A DNA stretch of 64,000 nucleotides from a virus (IMGVR_UViG_3300028805_002025:96001-160000); one strand, 5' to 3'; counted from the first letter of the stretch, positions 1-64,000 are shown. Numbers and translations are program-made. Notes: a model not told the origin generated them from the sequence alone.

Positions 1-2
1 CA

Positions 3-587
3 GTCGTAGTGTACGCTGGTAATCACGACCTGGTTGTAAACAATACATCAAGAACTGATACCCTCACAGCCCTATTCAATACAGCTAAATTCGAGAACTG
101 TACCTTTCTGGATATGATGACGGACTACAACAGTAACTGCATAACTGATGATAACGTCATATGGGCGTTATATTCCATCTATGATGACTTCATGAGACCA
201 GATATAGATGATGCAAAAACGAAGAATCCAGATGCCACTGTTATAGGTCTTTATCATGGCATGGTGGTTGGTGCTACACTCAATAACGGTAGCGTCGTTG
301 ATGAAGGTGTTGAGGGTGATATATTCGAAGGCTGTAACTACGTTATGGCTGGTCATATACACAAGAGACAGGCATTGAGGCGTGGTGATGTTGAGATTGT
401 ATATCCTGGGTCTCTCATACAACAGACATTCGGAGAGACAGTATCACAGCATGGTTTCGCTGTATGGGATATAGAACATGGTGCTTACGAGTTCGTTGAT
501 ATCGAATCAGACTACAATCTGTATGATATGGAAATAGAAAGGATGGAAGATATCGATGAAGACAAAGAAAAGCTGATTAACTTCTAG
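3..587 (+). CDS. SbcD/Mre11 (T4 gp47-like) metallophosphoesterase nuclease, C-terminal part (5' end outside window)
   Basis: Calcineurin-like phosphoesterase motifs GNHD, YHG, AGHIH and YPGS(L)IQ; reading frame open to the window edge. Confidence 0.8.
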   Translation, partial: VVVYAGNHDLVVNNTSRTDTLTALFNTAKFENCTFLDMMTDYNSNCITDDNVIWALYSIYDDFMRPDIDDAKTKNPDATVIGLYHGMVVGATLNNGSVVDEGVEGDIFEGCNYVMAGHIHKRQALRRGDVEIVYPGSLIQQTFGETVSQHGFAVWDIEHGAYEFVDIESDYNLYDMEIERMEDIDEDKEKLINF

Positions 588-589
588 GG

Positions 590-1183
590 TTAATCAGCTT
601 CTATTATTTCTACAGAGTCATTACTCTGGTGTAATCTTAACGTAATCTCATTATTACTGCTATCCTGTTTAAATTTTATAACCGACGTAAACGTACCAAG
701 TATCTCTCCATTAAGCTTTATGTCAACGTGTACACCCTTATCACTCTCAAGTGGTGCTATCTCATAAGGCAACGGTTGTCCTTGATATGTACACCTCCAA
801 GGTATTTCATTATCACCTTCCTTTGAAAGTATCTTTATCCTCAACTGTCCACCATCAATTTTCTTGCTGGTAATCTTGAACTTGTATTCCTTAGGCCTTA
901 TTGCCTCCAGATTGGGCTTTATAAGGACGCTGGTGCGTTCTTTCCTGTGGTTTAGGAGAACTATATACTCATCCTTTTTTATCGCCTCCAGAGGGACTTC
1001 TACAACCAATTCACTATTACCTTCAACATGTGCCTTTATCTCTGGTGACGTTGTATATTCAACACCCCAAGATATATTATTGCCATTATCGTCAACTGAT
1101 GTAACCGTAAACCTATGCTCAAGACATTCATCTTCGTTTAGGTCTAAGATACATTTTTCTCTATTCTTATTAACTTGTAACAT
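590..1183 (-). CDS. hypothetical virion-associated protein (beta-rich, possibly Ig-like)
   Basis: 197-aa ORF, last gene of the tightly packed structural block; alternating hydrophobic pattern suggests beta strands. Confidence 0.5.
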   Translation of the reverse strand: MLQVNKNREKCILDLNEDECLEHRFTVTSVDDNGNNISWGVEYTTSPEIKAHVEGNSELVVEVPLEAIKKDEYIVLLNHRKERTSVLIKPNLEAIRPKEYKFKITSKKIDGGQLRIKILSKEGDNEIPWRCTYQGQPLPYEIAPLESDKGVHVDIKLNGEILGTFTSVIKFKQDSSNNEITLRLHQSNDSVEIIEAD

Positions 1184-1188
1184 AATTT

Positions 1189-2742
1189 TTATTCATCATC
1201 TTTAAAGTCGAATTTATTGCAATCACAGTCTGATGTTGGTGAATCATCAAAGTTGAAATTATCACAGTTGCAGTCTGTAGGTGAGTCATTGAAACTGAAG
1301 TTGTCACAGTTACAATCTGTTGGTGGCGTAGTCTCTATGAAGTCAAAATCTCCACAGTCACATTCTCCTGGTTCTGAAATGTTGAAACTTGTAATCGCAT
1401 TACAATCGCATGTTACTGTGCAATTCTGACATGGTTTCACCATGAAGGTATTAGCCTTTTTACCAGCCAGTGGTCCTTCAGTCATCGTTACACCACTGCA
1501 TGTCGTACATCCTGGTGTCTGTTCCTTGAAGAACACTTGGTAATCGTCTGGGTGATATGGGTCTCTACAGTCTCCTATCAGCATGTAGTCCTCGTATACG
1601 GATTTTGTCTCTCCACTGGGACAGGCTGGGTTCTCGACTTCCGTGTGTGTTATTGCTGTATAAGCCCAAGTAACTTTTATTCTTCCACCATATAAAGGTA
1701 GGCATCCTTCGGTACTCCAGTCTCCCTTTCCATACAACGACTCATAATACACCTTAACTGTTCCACTATCAACACAATATGTTGTAATATATTCACAATC
1801 TCCATTACATATACCGTCGTATCTCCTTCTCTGTGTGATGTAGAAGCTAAGGTTTCCAGTCACAGGATTTCCATTATAAATTACTTCTGTTGTGTTAGGC
1901 AAACTAAGCTTTGAGAGTATGGTTGAAACAGGTATCTTAAGCTCTACATCGTGGTCAACACAACACTCTATACCCTTGGTACTTAAATCACAGGGGTCTA
2001 TTGTTGTGGCAGACGTGAATGAGCCACTCTCTGTCTTCTTATTACACTTGTCATCTATTATTACTTTCTTGAAACTGCATATGACAGTAATGTTTCCACC
2101 TGTTCCAGGAATCTCAGTTGGGTTTGTAGAGAAACTGACGGTCAATGATGTGCTAGGAGTTGACTTACAGCCTTTGGATGATGATACAAACGCCTCATAC
2201 TTACACTCAGAACAGTTTTGTTCGATAGTACCTGTTATAGGATTTTTATAATCGTCCCCTTCCTTAGGTAATGCACCTTTTGTAGTAGCACTGTATCCTA
2301 TTCTCTTCTCCCTGCTGCATACCGTATTTGTTCCAGCACTGGTATACCAATATTCGTAATAAATCTTTACCTCGCCATCATCTGGATAATCATCATCAAT
2401 ATAGTATGGTACAGTCCATGTTCTAACATCAGTACATTTACACGTACACTCATCAGTGGAAGGACAATCATATGACTTTTGTTTTATCTGATAGCTTAGA
2501 GGTGCTTCTACCCCTTCTATTGTAACAGTACCAGCAGATGTTCTTTCTGGGTCGTTACATTTCAACGGCTCTAATGGTATTTCATAAGAATATATGTTGT
2601 CAAGATAATTTACGATACAGTCGCCACTCTCAGTAGTTCTGACAGTACAAGTTATGGAAGCGGATGTTTCTCTTCCATCCACTTCCAATTTCACTGGATT
2701 CTGAGTTATTATCTCTTTGGTAGTTATTTTCATCCTTAACAT
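1189..2742 (-). CDS. Cys-rich putative tail/baseplate-associated protein with C-terminal CxC repeats
   Basis: 517-aa ORF overlapping the upstream stop; very Cys/Thr-rich; C-terminus has DCNCDNFxF-type repeats. Confidence 0.6.
   Translation of the reverse strand: MLRMKITTKEIITQNPVKLEVDGRETSASITCTVRTTESGDCIVNYLDNIYSYEIPLEPLKCNDPERTSAGTVTIEGVEAPLSYQIKQKSYDCPSTDECTCKCTDVRTWTVPYYIDDDYPDDGEVKIYYEYWYTSAGTNTVCSREKRIGYSATTKGALPKEGDDYKNPITGTIEQNCSECKYEAFVSSSKGCKSTPSTSLTVSFSTNPTEIPGTGGNITVICSFKKVIIDDKCNKKTESGSFTSATTIDPCDLSTKGIECCVDHDVELKIPVSTILSKLSLPNTTEVIYNGNPVTGNLSFYITQRRRYDGICNGDCEYITTYCVDSGTVKVYYESLYGKGDWSTEGCLPLYGGRIKVTWAYTAITHTEVENPACPSGETKSVYEDYMLIGDCRDPYHPDDYQVFFKEQTPGCTTCSGVTMTEGPLAGKKANTFMVKPCQNCTVTCDCNAITSFNISEPGECDCGDFDFIETTPPTDCNCDNFSFNDSPTDCNCDNFNFDDSPTSDCDCNKFDFKDDE
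1195..1410 (-). repeat. degenerate coding tandem repeat (CxC..FxF units)
   Basis: CDCNAITSFNI / CDCGDFDF / DCNCDNFSF / DCNCDNFNF / DCDCNKFDF in the translation. Confidence 0.75.
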
Positions 2743-5700
2743 CCATCGTAGTTAAACTCACAGTAGTTATACTCAACGTCGAATATTGCCGTTGATGGAA
2801 CTAGCTGTGTAAGATAGTTCATAACAATATCGTCTATATACTTAAGCTCACACTGTCCATCCTTGCTGTTGAAAGGATATTTCATGTTGAATATTATCTT
2901 CAACCTCTTGTTGTTGACAATCTGGTTCGAAACGTCATCTATACCAGTCATGTCAGTTATACCAATTCCACTAAGGCTTGCCTCATTGTAGGTTGTCATA
3001 CTTGATATGGTATATGTCTTGATACCGACCAACGCCTGCCAGTTGTCACCACTCTTCTTCGCCATACTAAGAGACCTAGCCCTTGCGGTCTCAAAGTCAG
3101 CCTGTCCACTAGCATATTTGTGCCAGTCGCCAAATACGTAAATATCCTTTATATTATACTTTCTTTCCCATATTGATTTTGTCATTTCAGAACCGTCTGG
3201 GTCTGGATTGTCCTTGAAGTTTCCGAAGTAATGAATTTTATCCTCCTCAAGAAGGAATTTGTCATATTGTTTTATCTCCTCGTTACTGTCAATAAGTCCA
3301 GAGAATCCGTAGTCAAACACCTCACCTCCAAGCCAGTCAAAACCGTCGGTGTAACACCTTGGGTCGAACTTGTCATTATCGTAGGCATACTTGAATAGCC
3401 TGTTGAAGTATGTGAAGTATTCGTGACCGCTGTCGTATACCATATTACCATTATGTCCGTTATTACCGTTGTAGTAATTGGTAATGGTGTTAATCCTCAT
3501 ATATTCGTAATCATTCTCCTTCAATCTTCTCCAGCCATCCTTCTCTCCAGGTGATGCAATACTGTCTGAGAATGAAACATCGTCCAATATGTAGTAATTG
3601 GTATATGTTATAGCACTGTCAACCTCGAAGTTGTCAGATATAATCTGGAATGACGTAATGGTATATGCAGGGTTATCGAAGTTATAGGTGATGAAATCAT
3701 CGTCCTCTTCCTTGATGTAAGCCTTTATCTCATATCCATCAAGCTTGTCGTCTATGTAGTACGTTGTTGGCTCATAGTCCTTATTATATACAACGATTGT
3801 CTCGTCAAAGTACTTATCTCCAACTGTAATGAAGCCACCCTTTCTAACGTATGTTACGAACCTTTGGTTTCCATTATGGGTGATATCGAATATCTGTCCG
3901 TTTACAACAGCAACATCCCTACCAATCCTGTTGACATAGTATATAGAGCCATCGTGCAATGCGTTCTGTGGAACGGAAACAAGGTCACTTAATGTGTCAA
4001 CCCTCTTTATACTTCTGATTGTCTCCTTATACAAAGGTCTATTATCGTCAATAAAACCGTTCTCTGTAACTGTTCCAGAAGGAACATACTGGTTATAAAC
4101 AATGTTGTCCTCAACGTCGAACTGCATATTGTATTCCTTTTCACCACCAGTAATCTTCTTGGCTAACCAACCACCGTCCATCTGGAAGTATGGGTCTCCG
4201 TCGAATTGCTCTGTCTTACTGAAATAAGGATAAAGGTATCTCTTGTATATCTTGTTTCCCTTATCGTCAAGATAGAACTCCTCAAGCTTATTCTTTAAAT
4301 ATTTTTCATCATCAGTGTATCCACTGTACTCGTATCTTGGGACAACTGGTATTCCTTGGTAAGGTATTCCAGTATAACCAATGCTTCCAGGAAGCGTATA
4401 GTTGGACTGAGACCTGTAGTCGTATGTAATTGTCTTGGTAGTGTTAACCCAGTCAATCCTGTACATCTGATGCTCCACGTCCCATTTTTCTTCAATTCTC
4501 TTTGCAAATGAGGTGTATTCCTTAATCTCATAGTCTGGCACAGCCTCGCACTCTCCTGGGTTACATCTGTCCTCAGCCTGCTTATACCTTAAGCTTGGGT
4601 CACATACATAACCATTGGCAGCGGTATATTTCATATCATTGCAATTCATTCTGTCAAGCCACCTCTTACTCTTGAGTCCGAACATACCAAGAATCATTTC
4701 AATTCCCTCGATAGTACCTTTATGTCTCCATATATACTTAGAATTAAGAGATAACCTTCTTAGAAACTCATTGTTTACACCCATGTATGAGAAGTCGTTC
4801 TCATCAGTGTATGACTTGATTCTATTTGTTATCCTGTTGGTGTCGTCATCACGCTCAAGAATAGCTGTTTCCTCGTATCTTACAACACACTCGTCTGCTG
4901 GAGTGCTACCTGGTCTTGTACCAAGCTCTGTAGCCTTCCTTATCTTAGTACCGTAGATGTCGTTAAGCCAGCATTTGAAACCGCCACCCTCTGTACAATC
5001 CATGAAGTAGCCGTTTGCGCTACCATCCTTTATATTCTCTTTTGTATATGGCTTGACAAGTTTCTTTGAATCCTGCGAGTAGTCACGTGAGAAATAAGAA
5101 ACTTTCATTTCATCACCAGTTCCAGCACTTACGGCATTACCAAGCTGTGTAGCTATGTCTGTATATACAGTATCTTCAACAACTGTACCAGCACTTTCAC
5201 CAGTTATATATTTCTCCTCAATTCCATAAGGAATGACATACTTAACGTCCCATCCATCTTCTTCACATTTATCTGACAGAAAATAGTCTGGAAGGTTACT
5301 TCTCTGGTCGTAAGTAACCCTGTTCATAAACCTTATGTTATCAATGTATGTCTTGATTTCATCAAATTCCCTTGCGAAGATTCTTAAGGCTTTCTGTATC
5401 TTCTTACCTCCAGCAACATATTCTATTTCCTCACCATCGACATATTCACGGGTATAAGTCCAGTCGAAGTTCTTGATAGCCTCGTGCGTCATTGAACGCC
5501 AGATGTTATCTGTAAATCTTTCATCATAGAATTCGCCAATCTTAATAAGCTCTGATATAAATGAATCATCAATAGTTGGATTATAGCTACCATTAGAAGT
5601 AGGGAAATAGAACGTTTTAAATTCCCTCTTATATCCAAACTCATCCTCACTTATAACTGAGAAAGTTGACTTGTACCTAGGTGTGGTGTCAAAGTTAAGA

Positions 5701-6902
5701 ATTAATTTCTCAAAAGAATTTGATTCATTGTAGAAGTCAACAAGAAATTCCTCCTTCGGTCTGATATGGTATCCAGTAAGGTCGCATTCGCTCTCAGATT
5801 CTGGTCTGCTGTACATATAATGTATCTTACCATTAGTCTCTACATAAACCCTAATCCTAATCTCCTTAGGTGCATTTGCACAATCTTTACCAAGACACTT
5901 ATCTACATCTTCCTCTGCTGCTTTCTTACCTTTAGCTGAACGCTTCCTTGTAAACCTTGTTGGTTGAACATTCATATCATCAATATTACCACAACCACAT
6001 ACAATAGGTGTAGGGCCACTGAATGTCAAAATACTTCCACAATTACAATTCTCATTTATATTAAATTCAGAAATGGCATCACAATTACAATTCTCATTTA
6101 TATTGAATTCAGAAATGGCATCACAATTACATTTGTCGCTACAATGGGGTACACAGATAAGAACCACCTTATCTATTACAATATTAAAGCTACATTTCTG
6201 TGTTTCACACGGATTGACAAGCTCGTAGTTTGAAATGCCACCATCGGCGAAATACTTCAATATCTCACCGTCTGTAGGGCGTTTCTGGGAATGCATATTG
6301 ATACCAAATGGGTTGTTGATTTCGTACAGATATTCGTTTCCGTATATATCTGGGTCTGCTTCTTCTTCTACCCTACAACCATTCTTATCCCTAACTACAA
6401 CAAGCTTCTTACCAATCTGATAGGTTTCCTCTACTACTTCTCCATCTACTGTATGTTTGTAGGTATAATATGACATATCCCCAGAGAAGAATAACTCCCC
6501 AGGAAATCTATTTACAATGTCAGTGATTGAAGACCTAAACAATTCGGTAAGAGAACCATAGTAGGCAAAGTCCCTAAAATCGTAATAGTCCTGTTTAAGG
6601 ACAATCTTGGTGTCGTTCTCCTCGTCGTAGTCTGACACCATCTGTTTTACGGTCTCAAGAGTCCATACGTCACCACTTATACCCTTCTCCCATTTCTTGG
6701 TGCTGTACTGGTTTGAAACCCTCCTATCATCCCTTACGGTTATGATGAAGTTGCTACTCTGATATATAGGTGTCTGACCAGGTGCAAACTGGTTGAGTCC
6801 ACCGATAGTAGTAATGTCCCTCTCCCAGATTGTACCGTCGTTTATGGTCTGGTGCTTTGATTTAAGCACATAGTTAGAATGCGATTTAATAAAATTACCC
6901 AT
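2736..6902 (-). CDS. large baseplate/tail structural protein (wedge-like)
   Basis: 1388 aa; segment IWRHKGTIEGIEMILGMFG resembles the KGT..I motif of P2 gpI / T4 gp7-like wedge proteins; C-terminal YLTQLVPSTAI; located in the baseplate cluster. Confidence 0.6.
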   Translation of the reverse strand: MGNFIKSHSNYVLKSKHQTINDGTIWERDITTIGGLNQFAPGQTPIYQSSNFIITVRDDRRVSNQYSTKKWEKGISGDVWTLETVKQMVSDYDEENDTKIVLKQDYYDFRDFAYYGSLTELFRSSITDIVNRFPGELFFSGDMSYYTYKHTVDGEVVEETYQIGKKLVVVRDKNGCRVEEEADPDIYGNEYLYEINNPFGINMHSQKRPTDGEILKYFADGGISNYELVNPCETQKCSFNIVIDKVVLICVPHCSDKCNCDAISEFNINENCNCDAISEFNINENCNCGSILTFSGPTPIVCGCGNIDDMNVQPTRFTRKRSAKGKKAAEEDVDKCLGKDCANAPKEIRIRVYVETNGKIHYMYSRPESESECDLTGYHIRPKEEFLVDFYNESNSFEKLILNFDTTPRYKSTFSVISEDEFGYKREFKTFYFPTSNGSYNPTIDDSFISELIKIGEFYDERFTDNIWRSMTHEAIKNFDWTYTREYVDGEEIEYVAGGKKIQKALRIFAREFDEIKTYIDNIRFMNRVTYDQRSNLPDYFLSDKCEEDGWDVKYVIPYGIEEKYITGESAGTVVEDTVYTDIATQLGNAVSAGTGDEMKVSYFSRDYSQDSKKLVKPYTKENIKDGSANGYFMDCTEGGGFKCWLNDIYGTKIRKATELGTRPGSTPADECVVRYEETAILERDDDTNRITNRIKSYTDENDFSYMGVNNEFLRRLSLNSKYIWRHKGTIEGIEMILGMFGLKSKRWLDRMNCNDMKYTAANGYVCDPSLRYKQAEDRCNPGECEAVPDYEIKEYTSFAKRIEEKWDVEHQMYRIDWVNTTKTITYDYRSQSNYTLPGSIGYTGIPYQGIPVVPRYEYSGYTDDEKYLKNKLEEFYLDDKGNKIYKRYLYPYFSKTEQFDGDPYFQMDGGWLAKKITGGEKEYNMQFDVEDNIVYNQYVPSGTVTENGFIDDNRPLYKETIRSIKRVDTLSDLVSVPQNALHDGSIYYVNRIGRDVAVVNGQIFDITHNGNQRFVTYVRKGGFITVGDKYFDETIVVYNKDYEPTTYYIDDKLDGYEIKAYIKEEDDDFITYNFDNPAYTITSFQIISDNFEVDSAITYTNYYILDDVSFSDSIASPGEKDGWRRLKENDYEYMRINTITNYYNGNNGHNGNMVYDSGHEYFTYFNRLFKYAYDNDKFDPRCYTDGFDWLGGEVFDYGFSGLIDSNEEIKQYDKFLLEEDKIHYFGNFKDNPDPDGSEMTKSIWERKYNIKDIYVFGDWHKYASGQADFETARARSLSMAKKSGDNWQALVGIKTYTISSMTTYNEASLSGIGITDMTGIDDVSNQIVNNKRLKIIFNMKYPFNSKDGQCELKYIDDIVMNYLTQLVPSTAIFDVEYNYCEFNYDGC
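6038..6131. repeat. 42-bp tandem repeat, ~2.2 copies (encodes NCNCDAISEFNINE)
   Basis: cacaattacaattctcatttatatt(a/g)aattcagaaatggcat at 6038 and 6080, partial copy at 6122. Confidence 0.9.
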
Positions 6903-6903
6903 A

Positions 6904-7824
6904 CTACAAAGTTAATATTTCATTTATTTTGGTCTGTACATCTTCTTCGTATGTAATATAACCTAATTTTATGTTATGCTCTTTGCATAACTTATTTTTC
7001 CTTTCGTCTAGCTGTCTAACGTATATTAACTTATTTTCTCCACCAAAATATTCTATTGGCTTATAATGCTGTATACCTTGACATTCTATAGCAATGTTAT
7101 AATCTGGTAAATAAAAATCTAGATGTTGTTTATTTAGCCAAGGAAACACGTTTTTATCACATTTTTGTATAAACTTAATTTCAAGCTTTTCTAACTCTTT
7201 TAATGTTTTACTCTCAAGTATGCTATTATTGCAAGCAGGACATCCTTGGCCTTGTAGGTGGCAATATGGTCGTTGCCAAAATTCTCCATGTTTCTTACAT
7301 ATTACACAAACTTTTTCATAGCACCCCTTATAAACAACTTTAGAATAATCATACTTATTGCCATGTACTAATCTAGCCTCGCTAATAAAGCCATCAGTAT
7401 TTTTGAAATTATTTATCGAATTTTCAGCAATTGCACATTTTTTACATCCATGACCATTTAGATGATGATGTGCTTGTTGGTAAAATTCGCCATGCTCTGG
7501 GCATATAATGCATACTTTATCTTTTGACCTAGTATAGTTAACTTTTGAATAATCATATTTATTACCGTGTATTATTTTTGCTTTTTCTATGAAATATTCT
7601 TTTGTAAAAGACTTACTTATGCCCCTTTTATTTTTCCAACAAATTGGGCATCCAGACTCATTACGTAAATGATTATCAGCTAACTGCCAAAACTCACCGT
7701 GTTCTGGGCATATGATACATACTTTTGTTCTACAGTTTTCGTAAATCACTTTCGAATAATCATATTTATCACCATGTATTTTTTTAGCTTTGGCGATGAA
7801 TTCCTCTGTTGTTAACTTTTTCAT
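6904..7824 (-). CDS. free-standing putative homing endonuclease (three Zn-ribbon repeats plus C-terminal PD-(D/E)xK/Vsr-like domain)
   Basis: Three repeats of FIxKAKxIHGxKYDYSKVxY...C..HGEFxQ...HL.G.GCxxC; C-terminal LDFYLPDYNIAIECQGIQHY; more AT-rich than its neighbours. Confidence 0.75.
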   Translation of the reverse strand: MKKLTTEEFIAKAKKIHGDKYDYSKVIYENCRTKVCIICPEHGEFWQLADNHLRNESGCPICWKNKRGISKSFTKEYFIEKAKIIHGNKYDYSKVNYTRSKDKVCIICPEHGEFYQQAHHHLNGHGCKKCAIAENSINNFKNTDGFISEARLVHGNKYDYSKVVYKGCYEKVCVICKKHGEFWQRPYCHLQGQGCPACNNSILESKTLKELEKLEIKFIQKCDKNVFPWLNKQHLDFYLPDYNIAIECQGIQHYKPIEYFGGENKLIYVRQLDERKNKLCKEHNIKLGYITYEEDVQTKINEILTL

Positions 7825-7856
7825 AGTTTGAATGACTCTTTATAAGTGGCATTTTC

Positions 7857-8777
7857 TTAGCTTATCTTATCATCAATTGTCTGGCTAAAGTCAATTGAAT
7901 TATTCTTGTTGTGTTTAACCTCGTAGACAGGCTTTCCTGTGTACTGGTCTTTGAGTGTGAAGTGCTCTGCCTGCATATAAATCTCGTTATTGTCATTGAA
8001 TGTTGTAACAAGACCGTTGTCAAGGTCTCTGAGCTGACTGTTCTCAAGCATGTAACTGATTGTATCGGCATCATGCGTAGTCATTTCAATATCAAGCATT
8101 ATTGGCTCGAAGAACGTATTGACAAGCAATATCTTCTGCGTAGGCTTTCCTATGTATGGAAGTGCATTATCCTTGAATGTAGGTGCAGACGATGGAGATA
8201 CAGTTACGAATGTAAGAGTTGATGCATCATCATACCTGTATGTATATGATTTATCACTTGATGAGTTAGGTGCTTGTACAACTGGCTCACACCTGTTATT
8301 ACTGGTGATAATCCTGTAATAATCCTGTCTTGCTCCATTGTCATCAATATAGATAATTCTATAACCTATAAGCTCGTTATTCTTTCGTGCTTTAACCTGT
8401 ATGCTTGCATTGTTAATCATCGTCGTATCCAATACAAGACCCCTAACGTTTGGAAACGCTGTTAGAGTACTCACATCGGTAATGACAGCCTCAATCTCCT
8501 TAGGCTTGATGTAAACGCTGTAGAAACCCTTCTTATTGAACTCACTGAGAGGTAGCTGAAGGTTGTACATACCCTCTACGAACTCGTCAACGTCGCCAGT
8601 AACCTTGTCCCTTCTAGCCTGCGTAAGGATAGCTGAGTCAAGCTTCTTGAACCTGGCGTTAGTCAAAGAGTCGTAAGTCCTCTTCTCATGATAACAGTAT
8701 GATATGTCAACCAAATTTGGAATGTCAACATTAGCAATATTTATCGGTATTGTAGTACCGTAACATCCGATGGCCAT
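7857..8777 (-). CDS. putative virion structural protein
   Basis: 306-aa ORF inside the structural block; no recognisable enzyme motif. Confidence 0.55.
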   Translation of the reverse strand: MAIGCYGTTIPINIANVDIPNLVDISYCYHEKRTYDSLTNARFKKLDSAILTQARRDKVTGDVDEFVEGMYNLQLPLSEFNKKGFYSVYIKPKEIEAVITDVSTLTAFPNVRGLVLDTTMINNASIQVKARKNNELIGYRIIYIDDNGARQDYYRIITSNNRCEPVVQAPNSSSDKSYTYRYDDASTLTFVTVSPSSAPTFKDNALPYIGKPTQKILLVNTFFEPIMLDIEMTTHDADTISYMLENSQLRDLDNGLVTTFNDNNEIYMQAEHFTLKDQYTGKPVYEVKHNKNNSIDFSQTIDDKIS

Positions 8778-8799
8778 ATTGTAAAATTTTTTTGGTATA

Positions 8800-11700
8800 T
8801 TAGTTATTCATTATCTTGAAATACCCGTTGGTATATTGCTCAAGTGCCTCCATGCTTGTAATCTCACCCAGTTTGAGGTGTTTCTCGAAGGCTGCGTTTA
8901 TTCCTCTGTCTATATAAATATCAGTATCTATGTTTTGTATGCAGGCTGTACCCATCTTATATTCCTCTCTGAATACAGGGAAAACACTTGTTCCGTTATA
9001 GAGTTCAAAATCATTTGTATTCGTCTTGAGAGGCATTTCTAAATGAGCTAAGGCTGCGTAGTAGTAATTGTTATAGTCTGACTCTACCTTGGTCATGTCC
9101 TGTGTCATCACGTAGCAGACGATTGGATAACTCAACGTGTGGGCTGATACTGTGTTCTGTGTCATAGGTATCTGTTTCCTCACATCAGTCTTCAGATAGT
9201 ACTGTACTTCAGTTTCAACGAATTTCACAGTCTCTGTGTAGCACACACCACTACTGAAGTTGTTGCCTGTAACTATCTTAAATGGCTCATTTTCAGCATT
9301 TCTGACTAATGTTGCGCCTATATAATAGGTAACGTCACAGTAGATATCATCGTCAAATATAAATGTACTTCCAGATGCCTGTCTAATCGCTTCTTCAATC
9401 TCTTCTCTCTTCTGCTGTACCTCTTCTATGGCTTCCAGTGATGTTTTATCAGTTGAGGCTTCAACGACAGTTGATATTTCATCATCTTCACCTTCATGGT
9501 AGACAATAGTATTACCTTCATTATCTCTGTAATAGAATTTCATGCCAGTAATTATATCCCCAATGAAGTAGTTTGGGGTATTAGGCATTAAATCTTGCTG
9601 TTTTTCAACCGTCATACTGAACCTCTTGACGTTAGCCACGTTTCCAAGCTGGTAGATTGGTTCTAACTTAGAGCCTTCTGGCGGCTGGTGATTATAGGTA
9701 TCAGTACCAATCTTATATAAAGCCTCTATGGTATTTCCTATGTCGTCTGTGAGCAATGAGGTAGAACGTAGGTCATACAGTTTTGATTCTGCTGTTCCAG
9801 AAAGGATTCCTCCAAGGTAAACGTCTATATCGTCGTCAACTTTTTTCTTAACCTCGAATGCTTTTGAGTCTACCTCGTATTTTTCTTCAGTATCATTAAG
9901 TTCAACAACATATCCCTCATCATAGTGGTATATTATTCCTCCATCTTCTGATACTTCGTAATGGCAAGATTCTTCATCGCATACCATGATAACATTAGTA
10001 ATGTATAACAAGTCATCAGAAGCTATACAAGTTCCACTTGTTATCCTAATATAGTCAATACCATTAATAGTTATACCGCTTAAAACGGGCTTTCCTTCTT
10101 CATCTTCTTCTATCACATGCTGAGTTCCCATGTAGGTAATGAACTCCTTATAGTCCTCAATGGTAGTACTGGTTCTTGGGAACTTCTTGTATATGTCTGG
10201 GTTCAGTGTACTTCCACTACATGTAGAGTCGTTATCAACGTTTGTTTTCTCCTTGAAGAATGGGAAATAGTAGAACTGACTGCATGCCCCACTAAACGGA
10301 TAGAAATCGGCATATATCCTCTTTCCGTTTATTATCGTATAAGGAGTGTCGGTATATTCTTCCCTGTATACGAAGAATGTCCTACCACTTATATACTTAT
10401 TCTTTCCATCATATACACCATACTCCAGTTTCTGTATATCGTACAGTGAAGTACCTATGAGTATCGCATCATGTTTTTCAATAGGATATCTGATAGCTAA
10501 TTGCTGTCTTAACCCTGTTTCAGCACTACTAGTTACACGTCTGTCGTTGTCGTCAAACGTATAATAGAAAATCTGCCCCTGGGTGTATCCACTTCTCTCA
10601 TATGTTGGTTTACCTTCAGTATCCTTAATATCTATTGTATATCCAGAGTTTTTTTCTCTGTACGCATAGTCGTACTCCTCAAATGAACAAGCTACCTGTT
10701 CAAGCTCTGGATTGTATTTAGCCCAATCTACCTGTATGATTGCATTGCTGCCACATTTAGGACAATGACCTGTAAACTCACCTTCGTAGCCACAAGTACT
10801 GCATGATGAAACGAACATTTCCATGTACTCCGTGTCATAACTGAAACCAGAACCTCCAGTGAGAATCATAGCCTCTTTATCCATTGTTACCACAGTACCA
10901 TGTCTTGTATTTTCAGACTGTCCGTAGCCTTCTGCTGTCCTATAGTCTATACCAAGTTCATACTCCTTAGAAAATATACTAAATTCTCCCAAATCATCAA
11001 TAGAAACCTGCATTGAAAGTGGCATAATAATGGTAGGAATTGCACAATTTTCTTTCTCAATACTTGGTACAATGTTTTTCTGTATGGCTTCATACCAGGT
11101 ATTCATCTGTTTAAGTATGTCATTACCACCAAGCTTGAACCATTTCTCGCACTCACAACAGTCTGTTGAACCAGAGCAATCGAATATTGTCAGACCATCT
11201 TTTCCGTATCCGCTTCTATCTTCAAGCCATCCTCTCCACTTGATTACATCTGGGTAGAACAGCTTATCTCTTCTCCAGTAATCCTTGTACTGGTTTGGTA
11301 TGACGAATGAAGGTATGATATGTTCACAAATCCACTTGTAGAAACCGTCGTCAACAGCTTCTGATATTACTGTATGGGCAGAACAATTGTCAAAGTTACA
11401 TATATCCTTTGTATTGTCGCAAATAACAGTAATTGCAGAACCTCCTCTTGCCCTAAACAGCTCATCCATATCTATGTATGTTTGTTCCTCAGCACCATAT
11501 TTAAGCTGTGGCGCATAACCATGTTTTGATTCGGCTTTATAGTATTGTGTTGCACTTGAATAAACAATACCACAGTGACCCCAGTCATTAAGGAGGTGAT
11601 AGTAATCTGTAAAGAACTTATACCAATCACTTAACTCCTCCCAAGATATTACAAATGGATGGTTTATATCACCAAGGTCTTCATATGCTGAAATTGCTGA

Positions 11701-12015
11701 ACCACCACAGATACCAGACCCACTAGGAGCATTATCATAAATCCTAGTATTACAATAGCACTCTCTATCAGTTTCCAATGTCGTACCATAGCAATGAGAA
11801 TCATACGAGAGATTCCAGTCTGTTGCAGCACTTGGTGCTTTATCCAGTACAATATTCACTGGTATCATACCGTAGTTACTTGGAAACTCATACTCCCTAG
11901 CCTTCAATGAGTCCTCATCGAAGTAGTAAAGAACATTATCCTTGTATGCTGGGAGCACACCAGGAAGTCTTGATGTCATCGGTTCTAACGATATTATTCT
12001 CTGTATAGTTCTCAT
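8800..12015 (-). CDS. large putative virion structural protein
   Basis: 1071 aa, tightly coupled to neighbours; Cys clusters; many S[GA]xT motifs. Confidence 0.6.
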   Translation of the reverse strand: MRTIQRIISLEPMTSRLPGVLPAYKDNVLYYFDEDSLKAREYEFPSNYGMIPVNIVLDKAPSAATDWNLSYDSHCYGTTLETDRECYCNTRIYDNAPSGSGICGGSAISAYEDLGDINHPFVISWEELSDWYKFFTDYYHLLNDWGHCGIVYSSATQYYKAESKHGYAPQLKYGAEEQTYIDMDELFRARGGSAITVICDNTKDICNFDNCSAHTVISEAVDDGFYKWICEHIIPSFVIPNQYKDYWRRDKLFYPDVIKWRGWLEDRSGYGKDGLTIFDCSGSTDCCECEKWFKLGGNDILKQMNTWYEAIQKNIVPSIEKENCAIPTIIMPLSMQVSIDDLGEFSIFSKEYELGIDYRTAEGYGQSENTRHGTVVTMDKEAMILTGGSGFSYDTEYMEMFVSSCSTCGYEGEFTGHCPKCGSNAIIQVDWAKYNPELEQVACSFEEYDYAYREKNSGYTIDIKDTEGKPTYERSGYTQGQIFYYTFDDNDRRVTSSAETGLRQQLAIRYPIEKHDAILIGTSLYDIQKLEYGVYDGKNKYISGRTFFVYREEYTDTPYTIINGKRIYADFYPFSGACSQFYYFPFFKEKTNVDNDSTCSGSTLNPDIYKKFPRTSTTIEDYKEFITYMGTQHVIEEDEEGKPVLSGITINGIDYIRITSGTCIASDDLLYITNVIMVCDEESCHYEVSEDGGIIYHYDEGYVVELNDTEEKYEVDSKAFEVKKKVDDDIDVYLGGILSGTAESKLYDLRSTSLLTDDIGNTIEALYKIGTDTYNHQPPEGSKLEPIYQLGNVANVKRFSMTVEKQQDLMPNTPNYFIGDIITGMKFYYRDNEGNTIVYHEGEDDEISTVVEASTDKTSLEAIEEVQQKREEIEEAIRQASGSTFIFDDDIYCDVTYYIGATLVRNAENEPFKIVTGNNFSSGVCYTETVKFVETEVQYYLKTDVRKQIPMTQNTVSAHTLSYPIVCYVMTQDMTKVESDYNNYYYAALAHLEMPLKTNTNDFELYNGTSVFPVFREEYKMGTACIQNIDTDIYIDRGINAAFEKHLKLGEITSMEALEQYTNGYFKIMNN

Positions 12016-12017
12016 TT

Positions 12018-15000
12018 CTATCTATAGTCTTTGTTAAAGTATCTTCTATCAAATTGTTCGTTGTTTACATTGATAAGTGACTTAGTACCCCTTCCCATCG
12101 TAACGTTCTTTCTCTCAGCGTCGCCTTCTGCTGTTTCATACGCAATCTTGAGTTCAAACAGGTTGAGTACAACCCTTCCATCACCGCTTGCTGGAGGAGT
12201 CACATACCTTTCGTCGAACACATACGCATACTCCTTTTTCTTAAAGTCATACACAGCATACAATGGGATATAGGTCTGTGCATATACCTGTGAAAGTGTG
12301 TAACCACTCTTCATTTCATCAACATCAGTCGTTGCACTTAGCCTCAACATTCTTTCTGGATTAAATATATTCACACCAGCGTTATTATATGTAGCTGTAG
12401 TACCACTCATCCAGTGCATAGGAACTATGAACGGTATCGTTCTACCTATTCCAGCATGGTTGAATTCGACTTTCATATAAATAGGTTTTGGGTGCAATTT
12501 TTCAGAGTATTCTTTGAACATATAGAGATAAAATCCTTCAGATGAAGTGTCAGTCTCATATTTGTTGTTTATAATGAACTTAGAACTTATTCTCCTTGTG
12601 TCACCACTCAGTGTCTCACCAGACAAATCACCAATACTATAATCCTTCTTGGTTTTGGTGTGGGCACTAACATACTCTGTCATTACAGATATCCTGTTTG
12701 TTACATTTCCACTGTAACTCTTACCAGTTTCATTAGGGTGGTTCTCAACCAATCCATAGTCATACACGTTCTTCCTTGAGTTGTCAATATATTTCTTGAA
12801 CAACTTATGTTCATCAATGAATACTGTTGACGTTGCCATCAATGTCTGTGTATTAGGGTCTGGAGAATCATAGTAAGAGAATCTAAGGAATGACTTTCCG
12901 ACCTTATCCCTCTGATAGTAGATATCATCGTTTGTAAAGAACAATAGTCCCATAAGGTCTGATGTGTTCTGTAATACATCGCCACTAGTCGTAGCAGAAT
13001 CCCTCAATATCTCGTTATATGGGAAAAAGTCTGTCACAAACCAGTTATCGGTGTGAGCACAGAATGATTCCCTGTCGTTATATCCATCATTCACCCTCCA
13101 GTTTTCAAGATTCCTTGTTCTGAAGTGAAGGTTAACCTCTATCTCACTTATAGGTAGGAAGTCAGTTGTGCTTCCCTTATATGTAGTACCAGATATGTAC
13201 TTAGGAACATAAACATCCTTCTCCATATCCACAATGTCATTTATAGCCTTCTTCTTCTCAGCCTCGTAGAAGTCCCTGTTAACAAGGTCTTCCTGCATCA
13301 TATTGTTGGCAACATTGATATCGAATTTCAATGGAATGTGTATGTGTCCAGTATCGACATAGAGTACAAGGTTTCTAAACAAGTCATAGTATTCATTTGA
13401 CGTTTCTGGGTTATCCTCACCACTTGAGTATCCAATCTCACTTGTAATCTCACGGACTCCAAATGACTTGTTCTTCACATACAGCAGTGTCGTTGACTGA
13501 TTTGTAACAAAATAGTCACAGATTCCAGCGTTCACTCTCTCCCTAAACTCGTCGTTGAAATCGTACACATTAAAATTAGGTGTACACACAAGAAGCGAAC
13601 TACCCTCTATGGATTTCACTACAAACTGGAATGGTACTTTCTCCTCTATCTGTACGAATGACTCAGCAGAGTTAACTCCGTCACCAGAAAATGCAACACC
13701 ACTGAAAACCTGGTATATATTATCGTTTATCTGTATTCCATCATGCTGTACAATATCGTAAGTTACTGTAACAGCAGCACTTGAACTTGCTGAAATGGTT
13801 TCACCATGTCTTTCAAGCTTAGTTCCACCAGACACTATCTTCATAGGCACTTTCTCACCAACAATATCTACCAATGCGTCTTTTTCATCAACAATGCCGT
13901 TTATGTAGTCAATGGCATACTCATGACCATTGATAAGAGCCTTGTCACACATCCTTTTCACTATCTTGTATTTTTTATTGTCATACAGCACAAATGTCTC
14001 ACCACTCATTGAGTATACACCACTGACATAATCCTCATATTCTTCATTCTCAAGGGTTATTATATCCCCTACTGATATATTGGTAGCGTCGTATGTAAGA
14101 TAGACACCAATCTCATCACCATGATTAGCATTCTGAAGTAAGCTGTTCACTGGAAGGGTGACACCTTCAATCTTTATGTAAGACTCGATGTCTTTCAATA
14201 AACTTATTCTGTCAACAACATCGGTTGTAAGTTCCTTTGACACAATTTCCTCGCCTTCAGTATCATCATAGTACACAGTGAATGCAGAGGTTGTGTAATA
14301 ATCCTCTTCCTGTATATCTTCCTTATAGAGTCTCTCAAGAACGTCGCATACATATGTCTCTCCGCTTATTCTAACAGGACAGTAGTTGTCCTTGTAGAAG
14401 ACGTAGTAGAAATATGTACAGAAGCTTATCCTATCAAACGGTATATTCTTCAATTCCTTCTTTGTAAGGACAAACTTTGTCACATAGATGTAATCTGAAT
14501 CATCCTCGAAGTGATTGTAGTACATCTTATCCTCCTTAGACCTGGTAATGGCTGATGCTGCAAGAGCTTCACCATCCTCATAGTATTTTATACCACCTGG
14601 TGATGAATTTACAGAGGATATGTCGTACCTGTCGAAGAAATATTTGTGACCGTCAATTTCAACAGTCTCATCCTCAATCCACACAACGGTATCCAAATAT
14701 ACGAAATTACCCTCTATTTTCGCTTCTACGTCGCTTTCTACTATGCTGACGGTATAATCCTCACCATTGACACTCCAAGCCTCCTTGAGCCAGTTTTTGA
14801 CCGTTATAGAGGTTGTATTAGCACTGATGTAATAGATAACGCCACCAATCTCCACATACCTGTAGTTTTCGTAGACTTTATCTGTGGCATAGTTTATGGT
14901 GTTACCAGACTGAATGTCGTATGCCTTGTCCTTGATTACAATATAGCCGTTCCTTGTCACATTGTTGCATGAGATATTGAGGGTATCCGCATTTGTATCG

Positions 15001-15161
15001 TTGCCGATTGAGAATGCAATCTGCTCCTTCTTTTCAAGGTGATAGTCCTGGCTTGTCACTCCAGAAACAAATGAAAGGTCTGGGGCAAGATATTTCTCAC
15101 TCCAAACCAATTCATCCCTACGTATGCTCTTGTCATCAAGTTTTATACTGTAAGTTAACAT
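12018..15161 (-). CDS. large putative virion structural protein
   Basis: 1047 aa, overlaps the upstream stop; acidic and Tyr/Val-rich; many S[GA]xT motifs. Confidence 0.6.
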   Translation of the reverse strand: MLTYSIKLDDKSIRRDELVWSEKYLAPDLSFVSGVTSQDYHLEKKEQIAFSIGNDTNADTLNISCNNVTRNGYIVIKDKAYDIQSGNTINYATDKVYENYRYVEIGGVIYYISANTTSITVKNWLKEAWSVNGEDYTVSIVESDVEAKIEGNFVYLDTVVWIEDETVEIDGHKYFFDRYDISSVNSSPGGIKYYEDGEALAASAITRSKEDKMYYNHFEDDSDYIYVTKFVLTKKELKNIPFDRISFCTYFYYVFYKDNYCPVRISGETYVCDVLERLYKEDIQEEDYYTTSAFTVYYDDTEGEEIVSKELTTDVVDRISLLKDIESYIKIEGVTLPVNSLLQNANHGDEIGVYLTYDATNISVGDIITLENEEYEDYVSGVYSMSGETFVLYDNKKYKIVKRMCDKALINGHEYAIDYINGIVDEKDALVDIVGEKVPMKIVSGGTKLERHGETISASSSAAVTVTYDIVQHDGIQINDNIYQVFSGVAFSGDGVNSAESFVQIEEKVPFQFVVKSIEGSSLLVCTPNFNVYDFNDEFRERVNAGICDYFVTNQSTTLLYVKNKSFGVREITSEIGYSSGEDNPETSNEYYDLFRNLVLYVDTGHIHIPLKFDINVANNMMQEDLVNRDFYEAEKKKAINDIVDMEKDVYVPKYISGTTYKGSTTDFLPISEIEVNLHFRTRNLENWRVNDGYNDRESFCAHTDNWFVTDFFPYNEILRDSATTSGDVLQNTSDLMGLLFFTNDDIYYQRDKVGKSFLRFSYYDSPDPNTQTLMATSTVFIDEHKLFKKYIDNSRKNVYDYGLVENHPNETGKSYSGNVTNRISVMTEYVSAHTKTKKDYSIGDLSGETLSGDTRRISSKFIINNKYETDTSSEGFYLYMFKEYSEKLHPKPIYMKVEFNHAGIGRTIPFIVPMHWMSGTTATYNNAGVNIFNPERMLRLSATTDVDEMKSGYTLSQVYAQTYIPLYAVYDFKKKEYAYVFDERYVTPPASGDGRVVLNLFELKIAYETAEGDAERKNVTMGRGTKSLINVNNEQFDRRYFNKDYR

Positions 15162-18100
15162 TCTATTTCCTCTTCTTTGATGTAGTTATTTTCATCCTCT
15201 ATAGGTGGCTCTATTCCTGGAATGTCGTCCTCTGCGTAAAGGTTGTACCAGTTGTTAGGGTCTTGTCTTCTCAGATACAGGTCTATCCTCCTGTTGATGT
15301 AGAAAGCACCGTTGGTGAATGGGTACTCTTCAAGCGTCTTGTCTGACGTGTTAAATCCATTGTTTAATATGTCTCTCCATATGAACCTACAAGTACCGTC
15401 TTTCAGAACCCTTGCATATGAAGGAACGTCCAGGTTGTCAATCTTGAACAACTTGTACCTTACAACATCGTCCTCATCGTATAGTTTATCACCGTCTATG
15501 TCAGTTGCAGGATTTCCGTCCTCATCCGCTATTGTACATGTGTATACCTTAGGGTTGTCACGTGTTCCTCTCACAGTAGTGCAGTAATAGTACTTATTAG
15601 TCACCTTGTCATAAATCATTGACTTGTCACCAGGTGAAATGAAGTGCTTCTCAAGGGTTGTTATCGTCGTTGTATTGTCATTGTTATTCACAAGTGACAT
15701 TATTGATAGGAAGTCTGGCATTATAGTTCTAAGCTTGTCGAAGCTCCTTATAGGTATCTGATAATGAGGGATATAGTAATATCCTTCCTTTTTGTTATTA
15801 CAATTCATGAAAGTGTCATTCTTTATTTTGAATATATTTCCAGTATCGTAATCGTCATACTCTATATCGTCATACAGGAATTCAGCAAACCTATCACTTC
15901 CAGTTTTAGATATGATTGATTCTCTTTGTGCTGTGTTTACCCTGTGAAGTATAGGCTGTATTACCCTCTCAATTGCGTTATAATTATCATAGTAACATAA
16001 GTCTCCATAATAGTTTATATCACTATCGAACCATATCTCCTCACTTCTGATTGGTACTTCTAAACTTCCGTCCCTATATGACCTTGTTCCATTTATGGCT
16101 TCTATGTCATAACCGAAGTCAGTACCCTCAACCAGGTTTATCTTCTTGATGTTATTGTTTCCTGGTTCACACGTACACTGGTCTGACATTTCCAATCCAC
16201 ATGTTATTCTACCGAAGCAATGGGAGTATTCAACAGCACTGCTATTGATATCTATATCCCTGTCATATCCATACCATTCCTTGTATCCCTTGTTGTTTTT
16301 CACTATCGTTACGAATAGTTCTGACAATGGTCTTCCAAGGTTGTCCTTGAGGTAAGATAAATCGATATCATCAGTGAATACTATCTCACCAACTTCATCG
16401 GTGTATATGTTCTTGGCAAAGGCAAGCCTGCTTACATGGCTCTCAAAGTCATACTCTGGTTGCTGGTATATCTGTATGAGGTTTCTAGTATCCTCGTCAC
16501 TTCTCTGCCTATATATCTCATACTCGTTTGAAGTGTCACCACTTGAGTACTTGAAGTTAGGAAGCCTTGAGAATATCCTCACGTAGTAATCACATTCTAT
16601 GTCGTTTACAACCTTCTTGTATGATATATGAAGAGCATCGTCATCAAAGTTGACATATGGTGTATCCGTATCCTCATTTACAATATAATATTTCCTTGTA
16701 TCTGCTGGGTCAGTATGTCTATAGAATTTCCTTGACTCATCCTTAATATATTCAACATTATTAACTGTGATGGTATTACCTTCCTTTTCCTCCTGTGTAA
16801 GCTGAACCCAGTTCCTACTTATTGTTACATCCTGGGTATATACAGTGAATATGAAGTCATCCACAACATTCTCAACCTCAGCATTGTCAAGTATCTTCAC
16901 ATTTATAGGATTACCCTCAGTATCAGCACTAAGCTTGTATATGTTGACGTAATCGCCCTGTGCTAGACCGTGTTTAGCCTTACTGTAAATTACGAGCATC
17001 TGAGTGCCGTTATCATTACGTCTTGTCTCGTCGTAATAGATAGCCTTCAATGACTTATCGAACTCGAATATATCGTCAAATCCTTCAGTTGTAGATGATG
17101 AAGGATATGTGATGCAGTAGTTCCAGTTCTTCTCAATCCTCTGTCTGAAGTGATTGAACTTAGGTACGAATGAATACAAGTCCCTTCCTGGGTACATGTC
17201 AACGAAGTCGCCACCGTTAAGATACATGATAGGTCTCTCTATATATAGGTCGTCACTCTTACTGAAGTTCTTATATGACTTTATCTTTGATGTGTTATAG
17301 AAGCCAAGCCATCCGTTGTAGGTGGAGACAAGTCTTTCCTCTATTGAATTTTTGAAGGTAAGAATATCGTCATACAGATAGGTATGAAGTGTTAAGAACT
17401 TTGTATGTCCATTTACTCCTGCTGTATTAGGGTAATATAGTTTCTCAATGACCCTGTATCCCCTAACGTCCCTCATGTAGTCAGCAATTGTGTTGAAAGC
17501 CTGGTATGCGTTATTTGCATTATAGTCATATGAATCTTCCAGCATCTTACAAACACATTTGAATGTGTTACTTCTTATGAGGTGATTATTAAGGATATCA
17601 AGACCACAATGATACACGAAATGATTATGTTTTTTATCATTTCTTGAAAGCTGTGTGTCCCTTATGGAGTTTGTAGGATGCCAAGGTGTTGTACCAGTCG
17701 TATTCACCAAATCAGAACTTCCAACAGCAGGTTGTGAAGCTATGTGTGCTCCAAGTCCACTAACCTTAGTATGCGGGTCAGTACCAGCTAGAAAATTGTC
17801 TATAGTCTGATAACTCATTGTGTTTCCAGACCAAAAATTGATAGTATTGTTCTTGTATACAACCTGTTCATTATCAAAAACATCTGACTTTCCAGTTATA
17901 CCATAGTTGACAAAGGTCACAGCACTGCTACCCTCATCCTTCACAATCTCACTTATTCTGTTGAAAAGGACATTTGAACAGACAGGGTTTACCTGGCATG
18001 TAAGCCTTATTTTGTTACACGCCCTCCTCTCGTCATTGTACACATCAAATGAACTGATGACCTCAGCCAGGTCGTTCAAGGGTAACAGTTTCCTATTACC

Positions 18101-18184
18101 CCTCAACGGCACGTTCAATTCACTGTCAGTGTTAACAGCACTCTTACTGTTGTATCCTTCAAGAAATATCTTATTCTCTTTCAT
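15155..18184 (-). CDS. large putative virion structural protein
   Basis: 1009 aa in the structural block, 2-nt gap to the upstream gene. Confidence 0.6.
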   Translation of the reverse strand: MKENKIFLEGYNSKSAVNTDSELNVPLRGNRKLLPLNDLAEVISSFDVYNDERRACNKIRLTCQVNPVCSNVLFNRISEIVKDEGSSAVTFVNYGITGKSDVFDNEQVVYKNNTINFWSGNTMSYQTIDNFLAGTDPHTKVSGLGAHIASQPAVGSSDLVNTTGTTPWHPTNSIRDTQLSRNDKKHNHFVYHCGLDILNNHLIRSNTFKCVCKMLEDSYDYNANNAYQAFNTIADYMRDVRGYRVIEKLYYPNTAGVNGHTKFLTLHTYLYDDILTFKNSIEERLVSTYNGWLGFYNTSKIKSYKNFSKSDDLYIERPIMYLNGGDFVDMYPGRDLYSFVPKFNHFRQRIEKNWNYCITYPSSSTTEGFDDIFEFDKSLKAIYYDETRRNDNGTQMLVIYSKAKHGLAQGDYVNIYKLSADTEGNPINVKILDNAEVENVVDDFIFTVYTQDVTISRNWVQLTQEEKEGNTITVNNVEYIKDESRKFYRHTDPADTRKYYIVNEDTDTPYVNFDDDALHISYKKVVNDIECDYYVRIFSRLPNFKYSSGDTSNEYEIYRQRSDEDTRNLIQIYQQPEYDFESHVSRLAFAKNIYTDEVGEIVFTDDIDLSYLKDNLGRPLSELFVTIVKNNKGYKEWYGYDRDIDINSSAVEYSHCFGRITCGLEMSDQCTCEPGNNNIKKINLVEGTDFGYDIEAINGTRSYRDGSLEVPIRSEEIWFDSDINYYGDLCYYDNYNAIERVIQPILHRVNTAQRESIISKTGSDRFAEFLYDDIEYDDYDTGNIFKIKNDTFMNCNNKKEGYYYIPHYQIPIRSFDKLRTIMPDFLSIMSLVNNNDNTTTITTLEKHFISPGDKSMIYDKVTNKYYYCTTVRGTRDNPKVYTCTIADEDGNPATDIDGDKLYDEDDVVRYKLFKIDNLDVPSYARVLKDGTCRFIWRDILNNGFNTSDKTLEEYPFTNGAFYINRRIDLYLRRQDPNNWYNLYAEDDIPGIEPPIEDENNYIKEEEIEC

Positions 18185-18186
18185 AG

Positions 18187-21100
18187 TTACATACTTGCGC
18201 TTGTATTTGCTTTTTCACCATTTTTCATTGTACTTGTCTTAGAAGTGGCATCATAATGCCCTCCACTATCGCCATCACTCTGGTCCATAAAATTGATTGC
18301 AAACGTATCTAGTTTGTATATAAAGCTACTTTGCGTCTTTGCATAAATAGTGCATTTACATTTACCTTTCCATTCGTCATCAGCAAGCACACCCATTCCG
18401 TTAGGCCATCTTACCATAAGGTGAACTTCTACATCAGTACCGTTGGCAGTAGTCCACGAACTAGTTGGCTGGACATCGAACAAATCTTTTTCATTTTCAA
18501 ATCTGAATGTATATCCAATCATTGAATAAGCAGCAAATGATTCTGATTCTCTCTTAGTAGGAGGTTGACCAGTTTCTAGTAACATATCAAATGTAATAAC
18601 CTGGATATGCACCTTGTTTTCACCACTTCCACTCTCAGTACCGCCAGAAGTTTCAACTGTAGTTTCGTACTTGTCTTCTTCTTCATTATATGTTGTCTCG
18701 GCACTAACAACATGTTCTACTGGTACTTTAACCTCTGTTGCTCCTATTACTTTACACTGAATGTATGTTTGAAGATTACTGATTTTCATAAGAACCTTTC
18801 TACTGTCATAGATTTCACCAAATTCTATACTCCTTAGACGACGCTTGAGTTTATCATCATCAATATACTCATATACTCTATCAACAAGTATACAGAACGC
18901 CATAATATTTTTTATGTTTATGTGTTCCCTTTGGAATTTGATATTTTCAAAATCATTACTGTCTGATGTAACCCAATCTTTTATGTTGTTGTTATAATAA
19001 AAAGGAGACGATATATTGTCACTAACTGAATTCTTATAATTCTTTTCGTGATAATCATCAAGGTTAAAACCAGATGGTAAGAATGTATCTTTTCCTCCAG
19101 AAGAGAACAAATCTATGAAGGTGTTACTATCTTTGAAGAACTTATATAGTAAAATGTTATCATCATCAATGATTCCATCAATAGTGCCTCTAGCAGCTAT
19201 TTCACCTGTTGGGGTCACGGTCTTTATGTAAGATATTCCATCATAATCGTTAATATATGGAAGAACCTTAATTACTCTTGGAACACTAGTATACACATCA
19301 AAGTCATCATTTTCCACCATATTGTATCTGAAATACAAATTAGCTTCCGATGCTTCGAACTTTCTGTATTTTTTTCCAGAGATTGTTTCTTCCGTAGTTC
19401 CAGAATATAGTACATTGCAGTAATCATTACTGTCATCATTTGGTGGTAGGAATTCCACTGGTTCTGTGAAGTCATTAAGGAATGACAAACCATCATCGCC
19501 AACAGCCTTACATGTAATTTCTCCGTTTTCCTCTACAACAGGTTTGATGTTGTATGAACAAGGTAATATGTCAAACTCGTAGGTTTCACTAGGAGTTATG
19601 TTACAGATATCTATCATCCTAACAGTAGGGTAATTTCCTTGTCTAGCAACGTTCTCCATGTTGAAATCTCCATTATATCCATTTGGAATAGAAGCGTGTC
19701 TGAAATCCATGTTGGTCTTTGGGTAATTGAATATATATGGAACACTACTAGTAATACTACAAGTAGAAGCTGCCTCAGATAATCTATCCTCATTAAATTG
19801 TGACCAGAAGAAGTTCCTTATATCAAATCCTCCAAAAGATGCAGTGTAATATCTTTTCACTATTTGTTCTTTTCCTGGTTCTGGTGTATCGCCCTCCCAT
19901 ATCATGTTTTGCTCAGTATTGTAATACGTGATAGCATCGCCATCAGTACCCCCACTTGGTATCACATATGAATATTCTAGTCTCTTATTCCTATCTGCTT
20001 TAGTTGCATATCCCTTGGTTATAATAACTTCACTACCTTCTATTGTCTCGGATGATGTTGGGAATGTTGTGTCTGCCGATATGATATTATAGTCCTTGTC
20101 GTAGGACATTTCAATACCATTGTATGTCCATCCACTTATACGTGCGGATTTCCAGATAGTTTCCCTACCATCAGCAATTGTAGCTGGTATTGGATTACCT
20201 TGGTCATCAAGCATAGGATTTCCATCTTTATCAGTCATAATACCTTCCGTTGTTGGATAAAGATTTATTGCCGTACCCATTACTGGTGCAAGTATAAGAA
20301 GGTCAAAATCAAATCTTCTATCAACAAACATTGACCTAAGATATGGCTGATAATTTCCTCTCTTCTCAAATGTATATGCAAAATGACCAAGCCTATTAAC
20401 CTCATCAGTTCCAATTACCTTTTCATTTGCACCCTCTCTAGGAGTTACCTTTGTGTAGTTAGGAATTTTCATTGCCTTTATGGAACTGTCAATAGCCGTA
20501 CTACTTGTATAACCACCATTCTGTGTAAATGCAGCAAAATAGTTACCAAGAACATCACACTCATTATACATGCAGTTAAAGTATGGCTCTTGTGGGTCAC
20601 TTGTATGCCCAGAATAGTTGTTTCCAACTATAAGAGGATAATCATCACGTCCAGTTGCCTTGTTGCTCTCACTTAACACATACCTTGATAAAAAATTTTT
20701 ACCATTATACTGAGGCACTACAGACCTGTACAGTATAGGGTTCACACCTCCACGAGTGGCATATGTGAATGGACTAGTTCCATCCACGACATATCCAGAC
20801 TTGGACAGACTAAACATGGAGTTGAACTTGAACTTCAATATGTTAGCCTTTGACTTATATGAAGTTATAGGTGTTTTCAAATCCACATAATCCAACCATA
20901 CATCAGTATTCCTCAATACTGTTGCAGAATCTGGCATATTGAACCTGTACGTAGTTTCCTGGTGTAGTCCATACCATCCAATAAGCCCAGAACCACGAGG
21001 TGTCCTCACAACTTCTGAACGATAGAAATTACTCTGGTTTGCTATTGTCGCAGCACTACTATCGCTAACACTACCAAGCATGAACTTAACTGGCATGCCA

Positions 21101-24100
21101 CTAAGATATGCATTAAAGTTCTCACCATTGTTAACAGCAACAATCTCAGATGACGTGTTACCAGACAACTCCATGTTGTCACATATCTGAGTTATTGTTA
21201 ATGTAAAATTATTTGGTTGGTATACGAAAAATGTATTAGGATTCTTTGTTCCTTTATCATCTGCAAACCAGTATGTAGTAGGAGGGTCTGATGACGCAGC
21301 CTCTTCTATATAAACACCACCAGCAGCTCTCTGTGCTGTTGTTGCTGAATTTGTTTTATCACACAAACATTCCTTAACGAATCCAGGTCCTGGTGACTCT
21401 GAAACACCAAGCTTAATGACAGCGTATGCCGTAAGCTTGTTGTTTCCCTCTTCATCGCCACTGACATCATCAGTTTGACCAGTAAGCCATACTATGTACG
21501 AGTCACTTGTTCTGTCATAACCCTGTGCAAGCGAATCAGTTATGTAATACATGTATCCATCAACAACAAAGTCCGTTATCTTCAACTTTCCATAGAATTG
21601 TGTTTCATCAGTACAGATGTAGTCAATCCTGGTCGTTGCTGTTGAATAGAACCTCGTACCAAGCTGATGGGCCTCGTAATCAACTGCAATCTTAGGTATT
21701 GATAACTCAATCTTCTCACTAATGTGTCTTCCGTTAACATCAGTTACTGTTAATGTATAGGTCTGATTTGTAAGACCACTACTATCATCGCTTCCATTAC
21801 CATACATGTTATGAACAGGCGTTCCAGAATTACTTCCAACCTGGTAATATACCATACCCTCTGGGTTTGACTTAACATTACCATTATCATCGATATATCC
21901 ACCAATGATAAACCTACTTTCAGTCATACCAGTTTCTGAAATAACTTCCATTCCTGCTTCATCAAATAATGAGTACGAATATGGCATCTGAATATCATCA
22001 AGTACAACGTCTATGTATGCATATCCATCATAATTGGCGACATTCCCACCAGCATATGTTGAAGGACAATATGACCTACCCCTTGTTGAATAATCAAAGG
22101 TAAATGGCTTCTTATCATTTTGGAAACAAGGAGCATAGAACAATTTGTTGAACTTGTCAATAGCAGTACTACCCTTGTTTATACCGAAGTAGAAGAAGAA
22201 TGAGTTATTGTATAAAGGCATTTTGTAAACCCTGTCATTTTTCTTCGTAAAGTAGAAATGTCTTATTCTACGTTCCTCATTCTTGTCATACGTTAATCCG
22301 CTTTCAGCACCAAGTCTGAATGTCAGATATGCCTCATCTGTTTCATCAAATGATGCCTGGTTGAAATCGTAGCTGTAGTTCTCCATAATTGGACTCATTC
22401 TACCGTCGAAATCCACAGGGTATATATACTTGAACTTAGGTATAAGATAACCAGTGTGTTCATCCTGTACCTGCGTCGCATATGCACCTATCTTATCCTG
22501 GTAATCCTGCGGTATGAAGCCTATATGATTAAGCGTTGCGAACATTGCACGGGTTTCCATATCATCAAGTTCATACTTGGTGATAAATCCATCCGTGCTT
22601 ATCTTTCCATATTTAACATCGTTTCCTCCATTTGAATAAGCCATATTATGAGTCATATCAAGACCAACGCCAAGCTCACTAAGTCTCTCTACATTGATAC
22701 AAGACTTAGCCTTGGTATCAGCATATGTACATGACAAGTCCATGAATAAGCCCTCGCCATATAAAGGAGTCTGGCTAGCACCACTAGCACCCCAATCCAT
22801 ACCAGTTGTTATAACTGTACCAACATCAGTTGCATCATCTGTATCATTGCTAGGTGTCTTGTCGTCCTTATTGGTTGTATCCTCTTGCACTGTAGCAATG
22901 AGAGGTATGTTTGCCGTTGTTGATGGAAGGCCTTTATACAACTGAGGAATACCGTAGTAGTTATCCTCATTCAAGTTACCAAGCAGTATGATATCCGTAG
23001 CATACAGTCTTACCATGTAGAAGCGGTTAAACCTCTGCTTGATTGGCATCACATGCTCTCTCTTATCACTTGTATTTGCATGGAATGCTGTATAGTAATA
23101 AGCTGTAAGACCATCTTTATTCTCCACACCCTTTATAAGACCGTTTGTGAACCATATCCTAGATGTTCTTCTCTTATGCCATCTGTTCTCGTCGTAATCA
23201 ACGGAATCATCAGTGGTTTGTAAACTATTACCATCATACTCTATTTCACATGTAACGAATGTCTTCTGTCTGGTGTAATCCTTATCACAGTCACAGAACT
23301 CATTCTTTGCCCTTCTTACAAATAATCCGAACAGGAATGACTTCTTCTTTCTCTTTCTCCAGTACCACAAAGGCATATACAATACACCGTTAATCCAATC
23401 CTGGTAGAAGTCAAGCTTTACAATCTTAAAGTCACGGGCAAGATTTCTTTCAATTCTGTCCTTCAACTCCTTAGCATCATATCCACCCTTCTTAACACAG
23501 TCGTCTTCCATATCCTCTGGACAATCTGCTTCATTAAGTCCATTGCTACACCAACATCCTGGGAAGTAAGCTATGTTACCTTCCTCAAGACCCGCTGACA
23601 ATGCAATACAGCCTATTGGGTCTGGTATCCATCCAAAAAGGGCTTTGAATGGTCTAATACCAAAAATTTTTACATTTTTAATCTTCTGGAAGAACCCAAG
23701 AATAATATTAACACCACATATGAGTGTATTAATAACAGTAACAATCAATATGATGATTCTGAATATGATACACACCACAATATACATGAATGGGAGGTCG
23801 ATACGAAGTTTGTTGAATGGAACAGGATTCTGGTCTTCAACAAGGTTAGCTCCCTTCAATGCAGAGTAGTTAGGTGCATATGCCCTGTGAGCAACCTGTG
23901 TCTTAGGTATGAAATTCTTAACACTGTAAACATTATTCCAATAAAGGTCACGGAAACAGCTTTGAGGGGTATTAGAACCGAAGTTATACATCTTCTCCAT
24001 TTCCTCTCCTGTCTCCTCCTGCGTCATTGGAATCTCTGGATTCTTGGCTTTACTACCACCCTTCGCAGGTCCTTCATACAGTACAGGATTCATTGGAACA

Positions 24101-25212
24101 AGGTACTTTGCAGTGTGCTTTGATACACCCTCGTTACCAGTCTCTGTCTTGCTTATCCTAAACCTAACCTGTGTTCTGGTTGGAATACCAGTGGTAGGGT
24201 TATCGGTTGGTACAATATTACCATATTCGTCAGTTCCTATGTAATCAAGGTTCATAGGTATCTGGTAGCACCATACACCGTCGCTGTCGATTAGGGCATT
24301 ACCCTGTATTGGGTATTCCTCAACAAGGCCGTCTGTGGTCTTACGAATCATTTCAATTGTACCCTCTCCAGCAATGAGCTGTGCGTTCATACCGTTCTCC
24401 TCATTTGGAGCACACTTATGACCGATTGAGTTACCCTCATTATCAGATACAATAGAACCCATAAACACACAAGTTGGCTCGAACTTGTATGCTATCTGTA
24501 CATCACACCTGGTAATAGCTGCAACGCCATTCTCAGCGTCACCCCAGAATGGATATACATACACGCTCTTATCCTGTGAAAATATTTGTCTAAGGCTGTC
24601 AAAATTGGTGCTAGCCTTAAACTGGCTTGGACTGTCAAATTCTGACAAGTCATAGCCTCTATATGTAAAATCTCTTGGCTTCTGTGACAATATACCTATG
24701 TCAGACAGGTCAATGTCAACATGAACCGTCTGACTGCCAGTAGGTACACCGAATATCATATAGTCGCCAGCGTTGTTGGTAACTGTGGTGTATTTATAGT
24801 ATTTGTCATATACCGCAAGCTGTATATTGTCGTCAAGGAGATATCTCTTCTGTGGGAACGTACCTACCACCCTATAACAATCATCGTCGCTATAGTCTGG
24901 CAACAGGTTGTACCTTCTTCCCTCCTTGTCCTTGCTAGTTACCTCACTGTATGGGTAAATGTTCTCCATATCAACAGGGTCATTCTCGTCCCTCTCGATG
25001 AAAACGGAGATTTTTGCATTTGGAATACCAAACGCATCATTAGCAAGAACCCTTCCAATTATGACACCATAGTTGGAAGAGTGTAGTCTGTAGGTATCCT
25101 TTTGTCTTAACTTCAGTGACAGAATCTCCATGAAGTCGAAATCCTGTTTCAAGTTAACATTAAGAAGGGTATCCTTTATAATATTGGTATGTATTCTAAA
25201 ACTTTTTTCCAT
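18187..25212 (-). CDS. very large putative baseplate/tail-associated structural protein
   Basis: 2341 aa; N-terminal GRVLANDAFGIPNAKISVF resembles a carboxypeptidase-regulatory-like beta-sandwich; internal hydrophobic segment; downstream of the wedge genes. Confidence 0.6.
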   Translation of the reverse strand: MEKSFRIHTNIIKDTLLNVNLKQDFDFMEILSLKLRQKDTYRLHSSNYGVIIGRVLANDAFGIPNAKISVFIERDENDPVDMENIYPYSEVTSKDKEGRRYNLLPDYSDDDCYRVVGTFPQKRYLLDDNIQLAVYDKYYKYTTVTNNAGDYMIFGVPTGSQTVHVDIDLSDIGILSQKPRDFTYRGYDLSEFDSPSQFKASTNFDSLRQIFSQDKSVYVYPFWGDAENGVAAITRCDVQIAYKFEPTCVFMGSIVSDNEGNSIGHKCAPNEENGMNAQLIAGEGTIEMIRKTTDGLVEEYPIQGNALIDSDGVWCYQIPMNLDYIGTDEYGNIVPTDNPTTGIPTRTQVRFRISKTETGNEGVSKHTAKYLVPMNPVLYEGPAKGGSKAKNPEIPMTQEETGEEMEKMYNFGSNTPQSCFRDLYWNNVYSVKNFIPKTQVAHRAYAPNYSALKGANLVEDQNPVPFNKLRIDLPFMYIVVCIIFRIIILIVTVINTLICGVNIILGFFQKIKNVKIFGIRPFKALFGWIPDPIGCIALSAGLEEGNIAYFPGCWCSNGLNEADCPEDMEDDCVKKGGYDAKELKDRIERNLARDFKIVKLDFYQDWINGVLYMPLWYWRKRKKKSFLFGLFVRRAKNEFCDCDKDYTRQKTFVTCEIEYDGNSLQTTDDSVDYDENRWHKRRTSRIWFTNGLIKGVENKDGLTAYYYTAFHANTSDKREHVMPIKQRFNRFYMVRLYATDIILLGNLNEDNYYGIPQLYKGLPSTTANIPLIATVQEDTTNKDDKTPSNDTDDATDVGTVITTGMDWGASGASQTPLYGEGLFMDLSCTYADTKAKSCINVERLSELGVGLDMTHNMAYSNGGNDVKYGKISTDGFITKYELDDMETRAMFATLNHIGFIPQDYQDKIGAYATQVQDEHTGYLIPKFKYIYPVDFDGRMSPIMENYSYDFNQASFDETDEAYLTFRLGAESGLTYDKNEERRIRHFYFTKKNDRVYKMPLYNNSFFFYFGINKGSTAIDKFNKLFYAPCFQNDKKPFTFDYSTRGRSYCPSTYAGGNVANYDGYAYIDVVLDDIQMPYSYSLFDEAGMEVISETGMTESRFIIGGYIDDNGNVKSNPEGMVYYQVGSNSGTPVHNMYGNGSDDSSGLTNQTYTLTVTDVNGRHISEKIELSIPKIAVDYEAHQLGTRFYSTATTRIDYICTDETQFYGKLKITDFVVDGYMYYITDSLAQGYDRTSDSYIVWLTGQTDDVSGDEEGNNKLTAYAVIKLGVSESPGPGFVKECLCDKTNSATTAQRAAGGVYIEEAASSDPPTTYWFADDKGTKNPNTFFVYQPNNFTLTITQICDNMELSGNTSSEIVAVNNGENFNAYLSGMPVKFMLGSVSDSSAATIANQSNFYRSEVVRTPRGSGLIGWYGLHQETTYRFNMPDSATVLRNTDVWLDYVDLKTPITSYKSKANILKFKFNSMFSLSKSGYVVDGTSPFTYATRGGVNPILYRSVVPQYNGKNFLSRYVLSESNKATGRDDYPLIVGNNYSGHTSDPQEPYFNCMYNECDVLGNYFAAFTQNGGYTSSTAIDSSIKAMKIPNYTKVTPREGANEKVIGTDEVNRLGHFAYTFEKRGNYQPYLRSMFVDRRFDFDLLILAPVMGTAINLYPTTEGIMTDKDGNPMLDDQGNPIPATIADGRETIWKSARISGWTYNGIEMSYDKDYNIISADTTFPTSSETIEGSEVIITKGYATKADRNKRLEYSYVIPSGGTDGDAITYYNTEQNMIWEGDTPEPGKEQIVKRYYTASFGGFDIRNFFWSQFNEDRLSEAASTCSITSSVPYIFNYPKTNMDFRHASIPNGYNGDFNMENVARQGNYPTVRMIDICNITPSETYEFDILPCSYNIKPVVEENGEITCKAVGDDGLSFLNDFTEPVEFLPPNDDSNDYCNVLYSGTTEETISGKKYRKFEASEANLYFRYNMVENDDFDVYTSVPRVIKVLPYINDYDGISYIKTVTPTGEIAARGTIDGIIDDDNILLYKFFKDSNTFIDLFSSGGKDTFLPSGFNLDDYHEKNYKNSVSDNISSPFYYNNNIKDWVTSDSNDFENIKFQREHINIKNIMAFCILVDRVYEYIDDDKLKRRLRSIEFGEIYDSRKVLMKISNLQTYIQCKVIGATEVKVPVEHVVSAETTYNEEEDKYETTVETSGGTESGSGENKVHIQVITFDMLLETGQPPTKRESESFAAYSMIGYTFRFENEKDLFDVQPTSSWTTANGTDVEVHLMVRWPNGMGVLADDEWKGKCKCTIYAKTQSSFIYKLDTFAINFMDQSDGDSGGHYDATSKTSTMKNGEKANTSASM

Positions 25213-25215
25213 AAA

Positions 25216-25452
25216 TTACTTGAGATATTTTCCTAGCCATTTTGGTAAAATCATAACCTTATCTTTCTTAAACAGTATGACGAAAATAACGTACAGAATC
25301 ATCAGTGGTGTTATAACCACCGCAAGACCTATAACTATAAGGGACATCACGAATTTCATCAAGTATCTGAACCCCTTATGAAGGATGGTCTCATCCTCCT
25401 TCACGCCATACTTATCCTCTATCTCAGCTTTTCTTTTGCAATTACATGCCAT
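25216..25452 (-). CDS. small membrane protein
   Basis: 78 aa; N-terminal MACNCK; hydrophobic stretch FVMSLIVIGLAVVITPLMILYVIFVILF. Confidence 0.6.
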   Translation of the reverse strand: MACNCKRKAEIEDKYGVKEDETILHKGFRYLMKFVMSLIVIGLAVVITPLMILYVIFVILFKKDKVMILPKWLGKYLK

Positions 25453-25469
25453 AACACTATATCTTTTCC

Positions 25470-27491
25470 TTATCTAATTTTACACTTAACCTGTATATCG
25501 GTAACTGGATTCTTAATCTCGTACATTGAGTTGTAGTCACCATACAGAACTCTGTCAACTGCCTCCAGGTCTATCTCCGCAAGCTCAGCGTCCTCGATGG
25601 TGAAACTGCTCTCTTTGAAGTCGTCACACGAACTGTTCCTTACAAGCTCTGGGAGAGGACATTTATCTGCGCTGTAGCTACCATTCCATATCTTGTGTAT
25701 TCGAAGGTCTATGAGGCTTATAACACCATCTGTGAGCGTTATAGTCTTCTCAAGGTCTCCTATGAATATGTCGTCACCCATATCATGGTCATCGATGTTG
25801 AAATAAGCATATACAGTATTGATTACATTCTGTATCACATCACCAACGTTATAGTTCTTGTCGATGAACAATTCAAGCTCGACTCCGATATTGTAGATTC
25901 TACCACTTCTAACCTCGATATAATCGTTTATCTGTTTATAGTTGGACATGTACTCCAGGATGTTCTCAACAAGTGTCTGAGCAAGAGAAGAATCAAGCTT
26001 TCCAAGTGAATCCACACCAAGCAGGCTCATTTCAACCTTATTGTTTGTCTCAATCACTGTATTTCTGAATGGAGCACCGAACTTAGGAGGCATCTGCATC
26101 AGCTTAACCTTGTAATCCTTAACCGTAACCGCCCTGTTCTGTGAAGTAGTGTTGTACTTAATGAGATACTTAATCTCCTCGTTTGAAGGGGCATCCTTAC
26201 CAGCCAAGGCTGTAGATATGTTCTTAACATCAAGTGAAGATATCACCTCACCTCTCTTGCTACCGTCAGTGTTTCCAGTGTTTCCACCCCAGTCAACGTT
26301 TGCAAGTGCTATGGTATTGATTGCTCCAGGACCTAGATTTGTGGAAGCACCGCCTCCAACCCTGTACAGTACATACATCGTCCAGCCCTCCTTCGGCAAC
26401 ACACCAAGCATGTCGTTATTAATTAAGTTGGAAGCAATGTAATTTGCGTATGTAGTCTGATTGTCTGGTACTACACCGTACCCGTTGCTAGCACCAAATA
26501 TAATCTTCAGATAACCATTGTCAGTGAACTCGGTTATGAACTTCTGGGTCAATGGTTTCCACTTTCCACGATAATACCTTGAGGTGCTGTCACTTATAGG
26601 ATTTCCAGATATATCATACTTGGTCTCTGTATAGTCATCATAGATATGTGGAGAGTAAATATTGTTAATTACCTTCACACCTTCCTCCTGGAATGAACCC
26701 ACCATGCCAAACCTGTACTGGTCTGCAAGTGAGTCAACCTCGAAGTACCTGTATGTCATTACAGCATCCTTTGAAAGTCTAAACTCCTCAGCATCAATAT
26801 AATACTCATATATCTTTGGAGAAGTAGAGATATCGCTTGTCTCCTTGAATATGATTGACTCGATGTTCATTACATTCCTCTCTGGGAGCACAATCTCCAT
26901 AAATGGTTTAATATCAGATGCATACATCACTTTCTTATATACCTTTGTATTACCATTAACTACGATGGTAGACTTTGCTATGGTATAACCTGTTATGTTT
27001 CCGTTGTTGTCTCTTGCTGGTGTAATCTTCCTGTTTGAGAATCCGTCGTTGTTGAACTGTTCAGCGAAGTTTACATCCTCTGTAAGCTCAAAGTTTACAG
27101 CACCAGCAGAAACAATGCTAGTCCTCTGTAGTATAGGGGCATAGTTCCAGTTTGGCTTGCTTATGTCGGTTGAGTCAACAGGAAGTTGACAGCTTAGTTC
27201 CACCTCACACATAGATGCCTTAGGTCCTGGTACTTTCACACCATTAGCCCTTGCAAGGTTGAGAAGCGTACTCTTCAAGCTCGCGCTGTTGATGTTCGTC
27301 TCCTGGAACATCCTGTCTGTATGGTAACTAAGGTCATCACCAACTGCTGACACAAGGTCTATGAACCACGCACCAACGCTGGAATCAGCAAAGTCATCAG
27401 CCACCTCTGGGTAGTACTGATTACTGAATTTTATAAGTTCTTCCTTTATACTTGCAAAGTCTCTGCTTAAAAAATTAATATGTTTTTCCAT
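25470..27491 (-). CDS. baseplate wedge protein (T4 gp6 / baseplate J-like)
   Basis: N-terminal RDFASIKEELI...DF...S.G...IDLVS..GD.LSY..D; LKIIFG; YRVGGG..TN; QNRAVTVKDY; directly downstream of the gp25-like gene. Confidence 0.85.
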   Translation of the reverse strand: MEKHINFLSRDFASIKEELIKFSNQYYPEVADDFADSSVGAWFIDLVSAVGDDLSYHTDRMFQETNINSASLKSTLLNLARANGVKVPGPKASMCEVELSCQLPVDSTDISKPNWNYAPILQRTSIVSAGAVNFELTEDVNFAEQFNNDGFSNRKITPARDNNGNITGYTIAKSTIVVNGNTKVYKKVMYASDIKPFMEIVLPERNVMNIESIIFKETSDISTSPKIYEYYIDAEEFRLSKDAVMTYRYFEVDSLADQYRFGMVGSFQEEGVKVINNIYSPHIYDDYTETKYDISGNPISDSTSRYYRGKWKPLTQKFITEFTDNGYLKIIFGASNGYGVVPDNQTTYANYIASNLINNDMLGVLPKEGWTMYVLYRVGGGASTNLGPGAINTIALANVDWGGNTGNTDGSKRGEVISSLDVKNISTALAGKDAPSNEEIKYLIKYNTTSQNRAVTVKDYKVKLMQMPPKFGAPFRNTVIETNNKVEMSLLGVDSLGKLDSSLAQTLVENILEYMSNYKQINDYIEVRSGRIYNIGVELELFIDKNYNVGDVIQNVINTVYAYFNIDDHDMGDDIFIGDLEKTITLTDGVISLIDLRIHKIWNGSYSADKCPLPELVRNSSCDDFKESSFTIEDAELAEIDLEAVDRVLYGDYNSMYEIKNPVTDIQVKCKIR

Positions 27492-27492
27492 C

Positions 27493-27882
27493 TTATATCT
27501 CTACTACTATACTGTCATTAGTTACCTTATTACCTTCCGTAACACTATAATCAAGCCTTACGAAAATCTGTGACTCGTCTTCCTCATTCTTAACAACACT
27601 TATATCCCTCAAAGACAGATTGTTAGACCATCTTGTAACTGACTCACTAACTTCCATCTTCACTGCCTCCCATGTAGTTCCATCGTTCTGGTCGAATATG
27701 AACTTGATGAGGTCTGTTCCGAACTCTGGGTTTCTAATCCTCTGACCCTTTGGGGTGAACACAATATGCATGAGCTGACTCTTCACCTTGTCTGCAATGG
27801 TTTCATTGGCAGCGACATAGAAGTGTCTCTCATTATCGTCCAAGAATGGGTACTTAACACCAAAAAACTGTTTCTTAGCCAT
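27493..27882 (-). CDS. baseplate wedge protein, gp25/GPW-like
   Basis: 129 aa with the gp25 signature FTPKGQRIRNPEFGTDLIKFIFD. Confidence 0.85.
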   Translation of the reverse strand: MAKKQFFGVKYPFLDDNERHFYVAANETIADKVKSQLMHIVFTPKGQRIRNPEFGTDLIKFIFDQNDGTTWEAVKMEVSESVTRWSNNLSLRDISVVKNEEDESQIFVRLDYSVTEGNKVTNDSIVVEI

Positions 27883-27902
27883 TATACTGTTAAATTATTA
27901 CT

Positions 27903-27912
27903 AATAAGTATA
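27903..27912 (-). promoter_or_regulatory. putative phage late-promoter motif variant (TATACTTATT) heading the structural block
   Basis: One mismatch to the TATTTAT motif seen before other structural genes; ~20 nt upstream of the gp25-like ATG, just after a terminator. Confidence 0.4.
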
Positions 27913-27944
27913 TAAAATTTAACTTTTTTCGATGTAATATAAAC

Positions 27945-27974
27945 AAAAAATGCAGCCATTTCTGACTGCATTTT
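27945..27974 (-). terminator. intrinsic terminator ending the accessory island
   Basis: Minus strand ATGCAGTCA-GAAA-TGGCTGCAT followed by a T-run. Confidence 0.8.
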
Positions 27975-27992
27975 ATAGAGTAAAATAATTTC

Positions 27993-28286
27993 TTAACAAC
28001 GACCACTATCATTATAGCCCCCACCACCAGACCCACAGCCACCATAGCTGTAGTCATAATGGCTATCAGAACCGCATCCTCCTACAGAACGACTACTACC
28101 ACAACTGTAACCACAGTCATCATCATCGTCAAAAGGATTAACAACAGGAGGCACAAACAACATGTTTCTGTTTGCCCTTGCTGCACGAGTCGTAATCTTC
28201 TTGGTGATACCATCAACCGCATTGGTGACAGCTTCGCTTATCATTTTCTTAAGCTCACCTTCCTCAATTAGAATAAACTTTCCCAT
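27993..28286 (-). CDS. small protein with acidic linker and Gly/Ser/Cys/Tyr-rich C-terminal tail
   Basis: Start moved to ATG 28286 (MGKFILIEEGELKKMISEAV), downstream of a GATATTTATA motif; tail DDDDDCGYSCGSSRSVGGCGSDSHYDYSYGGCGSGGGGYNDSGRC. Confidence 0.65.
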   Translation of the reverse strand: MGKFILIEEGELKKMISEAVTNAVDGITKKITTRAARANRNMLFVPPVVNPFDDDDDCGYSCGSSRSVGGCGSDSHYDYSYGGCGSGGGGYNDSGRC

Positions 28287-28306
28287 AACCTTATACGCTT
28301 TATGTT

Positions 28307-28316
28307 TATAAATATC
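28307..28316 (-). promoter_or_regulatory. putative phage late-promoter motif GATATTTATA
   Basis: Identical 10-mer at 38656-38665 and 55435-55444, each a short distance upstream of a start codon. Confidence 0.5.
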
Positions 28317-28318
28317 CG

Positions 28319-29182
28319 TCAAATCCAATAAGGATGAAGACTTCCATCCTCATAGACGACACCAAAGTAGTATTCCTTCCCAAAGATGTTCCTGGTAGCA
28401 GCCTTCAGCGTATCAGCCAAAGTAGCGTGAACACACTTGTTCACAAGGAAACACGTTCTCTTTAGGGTGAACTTACCCTCATACGAAGGTATGTAGGGCG
28501 TAATATCAAACTCGGTCTTACAACCATGCGCAAACGGTGACTTTAACTTCACACCAAACGTCTTCTCGAACGAAACAAACATGTCTGGTCTGTCGAACAG
28601 CTCAACCAGCTTGATATTCTTGAAACCCATCTGGTTATAATGCTCGATACACTTGCAGATTTCATCCTTGTCACACAAGTATGGTTTCACCATGTTGATG
28701 TTCATGGTAATCTTGCTCTTGTCCTCGATGCTGCGATAGAAGCCCTGTCTGTCGAATGTTGACTTATGACCACGTATCTGGTCTGCAATCTCCTCGTTGT
28801 AGTGCTGAGGTGATATTGCCATACCATCACACTCGTTGAGGATATTGTAGAACGCATACCTGTACTGGTAACACTGCTCTGGAACTGATGTAATAACATA
28901 TACCTTCAGATTTGTACTGGACTTAACCTTACGAATTAAATCCAACACATTATCTATGAAAAGCATAGGCTCTCCACCACTGATACAGATGGAGTTAATC
29001 TTACCCCTGTTCTCGTATATCCTTGAAAATATAGCCCTTACATCTGGTTTCTTCACAGCATCATGGAGTCCCTTGTTCAAGGCATCCACACAGAAAGGAC
29101 ACTTGTTCGGACACAGCTTGGTGAAATGAATCTGCAACTCATTCTCAATCTGGTCACACGCATTTACATTGTACTTAATCAT
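28319..29182 (-). CDS. radical SAM protein
   Basis: CxxxCxxC motif (CPNKCPFC) and GGE motif (ISGGEPML); ATG 2 nt after the pnuC stop. Confidence 0.85.
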   Translation of the reverse strand: MIKYNVNACDQIENELQIHFTKLCPNKCPFCVDALNKGLHDAVKKPDVRAIFSRIYENRGKINSICISGGEPMLFIDNVLDLIRKVKSSTNLKVYVITSVPEQCYQYRYAFYNILNECDGMAISPQHYNEEIADQIRGHKSTFDRQGFYRSIEDKSKITMNINMVKPYLCDKDEICKCIEHYNQMGFKNIKLVELFDRPDMFVSFEKTFGVKLKSPFAHGCKTEFDITPYIPSYEGKFTLKRTCFLVNKCVHATLADTLKAATRNIFGKEYYFGVVYEDGSLHPYWI

Positions 29183-29184
29183 AG

Positions 29185-29850
29185 TCAATCACTCCACTTA
29201 TAATAGCCATAGATACAATTGATAGTCCAGAATACAAACTGCAATACCATACACCAGTCACCAGCAATACTCCACATTATAATACTACCAACATCAATTA
29301 TAAACCAGTAGAACCAACTCTCCTTGAATCTGAATATCATAAGGATTTGGGCTACAAACGCTGGAAGAGTAGTAATTGCATCCATTAGCGGCTGGCTGTC
29401 ATCAGTCCTCATTAATCCAGTGTACAACATGAGCGTTCCGAACACAGTGGCTATGAATACCCACACATTCTGCAAGTGAGTCATTTTTCTCGTCTCTACG
29501 GCTATTTCATTCTCATTGTAGTGCTTTATCCAATGGAACAATCCGAAGAGCATGGTGACGAAATAAAAGGCATTCTCGGCTATTTCTCCATACAGTTTCT
29601 CATTCACACATAATATGACATATGTGATAAGCTGTGCAAAGCCAAAGACATAGAATGAAATCTTTCTCTGGCTGCACAATACAACGGATATAATACCAAG
29701 ACATCCACTAATCAATGATAGTTCACTACCACCACTGAATTTGAATGCAAGTGCCTGTGTCAAGACACCAAGAAACATGAAGAATACGCTGAAATTCACG
29801 CCAGTATGAGTACCCTCAAGCTTCACTATGTCCGAAAAACTCTTACTCAT
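29185..29850 (-). CDS. pnuC: PnuC-family (nicotinamide riboside/B-vitamin) inner-membrane transporter
   Basis: 221 aa multi-TM; Pnu signatures GLFHW, QPLMDAITT, AQILM, ESWFYWFIIDV and INCIYGYYKW; coupled to the nadR-like gene. Confidence 0.85.
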   Translation of the reverse strand: MSKSFSDIVKLEGTHTGVNFSVFFMFLGVLTQALAFKFSGGSELSLISGCLGIISVVLCSQRKISFYVFGFAQLITYVILCVNEKLYGEIAENAFYFVTMLFGLFHWIKHYNENEIAVETRKMTHLQNVWVFIATVFGTLMLYTGLMRTDDSQPLMDAITTLPAFVAQILMIFRFKESWFYWFIIDVGSIIMWSIAGDWCMVLQFVFWTINCIYGYYKWSD

Positions 29851-30931
29851 TGTACAAACTGTTAATGTAATCCTTTACCTTGTTGAAATTTGACAGGAAA
29901 TTACCGTCAAGAATCTCCACCTTCTCCCAGAGGCCAAACTCCTTAAGCAGCTCAACCAGCTTGTTGAAGTTGGCAATACGCTCGTCGATAGACGACTGCT
30001 TCATGTAGCGACTGCCATCGTCCACAAACTTATTCTTTGGAGGCAGCAGGAAAATCTTATCCCACTTCACACGACCTGCAAGTGACTTAGCTGCTGGAAG
30101 CACCTTTGTATCGTACTCTTCCTTAGTGATAGGCACGTTTGGGTCTTCTGTATAAGCCAGTGCATACATCAGCGTAACCAGGTTGTCAGTATCAGAGATA
30201 AACACACCCTGGTCGTTGTTTCTTACACGCTTACATACGTCCACACTCTGACCAATAAGGAAGTCGATGAAATCATCTGCCGTAAGGTCTGTGTCGGTCT
30301 TACACTTGGCAAGCAAGTCATCCCTTCCATACTCCTCAGAGTGGTCGATACCAAAGTACGTGGAAATGTCACGCACTAGGGTTGTCTTACCCTCAGAAGC
30401 AGTGCCAGTAATAAGGATGTTATGACACAGGTTGTTTCGGTACTCCCTAACGATGTACTTCCAGTACTTCAAGGGGTTCTCACGGATGGCAGTACCACTT
30501 ACAGGCACAACCTTATCAATCAGTGTGGTTTTAGCATTAAGAAGATTATGCTTCTCCAGCATTTCCTTGTAATAAGGTTCTGCAACATACCACATGATAG
30601 AAGTGCCGTTATGCGATGGCGTAATATTGGTTTTACGCATCACCTCCTTCTGCCATAGAATCCAGTTGTTATCACACATGCTCTCGTCAATACCAAGCTC
30701 TGTGTCGTTGATGGACAATACAGTAATAAGCTCGTCCTTCTCGAATATTTTACGTACAATTGCCGTGCGCTCCTTCAACGTCATGTTGATGTTGCCAGCA
30801 CGTTCCTCATTGTCGTACCCGCAGACGATGACAAACACCTTGTCATTCTCCTTCTTAGCCCTCATGATGGCATCGAGGTGTCCACGATGCATTGGACAAT
30901 ATCCACCGAAACAAATTCCTATTCTACTCAT
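29843..30931 (-). CDS. nadR: NadR-like bifunctional NMN adenylyltransferase / ribosylnicotinamide kinase (no HTH repressor domain)
   Basis: HxGH nucleotidyltransferase motif (FGGYCPMHRGH) and VSGTAIRENP; P-loop GTASEGKTT, EYGR, DTD, FVDDGSR; ATG at 30931 overlaps the upstream TGA. Confidence 0.85.
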   Translation of the reverse strand: MSRIGICFGGYCPMHRGHLDAIMRAKKENDKVFVIVCGYDNEERAGNINMTLKERTAIVRKIFEKDELITVLSINDTELGIDESMCDNNWILWQKEVMRKTNITPSHNGTSIMWYVAEPYYKEMLEKHNLLNAKTTLIDKVVPVSGTAIRENPLKYWKYIVREYRNNLCHNILITGTASEGKTTLVRDISTYFGIDHSEEYGRDDLLAKCKTDTDLTADDFIDFLIGQSVDVCKRVRNNDQGVFISDTDNLVTLMYALAYTEDPNVPITKEEYDTKVLPAAKSLAGRVKWDKIFLLPPKNKFVDDGSRYMKQSSIDERIANFNKLVELLKEFGLWEKVEILDGNFLSNFNKVKDYINSLYNE

Positions 30932-31182
30932 TTTTCGCACTCCTTTATCTTTGCCTTCAAAATATTAATTTTACTGATTAGTTTATCCCTGTTATGTTCA
31001 AGAATCATCTTCATCATTTCTGGAGTTAACTCTGCATCAACAGTGAGAACATTTCCCAGTATAATCATTTTATTGATATGACCAACCGCAGAACCAGGTC
31101 TGTGGTTGGCTGCGTCTTCAAACCAATGGAGAGTGGTCTCAGCCGCATCAAGAGCATATTCTAATTGCCATTTCGATGTCAT
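30928..31182 (-). CDS. hypothetical protein
   Basis: 84 aa, 4-nt overlaps with both neighbours. Confidence 0.6.
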   Translation of the reverse strand: MTSKWQLEYALDAAETTLHWFEDAANHRPGSAVGHINKMIILGNVLTVDAELTPEMMKMILEHNRDKLISKINILKAKIKECEK

Positions 31183-31904
31183 ACCGTGTAGTCTTTTGTG
31201 AATCCTCCCCTACAGATAGATTCAAGTTGTTTCTTATCCATAGAGAATGCATAGTCGAATCCCCACTGTTCAATACCGCCAGAAGAGATTTTAAACAAAG
31301 CTCTCTCTGGGAAATGCGCCTTTCTCTCAGAGTTGTCAACACACTCGAAAATAGGTCTACCACTTTCATTCCATTCTCCAGAGAACCTTAGTTCGTGACA
31401 AGAGTTGTCATAGTCAGCTATGTAGCAACGTTTGAATGTTGGCTCTAGTCTGTCAAAGTCCTCACATTTATCTGTAAGTCCCTTCAGCCAGTGATGATAG
31501 TTATGAGCGTATTCGAACTCACTGAAACAGGTTCTGAAAATCTCGATTTTCATAGACATCGGCAACTTGTCGAATTCCTCAATAACCCTAACTTTACTAT
31601 TAGAATCATAGCCTTTCATAGTTACTACTGGAGAGATAAGCCTATAGCCAAGAACACACAGAACTTTCTCATTATTGTCGCCATGATGCCTAAATGCGTT
31701 GTCTGTCATGAATCCAACTCTCAAGAACACTAGTGAATCAATAACTTCTTCACACCAGCCAGAACAGCCGCCCATTGAGTAGCAAGGTATTGACTTGAGA
31801 TTATTCTCTATAAGGTGATTCTTTATAATTTCACCAAGGTTCTCATTCTCACTATAAAAATCATTAATGTGAGTTACGATTTCTTTTATTTCTGCTTTAT
31901 TCAT
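31179..31904 (-). CDS. hypothetical protein
   Basis: 241 aa, in operon context. Confidence 0.6.
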   Translation of the reverse strand: MNKAEIKEIVTHINDFYSENENLGEIIKNHLIENNLKSIPCYSMGGCSGWCEEVIDSLVFLRVGFMTDNAFRHHGDNNEKVLCVLGYRLISPVVTMKGYDSNSKVRVIEEFDKLPMSMKIEIFRTCFSEFEYAHNYHHWLKGLTDKCEDFDRLEPTFKRCYIADYDNSCHELRFSGEWNESGRPIFECVDNSERKAHFPERALFKISSGGIEQWGFDYAFSMDKKQLESICRGGFTKDYTV

Positions 31905-31915
31905 ATCAGTATATG

Positions 31916-32155
31916 TTATAACTTTATAATTCCACTTTCAACACATGATGCAAGCCACGCTTGCTTTGCAGGGTCTCCATCAAGAGCAGCCGTAATCCAC
32001 GCCTGTCTTGTCTGTCTACTTCTCTCACGTAGGTTATCCCTTTCCCATGAGAATAGGGAATCCTTCTGTTCCTCACAAAGTGCTCCGTAAGCTGCTTCTT
32101 TAGCCTCCTTACGCATCTTGCAGCGTCTTATTATTCCTTGTATAAACTTCAACAT
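31916..32155 (-). CDS. hypothetical protein
   Basis: 79 aa from ATG 32155; the longer ORF-track start runs through the promoter/terminator cassette. Confidence 0.55.
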   Translation of the reverse strand: MLKFIQGIIRRCKMRKEAKEAAYGALCEEQKDSLFSWERDNLRERSRQTRQAWITAALDGDPAKQAWLASCVESGIIKL

Positions 32156-32180
32156 ATCTGAAACATTTTTAATTTCACAT

Positions 32181-32229
32181 GCAAAGATAAACAAAAAAAG
32201 TGAGATAACCAAAATTATCCCACTTTTTT
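32181..32229 (-). promoter_or_regulatory. Bacteroidetes-type promoter (-33 TTTG, 20 nt, -7 TATCTTTG) fused to an intrinsic terminator hairpin
   Basis: Minus strand AAAAAAGTGGGATAA-TTTTGG-TTATCTCACTTTTTTT-GTTTATCTTTGC. Confidence 0.8.
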
Positions 32230-32243
32230 AAGCATTTTTAACA

Positions 32244-34286
32244 TCAGAAGAAGTACTTCACCGAAGCAAAGAAGTTGGTCGGTGCATCCTGCATGTAAAG
32301 TGGCTTTCCAGTGTTCGACAACACACCTGTCTGCATATTGTCCCTGTTGGTGATGTTGTTGATGTGGGCACTGATAAGGAACTTATCCACCTTCAAGCTG
32401 CCATACACATTCAATTGCCACCAGTCTGGAACTCTGGAGTCATTGTTCATGTCGAGGTACATATGGCTGCGATACTTGTACTCAATACCAGCAGACCACT
32501 TCTTCTCACGCCACTCAACACCCTGGTTAAAAATACATCCTGGAGTCAGCACGTGGGTCTTAGTGCCATAGGTCTCAGTCTTAACCTTGTTACTCGAATA
32601 AGAGGAATTGTTGATGAAGTGGAGCTTGTCAACTGGCTCGTAGTCAAAATACAGCTCAATACCCATACGATGACTGTCATCAGCCTTCTCATGCTCTGGG
32701 AGACCGTTCAGACCAAGTGTACCAGTAAGTGAACGCTCGTTCTCAAACAACATGGCAAACAGGTTAAGGTTGGCACTAAATCGCTTCGTTGCAATGTTCC
32801 ATCCAAGCTCAAAGTCATTGGAGGCCTCTGCATCAGTCGTTGTAAGCGCACCAGGATACCACTCATTACCACCGAACATATCAGTTCGTGTCGGTTCACG
32901 GTTGGCTCGTGCGTACTTCAAGTAAACCTCATTGTGACGACCAATCTTGTAGCTTGCATCAGCACCGAAGTTAAGGAAATTCCACTTGGTGTCCTCGTCA
33001 AACTCAACCAGCGGGTTCATAAGGTCACGATACCAGAAGTTAACACCACGATACTGCGCATTGGCTGACAATGTGAGGTTTCCAAACGACTTCTTGGCGT
33101 TCAAGAACACCTCATAGTCCATCTTGTGACCACGATTATCGTAGTACTCAGCAGGGTCGATGTTACGTGCCTTGTCGATATTACGGTCATCAAGATAGTG
33201 CTCACGCTCGAACTTGTAGATATTAGTACCAAGGGTGATAGAACCATCGTTGATGTAGTAACGTGCTGCTGCATTGCCACCGTACATGTGCTGCTTGAGA
33301 CCGTAATTGTAGAGCATACCTGTCTCCATAGGCTCTTCACAGAGGCGAAGCATGTAGTTATCAAGGTCAAAACGATACTCACCCATCAGCATGTTCCAGT
33401 AGAGTGAAGAGGTAAACAGAATCTTCTCACCAAGCCAACTGTTATACGTCAGCTTATTAACGGTCTGGAAGAAATTGTCATCCTCGTCCTTGCTACAGCC
33501 ATTGAGGTGTCGGTTCTTCTCAAGGTCTTCCATAGAGACACCGATATAACCCTGTCCATTGGTATGGTAACCAGTAATCGATAACAGGTCAACCCAACTC
33601 TTCTCATTGATGAAGTAACCCAGCTTGAAGCCAAGTGATTGTGAGTTGTTCTGACTGTGCTCACGATAGCCATCAGTATGTGACAATGTACCACGCACAT
33701 GTAATGCCCACTTACCCATGAGTCCTGTGTTGATGTTTACAGATGTCTTGGCTGATGCGAAGCTACCTGCACCGAACTCAGCATAGGATGTGGTGTTCTT
33801 CAACAGGTCTACAGAGCTGATGTTGATACTTCCACCGTATGATGCAGTTCCTGGATTATAGGTGCTTGTACCACGCCCAACGTCAATTGTACCTGCGTCT
33901 GCCATGATGTCGGGGCTATTAGCGAAGTAGCAGCCAAAATCCTCAGCCTCATTCCAAGGCATACCGTCCAGCGTTACATTAATGCGGGTCTGGTCAAGAC
34001 CACGAATGCGGAAATAGCCGTAACCAAAGTCAGTACCGTTGTCGCTGAATGCGAAGATGGAAGGCATCTTGGCAAACAACCAAGAAGGCTCTTGACCGTA
34101 GTTGTTGGCAACAAGGTTCTTAGAGTCCACAGAACTGCCCAACATGGGGGTAGCACTCCGATAGAAGGAGGTGACGGTGAACTCGTCCAACGTCTGGTTA
34201 ATTACAGAATCTGTACTCTCGATTGTGTCAGCATAGGTCATTGTTGCCATTGCCAGACACATGAATAAACTGATAAACTTTTTCAT
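32244..34286 (-). CDS. TonB-dependent outer-membrane receptor (resembles the Bacteroidetes vitamin/thiamine-type receptors)
   Basis: Signal peptide; TonB-box-like TLDEFTVTS; plug motifs FRIRGLDQTRINVTLDGMPWN and YGGSINI; barrel motifs REPTRTDMF, LNVYGS and INNITNR; C-terminal Phe (KYFF). Confidence 0.9.
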   Translation of the reverse strand: MKKFISLFMCLAMATMTYADTIESTDSVINQTLDEFTVTSFYRSATPMLGSSVDSKNLVANNYGQEPSWLFAKMPSIFAFSDNGTDFGYGYFRIRGLDQTRINVTLDGMPWNEAEDFGCYFANSPDIMADAGTIDVGRGTSTYNPGTASYGGSINISSVDLLKNTTSYAEFGAGSFASAKTSVNINTGLMGKWALHVRGTLSHTDGYREHSQNNSQSLGFKLGYFINEKSWVDLLSITGYHTNGQGYIGVSMEDLEKNRHLNGCSKDEDDNFFQTVNKLTYNSWLGEKILFTSSLYWNMLMGEYRFDLDNYMLRLCEEPMETGMLYNYGLKQHMYGGNAAARYYINDGSITLGTNIYKFEREHYLDDRNIDKARNIDPAEYYDNRGHKMDYEVFLNAKKSFGNLTLSANAQYRGVNFWYRDLMNPLVEFDEDTKWNFLNFGADASYKIGRHNEVYLKYARANREPTRTDMFGGNEWYPGALTTTDAEASNDFELGWNIATKRFSANLNLFAMLFENERSLTGTLGLNGLPEHEKADDSHRMGIELYFDYEPVDKLHFINNSSYSSNKVKTETYGTKTHVLTPGCIFNQGVEWREKKWSAGIEYKYRSHMYLDMNNDSRVPDWWQLNVYGSLKVDKFLISAHINNITNRDNMQTGVLSNTGKPLYMQDAPTNFFASVKYFF

Positions 34287-34609
34287 TTTCTTAAAATGTT
34301 ATTTAATGTTAAACCTTTTTCTTTCTTCTCCTTATTCTTTTCCTCCTTTAACTTCTTCCTCTCTCCCTTGGAAAGCCACCAATGGTCTCTCTCCAGTAGG
34401 ACTATATCGTCTGCATTGCTGCAAAGCCATACAAACCCCATTGCTAAGAAGACACATATCATTCCTGGTATGATAATCCACCAGAATAATATTGATGCTA
34501 TCAGATTAGCAAGAGTTATCTTGTTGTTGGCATAATACAGGAATACCAATGATACGAACGTACCAATAATCCATGATATAATCCACAATACAATTTCAAT
34601 ACCAGTCAT
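34283..34609 (-). CDS. small membrane protein
   Basis: 108 aa, two hydrophobic segments and a Lys-rich tail; 4-nt overlap with the receptor start. Confidence 0.65.
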   Translation of the reverse strand: MTGIEIVLWIISWIIGTFVSLVFLYYANNKITLANLIASILFWWIIIPGMICVFLAMGFVWLCSNADDIVLLERDHWWLSKGERKKLKEEKNKEKKEKGLTLNNILRK

Positions 34610-34613
34610 ATTA

Positions 34614-34790
34614 TTATCCTTTCTTACTTTCTTTTATTGTTTTACCACACTCTGGACAGAACTTGACCTTACCAATGACATCACCAAACATGGTGTTCTC
34701 CCCAAGATATACAAGTTGTCCAGATTCATTCATAAAAATCTTATGACCTTCTCTACCAATGGTTTTCTTTCCTTCACAAAACCTACACAT
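34614..34790 (-). CDS. small zinc-ribbon protein (not in the ORF track)
   Basis: 58 aa, MCRFCEG...KFCPECGK; fills the gap between neighbouring genes. Confidence 0.65.
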   Translation of the reverse strand: MCRFCEGKKTIGREGHKIFMNESGQLVYLGENTMFGDVIGKVKFCPECGKTIKESKKG

Positions 34791-34791
34791 A

Positions 34792-35058
34792 TTATTCTTC
34801 CTTTAAAAATATGTCAACCATACTTCTCAGACCACGCTCAAGACGATAATCCTCATATCTCAACAGGGAGTCGATGGGATTCATATCCTCAGTACCCTCA
34901 AGGATGGTGTCATTAAGGATAGCCTCCTTGTACTCCTTCCAAGTCCAAGAGTTCTTGCCTGGCATCGGTGACATCACTGCGATGGTATCCTCACCATGCT
35001 TCTTTATTTCCTTTTCTACGCTCTTGAGTAGAATCTTTTTTGCTTGCTCTCTGGTCAT
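34792..35058 (-). CDS. hypothetical protein
   Basis: 88 aa, in operon context. Confidence 0.6.
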   Translation of the reverse strand: MTREQAKKILLKSVEKEIKKHGEDTIAVMSPMPGKNSWTWKEYKEAILNDTILEGTEDMNPIDSLLRYEDYRLERGLRSMVDIFLKEE

Positions 35059-35077
35059 ATTATTTTAATTTAATTTG

Positions 35078-35578
35078 TTAATCTTCATTCTTTTTTACAA
35101 ACATTGCATTGTTTTTAGCTGCCCCATACCATAAAACTAATTTATAACCATTTTTTTCATATTCTTTAGCCTCTAGCCAATCAGTTCTACCAATAATGCT
35201 ATCGTAACCAATACAATTGAAAAGTTCTTCTAGAATTCTTATTTCAGCACTGCTTGATTGCGGATAGAATCTATTCTTTAATACATTACCATCATTGTCA
35301 ACGATGCAAGAGCTACAGAAATATCCAGTTGGAAAGCTTCTAAGTACACTATACTCATCAAACTTATCCTTGTTTACAATGAACTTATATTCTGTAAATG
35401 GGTTAAACTGCAAGTCAGAAAAATGGTTCTCAACCATATCTTTAGGCAGTTCATAGTCGCATTCATCTAAATAAACACGACTCTCTTCACACCCTACCCT
35501 GTTTGACCAAAACAGAGTCTCATATGTACCGCACAATTTAAATGATTTTTCATCTTTATTAAAAGCCCAAACTAACAT
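35078..35578 (-). CDS. hypothetical protein
   Basis: 166 aa, first gene after the promoter at 35607-35639. Confidence 0.6.
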   Translation of the reverse strand: MLVWAFNKDEKSFKLCGTYETLFWSNRVGCEESRVYLDECDYELPKDMVENHFSDLQFNPFTEYKFIVNKDKFDEYSVLRSFPTGYFCSSCIVDNDGNVLKNRFYPQSSSAEIRILEELFNCIGYDSIIGRTDWLEAKEYEKNGYKLVLWYGAAKNNAMFVKKNED

Positions 35579-35606
35579 AATTCAATTATTTTTTTAATTC
35601 TATGCC

Positions 35607-35655
35607 GCAAAGATAAATAAAAAAATCGAGACTACCAAATATAGTCCCGATTTTT
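35607..35655 (-). promoter_or_regulatory. Bacteroidetes-type promoter fused to a terminator hairpin
   Basis: Minus strand AAAAATCGGGACTA-TATTTGG-TAGTCTCGATTTTTTT-ATTTATCTTTGC; 20-nt -33/-7 spacing. Confidence 0.8.
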
Positions 35656-35663
35656 AACGTTTT

Positions 35664-37379
35664 TTAAATATTCTCCTCAACCTTGAAATAATATCCCTTA
35701 AGGCGATTTCTCTTTTGGTCAATCTTGCCACTAATCCATTTATACATAGATGTAACAGCAACATTATTTTGTCTAGCAGCCTCTCTGATAGACATATATG
35801 TGACTATAACATTATTATGTAAATCCAACTTTTTTACTAATACTCCAGCATGTGTCTCTGGAGACTTCCTTTTTTTCCTAGTGTTTGAGTTATTAACGTT
35901 TTCTAGTGGCGTTACTTCTCTAAGATTCTCTAATTTATTATTCAAGGGGTTAGAATCAATATGGTCAATTTGATTACCATCCTTTACTCTGCCATTAAAA
36001 CTTTCATATACCAACTTATGAGTGTAATGTGTTTTGTGATTTCCGTTACTATCTATAAGTCCCAATGTGTAATATTGTCCATATTTAATACATTGTCTCA
36101 TAAGATGCTTTCTTTTAACTCTCTTTACGTTTCTATTTTTTTCAATTAGCGTTCGTTCTTTAGCCATAACCCTTCCAAGGTTAGATACAGAGTACAAATT
36201 CTCATACCCAATTGCATCAACCCATTTTTCTCCTGGTAAGTCATCAAAATCAAAGATAGGTGTTACACCAATAGCACCACCTCTTGCAGATAATTTAGCA
36301 CGAGTTTTATGATTGTTAAGCATATTCTCACGTATTGAGCCACCTAATCTCAGATTAGATATTCTGTTGTTTCTAACATTATTATCTATATGGTCTATTG
36401 TATGAGTATATCCAGAAGGTAGTTTAATCTTATGAAAGCTTTCATATATCTTTCTGCTAGCAGAATAAAGTTTTCCACCTAAACACACTTGACCTAAACG
36501 GCTTGCAAAACTAACACGTATTAGTCTGTCTCTAGCTTTTTCTCCATTCTTATTTTTAACACTTATATTCTTAAATCTACCTTCACTACTGCATTGATAT
36601 TGCCCTTCAAACCCTAATACATCTACCCACGTTTCTTCATCAAACTCAATAGAATCATTTTTCCATATACCATTATTCTCTATAATATTTATATCACTAG
36701 TTGGGTTAGTGTATTTTTCTAATTCATCATTTATACATTTTGGACATTTATGAGAATTAAATCTTGGAAAATCTCTACTATTTGTTGTGAAATAATCGTT
36801 GTGTTTTTTGCAAAAAATTTTTATTAAATTACTTTTATCATGATACGAATTTTCATCAACCTCATATATATCACCATATTTTTCTGATACCAATTTACAG
36901 TAATCTTCATAAGACATTCTACGTTCTTGGGTGTTTTTTTCATTTCCACATTTAGGACAACCGTAGCCAGTATATAAATTACTTGGCTTTATGAACCAAG
37001 CACCGTGTTCAACACCATTACAATCCTTTTCATGACATATAACTTTCATGTGAGTTTTACTATTAATATATTCAGCTTCTGAAAAATCATATTTAATGTT
37101 AGGAAAACGTTTATATAAACGCTCTAAAAATTTTACTTTAGTGCCACCTCTTGTTAGTTTAGAATTATTGTTACCTTTTTCCCTTCCACATTTAGGACAA
37201 GCGCAAACAGCATTATTTTTCAAGACGTTATGCGGGACGACTGTTATATCACCATGTTTAGAACAAGTCATTATTAACGGTGAATATGCGCCAGTATAGA
37301 CAGTTTTCTCAAAAGAAACTTCACCTGGAAATCTTTCTTCAACTTCTTTTATAAATTCTTCTGTTGTTTTATTTTGCAT
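35664..37379 (-). CDS. composite HNH homing endonuclease (Zn-ribbon repeats + 2x NUMOD4-HNH + NUMOD1-like)
   Basis: NUMOD4 segments WVDVLGFEGQYQCSSEGR and WVDAIGYENLYSVSNLGRV; HNH segments IDHIDNNVRNNRISNLR and IDHIDSNPLNNKLENLR; C-terminal YMSIREAAR; AT-rich. Confidence 0.85.
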   Translation of the reverse strand: MQNKTTEEFIKEVEERFPGEVSFEKTVYTGAYSPLIMTCSKHGDITVVPHNVLKNNAVCACPKCGREKGNNNSKLTRGGTKVKFLERLYKRFPNIKYDFSEAEYINSKTHMKVICHEKDCNGVEHGAWFIKPSNLYTGYGCPKCGNEKNTQERRMSYEDYCKLVSEKYGDIYEVDENSYHDKSNLIKIFCKKHNDYFTTNSRDFPRFNSHKCPKCINDELEKYTNPTSDINIIENNGIWKNDSIEFDEETWVDVLGFEGQYQCSSEGRFKNISVKNKNGEKARDRLIRVSFASRLGQVCLGGKLYSASRKIYESFHKIKLPSGYTHTIDHIDNNVRNNRISNLRLGGSIRENMLNNHKTRAKLSARGGAIGVTPIFDFDDLPGEKWVDAIGYENLYSVSNLGRVMAKERTLIEKNRNVKRVKRKHLMRQCIKYGQYYTLGLIDSNGNHKTHYTHKLVYESFNGRVKDGNQIDHIDSNPLNNKLENLREVTPLENVNNSNTRKKRKSPETHAGVLVKKLDLHNNVIVTYMSIREAARQNNVAVTSMYKWISGKIDQKRNRLKGYYFKVEENI

Positions 37380-37401
37380 ATGTTAAAAAACGTTTATATA
37401 C

Positions 37402-37447
37402 GCAAAGATATATAAAAAAATCGAGATAAACAAATTTTATCCCGATT
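37402..37447 (-). promoter_or_regulatory. Bacteroidetes-type promoter fused to a terminator hairpin
   Basis: Minus strand ATCGGGATAAA-ATTTG-TTTATCTCGATTTTTTT-ATATATCTTTGC; 20-nt spacing. Confidence 0.8.
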
Positions 37448-37470
37448 ATTTTTAATATTTTTTTAAAATT

Positions 37471-38619
37471 TTATCTCACAAACAGTCCAAGTGGTTTGTT
37501 CTTGAGTACCTTTATAAGGTTATCACTCATTTCAACCTGGTTCTTAATCAAGTTCCAAGGAAGCATTCTCTCCAGCCTTTCCTTCAACTCATTAAGCACC
37601 GTTTCCTTCTCAGACTTGCCCTGTTCAAGAAGCATGTTGTAATCCATCTGCATTTCTGCCTCTGGAATCTTCACAGCACCGCTGTACGTACCCCTAATGA
37701 TACCAAGCAGTATCTTTGCCTCCGCAACTAGCAAACGTCTTATAATCTGCTGTGTTGGGTTGTTCATAAGCTCGTACCTCATCTTATCAAGTGGAACTTG
37801 GTCTGGTGTAATGATAACATCATCCTTGTTCTCCAACATACACTCATCGGTATTTCCAGTTCCAGACACATCATAATAATAATACCACACATAACACTTT
37901 GCATATCTATTCCAACCCCAAACATCGTCTGCCGCTAAGCCACCAAATGATTGTGGAGAACCTGGGGTTGAAAGAAGGTGTACAAGGTGTGTCCCATCAG
38001 GTCCTGCCGTTACCTTGTAAGCCAAGTCTCCTCTAAGCAATGAGTTCTTATATTTCAAGTCAGCGGCCAACAGTGCAGTATCATAAACACTACCTACATA
38101 AAAACCTGTTAATCCTCCCATATAACCAACATTACCAATTTGAGAAAAACCTCCACCTATACCAGTATCCAATGCCCCAATATTGCCAAACAATGCGGCT
38201 TTTGTTGTAGAAGGTGTGACATACATAACCCTATTTATTTCACGTCCAGCTGGAATTACATATACTTGTTTACCTCTCTCAACTTGGAAAAAATCCTTCT
38301 TAAGTTCATAATGTCCTCTTTGTTGAAGACCGACTTCACGGCTAAACCAATATGAATAATCACGTGACCAATCCATTGTACGAACAGTCATTGCATATGC
38401 TAATTCACTGGCATTTTCAAATTGTATGTGGTCTTTGCTTTGAACATTCAACCACTGTGTTTCAATAACCCAATTCTGAACCTTTTCAGAATAATCACCT
38501 ATGGCAACATCCAGTAGGTCACATAATTGTTCATCTTCAAGTTGAACTGAACGAATGGGAGCACCCAAAAGTGTTCTGACAGTCCTAAACAAAGACTTAA
38601 CATCTTCAGTTAATACCAT
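37471..38619 (-). CDS. neck / head-tail adaptor protein (T4 gp13-like)
   Basis: N-terminal LLGAPIRSVQLEDEQL and C-terminal AEAKILLGIIRGTYSG...MDYNMLLEQGKSEKE resemble gp13-type neck proteins. Confidence 0.7.
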   Translation of the reverse strand: MVLTEDVKSLFRTVRTLLGAPIRSVQLEDEQLCDLLDVAIGDYSEKVQNWVIETQWLNVQSKDHIQFENASELAYAMTVRTMDWSRDYSYWFSREVGLQQRGHYELKKDFFQVERGKQVYVIPAGREINRVMYVTPSTTKAALFGNIGALDTGIGGGFSQIGNVGYMGGLTGFYVGSVYDTALLAADLKYKNSLLRGDLAYKVTAGPDGTHLVHLLSTPGSPQSFGGLAADDVWGWNRYAKCYVWYYYYDVSGTGNTDECMLENKDDVIITPDQVPLDKMRYELMNNPTQQIIRRLLVAEAKILLGIIRGTYSGAVKIPEAEMQMDYNMLLEQGKSEKETVLNELKERLERMLPWNLIKNQVEMSDNLIKVLKNKPLGLFVR

Positions 38620-39562
38620 AATTAATTATTTCCTTTAACAAATTATTCTTATTCTTATAAATATCTTCACCAGTTACGTTTTTAAACTTTGTGTAGTACA
38701 AAAGTTTAACACCATTATCATTACACTGTTTTTTCTTTATTATGTCTCTTTTAACAATTGTATTATATTCGTCTTCTCCTCCAAAACGTTCAATTGGTTT
38801 ATAATGCTGTTCACCTTGACATTCTATTGCAATATTGTAATCTGGCAAATAAAAATCCAATGATAAAGATTTATTTAGTTTTAACCAACTAAATTTCATT
38901 TGTCTTTTAAATTTCATATGATTCTTTTCCAAAAAAATAGCAACTTCTTTTTCTAATCTACTTTCATTACAAAATGGGCATCCTTGACCTTGAAGATGTT
39001 TCATAACACTTTGTTTGAATAAGCCGTGAATTGGACAAATAATAGTAATAAAACTTCTGTTATTTACATACTCTTCATTTATAAAAGGATATTGATATTT
39101 ATTTCCATGTTTTTCTTTAAACTTATCAATCAATTCATTAATTTCAAATCTATATTTATCAGATAAACGTTCATATCTGCATTTAGGACATCCGCATTTT
39201 TTATGAATATGGTTATATGGAGTTTGTTTGAATACCCCATGCTTCTTACAAACAATATTCATTTCTTTATCTATACCAGTATATTCAGATATAGAATAGT
39301 CATATTCATCACCATGAACCTCTTTACATTTTTCTATAATAAATTCTTTTGTATACTTTTTTGCATCAGATATATGTTTTCCCCTGCATTTACTGCAACC
39401 ATGATGTCTATATATGTGATGTCTTGGTGATATTTCAAAGTCTCCATGTATTTTGCAAGTAACTATAATATTTGTATCCCAATTGACAAACACTGTTTTT
39501 GAATAATCATATTCGTCGCCATATATTTCAATGGCTCTTTTTATAAAATTCTCTGTATCCAT
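38606..39562 (-). CDS. free-standing putative homing endonuclease, paralog of 6904-7824
   Basis: Three HG..YDYS...C..HG.F...H...GCxxC repeats; LDFYLPDYNIAIECQGEQHYKPIE.FGGE shared with 6904-7824. Confidence 0.75.
   Translation of the reverse strand: MDTENFIKRAIEIYGDEYDYSKTVFVNWDTNIIVTCKIHGDFEISPRHHIYRHHGCSKCRGKHISDAKKYTKEFIIEKCKEVHGDEYDYSISEYTGIDKEMNIVCKKHGVFKQTPYNHIHKKCGCPKCRYERLSDKYRFEINELIDKFKEKHGNKYQYPFINEEYVNNRSFITIICPIHGLFKQSVMKHLQGQGCPFCNESRLEKEVAIFLEKNHMKFKRQMKFSWLKLNKSLSLDFYLPDYNIAIECQGEQHYKPIERFGGEDEYNTIVKRDIIKKKQCNDNGVKLLYYTKFKNVTGEDIYKNKNNLLKEIINYGIN
38656..38665 (-). promoter_or_regulatory. putative late-promoter motif GATATTTATA for the neck gene, inside the endonuclease CDS
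   Basis: Exact copy of the motif, ~37 nt upstream of ATG 38619. Confidence 0.45.
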
Positions 39563-39579
39563 ATTATTTATTACCTATA

Positions 39580-39589
39580 TATAAATATT
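39580..39589 (-). promoter_or_regulatory. putative late-promoter motif AATATTTATA
   Basis: ~18 nt upstream of ATG 39562, downstream of a terminator. Confidence 0.45.
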
Positions 39590-39618
39590 ATCCGATTGGT
39601 AAAAATAATGAATGCTGG

Positions 39619-39648
39619 AAAAAAATGGTGACTACTCTGAGTCACCAT
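39619..39648 (-). terminator. intrinsic terminator overlapping the nrdG stop
   Basis: ATGGTGACT-CAGAGT-AGTCACCAT followed by TTTTTT. Confidence 0.75.
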
Positions 39649-40129
39649 TATCCAAATCAATAACCTTAAATCCTTCCTCTTCCTTCTTCCAAATCCTTTG
39701 GTTCTCTGAACCTCTAAAGGCTAAACTAAGATTCTTCTTGTCTTCTTCAAACTTACCATCGACTATGTAATCCACATAGTCCAAAATCTCACTCATGTGT
39801 TCTGCTACATATTCAAACTTAAAACCTGTGTAAACCCAGATGTCCTTATCTGGGAACTTCTCTTTCAATTCCTTCGCAAAGGATAAAACATCTTCATATG
39901 AACATAGCGGGTCTCCCCCAGAAAAAGTAACACCTTTCAAATAAGGTATGGTAAGGAGCTTGAATATCTCCTTCTTGTCGTCATCGGTGAACTCCCTTCC
40001 ACCGTTAAAGTCCCAGGTCTCTGGGTTGTGGCATCCTTTACAGTGATGGACGCACCCAGAAACCCACACGGTGATTCTGAATCCTATTCCGTTACTAAGC
40101 TCTGGGTACGTTATCTTATTTACTCTCAT
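39632..40129 (-). CDS. nrdG: anaerobic ribonucleotide reductase activase
   Basis: SGCVHHCKGCHNPETW, GVTFSGGDPL, WVYTG, VDGKF and FRGSENQR motifs; directly after nrdD. Confidence 0.95.
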   Translation of the reverse strand: MRVNKITYPELSNGIGFRITVWVSGCVHHCKGCHNPETWDFNGGREFTDDDKKEIFKLLTIPYLKGVTFSGGDPLCSYEDVLSFAKELKEKFPDKDIWVYTGFKFEYVAEHMSEILDYVDYIVDGKFEEDKKNLSLAFRGSENQRIWKKEEEGFKVIDLDNGDSE

Positions 40130-40132
40130 AAC

Positions 40133-43100
40133 TTAAAACTCCTTTATATGTTTAACTCTGTCCTTGACCTCTTCCTGCTTACCGTGATTAAAGGCCGTTG
40201 TATAATCCCCCGTGAGATAACCAGTCACTCTACGTAGTCTGCTGATGTTCTTACTTCCGCACATTGGACAAGTATCACCCATTTCATCGGTATATCCGCA
40301 GTCCTCACAGGTGTCGTTAGGGACGTTTATTGCAAAATAAGGTATGTTTTTATCCATAGCATAGAGCACAATTGCCTCCAGTGCATCCAGGTTGTGCTTA
40401 GTGGTGCTAGGAAGCTCCACATAAGTAATACATCCTGCTGTTGAGAAGCTTGTAAGTTGTGCTTCGATATCAATCTTCTGGAATGGTGACATGTCATGCC
40501 ATACTGGAACGTGCATTGAGTTAGTAAAGTACTCCCTGTCTGATACGTTAGGTATAACACCGAATCTGTCCTTGAACTTCTTCATGGCAGTGTAGCAAAG
40601 ATTCTCTGCTGGTGTAAAGTACACACCGAAGTTGAGCTTATATGTCTCTTTGAAGCCCTTAATCTTCTCACTGAACATTGTCTCAATCTCCTTGGCTACT
40701 TCCATACCCTTCTCTGTGGTGTGGTCTGTGTGTACGAGAATCTGTAGAGTCTCTGCAAGACCAAGTTGTCCAAGCGCAAGAGTACCATGCTTGAGTGCTG
40801 AGCGTATTCCCTCCTCTGGTATGTATCCAGCCATAGTTCTGTTCTCCCACATGAATCTTGCTGAAGCTGGTGACTGACTGCATATCCACTCGAATCTCTC
40901 GATGAGCATATCCTTAGCCTCGTCAATCTTCTTGTTAAGAATTTTCATAAACTCAGTGAATACCTCTTCGTCGGTATACTTTCTTTCTTCCTTGATAGCC
41001 TTCTCCTCAACCTTTTCCTTAGCCTCCATAGCAAGTGTAGGCATGATGACTGTAACAGGGCATATGTTACCCCTACCATCCTTCAACTGACCAAGACCAT
41101 TGATGTCGAAGCCATTGGCAGTTCTACAGTTATGTGTAACAGTTCCATCATTAATTATGTATAGACGGTCACCATCTAATTCAAAACCATAAAAATCACC
41201 AGAATTAACTTCTTCTACTGTAATTGTAGATGTATCAAAATTCCTCTTTGACGTACTACCAATACTTCTCTTATGTTCCATCAAATGTGGGTCATCATAT
41301 GAATGTATATTCAAATGATAATATGGCTTTAATACAGAACCTTCACATAATCCAACGCCTATAGTTTCACCTCTTGCATATATAACATTAGTATTATACC
41401 CTAATGAATCTGCAAGCCTTTTAGCTCCCTCTATTAGGTAGGTGTTTGTGTTACCAAAGCATACTGATTTTCTACCTCTTCCTGTTCTAGCCCAACCATC
41501 AGTATTAAGAAGTCCAGCAAGTAAAGCACTTCTCTGCTCCTTAGAGCCATAGAAATATTCTTCTGGTATATGTTTATTACCAATAAGGTTAAGTTCTATT
41601 AATGCCTGTCTAAACTTGTTACCCTCGTTCCTAGTATCTGAATCACAAACATCAACTAACAAACAGTTTTCACTATCCTCTTTTATTGTAAGCTTCTTAC
41701 CGATTGACTCTGCATAATCAGCTAAATCCTCAATTATCTGTGTTTCGTTTATATTAACACTAAAACGAGTATTATGTGAATTGCCGTCACCAAGCCATAA
41801 ACCAAGTATGTATGGAGGAATTAAGAATTCCTTTTCTGGTAATTCGTATGCTGACTTATAACCCTTGAAGAAACGCCTCTCATTTGCTGGAATCTCAAGA
41901 AAATCGTGAACAGATATGTTAACTTTATCTCCTTTATTAAATCCTCTATATTTTCTTGAAGCCGTATAAACAAGTGATAATATGTGTCCCTCATTCACCA
42001 CATACGATTCGGCTCTACTTTGACTAATTTTGAACAGTCTATCATTACCACGAATAAGCGATTGTACAGTTCTTACTTGGTCATTAACACCCATAATCTT
42101 ATCACCAACAACTACATCTTGAACCATTTTTTTAGTACCATCAGCCATTATAATAGGTGTGTCTTTTGCATGACAACCCATAGTGCTGAAATAAGTCCTT
42201 GGGTCGTTAGGGTCATAGCCTGCGTTACCAGTCCAATCACAGTTTGCATAGTTTGGATACAGTCTCTGTGATGTAGACTTGAGGGCTAACTTGAATAAGT
42301 CATAGTTAGGGTCTCCTTCTGCCTTGTTTACACCGTGCATCATCTGGAAGATTCCGCATGGGAAAATAGGTGTCTTATGATGTTTTCCAACTCCCTCTAT
42401 AGAGCCATCAAGAAGTGCCTTGATTACCATTCTTCCCTCTGGAAGTGTACAAGTTCCATAGTTGATAGATGTAAATGGGAGCTGGTTTCCGCTTCTGCTC
42501 TGTAATGTATTGAGGTTATGATACATACCTTCAACAGCCTGTATCAGTTCCTTCTGCGTCTGTTCAATAGCGTATGTGTATACGTTACCACTCTCCTTGT
42601 ACTTCTCGTCCTCTATGGACATTGAGTCATTAAATTCACTTAAATCCTTTACTCCTTCTATATATCTTGCTCCGTTCTTGAAATGCTTGTAGAATGATTT
42701 ACGTACATATGGGACCATCGTCCAATCAAGGTGCGTTGCCGACACGCCACCAAACTGCTGTAAACTCTGTAACTGGAAAATCACTGCAACAAGCTGCATT
42801 GCTGTATTGATACTATTTGCTGGTCTAACGTCAGTCTGTCTCGTATTGAAGCCCTTAGCAAGAAGGTCATCAAATGGAATTGAGAGACAGTTATGCATTC
42901 CAGCAGCATACGAATCCAGGTCATGAATATAGACCTCATTATTAAGGTGATTGTTTCTGGACTTCCTGGACATGCAATATTTCAATGCATAGTCCTTGAG
43001 AACCAGTCTGTTTACTTCGCCCATTCTACCGCCAAAGGAATGCTCGTCAACATTGGCGTTCTGGTTTGTCACGTTTGTGGCTAGGAGCTTCTTTGTAATG

Positions 43101-43390
43101 TCCTTGTACAGCTTGTCCTTGTTCTCACGAATCAGCTTGTGATTGTATCTGTAGATGATGTAGGCTTTTGCTACCTCTTTATCAATCTCCATCAGACACT
43201 TCTCGACGTTATCCTGTATGTCCTCCACATGTACTGTATCGTTTGACTGGATGTTGTAAATCCTTTTAATACAGTCGATTACCTTGTAATCTGGCTCTTT
43301 CCCACATGATGCAAACGCCCTTTCAATAGCACTTTCAATTTTCTGAATTTGGAACAATTCTTCTGTTTTGTCACGCTTGATTACTTGCAT
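40133..43390 (-). CDS. nrdD: class III (anaerobic) ribonucleoside-triphosphate reductase, intein-containing
   Basis: ATP-cone (VIKRD...KAYIIYR), YIHDLD, HNC, MG/CRT finger loop, TPAENLC, Zn site CEDC..CPMC and glycyl-radical RRVTGYL. Confidence 0.95.
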   Translation of the reverse strand: MQVIKRDKTEELFQIQKIESAIERAFASCGKEPDYKVIDCIKRIYNIQSNDTVHVEDIQDNVEKCLMEIDKEVAKAYIIYRYNHKLIRENKDKLYKDITKKLLATNVTNQNANVDEHSFGGRMGEVNRLVLKDYALKYCMSRKSRNNHLNNEVYIHDLDSYAAGMHNCLSIPFDDLLAKGFNTRQTDVRPANSINTAMQLVAVIFQLQSLQQFGGVSATHLDWTMVPYVRKSFYKHFKNGARYIEGVKDLSEFNDSMSIEDEKYKESGNVYTYAIEQTQKELIQAVEGMYHNLNTLQSRSGNQLPFTSINYGTCTLPEGRMVIKALLDGSIEGVGKHHKTPIFPCGIFQMMHGVNKAEGDPNYDLFKLALKSTSQRLYPNYANCDWTGNAGYDPNDPRTYFSTMGCHAKDTPIIMADGTKKMVQDVVVGDKIMGVNDQVRTVQSLIRGNDRLFKISQSRAESYVVNEGHILSLVYTASRKYRGFNKGDKVNISVHDFLEIPANERRFFKGYKSAYELPEKEFLIPPYILGLWLGDGNSHNTRFSVNINETQIIEDLADYAESIGKKLTIKEDSENCLLVDVCDSDTRNEGNKFRQALIELNLIGNKHIPEEYFYGSKEQRSALLAGLLNTDGWARTGRGRKSVCFGNTNTYLIEGAKRLADSLGYNTNVIYARGETIGVGLCEGSVLKPYYHLNIHSYDDPHLMEHKRSIGSTSKRNFDTSTITVEEVNSGDFYGFELDGDRLYIINDGTVTHNCRTANGFDINGLGQLKDGRGNICPVTVIMPTLAMEAKEKVEEKAIKEERKYTDEEVFTEFMKILNKKIDEAKDMLIERFEWICSQSPASARFMWENRTMAGYIPEEGIRSALKHGTLALGQLGLAETLQILVHTDHTTEKGMEVAKEIETMFSEKIKGFKETYKLNFGVYFTPAENLCYTAMKKFKDRFGVIPNVSDREYFTNSMHVPVWHDMSPFQKIDIEAQLTSFSTAGCITYVELPSTTKHNLDALEAIVLYAMDKNIPYFAINVPNDTCEDCGYTDEMGDTCPMCGSKNISRLRRVTGYLTGDYTTAFNHGKQEEVKDRVKHIKEF
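41129..42175 (-). mobile_element. intein with LAGLIDADG homing endonuclease (349 aa) in NrdD
   Basis: Starts CHAKDTPIIMADG after MG and ends VTHN before CRT; block B VNEGHIL; LAGLIDADG motifs YILGLWLGDG and LLAGLLNTDGW. Confidence 0.92.
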
Positions 43391-43467
43391 AAACAAAAGT
43401 TCTTTTTTTAATTAAATTATTTTCTTCTCTTTTCGGTCAACCTTTTTTTTTACCATTGCAATGTTAA

Positions 43468-43477
43468 AATAAATATA
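43468..43477 (-). promoter_or_regulatory. putative late-type motif TATATTTATT upstream of nrdD
   Basis: TATTTAT core between a terminator and nrdD; no TAnnTTTG promoter seen in this gap. Confidence 0.35.
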
Positions 43478-43507
43478 CCCTCATGGGGTAAAAATGAAGT
43501 CGATTTG

Positions 43508-43548
43508 AAAAGAAAATGGCTACCAATTTTATAACTCATTGATAGCCA
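43508..43548 (-). terminator. intrinsic terminator after the helicase
   Basis: TGGCTATCAAT-10 nt-ATTGGTAGCCA followed by TTTTCTTTT. Confidence 0.7.
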
Positions 43549-43584
43549 AATTGGTGTGGTCTAAAAAAAAATCTAAAGAAAATT

Positions 43585-44985
43585 TTAGGTATTTTTGGCA
43601 AGCTTGAATACCTCTCTTCCAAGTGCCAACCTATCCTCCTGTTCCTTCTTTTTGACCTCGTACATACTGTCATATTCGTCAACGTTATCGGTGCTGATTC
43701 TACATGTACCATTATTGAATTCCACGTTGTTAAGCACCTTTCCACTCTTACCAGCTCTGTTCTTTAGGATGGCTATTGTAGCCTTGTTATTGCTTATATC
43801 CTCCACAGTCCTGGCTATTGACATTATGACATGTGCTATTTGGGCTTTCTTGACAGAACCACCTATCTTATCCATCGTTACGAGTTCAAGGTTTATAGAG
43901 TCCTTTGTACCCTGTGATGGAATCCAGATTGCCATATCAAGCTCTCCAGCCATTGCCTCGAACCTACGCATCGTCCTACCCTCTTTCTCAAACTCGTTGG
44001 TAACTGACTTATCAGCCTCATGTTCAAGGCACTCGAAGTAATCCACAATGGTAAGGTCTGGCTTGAATCCAGTATTGATAAGCTTCTTGATGAATCTCTC
44101 AATCTGTCTTGCTGTCTTCTCACCACTTGGGAACTTGACAATTCTAAGGTTCTCTTGTAGTTTCTCTTTATCTGGGAACTGTTCAAGAGTCTGCTTCACC
44201 TGTTCTATGACACCTGGTTTTGACAAGTCCTTTGCTTCAATTCCAGTAATCCTTCCTATATGTTTTCTCTGAATCTGCTTGATTCTGTCCTCGAAGACAA
44301 TCTGCAACACCTTGAATCCACTCAATGCGGCATGTGAAGCCATAGCTGTGGTGAGACTGGTCTTACCAAAGGAAGTAGGACCGATTATAACACCTAACTC
44401 TCCCTTTCCAAGTCCACCTTCAAGAATCTCATCAATTTTTCCAATACCTGTTGGAATAGGGGTTCTGTAGTCATCAGACAGTGTTTCACTGATGTTATCG
44501 AATAGGCACTCACCAAAGTCATTGTGTATTCCCTTCGTCATCGCATCATTCAACAGGTTGACGCATGCATCATACTTATCTGAATCACCGTCACCAGCAA
44601 CCTTAAGAATTTCGTTTGCGGTCTTGATTATATTCTGTTGTCTGAAGAACTTTTCAGCAAGGTCTCTCGTCCTCTCAACACCGTTTGATGGTGCTTCCTT
44701 AACTTTCTCCAGTACAGCCAGATATGTCTCGGTTTCCTTCTCTGAGTGAGATATGTTCCTAAGCTCAATCTCCATGTAGTCGTACTTAGGAACACTACCC
44801 TCTCGCTCATAGTAGTTCTTCATCACACCCACAAACGTCTTAAGATTGGGGTCTGTGAACATATTCTGGTCTATAATAGGGCTTAAGTCCTCAAAGAAAG
44901 TGTGGTTTTCCATGAACTCATGGGCTAATTTGTACTGGTATGCTTCACCAAGATACCCTAAATTATCCTTTCTCTGTTGAGCCAT
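43585..44985 (-). CDS. dnaB: replicative DnaB-like (T4 gp41-like) helicase
   Basis: PTG...IDEILEGGL..GEL, Walker A GPTSFGKT, IVDYFE, PSQ and LKNRAG motifs. Confidence 0.9.
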   Translation of the reverse strand: MAQQRKDNLGYLGEAYQYKLAHEFMENHTFFEDLSPIIDQNMFTDPNLKTFVGVMKNYYEREGSVPKYDYMEIELRNISHSEKETETYLAVLEKVKEAPSNGVERTRDLAEKFFRQQNIIKTANEILKVAGDGDSDKYDACVNLLNDAMTKGIHNDFGECLFDNISETLSDDYRTPIPTGIGKIDEILEGGLGKGELGVIIGPTSFGKTSLTTAMASHAALSGFKVLQIVFEDRIKQIQRKHIGRITGIEAKDLSKPGVIEQVKQTLEQFPDKEKLQENLRIVKFPSGEKTARQIERFIKKLINTGFKPDLTIVDYFECLEHEADKSVTNEFEKEGRTMRRFEAMAGELDMAIWIPSQGTKDSINLELVTMDKIGGSVKKAQIAHVIMSIARTVEDISNNKATIAILKNRAGKSGKVLNNVEFNNGTCRISTDNVDEYDSMYEVKKKEQEDRLALGREVFKLAKNT

Positions 44986-45000
44986 CGTATAAACCTCCTA

Positions 45001-45822
45001 TTAATAATATAAAGACCTTAGATACTTTTTAGTTTTCTCTGCTACCGCACGTCCCCATGCGTTTTCATTCCTCTTATTTGCAAGATACAGACTGTAAGCA
45101 TACTTTTTAGGCTTACCAATCTTCTTGCACACTACAGTCCCATCCTCTGCCGTTTCCTTGGTTGAACCTGGAAAGTACTCTTCCACAGTGGTGAACTGGC
45201 TAAGATACTTGGAGTTGTCCTTTGGGTCAAAGTAACCCTTCTCCTTGATTTCCTCACGTGATGGTGAGCAAGCCTCACAAATCTTCTTGGTAATCTGTAA
45301 GAGCACGTCTGGTTTGTCGGTAATCATGCTTCTCAATACCTCATGCTCAAATGATAGCCTACCCTCATTTACCTTAAAGAAAGACTCCTTGTCGTAAACG
45401 AATGTCTGCCCGTCCTTTCCAGTCACCTTCACGCTCTTGTTGCTTAGGTCTACCTTTTCACGGATTGCCTTAGGATATGCATAGCCATCCCAGATTCTTG
45501 TGATGACATCACGCTTGTTGTCCGACACTACGAACTTGAAGGTGCAAGCCCAAGGCTCAATCAACTTGGAATCGAATTCGTCTCCTGGCACTGGGTCTGC
45601 TGGATTGTAGTAATACCATGTGTAAACTCTACTCTTTGATTTCAAGTCATCATCTATTAATTTGACGATTTCATCGACCTTTAACTTGAAATCCAAGGTG
45701 TTCATACTGTTCTCGATGAAGTTGAAGATTCTAAAGTTTCTCTTACAAATGATGTTGTCATTAACGTAGAGTGTGAACTCAAATCTTTCTTCTTTGTAAT
45801 CCTTTTCCTTAATTACTTCCAT
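45001..45822 (-). CDS. hypothetical protein
   Basis: 273 aa, co-transcribed with the helicase. Confidence 0.6.
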   Translation of the reverse strand: MEVIKEKDYKEERFEFTLYVNDNIICKRNFRIFNFIENSMNTLDFKLKVDEIVKLIDDDLKSKSRVYTWYYYNPADPVPGDEFDSKLIEPWACTFKFVVSDNKRDVITRIWDGYAYPKAIREKVDLSNKSVKVTGKDGQTFVYDKESFFKVNEGRLSFEHEVLRSMITDKPDVLLQITKKICEACSPSREEIKEKGYFDPKDNSKYLSQFTTVEEYFPGSTKETAEDGTVVCKKIGKPKKYAYSLYLANKRNENAWGRAVAEKTKKYLRSLYY

Positions 45823-45884
45823 AAATTAAAATGTTAAGTTAAACAATAAAAAAATATTTCACAAATCAATTTCAGTTTTCTGAA

Positions 45885-45917
45885 GCAAAGATATATAAAA
45901 AATGTTAAAAAAACAAA
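45885..45917 (-). promoter_or_regulatory. Bacteroidetes-type promoter
   Basis: TTTG-tttttttaacattttttata-TATCTTTGC, 20-nt spacing. Confidence 0.8.
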
Positions 45918-45936
45918 TTTTTAACTAAAAAAATTT

Positions 45937-46299
45937 TCAGATACCAAAATATTCGTATACATCATTTATCTTAAAATTACGTTTGGTAGTACCCTTACCA
46001 TTAAGTTTCTCTATAGCATATTTTTCAAAACTATAAAACCAATCTCTATCACTTGAAACATTGAATGAAACAATATATGGATTATTCACACAAAGTCTTA
46101 TACACTCTATGGGAACTTTATTAGTCATAACTTCTGGATAATAGTGGAACAAAAGTCTGAGACGAGTCATATCCCTTATTCTACCCTGCTGTTTCAACTC
46201 CTTGTATAAACGCTTGATGGAAACACACCTAACCTCCAAATCAGTGAAACTCTCACTATTGGGGTTAATATTACTCACAATTTCTTTTATACTCTTCAT
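45937..46299 (-). CDS. hypothetical protein
   Basis: 120 aa, overlaps the exonuclease 3' end. Confidence 0.55.
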   Translation of the reverse strand: MKSIKEIVSNINPNSESFTDLEVRCVSIKRLYKELKQQGRIRDMTRLRLLFHYYPEVMTNKVPIECIRLCVNNPYIVSFNVSSDRDWFYSFEKYAIEKLNGKGTTKRNFKINDVYEYFGI

Positions 46300-47437
46300 A
46301 TCTCTTATTCTCCATTAAAATTATACGACCATATGGTGCTAAAACGTCACCGAACTTTGTCTCATCTAATAAATCAAACATCCTGTTGTCATTCACAATC
46401 TTATAGGCGGTCTTTGCGTTCCTGTTACTAGTGTCTATTGGTGCATACAACACATCATTCAACTCCTCAGCAGCCTCCTTGGTTAACAATGGTTCTGACA
46501 GGTCTATAATTTTCCTGTTAATCTCATACAGTTTATCCCCCTGGCAACCATCTGTGACCCCGTTAATAATGTTTTCGAGCACTTTGAGAGGTTTTTGCTT
46601 GTGCTGCTTTCTCTCCTCCAGTATTTCCTTCGAACGCCCTATGATGAAGTCCAAATCAATCTTCCTGTCAACAATCTCTGGGAAATACTTAATGAGTGTC
46701 TGCTGACCAACTCCCTTTACCCCCTTTATGTTATCAGACGGGTCTCCACAAAGCATTTTTTCCAAGACAATATTCTCATGTGTAATACCAAGTACCTTAA
46801 TTGTATCGGTATCCTTGATTAAATCCCTCTTATTCGGTATATACACACATACATTCTCTGATATAAGCTGTGTTAGGTCTCTATCTGAGGAGAATATAAC
46901 AATCTTCTCATTGTCCTTCCTGTTCTTCACATAGTTGGCGATAAGGTCATCACCCTCAACGTTCTCGAACTCATACTGCCTTACACACAGTTCCTCCAGC
47001 ATGGTCTGGATTATATACTTCTGGCTTTCAAACAGCTCATCTTCTATTTCCTTCTCAGACTTTTTCTTCTTACTAGCATATACAGCTTTCTGAAAGTTCT
47101 CTATATACTTGTCATAATCTGTCTTCTCAGTGGCATTGTTCTCATAGTTCTTACCACGATTAGCCTTATAGTCCTCGTAGTACTTCCATCTTAGGACACC
47201 AGAACCCTTTCCGTCCCAGCACACTATGCAGTAGTTAAAATCCTTCCTCTTCAACAGTTCTCCAAGCAGGCGTATAAATGTGAATACTGCCCCATATACC
47301 TCTCCCCTGTCATTCATTCTTCTATCAACCAGGGAGATTTTAAGTAAATTTGTTCCATCAACCACCAATGTATATAACCATTTGTTAGTTGTGATATTAT
47401 TTGCCTCAGCAACTCTTTTCTTTATAGGCTGTCTCAT
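46271..47437 (-). CDS. 5'-3' exonuclease / flap endonuclease (T4 RNase H or PolA N-terminal-like)
   Basis: VVDGTN, WDG, YKANR, EGDD, SSDRDLTQL and H3TH motif GDPSDNIKGVKGVG. Confidence 0.9.
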   Translation of the reverse strand: MRQPIKKRVAEANNITTNKWLYTLVVDGTNLLKISLVDRRMNDRGEVYGAVFTFIRLLGELLKRKDFNYCIVCWDGKGSGVLRWKYYEDYKANRGKNYENNATEKTDYDKYIENFQKAVYASKKKKSEKEIEDELFESQKYIIQTMLEELCVRQYEFENVEGDDLIANYVKNRKDNEKIVIFSSDRDLTQLISENVCVYIPNKRDLIKDTDTIKVLGITHENIVLEKMLCGDPSDNIKGVKGVGQQTLIKYFPEIVDRKIDLDFIIGRSKEILEERKQHKQKPLKVLENIINGVTDGCQGDKLYEINRKIIDLSEPLLTKEAAEELNDVLYAPIDTSNRNAKTAYKIVNDNRMFDLLDETKFGDVLAPYGRIILMENKRYEEYKRNCE

Positions 47438-47452
47438 TATCTTTTATTTAAT

Positions 47453-47485
47453 GCAAAGATATATAAAAAAAGTTAAAAAACCAAA
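47453..47485 (-). promoter_or_regulatory. Bacteroidetes-type promoter
   Basis: TTTG-gttttttaactttttttata-TATCTTTGC, 20-nt spacing. Confidence 0.8.
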
Positions 47486-47493
47486 TTTTTAAG

Positions 47494-47502
47494 GTATTTA
47501 TT
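47494..47502 (+). promoter_or_regulatory. putative late-promoter motif GTATTTATT for the plus-strand gene
   Basis: TATTTAT core ~18 nt upstream of ATG 47521, on the plus strand like the gene. Confidence 0.45.
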
Positions 47503-47520
47503 GTTAAAAATCATATTTTA

Positions 47521-50031
47521 ATGGAAAGGAATATAAATGATAATTTCATTGAAGATATAATCAAGGAAATGTTTCGTGGTACTAACGAAGCATTATTGTC
47601 TGAAGTAGATACAGCCGCTATTACTATGGCTAAACAAGACCTCAGCAATAAATTTGAAAAATATCTCAATGACCCAGAAGCTAAGAAAAGAACACAGAAC
47701 CTGGCGAAGAACTATGGTGTAAACTTGGATAGGGGAGCTGAGCGTAAAGCATACAAGGACAGTATGCTTGGTGTCACTAACTCTGATGACCCAAATACTG
47801 TAGTTCCAAAGGGTTCATATGAGAAAGCAGTTGATACTATCGGTGGTGAATTAAAAGATGCTCTTAGAGACTACAACATATGGGTAGACCCTAAGACCCC
47901 TAAAGAAGTAAGGGCTGAACTTGGTAAGAAATGGGGTGGATTCGCTGGCTTCCAAAGATACAAGGATATTGCAGATAAAATGTCTCTTACCCCTGCTTAC
48001 GACCAACAACACGCTAAAGAAGCTGGCATTAATGTAGCACCATTTGGAACTAACTATCAGACAGTAGCCCCTAATGGTGAAATGTCTCTTACCCCTAATA
48101 AACCTGTATCAACTCCAGAGAAGGTTAACAAGTCTGGTGAGGTGGTTAGACCTTTTAAGCCTGCTGACGCTGTTACTGGTTATGATTTCGAGAATCTTGA
48201 CCTAACTAATGTACCAGACAAGGACATTATAAAGTACTTCAAGACTGGAACTAGAAAAGACCATCCATACGATGAAAAGACTGGTGAGAGGACAAACCCT
48301 AACAAGAACAGAACATATGCTGAACTTGCTAACATGGCAGATAAGGGTAACAAGAGGGCAATGTCTGACCTAAAGAACCTATATTTCAAGGCAATGTTTA
48401 ATAAATTGCTCAACAGTAAATTCGGTTATGACTTCAAGATGCCTACATCAATGTATACCTATGGTAACGCAAAACTTCCAAACGATACATTGGTGATTAA
48501 CTTTACTACAGCACACAGATGCCCAGCATGGAACGACTGTCTTGTTGGATATGCCTGCTATGCAAGAGGCTCAGAGCATAACTACGAAGGACTACATAAG
48601 AAGAACTCAAACCTTCACCTCATGTGGTCATCAGCTAAACATGACAGTAGCCTTCTTAATGCAATGTTCAACGTCATAAAGATGCACCTTATTAATCCTG
48701 GTAACATAGCTACTTCGCTTCTAAATGACCCAAATACACAAGGGAAATGGTTTGAAATACTTGGTGATAAGGAAGCCAATTTTACACCATTGAACAAGAA
48801 GACCTTAATTGGCATGACCCCTAAAACGCAGAACACGCTTGCAATGCCTAGTAAGAACGAGCCAGAAGAGGATGAAATGCCAACTGAAGGTAGAACGCTT
48901 CTAGGACAGGCACTACAGGAGGTTATGGGCGAAGCTGGTAGAAATACTGGTCTTCCTAAAGCACCTAAGAAACCTAAAGGTGCTAGAGACAATCTCGCTG
49001 GACTCATATTCACGCATAAGTTCCAGGATTTGTTCGATGAGAAAGATATTGAGGTTATCAAGAATAAACCAAACTCTTTCAGAGCTAAGTTCATAAGGCT
49101 CAATGAGGAAGGTGACTTTATCGGACAATGGCTTCTCGATGCATTTGATGAATTTGCTGGAGAATTGAAAGTACTTGGTATCAGTACTGCCGCATATACA
49201 TGTAGAAATCTTAATTTCACAAAGATACAGAATATAATAATCAACGCTTCCACCATGAATGTTGGAACAGGCGGTGAAGAAGACGGAAACGTTTCGAATG
49301 CTATAGCAAGAAGATTCTTTGCTGTAAGCTCAGAACTTTATAACCGCCTTGATGACACATATGTACCTACTGGAAGGAAGATTAACTACATCGTACCAGA
49401 CGGTAAAATACCTAAGGGTGAATATGATGGAAAGAAACCTCTTGTACCGTTGCACGAAACTGGAGACGGTCTGCATGTTAAGTACAACTTGAAAGCATTT
49501 ACCAACGGTGAGGACACCACTAATCCAGAAACGTTCAATGACAGATTCGACCCTAACGGCTCTACAATTAAACGTAGACTGTACTACAAGTGCCCTTGTG
49601 GAAGACATGGTGATGTTCTTGGCGACAACGGTAAACCTTTAAAGATGGACTGCTATTTGTGTAGAATGTGTTATGAACCTAAAGACCAAAAAGTCGGTGA
49701 AATATATGTGCTTGTTGAAGTTCATGGAGATAATATAGATTCTTTCGATATGAACAAAGCAAACCAGCAACGTGGAATAAGCAACAACATGGCTACATAC
49801 AGAGAGGCTAAAGCAATATTTGCCAACAGGCTATGCGAGGAGCATAAGCAGGCTGAGGAAAAAGGTCTTGAATTAGTTGGGCAGAACATAATAGAAAGTG
49901 TTAAAAACAGATTATCAAAAATAGGTAATAAAGCGTTGGATGAGATACCAATGGAGTCCAAGAAGTTCAACGACATGGTTAAGCTTATAGAGAAAGCAGA
50001 TAAAAACAGAGGTAATAAGATAATAGATTAA
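47521..50031 (+). CDS. large protein with a gp88-like (mycobacteriophage gene product 88 type) Cys-rich domain
   Basis: GNAKL...F...HRCPAWNDC...ACYA, FIRLNEEGDF, AAYT, IINAS and C-terminal CPC...CYLCRMC resemble the gp88 family pattern from memory. Confidence 0.5.
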   Translation: MERNINDNFIEDIIKEMFRGTNEALLSEVDTAAITMAKQDLSNKFEKYLNDPEAKKRTQNLAKNYGVNLDRGAERKAYKDSMLGVTNSDDPNTVVPKGSYEKAVDTIGGELKDALRDYNIWVDPKTPKEVRAELGKKWGGFAGFQRYKDIADKMSLTPAYDQQHAKEAGINVAPFGTNYQTVAPNGEMSLTPNKPVSTPEKVNKSGEVVRPFKPADAVTGYDFENLDLTNVPDKDIIKYFKTGTRKDHPYDEKTGERTNPNKNRTYAELANMADKGNKRAMSDLKNLYFKAMFNKLLNSKFGYDFKMPTSMYTYGNAKLPNDTLVINFTTAHRCPAWNDCLVGYACYARGSEHNYEGLHKKNSNLHLMWSSAKHDSSLLNAMFNVIKMHLINPGNIATSLLNDPNTQGKWFEILGDKEANFTPLNKKTLIGMTPKTQNTLAMPSKNEPEEDEMPTEGRTLLGQALQEVMGEAGRNTGLPKAPKKPKGARDNLAGLIFTHKFQDLFDEKDIEVIKNKPNSFRAKFIRLNEEGDFIGQWLLDAFDEFAGELKVLGISTAAYTCRNLNFTKIQNIIINASTMNVGTGGEEDGNVSNAIARRFFAVSSELYNRLDDTYVPTGRKINYIVPDGKIPKGEYDGKKPLVPLHETGDGLHVKYNLKAFTNGEDTTNPETFNDRFDPNGSTIKRRLYYKCPCGRHGDVLGDNGKPLKMDCYLCRMCYEPKDQKVGEIYVLVEVHGDNIDSFDMNKANQQRGISNNMATYREAKAIFANRLCEEHKQAEEKGLELVGQNIIESVKNRLSKIGNKALDEIPMESKKFNDMVKLIEKADKNRGNKIID

Positions 50032-50131
50032 TAAAAAAGGGTAGGAAAAGAACTCTTCCTACCCTTAACGTTATCAACAATCAAACAACGATTAGATTTT
50101 AAGGTTAATCTAAAAAACCAACTCAAACAAC
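50032..50131 (-). ncRNA. putative ~100-nt small RNA
   Basis: Consensus promoter at 50135-50167 points into an ATG-free region that ends at a minus-strand terminator; internal 12-nt direct repeat and hairpin. Confidence 0.5.
50033..50066 (-). terminator. intrinsic terminator (T-run on the minus strand; may also stop the convergent plus-strand gene)
   Basis: AAGGGTAGGAAGAG-TT-CTTTTCCTACCCTT followed by TTTT. Confidence 0.8.
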
Positions 50132-50134
50132 GAT

Positions 50135-50183
50135 GCAAAAGTATACAAAAAAAGTGAGATAACCAAAACTATCTCACTTTTTT
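50135..50183 (-). promoter_or_regulatory. Bacteroidetes-type promoter fused to a terminator hairpin
   Basis: Minus strand AAAAAAGTGAGATAG-TTTTGG-TTATCTCACTTTTTTT-GTATACTTTTGC; -7 box TACTTTTG; 20-nt spacing. Confidence 0.75.
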
Positions 50184-50191
50184 AATATATT

Positions 50192-50707
50192 TTAACCAAT
50201 TACAGATTCTATCTCCTCAAACACACCATCGTTTCCAACGAATGTAAGAGTCTTCTTGTTAGGAATCTTACTGAAGTCGCATATTGCGTTGAACTTACTG
50301 AACTCTTCAGTACCATCCTCCAATAGCATGAATACTGGAACATTATTGTCTGAAGCAAACCACATCATGTAGAAATCCCTATCGCTGTTTGAAGCGATAT
50401 CACGAATTCTCTTAATGAGGTTGTCCTCATTCCTGTTACCCATAGATACCTTGGTACACTCACGCTTTCCGTTCTTCCTGGTGATTTTCCTTATCTCGCA
50501 AGGCTCAACGTAGAGTCTGTCATTGTGGATAAGGAGTGCAGAATACTTGGTCTTTCTCCTTCCCCTGCAATTTGCACGGTCTCTAAAGATTAAACTACTG
50601 TCACACAGACCTATATGCGTCTGGTGAGTTCTTCCTGTTTTACTCAAGTCAGAATTAGTCAGCTTCTTTACTGATATTCTCCTCTCTGGATTTAATTTTA
50701 CTCTCAT
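50192..50707 (-). CDS. hypothetical protein, possible EcoRII-N/B3-like DNA-binding fold
   Basis: KKLTNSDLSKTGRTHQTHIGL resembles the KxLxxxD...HQxxI motif of EcoRII N-terminal-like domains; basic protein. Confidence 0.4.
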   Translation of the reverse strand: MRVKLNPERRISVKKLTNSDLSKTGRTHQTHIGLCDSSLIFRDRANCRGRRKTKYSALLIHNDRLYVEPCEIRKITRKNGKRECTKVSMGNRNEDNLIKRIRDIASNSDRDFYMMWFASDNNVPVFMLLEDGTEEFSKFNAICDFSKIPNKKTLTFVGNDGVFEEIESVIG

Positions 50708-51056
50708 AACTGTCTAAAATTTGTTTAGTTCTTACTTTGAATTTATCATAACACTTATCGCATAACTGGTATATCCAGCCAATAGTCTCTTTTGGCTCTG
50801 TTGGCTCTCCACATTCCTCGCATACATGTGAGGATTGCTCTGAAGCCTTCATAATATCCTCCAGAAGCCCGTTCTCATACCTCGATAGGTAGATATTAAG
50901 CCTACCGAATTTCTCCTTAACCTGGAGGATTTCTATGGGGTCTGGATTATCCTTGTTTATCTCCTCTACCTTATCGAGTATTGGTTGGTAAAGGTTCTTC
51001 CAACCCTTACCACACTCAATACCGAATAATTCATAAGGATGTTTCAATTTATTCAT
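50655..51056 (-). CDS. phage hypothetical protein with a C-terminal Zn finger
   Basis: GIECGKGW...QVKEKFGRL...CEECG...LCDKC; ATG 51056 overlaps the recombinase stop. Confidence 0.65.
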   Translation of the reverse strand: MNKLKHPYELFGIECGKGWKNLYQPILDKVEEINKDNPDPIEILQVKEKFGRLNIYLSRYENGLLEDIMKASEQSSHVCEECGEPTEPKETIGWIYQLCDKCYDKFKVRTKQILDSYESKIKSREENISKEAD

Positions 51057-52233
51057 CTGCTTCTTCCTCCGCAAATCTGATGTCTGCCTCACTGATATTG
51101 CTAGCACCATTTTCCTCAAGTTTTGTAAGTATATCCTTCACATATATCTTCTTGTATTCATCAAGCTTCTCTGGACTTAGCAGACCATTGTGTACACATG
51201 ACATTTCACCCTCGTATGTAATATTCCAAGGAGTTGGCAACTGGTTCTTGGTAGTTCTAATCTTGGTAGTGATACCGTAGTTGTAGGTCTGTCCCTTCGC
51301 AGTAGCCGTAAGCTTCTTAGTAGCAGCTTTACCAATACCTCCAAGGTGTATTATCAATCTAGCACCATAGAACATGGTCTTACCACCCTTTAACTCAATT
51401 GAAGGTACACCACCCATTGAGTTCATGGAGTCATTCCAAATCTTATTCACACAGAAGAATGTGTTTGTATAAGGTTCACTAATCTTCTTTGATGAAGGAA
51501 TTCTATTGTTGATAATGTCCTGGAATGCCTGTGAAATAGCACCAGCATCAAACATGTTATTTCCTGTCTTACTCTCAAGTGACTTGAATGACTGTATAGA
51601 ACCGATTGAGTCCCAAATGAAGCATATTGGCTGCTGAATATCGCCTCTGTCCTGCGCATCGAGGATGTCAGTTATTGAATAAGCTATGTCCTCAAGAACA
51701 GCCTGCTTACGCTTTGTCTTAGACTCCTTACCTGTTGAATAGTCCCTGTTTCCATAGACCTCAGCAAGAATCTTATTATCGTAGTAAATAAACGGTCCAT
51801 CGTAGTCGATGATTCTATTCTCCATGTGGGTAGTAATCTCCCCTGTCTCTGGGTCAACATCCTCAACCTCAACGTCACCATAGATAGGCGTAGCCTTCAT
51901 TCCACAGTCGATTGCATATTTGAAGTCAAAGTTATTCTCAGTCTCATATATAACTGGAAGAATACCGTTATTGATACATGATGCAATAAGGCAGTTCTTT
52001 ATGGTTGACTTACCAGTGTTAGACCATCCAGTAACAATTGTTAGGTATCCCTTTGGTATTCCTGGAAGCTTAATAGCATCAGAGAATGCCTCTGGAAGTG
52101 GTATAAAATCCATTGGTTTATCCGCTGCCGACATAACCAGGTCAGCATCTGACTTCATCTTCAGGCCAAGCTTCTCCTTTATACTGTGAATGTCTGGTCT
52201 CTTAAATTCCTTTTTCTTAACTGGTTGTTTCAT
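51049..52233 (-). CDS. recA: RecA/UvsX-like recombinase
   Basis: PGIPKG, Walker A GWSNTGKST, ETEN, Walker B FIWDSIG, VNK, KGGK..FY and KNQL. Confidence 0.85.
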   Translation of the reverse strand: MKQPVKKKEFKRPDIHSIKEKLGLKMKSDADLVMSAADKPMDFIPLPEAFSDAIKLPGIPKGYLTIVTGWSNTGKSTIKNCLIASCINNGILPVIYETENNFDFKYAIDCGMKATPIYGDVEVEDVDPETGEITTHMENRIIDYDGPFIYYDNKILAEVYGNRDYSTGKESKTKRKQAVLEDIAYSITDILDAQDRGDIQQPICFIWDSIGSIQSFKSLESKTGNNMFDAGAISQAFQDIINNRIPSSKKISEPYTNTFFCVNKIWNDSMNSMGGVPSIELKGGKTMFYGARLIIHLGGIGKAATKKLTATAKGQTYNYGITTKIRTTKNQLPTPWNITYEGEMSCVHNGLLSPEKLDEYKKIYVKDILTKLEENGASNISEADIRFAEEEADE

Positions 52234-52235
52234 AT

Positions 52236-52853
52236 CTATTCACTCTCTTTTAATTGCTTATCCCTTATTTTATTCTTCCAGCACTTTCTGCATATGGACT
52301 TGTAGATATCGTTTCCACCTACCATAATCTGTTCTCCCTCAGTGACAATTTCACCGTTCTCATCGAACCTTGCATTGATTGATGTCTTTCTCTCACCACA
52401 TGGACAAGTTGACTTAATCTCTTCAATTTCATCAGCTAGTTCAAACAGTCTCTTCGATGCTGGGAACAGCTTGCTCTGGAAATCAGTTCTGAGTCCAAAG
52501 CACATGACGTTTATTCCCAAGAAATCAACAACATCTGACAGCTCGTCAATCTGTTTCTCGGTCAAGAACTGGCACTCATCTATGAGCACCCACTTAAGGT
52601 TGTGGAATTGCGCCTCCAAGATGTTCCTGTAGTCCTTTATAGCCTTATATAGGTTAACGTCTGGGTCAACCATCACGCACTTCCTTTCAAGCCCTACACG
52701 GGACTTTATAATGCCTTCGCCATCCCTGGTGTCAGCAGATGGCTTAAGGCACATAATATCAAGTCCATTTTCTTCAAAATTGTATGCTGTTGTAAGGAGT
52801 CGTAGTGATTTTGCACTATTCATACTCCCGTAATAGAAGAAAAGTTTGTTCAT
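52236..52853 (-). CDS. tdk: thymidine kinase
   Basis: YGSMNSAKS, DTR, SRVG, IDECQFL, FGLRTDF and Zn lasso CPCG...CRKC. Confidence 0.95.
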   Translation of the reverse strand: MNKLFFYYGSMNSAKSLRLLTTAYNFEENGLDIMCLKPSADTRDGEGIIKSRVGLERKCVMVDPDVNLYKAIKDYRNILEAQFHNLKWVLIDECQFLTEKQIDELSDVVDFLGINVMCFGLRTDFQSKLFPASKRLFELADEIEEIKSTCPCGERKTSINARFDENGEIVTEGEQIMVGGNDIYKSICRKCWKNKIRDKQLKESE

Positions 52854-52879
52854 TCATAACAATATTTACCTAAGTTATT

Positions 52880-53902
52880 TTAGAATGGCAGGTCTTCAAC
52901 TTCATCCTCAGTGTCGAACTTAGCACCATCTATAATTCCATCAGTAGCAACATCAGCAGCTTTCTCAGCGTCTGCTATTGCACCATAGTCCTTTGATGCT
53001 GTTGCAGCCTCAGCAAGTTTCTCTTCCTCTGCCTCAACCTTCAACTTCTCCATGTCTTCCTTGCTGACATACTTGTTAAGTTCTTTGTTAAACACAGGTA
53101 CTTTACCCTCTGCCACTATAGCCATGTAGTCATATGGCTTAACGGTATAAACCTCATACCACTTCTTCTCATCGTTAATCCAGCTCTCACCAAGTTCATA
53201 GTCCTCTGTGATAGGTGAAGGGATTCCACTGTCAAGAATAAGTGTTGTTGTCTTACCATCAGCACCTTTAGTCAGTGTGATGATAAGGTCAAGTCCGTTA
53301 TTAACATCATAAATACTGTAGTTATTTCCCTTAGCTGCTGCTGCCTCACTCCTTACCTTTGCGAGGTTTCTAATCTGGTCAAATACTCCTTTTCCCTGCC
53401 TGTTGTCTGGGAAAAGCCAGAATTTAACACCGTCTTCCTCATGTCCACGCTCAATACAACGGACAATCCACATGTCCTTTGCCTTGTTCAAAAACTCCAC
53501 ATCACCGTACTTCTTCTTGGTTGGTTCGTCAAGTGCCTGGCTCTTAAGCTCCTTTGCCTTGGTAGAAATCTCACAGAATGGACACTTATCACCCATCAGT
53601 TTACCATCTACCTTGTTCTTTATAGGGCACACGAAAGCCTTCCACCCATTAGGCGAAATCTCCTTGTTTACACGAACAGTGTGCATGTGAATCTTTTGGA
53701 ATGCTGTATTGCTATCTGGAGTGATAGGCAATAATCTGATTGTTAAGGTCTTAGAAGTCTCCTTTTCACCCAATCTTGCTTGTAAATAATTCTTTGTGTC
53801 AAACTGAGTCTTCTTAGTTTTTACTTGTGGTGTATGCACCTCCGCATACTGTCTCTCGACTTCCTCTGCGCTAATATTTGCGCTAAACTTTTTGGTTTCC
53901 AT
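52880..53902 (-). CDS. single-stranded DNA-binding protein (T4 gp32-like)
   Basis: IRLLP, H...CP...CPFCE Zn site, D...GLDLII and acidic C-terminal tail ending EDEVEDLPF. Confidence 0.8.
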   Translation of the reverse strand: METKKFSANISAEEVERQYAEVHTPQVKTKKTQFDTKNYLQARLGEKETSKTLTIRLLPITPDSNTAFQKIHMHTVRVNKEISPNGWKAFVCPIKNKVDGKLMGDKCPFCEISTKAKELKSQALDEPTKKKYGDVEFLNKAKDMWIVRCIERGHEEDGVKFWLFPDNRQGKGVFDQIRNLAKVRSEAAAAKGNNYSIYDVNNGLDLIITLTKGADGKTTTLILDSGIPSPITEDYELGESWINDEKKWYEVYTVKPYDYMAIVAEGKVPVFNKELNKYVSKEDMEKLKVEAEEEKLAEAATASKDYGAIADAEKAADVATDGIIDGAKFDTEDEVEDLPF

Positions 53903-53964
53903 AAAAAAAATATTGTTAAAAAAATTATTGTATGCATGTCAGAACATGCTTAAAGTTTTCTAAT

Positions 53965-53997
53965 GCAAAGATATATAAAAAATGTTAAAAAAACAAG
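53965..53997 (-). promoter_or_regulatory. Bacteroidetes-type promoter
   Basis: CTTG-tttttttaacattttttata-TATCTTTGC; nearly identical to the 45885 promoter. Confidence 0.8.
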
Positions 53998-54030
53998 AAA
54001 ATTCCCGATTATTTTCGTTATAATCGGGAA
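53998..54030 (-). terminator. intrinsic terminator
   Basis: TTCCCGATTA-9 nt-TAATCGGGAA followed by TTTTCTTG. Confidence 0.7.
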
Positions 54031-54035
54031 AATTT

Positions 54036-54254
54036 TTATCTGATATTACTCAAATAGTTCTCCACGACCGTTTCAGCCCCATCGAAGTCAATCACACGCT
54101 TCAGCTCCTCTATGAACGGACTAGGTTCTGCCATCTTAATCATGGCGTAGAAATCCTCGAATGATGTGGCTATATCATAGCCTGTTATCTCGTCCTCGTT
54201 CAATTTCTGCTGGAGCTTTGAATATGCTTCCTCAGTTAATCTAATTTTCTTCAT
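54036..54254 (-). CDS. small acidic protein, possibly head-associated
   Basis: 72 aa, MKKIRLTEEAYSKL; 1-nt overlap with the upstream stop. Confidence 0.55.
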   Translation of the reverse strand: MKKIRLTEEAYSKLQQKLNEDEITGYDIATSFEDFYAMIKMAEPSPFIEELKRVIDFDGAETVVENYLSNIR

Positions 54255-55153
54255 TATAGTTTAAACATTTTCTCTAGGGTCTGAATGTCATCATCAGCGA
54301 TGCTGAATGACTTTGATATGTCGGTTGGCGTATCTTCCAAATCCTCGTCAGTAATCGTATACTGGTCTTCAACTGGTTTGTCATTGTCAGCATAAAGCTC
54401 GTAGTTGTTCCTCTCCTTCATCTTCTGACTCCAGAATCCGTCTGGTGTTACATTAAATGGGAATGAGTCAAACACACCACGCATATCAAGCTTCTCTGTC
54501 TGTGTTGGATTTCTCTTTTCAAACTCAGCCTTTAAGTTCTCAAGCTCACTGTTATTCTGGTCTAGTCTGTCCTGGAATCCCTTGATTGTGTCTATGAGCT
54601 TTATAATTCTATCATCTACCTTAGCAAGGTCTCTACCAACCTGGTTCTGCTTAACGTCAAGCTTCTCCTGTGCGGTTGTAAGCCCCTCTATGTCGATTGT
54701 ATCACCATCCATTTCACCCTCATCACCAGCAGGCTCTTCACCCCCACGCTGGTCTGCAAATGGGTCTTCACCAGTATCAGGTCCAATCGGTGCTGATGCG
54801 TCTGGCATTGGCTGTCCCATAGCATTTGGGTCAGCTCCCATATCCTGTCCACCCATTGCATTAGGGTCTCCACCAGCTGCTGCGTTAGGGTCTGCACCCA
54901 TTGCATTAGGGTCAGCACCTGGCATACCGCCTCCCATAGCGTTAGGGTCACCAGCAGGAGCACCACCCATTGCATTAGGGTCTCCACCTGGAGCTGCTGC
55001 GTTAGGGTCTTGTTCTCCTTCCTCGTCCATTACGACACCATGAATCATTTCTGGGAATGGTCTACCGTATGAAGCCTCAGCAAGCTGCATGAAGTGCTTG
55101 TGTGCCTCATATAGGTTATTTTCCTTAAGATACTTAATATTTGTGTTAGCCAT
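54254..55153 (-). CDS. acidic low-complexity / coiled-coil protein, possible prohead scaffold or core protein
   Basis: DPNAxG repeats followed by a coiled coil (AQEKLDVKQ...LENLKAEFEKRNPT). Confidence 0.55.
   Translation of the reverse strand: MANTNIKYLKENNLYEAHKHFMQLAEASYGRPFPEMIHGVVMDEEGEQDPNAAAPGGDPNAMGGAPAGDPNAMGGGMPGADPNAMGADPNAAAGGDPNAMGGQDMGADPNAMGQPMPDASAPIGPDTGEDPFADQRGGEEPAGDEGEMDGDTIDIEGLTTAQEKLDVKQNQVGRDLAKVDDRIIKLIDTIKGFQDRLDQNNSELENLKAEFEKRNPTQTEKLDMRGVFDSFPFNVTPDGFWSQKMKERNNYELYADNDKPVEDQYTITDEDLEDTPTDISKSFSIADDDIQTLEKMFKL
54815..55012 (-). repeat. coding repeat of DPNA(M/A) units, about 7 copies
   Basis: QDPNAAA, GDPNAMGG (three times), ADPNAMG (twice) and ADPNAAA in the translation. 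Confidence 0.85.
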
Positions 55154-55160
55154 CTTTATA

Positions 55161-55418
55161 TTAGTCGTTCAAAAGCTCTTTATTATCCTCTGTCAAGATT
55201 GTCTTAGAACTCTCGGTTCTCTCTATCAAGCCCTTATCCTTCTTCACTCTCTTGAATGAAGAGGCTGGAGTCTTACCGCCAAGCACTTCCTGTGCCATTG
55301 CAATCTTCTCTTCTGTTGTCATAACGGTCTTGTTTTCGTTTATGTTATTTTCCTCACTCACGCTAGCAGGTTTCTGTGGCGTGAAATTGTTGATATGTTT
55401 TATTATAAAACGTCCCAT
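55161..55418 (-). CDS. hypothetical protein
   Basis: 85 aa, downstream of a GATATTTATA motif. Confidence 0.55.
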   Translation of the reverse strand: MGRFIIKHINNFTPQKPASVSEENNINENKTVMTTEEKIAMAQEVLGGKTPASSFKRVKKDKGLIERTESSKTILTEDNKELLND

Positions 55419-55434
55419 AGTAATAATAATTTAC

Positions 55435-55444
55435 TATAAATATC
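55435..55444 (-). promoter_or_regulatory. putative late-promoter motif GATATTTATA
   Basis: 16 nt upstream of ATG 55418. Confidence 0.5.
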
Positions 55445-55447
55445 TGA

Positions 55448-55852
55448 TTACTCAAAAAATACCGATTTATCGTCTATCTTTGTGAGATTTGAGACTGAAA
55501 GCTCACCGTTTGTTAGAATGATTAGCTTATCCTTGTAGGAATCCCAATCAATCAGATACTCGTTGTTTGGCTTGTCGTCTTCCTTTTCCTTTTCTATGAG
55601 CTTGTTAAGGGCATTTATAGAGAATAGACAGCCGTTCTTAACATGCATGACCGTAGCATTGTTAATCTTCTTAATAAACTTGTCCTTATCAAAAGTCTTG
55701 AAGGTAACAAGATATTCAACCTGGTTAGTATCTATGGAATAGATGAAAACCTTGTCAAGCTTTATCTTGTACTCACTCCTAAGCATTTCAAGAAAGGATA
55801 AGATTCTATTTTTCTTTACAAATCTTCCAATTATAATTCCGTTTGTGCTCAT
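55448..55852 (-). CDS. hypothetical protein
   Basis: 134 aa, in operon context. Confidence 0.6.
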   Translation of the reverse strand: MSTNGIIIGRFVKKNRILSFLEMLRSEYKIKLDKVFIYSIDTNQVEYLVTFKTFDKDKFIKKINNATVMHVKNGCLFSINALNKLIEKEKEDDKPNNEYLIDWDSYKDKLIILTNGELSVSNLTKIDDKSVFFE

Positions 55853-55861
55853 TTTATTTTA

Positions 55862-56452
55862 TTAACTTGATATGAAGTACGGTATGGCGTACTTCTTATT
55901 TCCCAAGAACCTGGAGAGTTTATTCAACCCCCTGCTGGTATTGTAGAACAACATGTTATTTGGGTTAGAGTCCAACAAGGATAACACCTTGTCTCGTTTT
56001 ATTCCGCAGTACTCAAGTACCTCTAAGGATACTCCAAGAACCTTATTGTTGTACATGGTGTACATAAGACCATTGTTTATATAAATATTTTTTCTATCGT
56101 CAGAATTAAATATATTATATAGTTTTTTTAATTTACTATATTTCAATTTCAATATATCTATATAATAATATTCTAGATTATTTAGTATATTATTACGCAC
56201 GAAGGTATAGAACTTCTTCAAGTCCTGCTCAAACTCATATCGGCTTTCACTCTTCTTGAAAGTCCAGAACAACTTGTCACCAAGCTTCCTATCCAGGATG
56301 TTGTTATAACCCTCGAATGTCTTTGCATTCTGCCATCCAATGATAAGAATAGGTTTTGTGGGGTCAGCCTCCGAATAGTCATTGACCTGCTCCACAAAAC
56401 CCTCAATATCATTTAACTTTCTATCCGTAACTATATATCCTATCGTCTTCAT
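55862..56452 (-). CDS. hypothetical protein
   Basis: 196 aa from ATG 56452 (MKTIGYIV), just downstream of the promoter; the ORF-track start at 56671 lies inside the upstream gene. Confidence 0.6.
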   Translation of the reverse strand: MKTIGYIVTDRKLNDIEGFVEQVNDYSEADPTKPILIIGWQNAKTFEGYNNILDRKLGDKLFWTFKKSESRYEFEQDLKKFYTFVRNNILNNLEYYYIDILKLKYSKLKKLYNIFNSDDRKNIYINNGLMYTMYNNKVLGVSLEVLEYCGIKRDKVLSLLDSNPNNMLFYNTSRGLNKLSRFLGNKKYAIPYFISS

Positions 56453-56466
56453 AACACTAATTTTAT

Positions 56467-56499
56467 GCAAAGATATATAAAAAAAGTTAAAAAAACAAA
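56467..56499 (-). promoter_or_regulatory. Bacteroidetes-type promoter
   Basis: TTTG-tttttttaactttttttata-TATCTTTGC, 20-nt spacing. Confidence 0.8.
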
Positions 56500-56501
56500 T
56501 T

Positions 56502-59500
56502 TTAAGCCTTATTTCCAGTGTACCTGTAGATGAAATATGGAAGTTTATACCCCTTAGAGTCTGGATAGTTCCACTTTTTCTTTCTACTATTCCAGTCATT
56601 TCCATAAGGTGACATCTTTCCTCCCTGGTTGAAATCAGACCACCATCCATCGCCAGTGTACATACATGCATGGTATGCTCCAGGTTCTCCCTTGTCTACG
56701 TCCCAACCGATGATTGAAACGTCTCCAGGCTGAACTTTGAAATCAGTGTTTCTACTATTCTTCGTACAAGTTCCAGAATACTCTAGGTTAAATCCGTATT
56801 TCTTCAAGACACCTCTGTAGTGAAGGTTTGTAGCAGCACCAGAGCCGCCACACTGCATTCTTGGTAAACCTCCAGCGTGTATAGCATCTTCAACATACGT
56901 AGCACACTTTCCGTTTCCGTATGGAGGAGGATTTGTTATTGCATGGGACTTGAACCATCTGATAGTTGCTGAGATATTCCAATCCTTGATTCTCAAGTCT
57001 CCAGCACTATCCTTCTTAGGTTCTACTCCAGAGCTAGTTCCAGTATTATCGATACTGGTTTCACATGTAGGACATTCTCCTGGTACATAATCTTTTAACA
57101 TTTCCTGTTTTCCTCTAAACTGAGGTACTTCCTTAACCAGTATCTTGTTATTAACTGGGTCTGGATACCTCTTAGCTATAGCCCTAAGGAACTTCTCGTT
57201 TATCTGTGTAGGGTCGTTAGGAATATCAGTCCTGCTGGTTTGCGTGTCGCTCTCCTTCAAGATAAATATCGACCTATTGGCTATCTTAGGGTTCTCAGCC
57301 ACAGTAGCCACGATTGCAATAGGTTCTTCATTAGGTGCGTTGTTGTAATACCAGATTAGATTCTGGACATACTGATAGTAACCATTTAGAATAATATCGA
57401 AAACGTTTCCAAGTTTATCTCTCTTTCCGTCTTTCTGCTTGAACATTATCAAACCACCATCCTTGTAAGTAGGGTCGAGGTTGACCGACGTAGAAGGCGA
57501 TGACCATGCTGAATCCTGTACTGCCTTGAAGAATAACTCTGGGAAGTTCTTTGTATTGTGCTTAGGGTCTGTTGACGTACTCTTTGTACTACCACCTTCC
57601 TTGTAGCCATTATAAACTTTCTCAGCCCAGTCCATTCTATCGTCAAGATGTGCATCAGCAGGATTAGGGTTTTCATATCCAGCATACTGACTCTTAGAGC
57701 TTTTTCCATTACAGAAGATGTGAGCCGCATCCCTAGGATTTGTAGCACCACTAAGCTTTTTCCAAAGTTTTTGCTCTTTTACATTAGTGTTGTTATACAG
57801 AGACTTAACCACAAAATTACATTGGTATTCAGCACTCTTATCCTTCAAACGCTCCTTAACGGTGTTTACTGTACTAGGGACATAATGTGATGTATAGTTT
57901 CCATGTCCATAGTTCTGATAATCGTTATCTAGCATCTGATGAAGCGTGTAATAACTGTCATTCCACATACAAAGACCAGCGGCCACATATTTTTTATCAT
58001 TAGGATTAATAGCCTGTGGGTTGAATCTGTATGGATTTACACCTTTAACAGGTCCTGTCTCAACTGCCATATTGCCTACGATACCAGCGGCAACTATTTT
58101 CTTTTCACTATCACTCATTCCACTAGGCATACAACTCATGAGAATCTTCATCAGCTTATAGGCGTTCTCTGTCTCGCTTCCACTCATAGTAACACCATCT
58201 TCATCCTCAGATACTGGAAATATCTTGTATGGACAGTCGTTGTTAACGTCAGCCTTGCTGCTGCTATCGTTGCTTGATGGATTTACATCATCAGTGTTCT
58301 CGTCAGTTTCATCAGTGAATATATTCTCAACAAGCCTGTTGGATACGTTAGCCATCCTGCATCCTACAATTTCAGTGGTCATATCTCCAGGTCTCATCCT
58401 GTGAGTTACCTTCATAATCATGTAAGAACCTCTGAACATTGGTATATTCAGAAGAACAAAGTACATAAGTGGCTGTATCCATGCACAACCCATCATTTCA
58501 ACTCTACAGGTGTATGACTGGTTTGTATAGATATCGTACAAGTCCTGTGAGGTTGAAATCTTTCTCTGGTCATTTCTACTTGCGCTTAGTATGGAGTGCT
58601 TTGCAATAATAGCCTGCTGGGTCATTATAGGATTCTGCATGTCAACACGCACATCCTTGAAATAGCTCTGATACTGCCTTCCATAAGATACTCCGAACGC
58701 TGGTATCTTGTAGTATGTACTAGACTCTGATGACTCGTCGTCAGAACTACCCCTAGACCTAATTGCAAGTGGTGTCTCCAGTTCATCGTTAAGCATGAAT
58801 CCATCGTCATTGAACTCACTGTTTGATACATTGAGGCTCTTTGATGCTGCGTAAGTATACACAACGACGAAATCTGGGTGCTTCTTAGGCATTCCCATCT
58901 TCATGTAAGGGATAGGATGGAACAAGTCCTCCATACCCTTTGAAAGGTCTCTGAAGTTCTGTATACACTTCATCATACACCTATGCTCAGCATATACCTC
59001 AGCCAGAAAGTTGAACAACATCACATTAACATCACTGTATGACATTGAAAGCATTATCTTATCAGCCAGTTTCAGTGGGTTTATGAGCAACTTGTTTCCT
59101 ACCTTGTTGTAGTATGAGTCAATGAAGTGGAACAAGTGTCCTGTTGACTCACTTGTTTCGCCACTAGTTCCTCCACTTTCAGTGAAGAACGTCTCATAAT
59201 TCCATTCTCTCTTGTCAGTGGTTGGAATCCACTTATCGAATACCTGTTTCAAGTACCTGTACAACTCAATTTTCATGTCCTCAGTTGTCTGTGAAGGCTC
59301 TTTTGCAATGGTAGTAGCATTATTGGTAGCCTCCTGTGGCTGTCCGATGTTAAGTAGCTCCCTAAGCTTTGTCAAGAATGAATCAAGGTAAACCTCTACC
59401 TGCGTCTTATCAAGCTTGAATGCAGCCCTTGACAATGAAGTACCGTCGCCAGCATCAACAGAGGCGTTTACATTGCCTCTCACAAACATTATTGGTGACA

Positions 59501-62500
59501 TAAGGTCAGTTGTAAGGCTTTTTACAACTGAAGAATCCTGGTTAAGGAGTGCCCTGTTTATTCCTGTTGCTTTAAAGGTTGACACATAGCAATTAGGGCT
59601 ACCGAACTTAAGTACATTCTTATCCTTATCGTTTCTTATTGTCAAGTATTTTGAAATGGTATTGTAATTCCTGTTGCTCCAGTCAAGGAAGTATCTGACA
59701 AGCTTTATCCTTGCTAACGGATTAAGACTATTCAAGAAAGGAGTCATCTTTATCTCAAATGCAGCTGAAACAGGCAATTTCTTCCTTATATTCTCAAAAA
59801 TCTTTCCATACTTGTGAGTAAACTGCAATCCTATACCGTTTGCAGATGAATGCGCTGCAAGTACAGCACCAATCTGTAATACTAGAAGCTTAGGCACATT
59901 ACAGAATGTCTTCTCAAGCCCGTCTTTATTGTAGAATATACTGCCTTCATAGTCGAAGCAGTCAATACCCATCAAGAAGAATGCTGTCTTAACGTTTGCT
60001 GGAGTGTATGTATGGGTACTTGCATTCCAGCCTCCAAGAAGATAGTAGTCATCTGTCAAGAACAATGAGTAGTTTTTATCAATTTCATATAGTTCATTAA
60101 CCTTCTTAAAACCGAATACCTCAGTTATAGTGCCGTTATTCACAGTACCATTTTCTATATCAAGATTAAAATAGCTCTCAAGCTCCTGGTCTCCACTAAG
60201 GTATGTAGTTCCATCTTCTGACTTTTCCCCAACATACAAAGGTTTTCCAGGCTCTATATTCTTGTCAGTTGTCACATTATCTCCACGATATGTCTCTGGC
60301 AATGTTGCATTGAATGATGATAGGAAGTCCTTTGATGTATTGAACATTTCCTTATATACGCTTGGGTTAATCGTAGAGGCACTTAGCAACGTTCCAGCTA
60401 TCTGCTTGTACGCATCTGAACCATTTGCAGCCGCATTCTCAAGTGTAGCCTTTATGTAGTTTGCACGACTTGAGATATACACAGTATTGAACATGTTTGA
60501 CTTTCTACTTTTCAAGAACTTTCCAAGTATAGCATCATGGTCTCTCAACCTACTTGCTGCTATATTGTTGTTTTCTACCTCAACTTGGTCTCCATCGAAT
60601 ACCTTCAATGTGTTATCCATGTTGTAGAAAGACATATTTTGTAATGGATACAGGAAAATCTTCTCTGCCTTATGTGATGTTGAATATCTCTCAAGCCAGA
60701 ACCCATTTGCCTCATTGAACAATGGCTGCTTACTACCTTCCTTATACCAAGGCATCTTCTCGTTTGGAGTTGATGTAACAATGTCAATAATCTTCTTACC
60801 AGTGTTTATTGCACCATTCTCTCCAATCTCTTTCATAAGGTTTACGTTTGTAATCCTAACGAGATTGTAGAAATTCTCAGCTTCAGTCTCTGCTATTTCC
60901 TTAATCTTAGATGTCCAGTTTGTGTTGTATTCCTTTCTGAATGAATTAATTGAAAGAATGTCAAACATCCTCATGCAGACCTTTCCAGCGAAAGCATATC
61001 TGTCGTTAGATATATCAGTCTCTGTTCCATAAGGGTTTGAATCAAGGAAGAAATCAAATGCTGCAAGAGGGAATTTGACAACACAAGTATCTTCTTCTCT
61101 CTCAGCAATATCCCTATTCTGCTCATTAACTGTTGCATTCATCTGGTCTTCCAGCTTTTTAATCATTGCAACGGCATTGAACAGACCGTTTATCATATCA
61201 ACCTCCTTAAATCCTATACCCTTGTTGAAGTTACCAACCCAGGCATCCTCTCTCTTGGTAATACCATCACTGTCTGTAATAAGTTTTGTCACACGTGGGA
61301 ATGGAGGAATATATTTAACATTTGAGTTAACGTCACAGCAATCACCGTCATCACCAACAGATATTCCAAGGTCGGTAGCCGTCCTCGTCTTAGTCTGTTC
61401 GATAACGTCATACATCATAGCCATAAGGGTCTCCAAGTGAGCCATCACAATCTTTGTGAAGTTCTCAATGCTAGGATACCACCCCATCTGAGCAAACATA
61501 TACCTGTTGTGCTCCTTTAATTTTTTCTCTCTTAACTTCCTGTCGTATGTCTTATTTGAGTCCTCTATGAGGGCATTAATTCTTCTCTTTACATCGCTGT
61601 AATCCACCTCAATTACGAATGCGTCGATATACTGGTGTACACCGTCGTCATATATTTTCCTAAGTCTCCTAGTTCTGTCCTTCTCATTGAATATCACCTT
61701 GATGGTTTCTTCTCTAGGAAGCACATTGTCACGATGGAATCCCTCAAATACAATCTCCTTCTTTCTGTCATTATACCACAGCTCATTGAAGGTCTTAACC
61801 TTTGTATACTGGCTGAAGTCCTTACTTACGTTTGTAAGCTTCCTGTAGGACTCACTTGATGAATTGTATTTCTCAATGGCATTATAAAGGTCTATATTCG
61901 TCTGTCTGAAGTCATTGTCGTACTGTAAGTACTCATCAGCAAGGTTGCCACCTGTAATATTCTTTCCGTTAGTGAGAATGACAATTCTCTCATATTCTTT
62001 ATCGTTGTTTTCTCCACCGAATACAAAGACAAAATCCTTTCCGTATTTCTTTGCTGCAAGTTCGTAAAGCTTTGAATACCAGCTCCTATAGAGTCTCTTG
62101 AGTTCATCCAACTGTCCTATTTCAAGTTCATGACCCATTTCCTCGTCATCAACAGTAGTAACCTGCTGGTCTGTATCTGACTGGTTCATGGCTGTTTTTA
62201 TAAACTGTCTAATCTCATAGAGCTTAGGCATATTCACCATGTCCTGTCCAGACTTGTCTGGTAGTCTGAATCTACCGTTGTTTACGTTGTCATTCCAATA
62301 TTTAGCTCCTATATAGTCTGAATAAGGTGCTGCAAGCAAGGCATCAAATGATATATCAGACATGAAAGAGTAGGCGAAGCCAATAAACTTCGCTGTAACG
62401 TCAAAGTCACCAGTCCTGGAGTTAAATGCAGCGTCAAAGTTCTGACACATAACCTCATACGAAACTGGTCTTCCATAGAATCCCTTTACATGAACGGTAA

Positions 62501-63059
62501 ACTTAGGAAGAGGCAAAACAAAGAATGCATGGAAGAATGACTGGGCGATATTACCCTGGTCAAATCCCCTAATTCCATTGAATGACTGGTTATTATTAAG
62601 CTCCGTTGGTTGGAACAATGACATACCCCTAACATCAGTGAACTTAATCGTGATGATAGGGACGCAGGCATTGTTGTACTCGATGTCAAGTGACTTAATA
62701 CCAATCATTTCAGTAGTACCATAGTCAACAAGGTCTGTAACGAACATATCGGCATACTTGCTGGTCAACATGTTAGGAGAACCTGCAACCTGCATCTTGC
62801 TTCCACTCATGAAGCTAACCCTGTCCTCTTCTCCGTTACCCTTGCTCCTATATGACATCATTATAACGGTGTTCTCCTTGGTATTCTCACGAACGGCATC
62901 CTCCCTGCTGGATAACTCAACCTCAATGTCGAGTGCTATACAGTAGTCTTCAAGGTTTGGTGCTCTGTCATAGAATCCATCACCAGCTATAACGCCTTTA
63001 TTAAAGGTATTAACGTCATTTGGTTCTACATACGCAACACTTGAATGGTGTTTTGGCAT
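56502..63059 (-). CDS. baseplate hub-like protein with phage tail lysozyme and C-terminal CHAP/NlpC-type amidase domains
   Basis: 2185 aa; hub-type segments GIKSLDIEY...ITIKFTDVRG and CRVEMMGCAWIQP...GSYMIMKVTH; lysozyme-like AAGIVGNMAVETG...NPQAIN...GLCMW; peptidase-like KCATYVEDAI...PGDV...HACMY...WWSDF. Confidence 0.75.
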   Translation of the reverse strand: MPKHHSSVAYVEPNDVNTFNKGVIAGDGFYDRAPNLEDYCIALDIEVELSSREDAVRENTKENTVIMMSYRSKGNGEEDRVSFMSGSKMQVAGSPNMLTSKYADMFVTDLVDYGTTEMIGIKSLDIEYNNACVPIITIKFTDVRGMSLFQPTELNNNQSFNGIRGFDQGNIAQSFFHAFFVLPLPKFTVHVKGFYGRPVSYEVMCQNFDAAFNSRTGDFDVTAKFIGFAYSFMSDISFDALLAAPYSDYIGAKYWNDNVNNGRFRLPDKSGQDMVNMPKLYEIRQFIKTAMNQSDTDQQVTTVDDEEMGHELEIGQLDELKRLYRSWYSKLYELAAKKYGKDFVFVFGGENNDKEYERIVILTNGKNITGGNLADEYLQYDNDFRQTNIDLYNAIEKYNSSSESYRKLTNVSKDFSQYTKVKTFNELWYNDRKKEIVFEGFHRDNVLPREETIKVIFNEKDRTRRLRKIYDDGVHQYIDAFVIEVDYSDVKRRINALIEDSNKTYDRKLREKKLKEHNRYMFAQMGWYPSIENFTKIVMAHLETLMAMMYDVIEQTKTRTATDLGISVGDDGDCCDVNSNVKYIPPFPRVTKLITDSDGITKREDAWVGNFNKGIGFKEVDMINGLFNAVAMIKKLEDQMNATVNEQNRDIAEREEDTCVVKFPLAAFDFFLDSNPYGTETDISNDRYAFAGKVCMRMFDILSINSFRKEYNTNWTSKIKEIAETEAENFYNLVRITNVNLMKEIGENGAINTGKKIIDIVTSTPNEKMPWYKEGSKQPLFNEANGFWLERYSTSHKAEKIFLYPLQNMSFYNMDNTLKVFDGDQVEVENNNIAASRLRDHDAILGKFLKSRKSNMFNTVYISSRANYIKATLENAAANGSDAYKQIAGTLLSASTINPSVYKEMFNTSKDFLSSFNATLPETYRGDNVTTDKNIEPGKPLYVGEKSEDGTTYLSGDQELESYFNLDIENGTVNNGTITEVFGFKKVNELYEIDKNYSLFLTDDYYLLGGWNASTHTYTPANVKTAFFLMGIDCFDYEGSIFYNKDGLEKTFCNVPKLLVLQIGAVLAAHSSANGIGLQFTHKYGKIFENIRKKLPVSAAFEIKMTPFLNSLNPLARIKLVRYFLDWSNRNYNTISKYLTIRNDKDKNVLKFGSPNCYVSTFKATGINRALLNQDSSVVKSLTTDLMSPIMFVRGNVNASVDAGDGTSLSRAAFKLDKTQVEVYLDSFLTKLRELLNIGQPQEATNNATTIAKEPSQTTEDMKIELYRYLKQVFDKWIPTTDKREWNYETFFTESGGTSGETSESTGHLFHFIDSYYNKVGNKLLINPLKLADKIMLSMSYSDVNVMLFNFLAEVYAEHRCMMKCIQNFRDLSKGMEDLFHPIPYMKMGMPKKHPDFVVVYTYAASKSLNVSNSEFNDDGFMLNDELETPLAIRSRGSSDDESSESSTYYKIPAFGVSYGRQYQSYFKDVRVDMQNPIMTQQAIIAKHSILSASRNDQRKISTSQDLYDIYTNQSYTCRVEMMGCAWIQPLMYFVLLNIPMFRGSYMIMKVTHRMRPGDMTTEIVGCRMANVSNRLVENIFTDETDENTDDVNPSSNDSSSKADVNNDCPYKIFPVSEDEDGVTMSGSETENAYKLMKILMSCMPSGMSDSEKKIVAAGIVGNMAVETGPVKGVNPYRFNPQAINPNDKKYVAAGLCMWNDSYYTLHQMLDNDYQNYGHGNYTSHYVPSTVNTVKERLKDKSAEYQCNFVVKSLYNNTNVKEQKLWKKLSGATNPRDAAHIFCNGKSSKSQYAGYENPNPADAHLDDRMDWAEKVYNGYKEGGSTKSTSTDPKHNTKNFPELFFKAVQDSAWSSPSTSVNLDPTYKDGGLIMFKQKDGKRDKLGNVFDIILNGYYQYVQNLIWYYNNAPNEEPIAIVATVAENPKIANRSIFILKESDTQTSRTDIPNDPTQINEKFLRAIAKRYPDPVNNKILVKEVPQFRGKQEMLKDYVPGECPTCETSIDNTGTSSGVEPKKDSAGDLRIKDWNISATIRWFKSHAITNPPPYGNGKCATYVEDAIHAGGLPRMQCGGSGAATNLHYRGVLKKYGFNLEYSGTCTKNSRNTDFKVQPGDVSIIGWDVDKGEPGAYHACMYTGDGWWSDFNQGGKMSPYGNDWNSRKKKWNYPDSKGYKLPYFIYRYTGNKA

Positions 63060-63069
63060 ATATTTTTAC

Positions 63070-63387
63070 TTAATTTAATCCGTATAATTTATCGTATTTC
63101 TCGATTTCATCCTCATAGCCCTGTATGGCTACATCAAGAGGGTATGGTATCCTCAGCTTCGCATTGTCGTCTATCATAAACTCCAAAGACCCTTGCTCTG
63201 GATTAGCCTGTAGTATTAGCCATCCATAGTTAGGGTCGTTGTAGTACTGGTAAGACAGAAGGTCTAGCCTTGTCTTACCAGCTTCATAGAATACGAAACA
63301 GTCCGTAGACCTCTTAGGTATGGTTATGAACGGTATGTTCTTATAAGCACCGTCCACTATAAACGAATTGTATCTACTGTGATTCAT
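63070..63387 (-). CDS. LysM-like baseplate wedge protein (T4 gp53-like)
   Basis: RLDLLSYQYYNDPNYGWLILQANP...LRIP. Confidence 0.75.
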   Translation of the reverse strand: MNHSRYNSFIVDGAYKNIPFITIPKRSTDCFVFYEAGKTRLDLLSYQYYNDPNYGWLILQANPEQGSLEFMIDDNAKLRIPYPLDVAIQGYEDEIEKYDKLYGLN

Positions 63388-63399
63388 AATGAATTAATT

Positions 63400-63999
63400 T
63401 TAAAAGTCTTCAAGTCCAACACCGTCTCTATCGATGTCTTCGTTAACCTGGTCTCCGACAATACCAGTTCTCTTCCTAACTCCATAAGGATTTGGATATG
63501 TGAACGGCTTGTATTTAACCTCTCTACCGTCACCGTTGTCACTGTATAAGACTCTCTCAGCACGGTTGTCATATACACTGGCATTAGCGTAGTAGTTGAA
63601 CGAAACAGCATTCTGAAGCCTTGAGATAGGTCCTGCCAAATCGCTTCCTCCAAGGAATGTGAATGACATGCTCACCTTTGCGAACATAGGCATCACGCCT
63701 ATTCCCTCTGGGTTCAAATCCCACTGTGCATTCTCATACTGTATGTTGATGCTGTTTATGATAATCTTCGTATAATAGAAGTCACCAAGTCTCAATACAC
63801 ATACTGGTGGTCTACCGAACGCTAAGTTATATGCTGTTTTAGCATGATAGTCGCTGTTACCAATGGTAGGTCCTTGTCTGGTACACTGCTGCAAGAATGT
63901 GAGTCTTGCATTGAATCCCTCTGGGGATATTGAGTGGAATGCTGGGTCGAAGTATTTAATCTTCTCTGTTATCAAGTGATGCATGAATGGTGCATTTCT
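63400..63999 (-). CDS. baseplate / tail-tube-initiator-like protein, C-terminal part (start outside window)
   Basis: PPVCVLRLGDFY...IINSINIQYE..QWDLN...MPMFAKVSMSFTFLG resembles gp48/gp54-type tube initiators; frame open to the window edge. Confidence 0.6.
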   Translation of the reverse strand, partial: RNAPFMHHLITEKIKYFDPAFHSISPEGFNARLTFLQQCTRQGPTIGNSDYHAKTAYNLAFGRPPVCVLRLGDFYYTKIIINSINIQYENAQWDLNPEGIGVMPMFAKVSMSFTFLGGSDLAGPISRLQNAVSFNYYANASVYDNRAERVLYSDNGDGREVKYKPFTYPNPYGVRKRTGIVGDQVNEDIDRDGVGLEDF

Positions 64000-64000
64000 C

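Follow-up and report, generated by a model that had tools for sequence, protein, structure and literature searches.

Genes and transcription units of the locus

We analyzed a window of 64,000 nucleotides (positions 96001-160000) of the 241,681-bp IMG/VR virus contig IMGVR_UViG_3300028805_002025, which represents a 242-kb sheep-gut phage of Bacteroidota with an estimated completeness of 75%. The minus strand of the window carries intact genes for a TonB-dependent receptor (TBDR), NadR, PnuC and a radical SAM enzyme, distributed over two transcription units that also contain several small open reading frames (ORFs). In the direction of transcription, the features are as follows (coordinates are those of the window).

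35621-35655, minus strand: terminator hairpin whose 3' arm overlaps the promoter of the first unit (terminator scan)
35608-35639, minus strand: promoter of the first unit (TTTG, spacer, TATCTTTG; pattern search)
34283-35578, minus strand: four small ORFs ahead of the TBDR gene (orf166, orf88, a 58-aa CxxC...CxxC ORF and orf108)
32244-34286, minus strand: TonB-dependent receptor, 680 aa (Pfam Plug, AF2 model, Foldseek, terminal motifs)
32194-32229, minus strand: terminator hairpin of the TBDR unit (terminator scan)
32182-32213, minus strand: promoter of the second unit, overlapping the 3' arm of the TBDR terminator hairpin (pattern search)
30928-32155, minus strand: three family-less ORFs of 79, 241 and 84 aa heading the nadR unit (family searches)
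29843-30940, minus strand: HTH-less bifunctional NadR (NMN adenylyltransferase and ribosylnicotinamide kinase), 365 aa (TIGR01526, phrog_3462, structure 6gye)
29185-29850, minus strand: PnuC-family inner-membrane channel, 221 aa (PF04973, TIGR01528, phrog_1880, structure 4qtn)
28319-29182 (29188 with a TTG start), minus strand: radical SAM enzyme (PF04055; CxxxCxxC, SGGEP)
27993-28286, minus strand: gene for a 97-aa Cys-rich peptide (position 3' of the radical SAM gene; composition)
27947-27974, minus strand: intrinsic terminator closing the second unit (terminator scan)

The initial annotation had proposed four intact minus-strand genes at these coordinates, with nadR, pnuC and the radical SAM gene tightly coupled; profile matches and motifs bore out the genes, and we found the same 8-nt overlap of nadR and pnuC (the pnuC start lies inside the nadR end) and 2-nt gap between pnuC and the radical SAM gene. 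Baseplate genes adjoin the module in the virus contig, with a gp25 baseplate gene directly downstream. Each unit has a Bacteroidota-type promoter at its head and a terminator at its end, and the promoter pattern searched for (TTTG...TAnnTTTG) occurs at 9 sites in the window versus 2.5 expected, a number reached in 0 of 100 shuffles. The expected host-type promoters were recovered for both units, but the TBDR gene is the last of its unit and not the first, separated from the promoter at 35608-35639 by four small ORFs that are transcribed before it. With such promoters, host RNA polymerase would probably transcribe both units from the onset of infection. The small membrane protein orf108 is encoded directly upstream of the receptor also in the close relatives L044, L045, L057 and L058, and in the window its stop codon overlaps the TBDR start (ATGA). 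Pfam and other family searches assigned no family to any of the four small ORFs. The second unit runs from its promoter through the three family-less ORFs, nadR, pnuC, the radical SAM gene and the 97-aa peptide gene to the terminator; the 79-, 241- and 84-aa ORFs, which gave no family match and no tblastn match in any relative fetched, are probably a local insertion.

The receptor matches the plug domain PF07715 (E 8.6e-8, 33.1 bits versus a cut-off of 23.9), and its plug motifs are invariant across 20 homologues; PF00593 is matched by the homologues, with no match in the window receptor itself. The AF2 model, with pLDDT of ~80 in the barrel and <50 in the plug, agrees with the beta-barrel of TonB-dependent transporters, which is 22-stranded, and Foldseek returned PqqU, YncD, Fiu, FecA and FhuA at E values from 1e-27 to 1e-22 (4e-27 to PqqU and 1e-23 to FhuA; TM ~0.6), matches that reveal the fold of the receptor and not its specificity. 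Read by eye, the sequence has a signal peptide in the form of a hydrophobic N-terminus up to TYA/DT, a TonB-box-like LDEFTVTS, for which phage and cellular members share the pattern L-[DEK]-E-[VFL]-x-[VI], and an aromatic C-terminal end (...KYFF). The dN/dS values of the receptor (0.07-0.14) indicate purifying selection. No TonB_C or ExbB family was matched in the 75%-complete phage record, and TonB-ExbB-ExbD would have to come from the host. A SusC-like transporter, for which ~1000 aa, an extended N-terminus and a SusD-like lipoprotein alongside are typical, was considered and rejected: the receptor has 680 aa, no CarboxypepD_reg domain or N-terminal extension and no SusD-like neighbor (the neighboring ORFs have no Pfam family), and its top fold matches are small-molecule receptors.

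NadR comprises CTP_transf_like and AAA_28 domains and matches TIGR01526 (6.5e-56), phrog_3462 (7.6e-62) and the Lactococcus NadR structure 6gye (1.5e-44), the latter with the HxGH (PMHRGH) and Walker A (GTASEGKT) motifs aligned; because the aligned region covers positions 61-406 of a full-length NadR model of 411 positions, the HTH is missing. PnuC matches PF04973 (1e-41), TIGR01528 (119 bits versus a cut-off of 42), phrog_1880 and the Neisseria PnuC structure 4qtn (1.3e-24), with the WxxW and YGY motifs aligned. The radical SAM protein carries CPNKCPFC and SGGEP motifs and matches PF04055 (2.6e-10, 41.2 bits versus a cut-off of 29.5); no NCBIfam subfamily matched at or above its cut-off, and the nearest Atlas clusters are 100% viral. 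In the 97-aa protein, a DDDD spacer joins the helical N-terminal part to a tail rich in Cys, Gly, Ser and Tyr with Cys as its last residue, and no signal peptide was seen.

Linkage of the receptor to PnuC and NadR in phages and Bacteroidota

The initial annotation had staked its proposal on the receptor co-occurring with pnuC and nadR in relatives, and such co-occurrence was found in Lak megaphages, 630-735-kb phages, IMG/VR loci and metagenome contigs; no well-sampled relative was an exception. The 15 Lak records searched all contain a full-length receptor match as well as nadR-pnuC, which in the representative Lak-A1 follows the receptor on the same strand, ~5 kb further downstream. The receptor also stands beside nadR and pnuC in representative loci of the 630-735-kb phages; in LR756501, LR756502 and LR745206, receptor, PnuC and NadR are directly adjacent in that order. 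Of 17 informative IMG/VR loci, 16 have both nadR and pnuC ≤7 kb downstream of the receptor, and the metagenome contigs L005-L008 and L066 likewise combine the receptor with PnuC and NadR. Over its full length, the window receptor is 39% identical to the Lak homologue and 31% identical to that of LR745206. The receptor, NadR and PnuC frames of Lak-A1 are free of recoded TAG, with 2-7 in neighboring ORFs, a hint that fits expression of the trio before the genetic-code switch.

Among the 401 Bacteroidota genomes sampled, the three best receptor homologues (~466-470 bits) are all encoded in tight TBDR-PnuC-NadR operons, one of them flanked by ordinary cellular sequence on a 4.87-Mb chromosome; no description of such an operon was found in the literature searched. 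One cellular operon is preceded by a NUDIX + NrtR_WHD (NrtR-type) regulator and another by Macro, NADAR and ADP-ribosylglycohydrolase genes. Since the NrtR family also regulates pentose utilization in Bacteroidetes (PMC2330246), the NrtR-like neighbor is suggestive rather than proof. PnuC lies ≤8 kb away in 16 of the 40 best cellular homologues, versus a chance expectation, by our rough estimate for a single-copy gene, of <1%. In trees from quick searches with SH-aLRT support only and with cellular sequences from biased sampling, a single clade (SH-aLRT 86) unites all 21 receptors from phages with the cellular ones linked to PnuC/NadR. The linkage is specific to this clade: both pnuC and nadR are linked in 25 of its 26 members versus 1 of 12 in the sister clade.

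The cellular operons (L103, L104, L105 and L064) encode the same three protein types as the phage loci, with receptors belonging to the phage-receptor clade, and LR756501, LR756502, LR745206 and L066 match them in gene order and in the lineage of each of the three genes. The gut-phage clade that includes the window differs in several respects. Its gene order is receptor, NadR, PnuC, swapped relative to the cellular operon; its NadR groups with the Macrococcus type (that of the window being closest to the Macrococcus/Lactococcus type) and its PnuC with stand-alone Bacteroidales PnuC, to which the window protein is 50% identical versus 23% to the operon type; and the phage lacks an NrtR, Macro or NADAR neighbor. 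By their phylogenetic placement, PnuC and NadR of the gut-phage clade stem from lineages other than those of the cellular operon, pointing to a mosaic origin. Non-orthologous parts and a swapped order imply that the trio was kept or rebuilt from such parts, an argument for selection acting on the combination over simple inheritance.

Predicted route and comparison with known systems

The NARP3 system of phage TrudiRoth consists of the PnuC-like transporter Bas30_87 and the HTH-less NadR-like enzyme Bas30_86, which were shown to import nicotinamide riboside (NR) and restore NAD+ against Sir2-HerA and DSR1, and is largely restricted to phages of Enterobacteriaceae (Sci Adv 2026, PMC13464706). 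Like NARP3, the window module has adjacent, translationally coupled nadR and pnuC genes, a NadR with NMNAT and kinase domains and without an HTH, and a predicted route from NR import through NMN to NAD+; judged by their 8-nt overlap, nadR and pnuC form a single operon in the phage genome, as in NARP3. Unlike NARP3, the module, known here from its genes, has a linked and co-conserved TBDR and belongs to jumbo and mega phages with Bacteroidota hosts; the words TonB, outer membrane, jumbo and Bacteroid are absent from the NARP3 paper (PMC13464706). The novelty originally attached to the module therefore holds in part: the pairing of PnuC with HTH-less NadR is already NARP3, and a Lak preprint had the receptor, annotated as “iron complex outer membrane receptor,” and pnuC as separate entries (10.1101/356790), whereas a link of the receptor to phage PnuC/NadR was not found in the literature searched. 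In these earlier megaphage annotations, which include “SusC” for Mar_Mega_1 and LR745206 (PMC9723777), the receptor figures as enigmatic or as a carbohydrate importer, unconnected to pnuC/nadR.

We consider it probable that the trio imports an NAD+ precursor, in all likelihood NR, and traps it in the cell, which would amount to NARP3 with an outer-membrane stage. After export, the receptor would take its place in the outer membrane of the host, where host TonB-ExbBD would drive the precursor into the periplasm. PnuC, by its family function as shown for other PnuC proteins, would pass the riboside over the inner membrane by facilitated diffusion, and NadR, with the catalytic motifs of its family, would phosphorylate the riboside to NMN and adenylylate NMN to NAD+, trapping the precursor. 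The likely gain is an NAD+ pool upheld through a long jumbo-phage infection and, by analogy with NARP3, may extend to the firing of NAD+-depleting defense systems. That the phage adds an outer-membrane step to PnuC/NadR salvage, as originally suggested, draws strong comparative-genomic support from the conserved linkage, the NAD-linked cellular operons and the dN/dS values. The candidate substrates (NR, NMN, NAD+ or another compound) are suggested by the neighboring genes. In other bacteria the small size of NR allows it through porins, and the need for a receptor is therefore not obvious, which counts against the proposal.

Two cellular systems offer further comparisons. In the thiamine chain of Bacteroides, the OMthi TonB-dependent receptor, PnuT and a thiamine kinase operate under a TPP riboswitch. 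The phage module shares its plan of outer-membrane receptor, Pnu-family channel and trapping kinase, but has a PnuC that passes the NCBIfam PnuC model, a full NadR with NMN adenylyltransferase and no TPP riboswitch: Rfam gave no match in window positions 20000-45000, even at E 0.1, and eight cellular loci of the receptor family yielded nothing at gathering score. Thiamine uptake, which the initial annotation had raised as an alternative, is accordingly unsupported. Haemophilus influenzae takes up NAD and NR through the OmpP2 porin, NadN and e(P4), PnuC and NadR. Both routes cross two membranes and end in PnuC and NadR; H. influenzae relies on a porin and periplasmic nucleotidases, whereas the phage has a predicted energized receptor and no recognized nucleotidase. 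The H. influenzae pathway is touched on in PMC4081464.

Competing readings and biological significance

The radical SAM gene was originally included in the NAD chain, where it probably does not belong. A peptide with a Cys/Gly/Ser-rich tail is encoded directly after it in 9 of 10 gut-clade loci beyond the window, as in the window, and both genes occur beside the trio in L006, L007, L009 and 9 of the 17 IMG/VR loci, with a weaker radical SAM match near the trio in LR756502 and LR745206. The trio occurs without either gene in Lak phages, L005, L050 and all cellular operons examined, and we know of no NAD step that requires a radical SAM enzyme. The likelier substrate of the enzyme is the 97-aa protein encoded by the next gene downstream, rather than NAD, and the two genes make up a separate two-gene unit, though one co-transcribed with the NAD genes. 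Methanobactin is taken up by the TonB-dependent receptor MbnT, and one could analogously suppose that in the radical SAM-bearing sub-clade the receptor takes up the modified Cys-rich peptide as a metallophore-like RiPP or, more loosely, that the radical SAM enzyme catalyzes a fourth step of the NAD chain. Co-transcription with nadR-pnuC and the recurrence beside the trio favor such a role, which we nevertheless hold to be very improbable, given the trios that lack both genes, the missing signal peptide and the fact that the pairing with the peptide by itself accounts for conservation of the radical SAM gene.

Phages are known to alter outer-membrane proteins and thereby block superinfection, and FhuA structures with the phage T5 proteins Llp and pb5 are among the fold matches of the receptor. 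We give little credence, however, to a surface role in phage-phage or phage-host conflict (as decoy, superinfection block or host-receptor replacement) instead of import: nothing in the locus points specifically to it, the strong conservation of the TonB-box-like motif and plug residues suggests that energized transport was kept, and the tight, ancient linkage to PnuC/NadR and the cellular trio operons would be left unexplained. Somewhat less remote, yet still unlikely, is import of another nutrient (thiamine, another B vitamin, an iron chelate or a sugar) by a receptor that merely shares a nutrient-uptake island with pnuC and nadR. The automatic name “iron complex outermembrane receptor protein,” the “SusC” label in PMC9723777, and best sequence and fold matches to siderophore, PQQ and copper receptors agree with this possibility, but the receptor is not SusC-like, no TPP riboswitch was detected, NadR retains a full NMNAT domain needless for thiamine salvage, PnuC and NadR accompany the receptor clade and only rarely its sister clade, and cellular members have NrtR, Macro and NADAR neighbors.

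Within the preferred reading of NAD+-precursor import, we lean slightly toward the view that the receptor clade is the first outer-membrane transporter dedicated to pyridine nucleosides and nucleotides (NR, NMN, NAD), NrtR-controlled in some Bacteroidota, which several giant gut and environmental phage lineages captured or around which they rebuilt the trio with non-orthologous PnuC and NadR. If so, a definite role could be assigned to the “enigmatic” receptor that all Lak megaphages and many further giant phages carry, and NARP3-type NAD+ rebuilding would extend from phages of Enterobacteriaceae to those of Bacteroidota, a dominant gut and rumen phylum. The mosaic origin of the three parts is a rare natural argument for selection on the combination itself. 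The results also point to an uncharacterized bacterial family of TonB-dependent receptors for NAD precursors, for which the cellular operon is a tractable test system bearing on B-vitamin competition in gut communities. Metabolic takeover by phages would, if the proposal is true, reach the host outer membrane, which the phage would re-equip so that the infected cell scavenges vitamin-B3 derivatives from the gut lumen.

Organization of the module and its receptor

The window belongs to a single IMG/VR virus contig of 241,681 bp (completeness estimate of 75%), whose possible source is marked as a sheep-gut metagenome. The genes for the TonB-dependent receptor (TBDR), NadR, PnuC, and the radical SAM (rSAM) protein all lie on the minus strand and are directly followed by a gp25 baseplate gene.

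Features of the module and its transcription units (positions in the window)
35608-35639, minus: promoter of the receptor unit, heading four small ORFs and the receptor
32244-34286, minus: TBDR, 680 aa, with a Plug domain (Pfam, NCBIfam, PHROGs)
32194-32229, minus: terminator hairpin closing the receptor unit
32182-32213, minus: promoter of the nadR unit, overlapping the 3' arm of the receptor-unit terminator
29843-30940, minus: NadR, NMN adenylyltransferase plus AAA_28 kinase (Pfam/NCBIfam; phrog_3462 match)
29185-29850, minus: PnuC (PF04973 at 1e-41; TIGR01528 well above cut-off; phrog_1880)
28319-29182, minus: rSAM protein
27947-27974, minus: terminator closing the nadR unit

NadR is taken to lack the helix-turn-helix (HTH) domain because the match spans only positions 61-406 of the 411-position model. 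Solved structures align with both proteins: that of Lactococcus NadR at 1.5e-44, with the HxGH and Walker A motifs in place, and that of Neisseria PnuC at 1.3e-24. The receptor starts with a signal peptide followed by a TonB-box-like motif, LDEFTVTS, which is conserved in its phage and cellular relatives, and ends in KYFF. A PDB search with the single receptor sequence gave no match, solved receptors being reached only by profile search. In an AlphaFold model built with 20 homologues, the barrel is confident (pLDDT of approximately 80) and the plug is poorly modelled; Foldseek places the protein among small-molecule TonB-dependent transporters, namely PqqU, YncD, Fiu, FecA, and FhuA (E of 1e-27 to 1e-22). 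The ratio dN/dS between close phage relatives is 0.07-0.14. Judged from its sequence, the receptor is a complete protein of the transporter type. A SusC-like identity was ruled out by the length of 680 aa and by the lack of both an N-terminal extension and a SusD-like neighbour.

The initial annotation had proposed two transcription units starting at host-type promoters. This holds in substance, given the promoter-pattern sites and terminators (the Bacteroidota pattern TTTG...TAnnTTTG occurs at 9 sites in the window, with 2.5 expected), except that other genes precede the receptor in its unit. The nadR unit comprises three family-less ORFs, nadR, pnuC, the rSAM gene, and a gene for a 97-aa peptide. 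Terminator hairpins are merged with Bacteroidota-type promoters, the -33 TTTG lying in the hairpin loop, at 32182-32229, 35608-35655, 37403-37434, and 50136-50167 (all minus strand). Pieces of the receptor, nadR, pnuC, and orf241 are covered by 100% identical sheep-gut metatranscriptome contigs from two runs of one sample, as are structural genes, at similarly low depth; the contigs are unstranded and may reflect DNA carry-over, and therefore do not demonstrate transcription.

For the three ORFs of 79, 241, and 84 aa between the receptor and nadR (30928-32155, minus), neither a family nor, among the relatives fetched, a homologue was found, and the small ORFs at this position in relatives are unrelated to one another; the idea that the three code for a conserved fourth component, such as a periplasmic nucleotidase, was rejected. 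In the close relatives compared (L044, L045, and L058), the place between receptor and nadR is held by orf166, which in the window lies upstream of the receptor (35078-35578, minus); its shift, together with the three ORFs now in its place, marks a local event, either a rearrangement or an insertion. The receptor ATG is overlapped by the stop codon of a gene for a 108-aa membrane protein (34283-34609, minus) that combines three hydrophobic helices with a basic tail; this gene also stands immediately upstream of the receptor in L044, L045, L057, and L058, all close relatives, and its product may be a receptor accessory.

Linkage in phages and in Bacteroidota

Co-occurrence of the receptor with pnuC and nadR among relatives, the absence of which would have refuted the initial annotation, was borne out. 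Full-length receptor matches were found by tblastn in 15/15 Lak megaphage records (39% identity) and in LR756501, LR756502, LR756503, and LR745206 (28-32% identity). In Lak-A1, the representative, nadR-pnuC lies 5 kb downstream of the receptor on the same strand, the spacer holding a DUF4407 gene and unknowns and nothing linked to NAD; in LR756501, LR756502, and LR745206, receptor, PnuC, and NadR genes are directly adjacent in this order. Within IMG/VR, both pnuC and nadR lie within 7 kb of the receptor in 16 of the 17 loci with downstream DNA, and contigs with more distant receptor homologues show the same arrangement in a phage-like context (DNA ligase, gyrase, IF3, Thg1, and many small ORFs). 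At one IMG/VR locus (L061, IMGVR_UViG_3300022654_000841), the receptor match ends after 273 residues, pnuC lies approximately 500 bp further on, and NadR has no match, so that the module copy here may have decayed or been rearranged. In Lak-A1 (MK250016.1, 18000-38000), where TAG is a sense codon, no TAG occurs in the frames of the receptor, NadR, and PnuC, against 2-7 in neighbouring ORFs, a pattern that would fit early translation, before the code switch; such timing might allow the barrel protein to reach the outer membrane.

No close cellular homologue emerged when species genomes were pattern-scanned with the receptor alone. The same scan with the alignment yielded a sole match, the 41.6-kb JAFRDD010000051.1, binned in a MAG labelled "Clostridia bacterium"; this contig encodes the receptor-NadR-PnuC-rSAM-peptide module in its phage form and probably comes from a phage, having been mis-binned into a bacterial MAG. 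Profile searching against 1.84 billion representative proteins recovered 879 receptor-family clusters (E ≤ 1e-30), one representative being encoded on a 576-kb bacterial contig between PnuC, ADP-ribosylglycohydrolase, and AAA_28 kinase genes. Receptor matches at E ≤ 1e-40 were present in 92 of 401 Bacteroidota genomes, and 18-kb stretches around the 40 best were inspected: PnuC lies within 8 kb in 16 of these 40 loci and a NadR/AAA_28 gene is present in 16. The three best cellular receptors (466-470 bits) are all encoded in tight TBDR-PnuC-NadR operons. One of these is on a 4.87-Mb chromosome, flanked by amino-acid permease, aldo-keto reductase, and chemotaxis receptor genes and immediately preceded by a NUDIX plus NrtR_WHD regulator; another has Macro, NADAR, and ADP-ribosylglycohydrolase genes immediately upstream. 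NrtR is an ADP-ribose-responsive regulator of NAD metabolism, and its Bacteroidetes paralogues control pentose genes (PMC2330246), so that this neighbour is strong context and not proof. At nine Bacteroidota loci (L114, L115, L118, L121, L123, L125, L127, L130, and L132), the gene after pnuC encodes an AAA_28 kinase fused to DUF4301 (approximately 704 aa), and a receptor of the neighbouring clade is encoded 3-5 kb away. Receptor, PnuC, and kinase are thus associated in a second way, more loosely than in the operons; L123 carries a Flavo-1 RNA.

Limits of the proposed NAD module

The initial annotation had counted the rSAM gene as part of the NAD module and had kept thiamine uptake as an option; the comparison speaks against both. 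The rSAM protein is bona fide (CPNKCPFC and SGGEP motifs), and the nearest Atlas clusters of its family are entirely viral. Ten gut-clade loci besides the window were examined, and in 9 of them the rSAM gene precedes, with none, one, or two small ORFs in between, a gene for a protein of 90-155 aa whose N-terminal part is helical and whose tail has GGCGS-like Cys/Gly/Ser/Tyr repeats and ends in Cys. The window carries the same protein type (pair at 27993-29182, minus); other loci with the pair are L006, L007, L009, L045, L046, L048, L049, L058, and L059. From these features, the two look like a conserved phage-specific maturase-peptide pair. As Lak, L005, L050, and every cellular operon examined have the trio of TBDR, PnuC, and HTH-less NadR but lack the pair, we read the pair as a separate co-transcribed unit travelling with the NAD operon, and not as a fourth step towards NAD. 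Against the thiamine version of the same architecture speak the full NMNAT domain of NadR and the lack of a TPP riboswitch at positions 20000-45000 of the window and in eight cellular loci of the receptor family.

Elsewhere in the phage record, a family search gave no NAPRTase/NAMPT match, and tblastn found no LigA, Macro, NADAR, ARH, or NrtR homologue. Only a Tpt1/KptA-like gene (PTS_2-RNA family) was detected, outside the window at G000:C1:176168-176704, 57% identical to that in L005, a locus of a related gut-phage group; by family, we take it to be an RNA 2'-phosphotransferase, which consumes NAD+.

Mosaic origin and relation to known pathways

Trees (LG+G4, quick searches, unrooted, with sequences gathered by biased means) placed 21/21 phage receptors and the PnuC/NadR-linked cellular receptors in one clade (SH-aLRT 86), of which 25 of 26 members are linked to both pnuC and nadR; in the sister clade of 12 cellular receptors, such linkage almost never occurs. 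In the receptor tree, the window's group, the L005 group, Lak, and L059 together form a monophyletic gut-phage group (SH-aLRT 100), in which the gene order is receptor, NadR, PnuC. Its NadR is sister to Macrococcus-type NadR (support 100), and its PnuC groups with stand-alone Bacteroidales chromosomal PnuC (support 100; 50% identity, versus 23% to operon-type PnuC). In the other huge phages (LR756501, LR756502, LR745206, and L066), all three genes are of the cellular-operon type and in the cellular order. That the trio was made with non-orthologous parts is hard to explain unless the combination itself was selected. Derivation of the phage trio from a host operon of the stand-alone PnuC type was ruled out, because the closest host PnuC genes, at Bacteroidales loci L011 and L013-L017, have ordinary metabolic genes as neighbours and neither a receptor nor a NadR gene close by. 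Relative to L045, L046, L048, L049, and L058, PnuC is 51-64% identical, compared with 80-84% for NadR, 68-85% for the receptor, and 63-92% for the rSAM protein, which suggests that pnuC alone has repeatedly been replaced in the module.

PnuC and HTH-less NadR constitute the phage pathway NARP3, which imports nicotinamide riboside (NR), synthesizes NAD+, and defeats Sir2-HerA and DSR1; it was described as largely restricted to phages of Enterobacteriaceae, in a paper where the words TonB, outer membrane, jumbo, and Bacteroid do not occur (PMC13464706). In the NAD-jumbo-phage paper, 68 of 174 phages have pnuC and no receptor is reported, the Mar_Mega_1 paper calls the megaphage receptor SusC, for carbohydrate uptake, and the huge-phage and Jug-phage papers mention none of these genes. 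We found no description of a cellular TBDR-PnuC-NadR operon in the papers searched; a Shewanella TonB receptor co-occurring with PnuC appears only in a passing STRING remark. PnuC and HTH-less NadR are common to NARP3 and the window's phage; the latter adds a linked outer-membrane receptor. We consider it likely, with activities predicted by family and the substrate from neighbouring genes, that the trio forms a salvage route for NR of the NARP3 type, to which a dedicated receptor adds the outer-membrane step.
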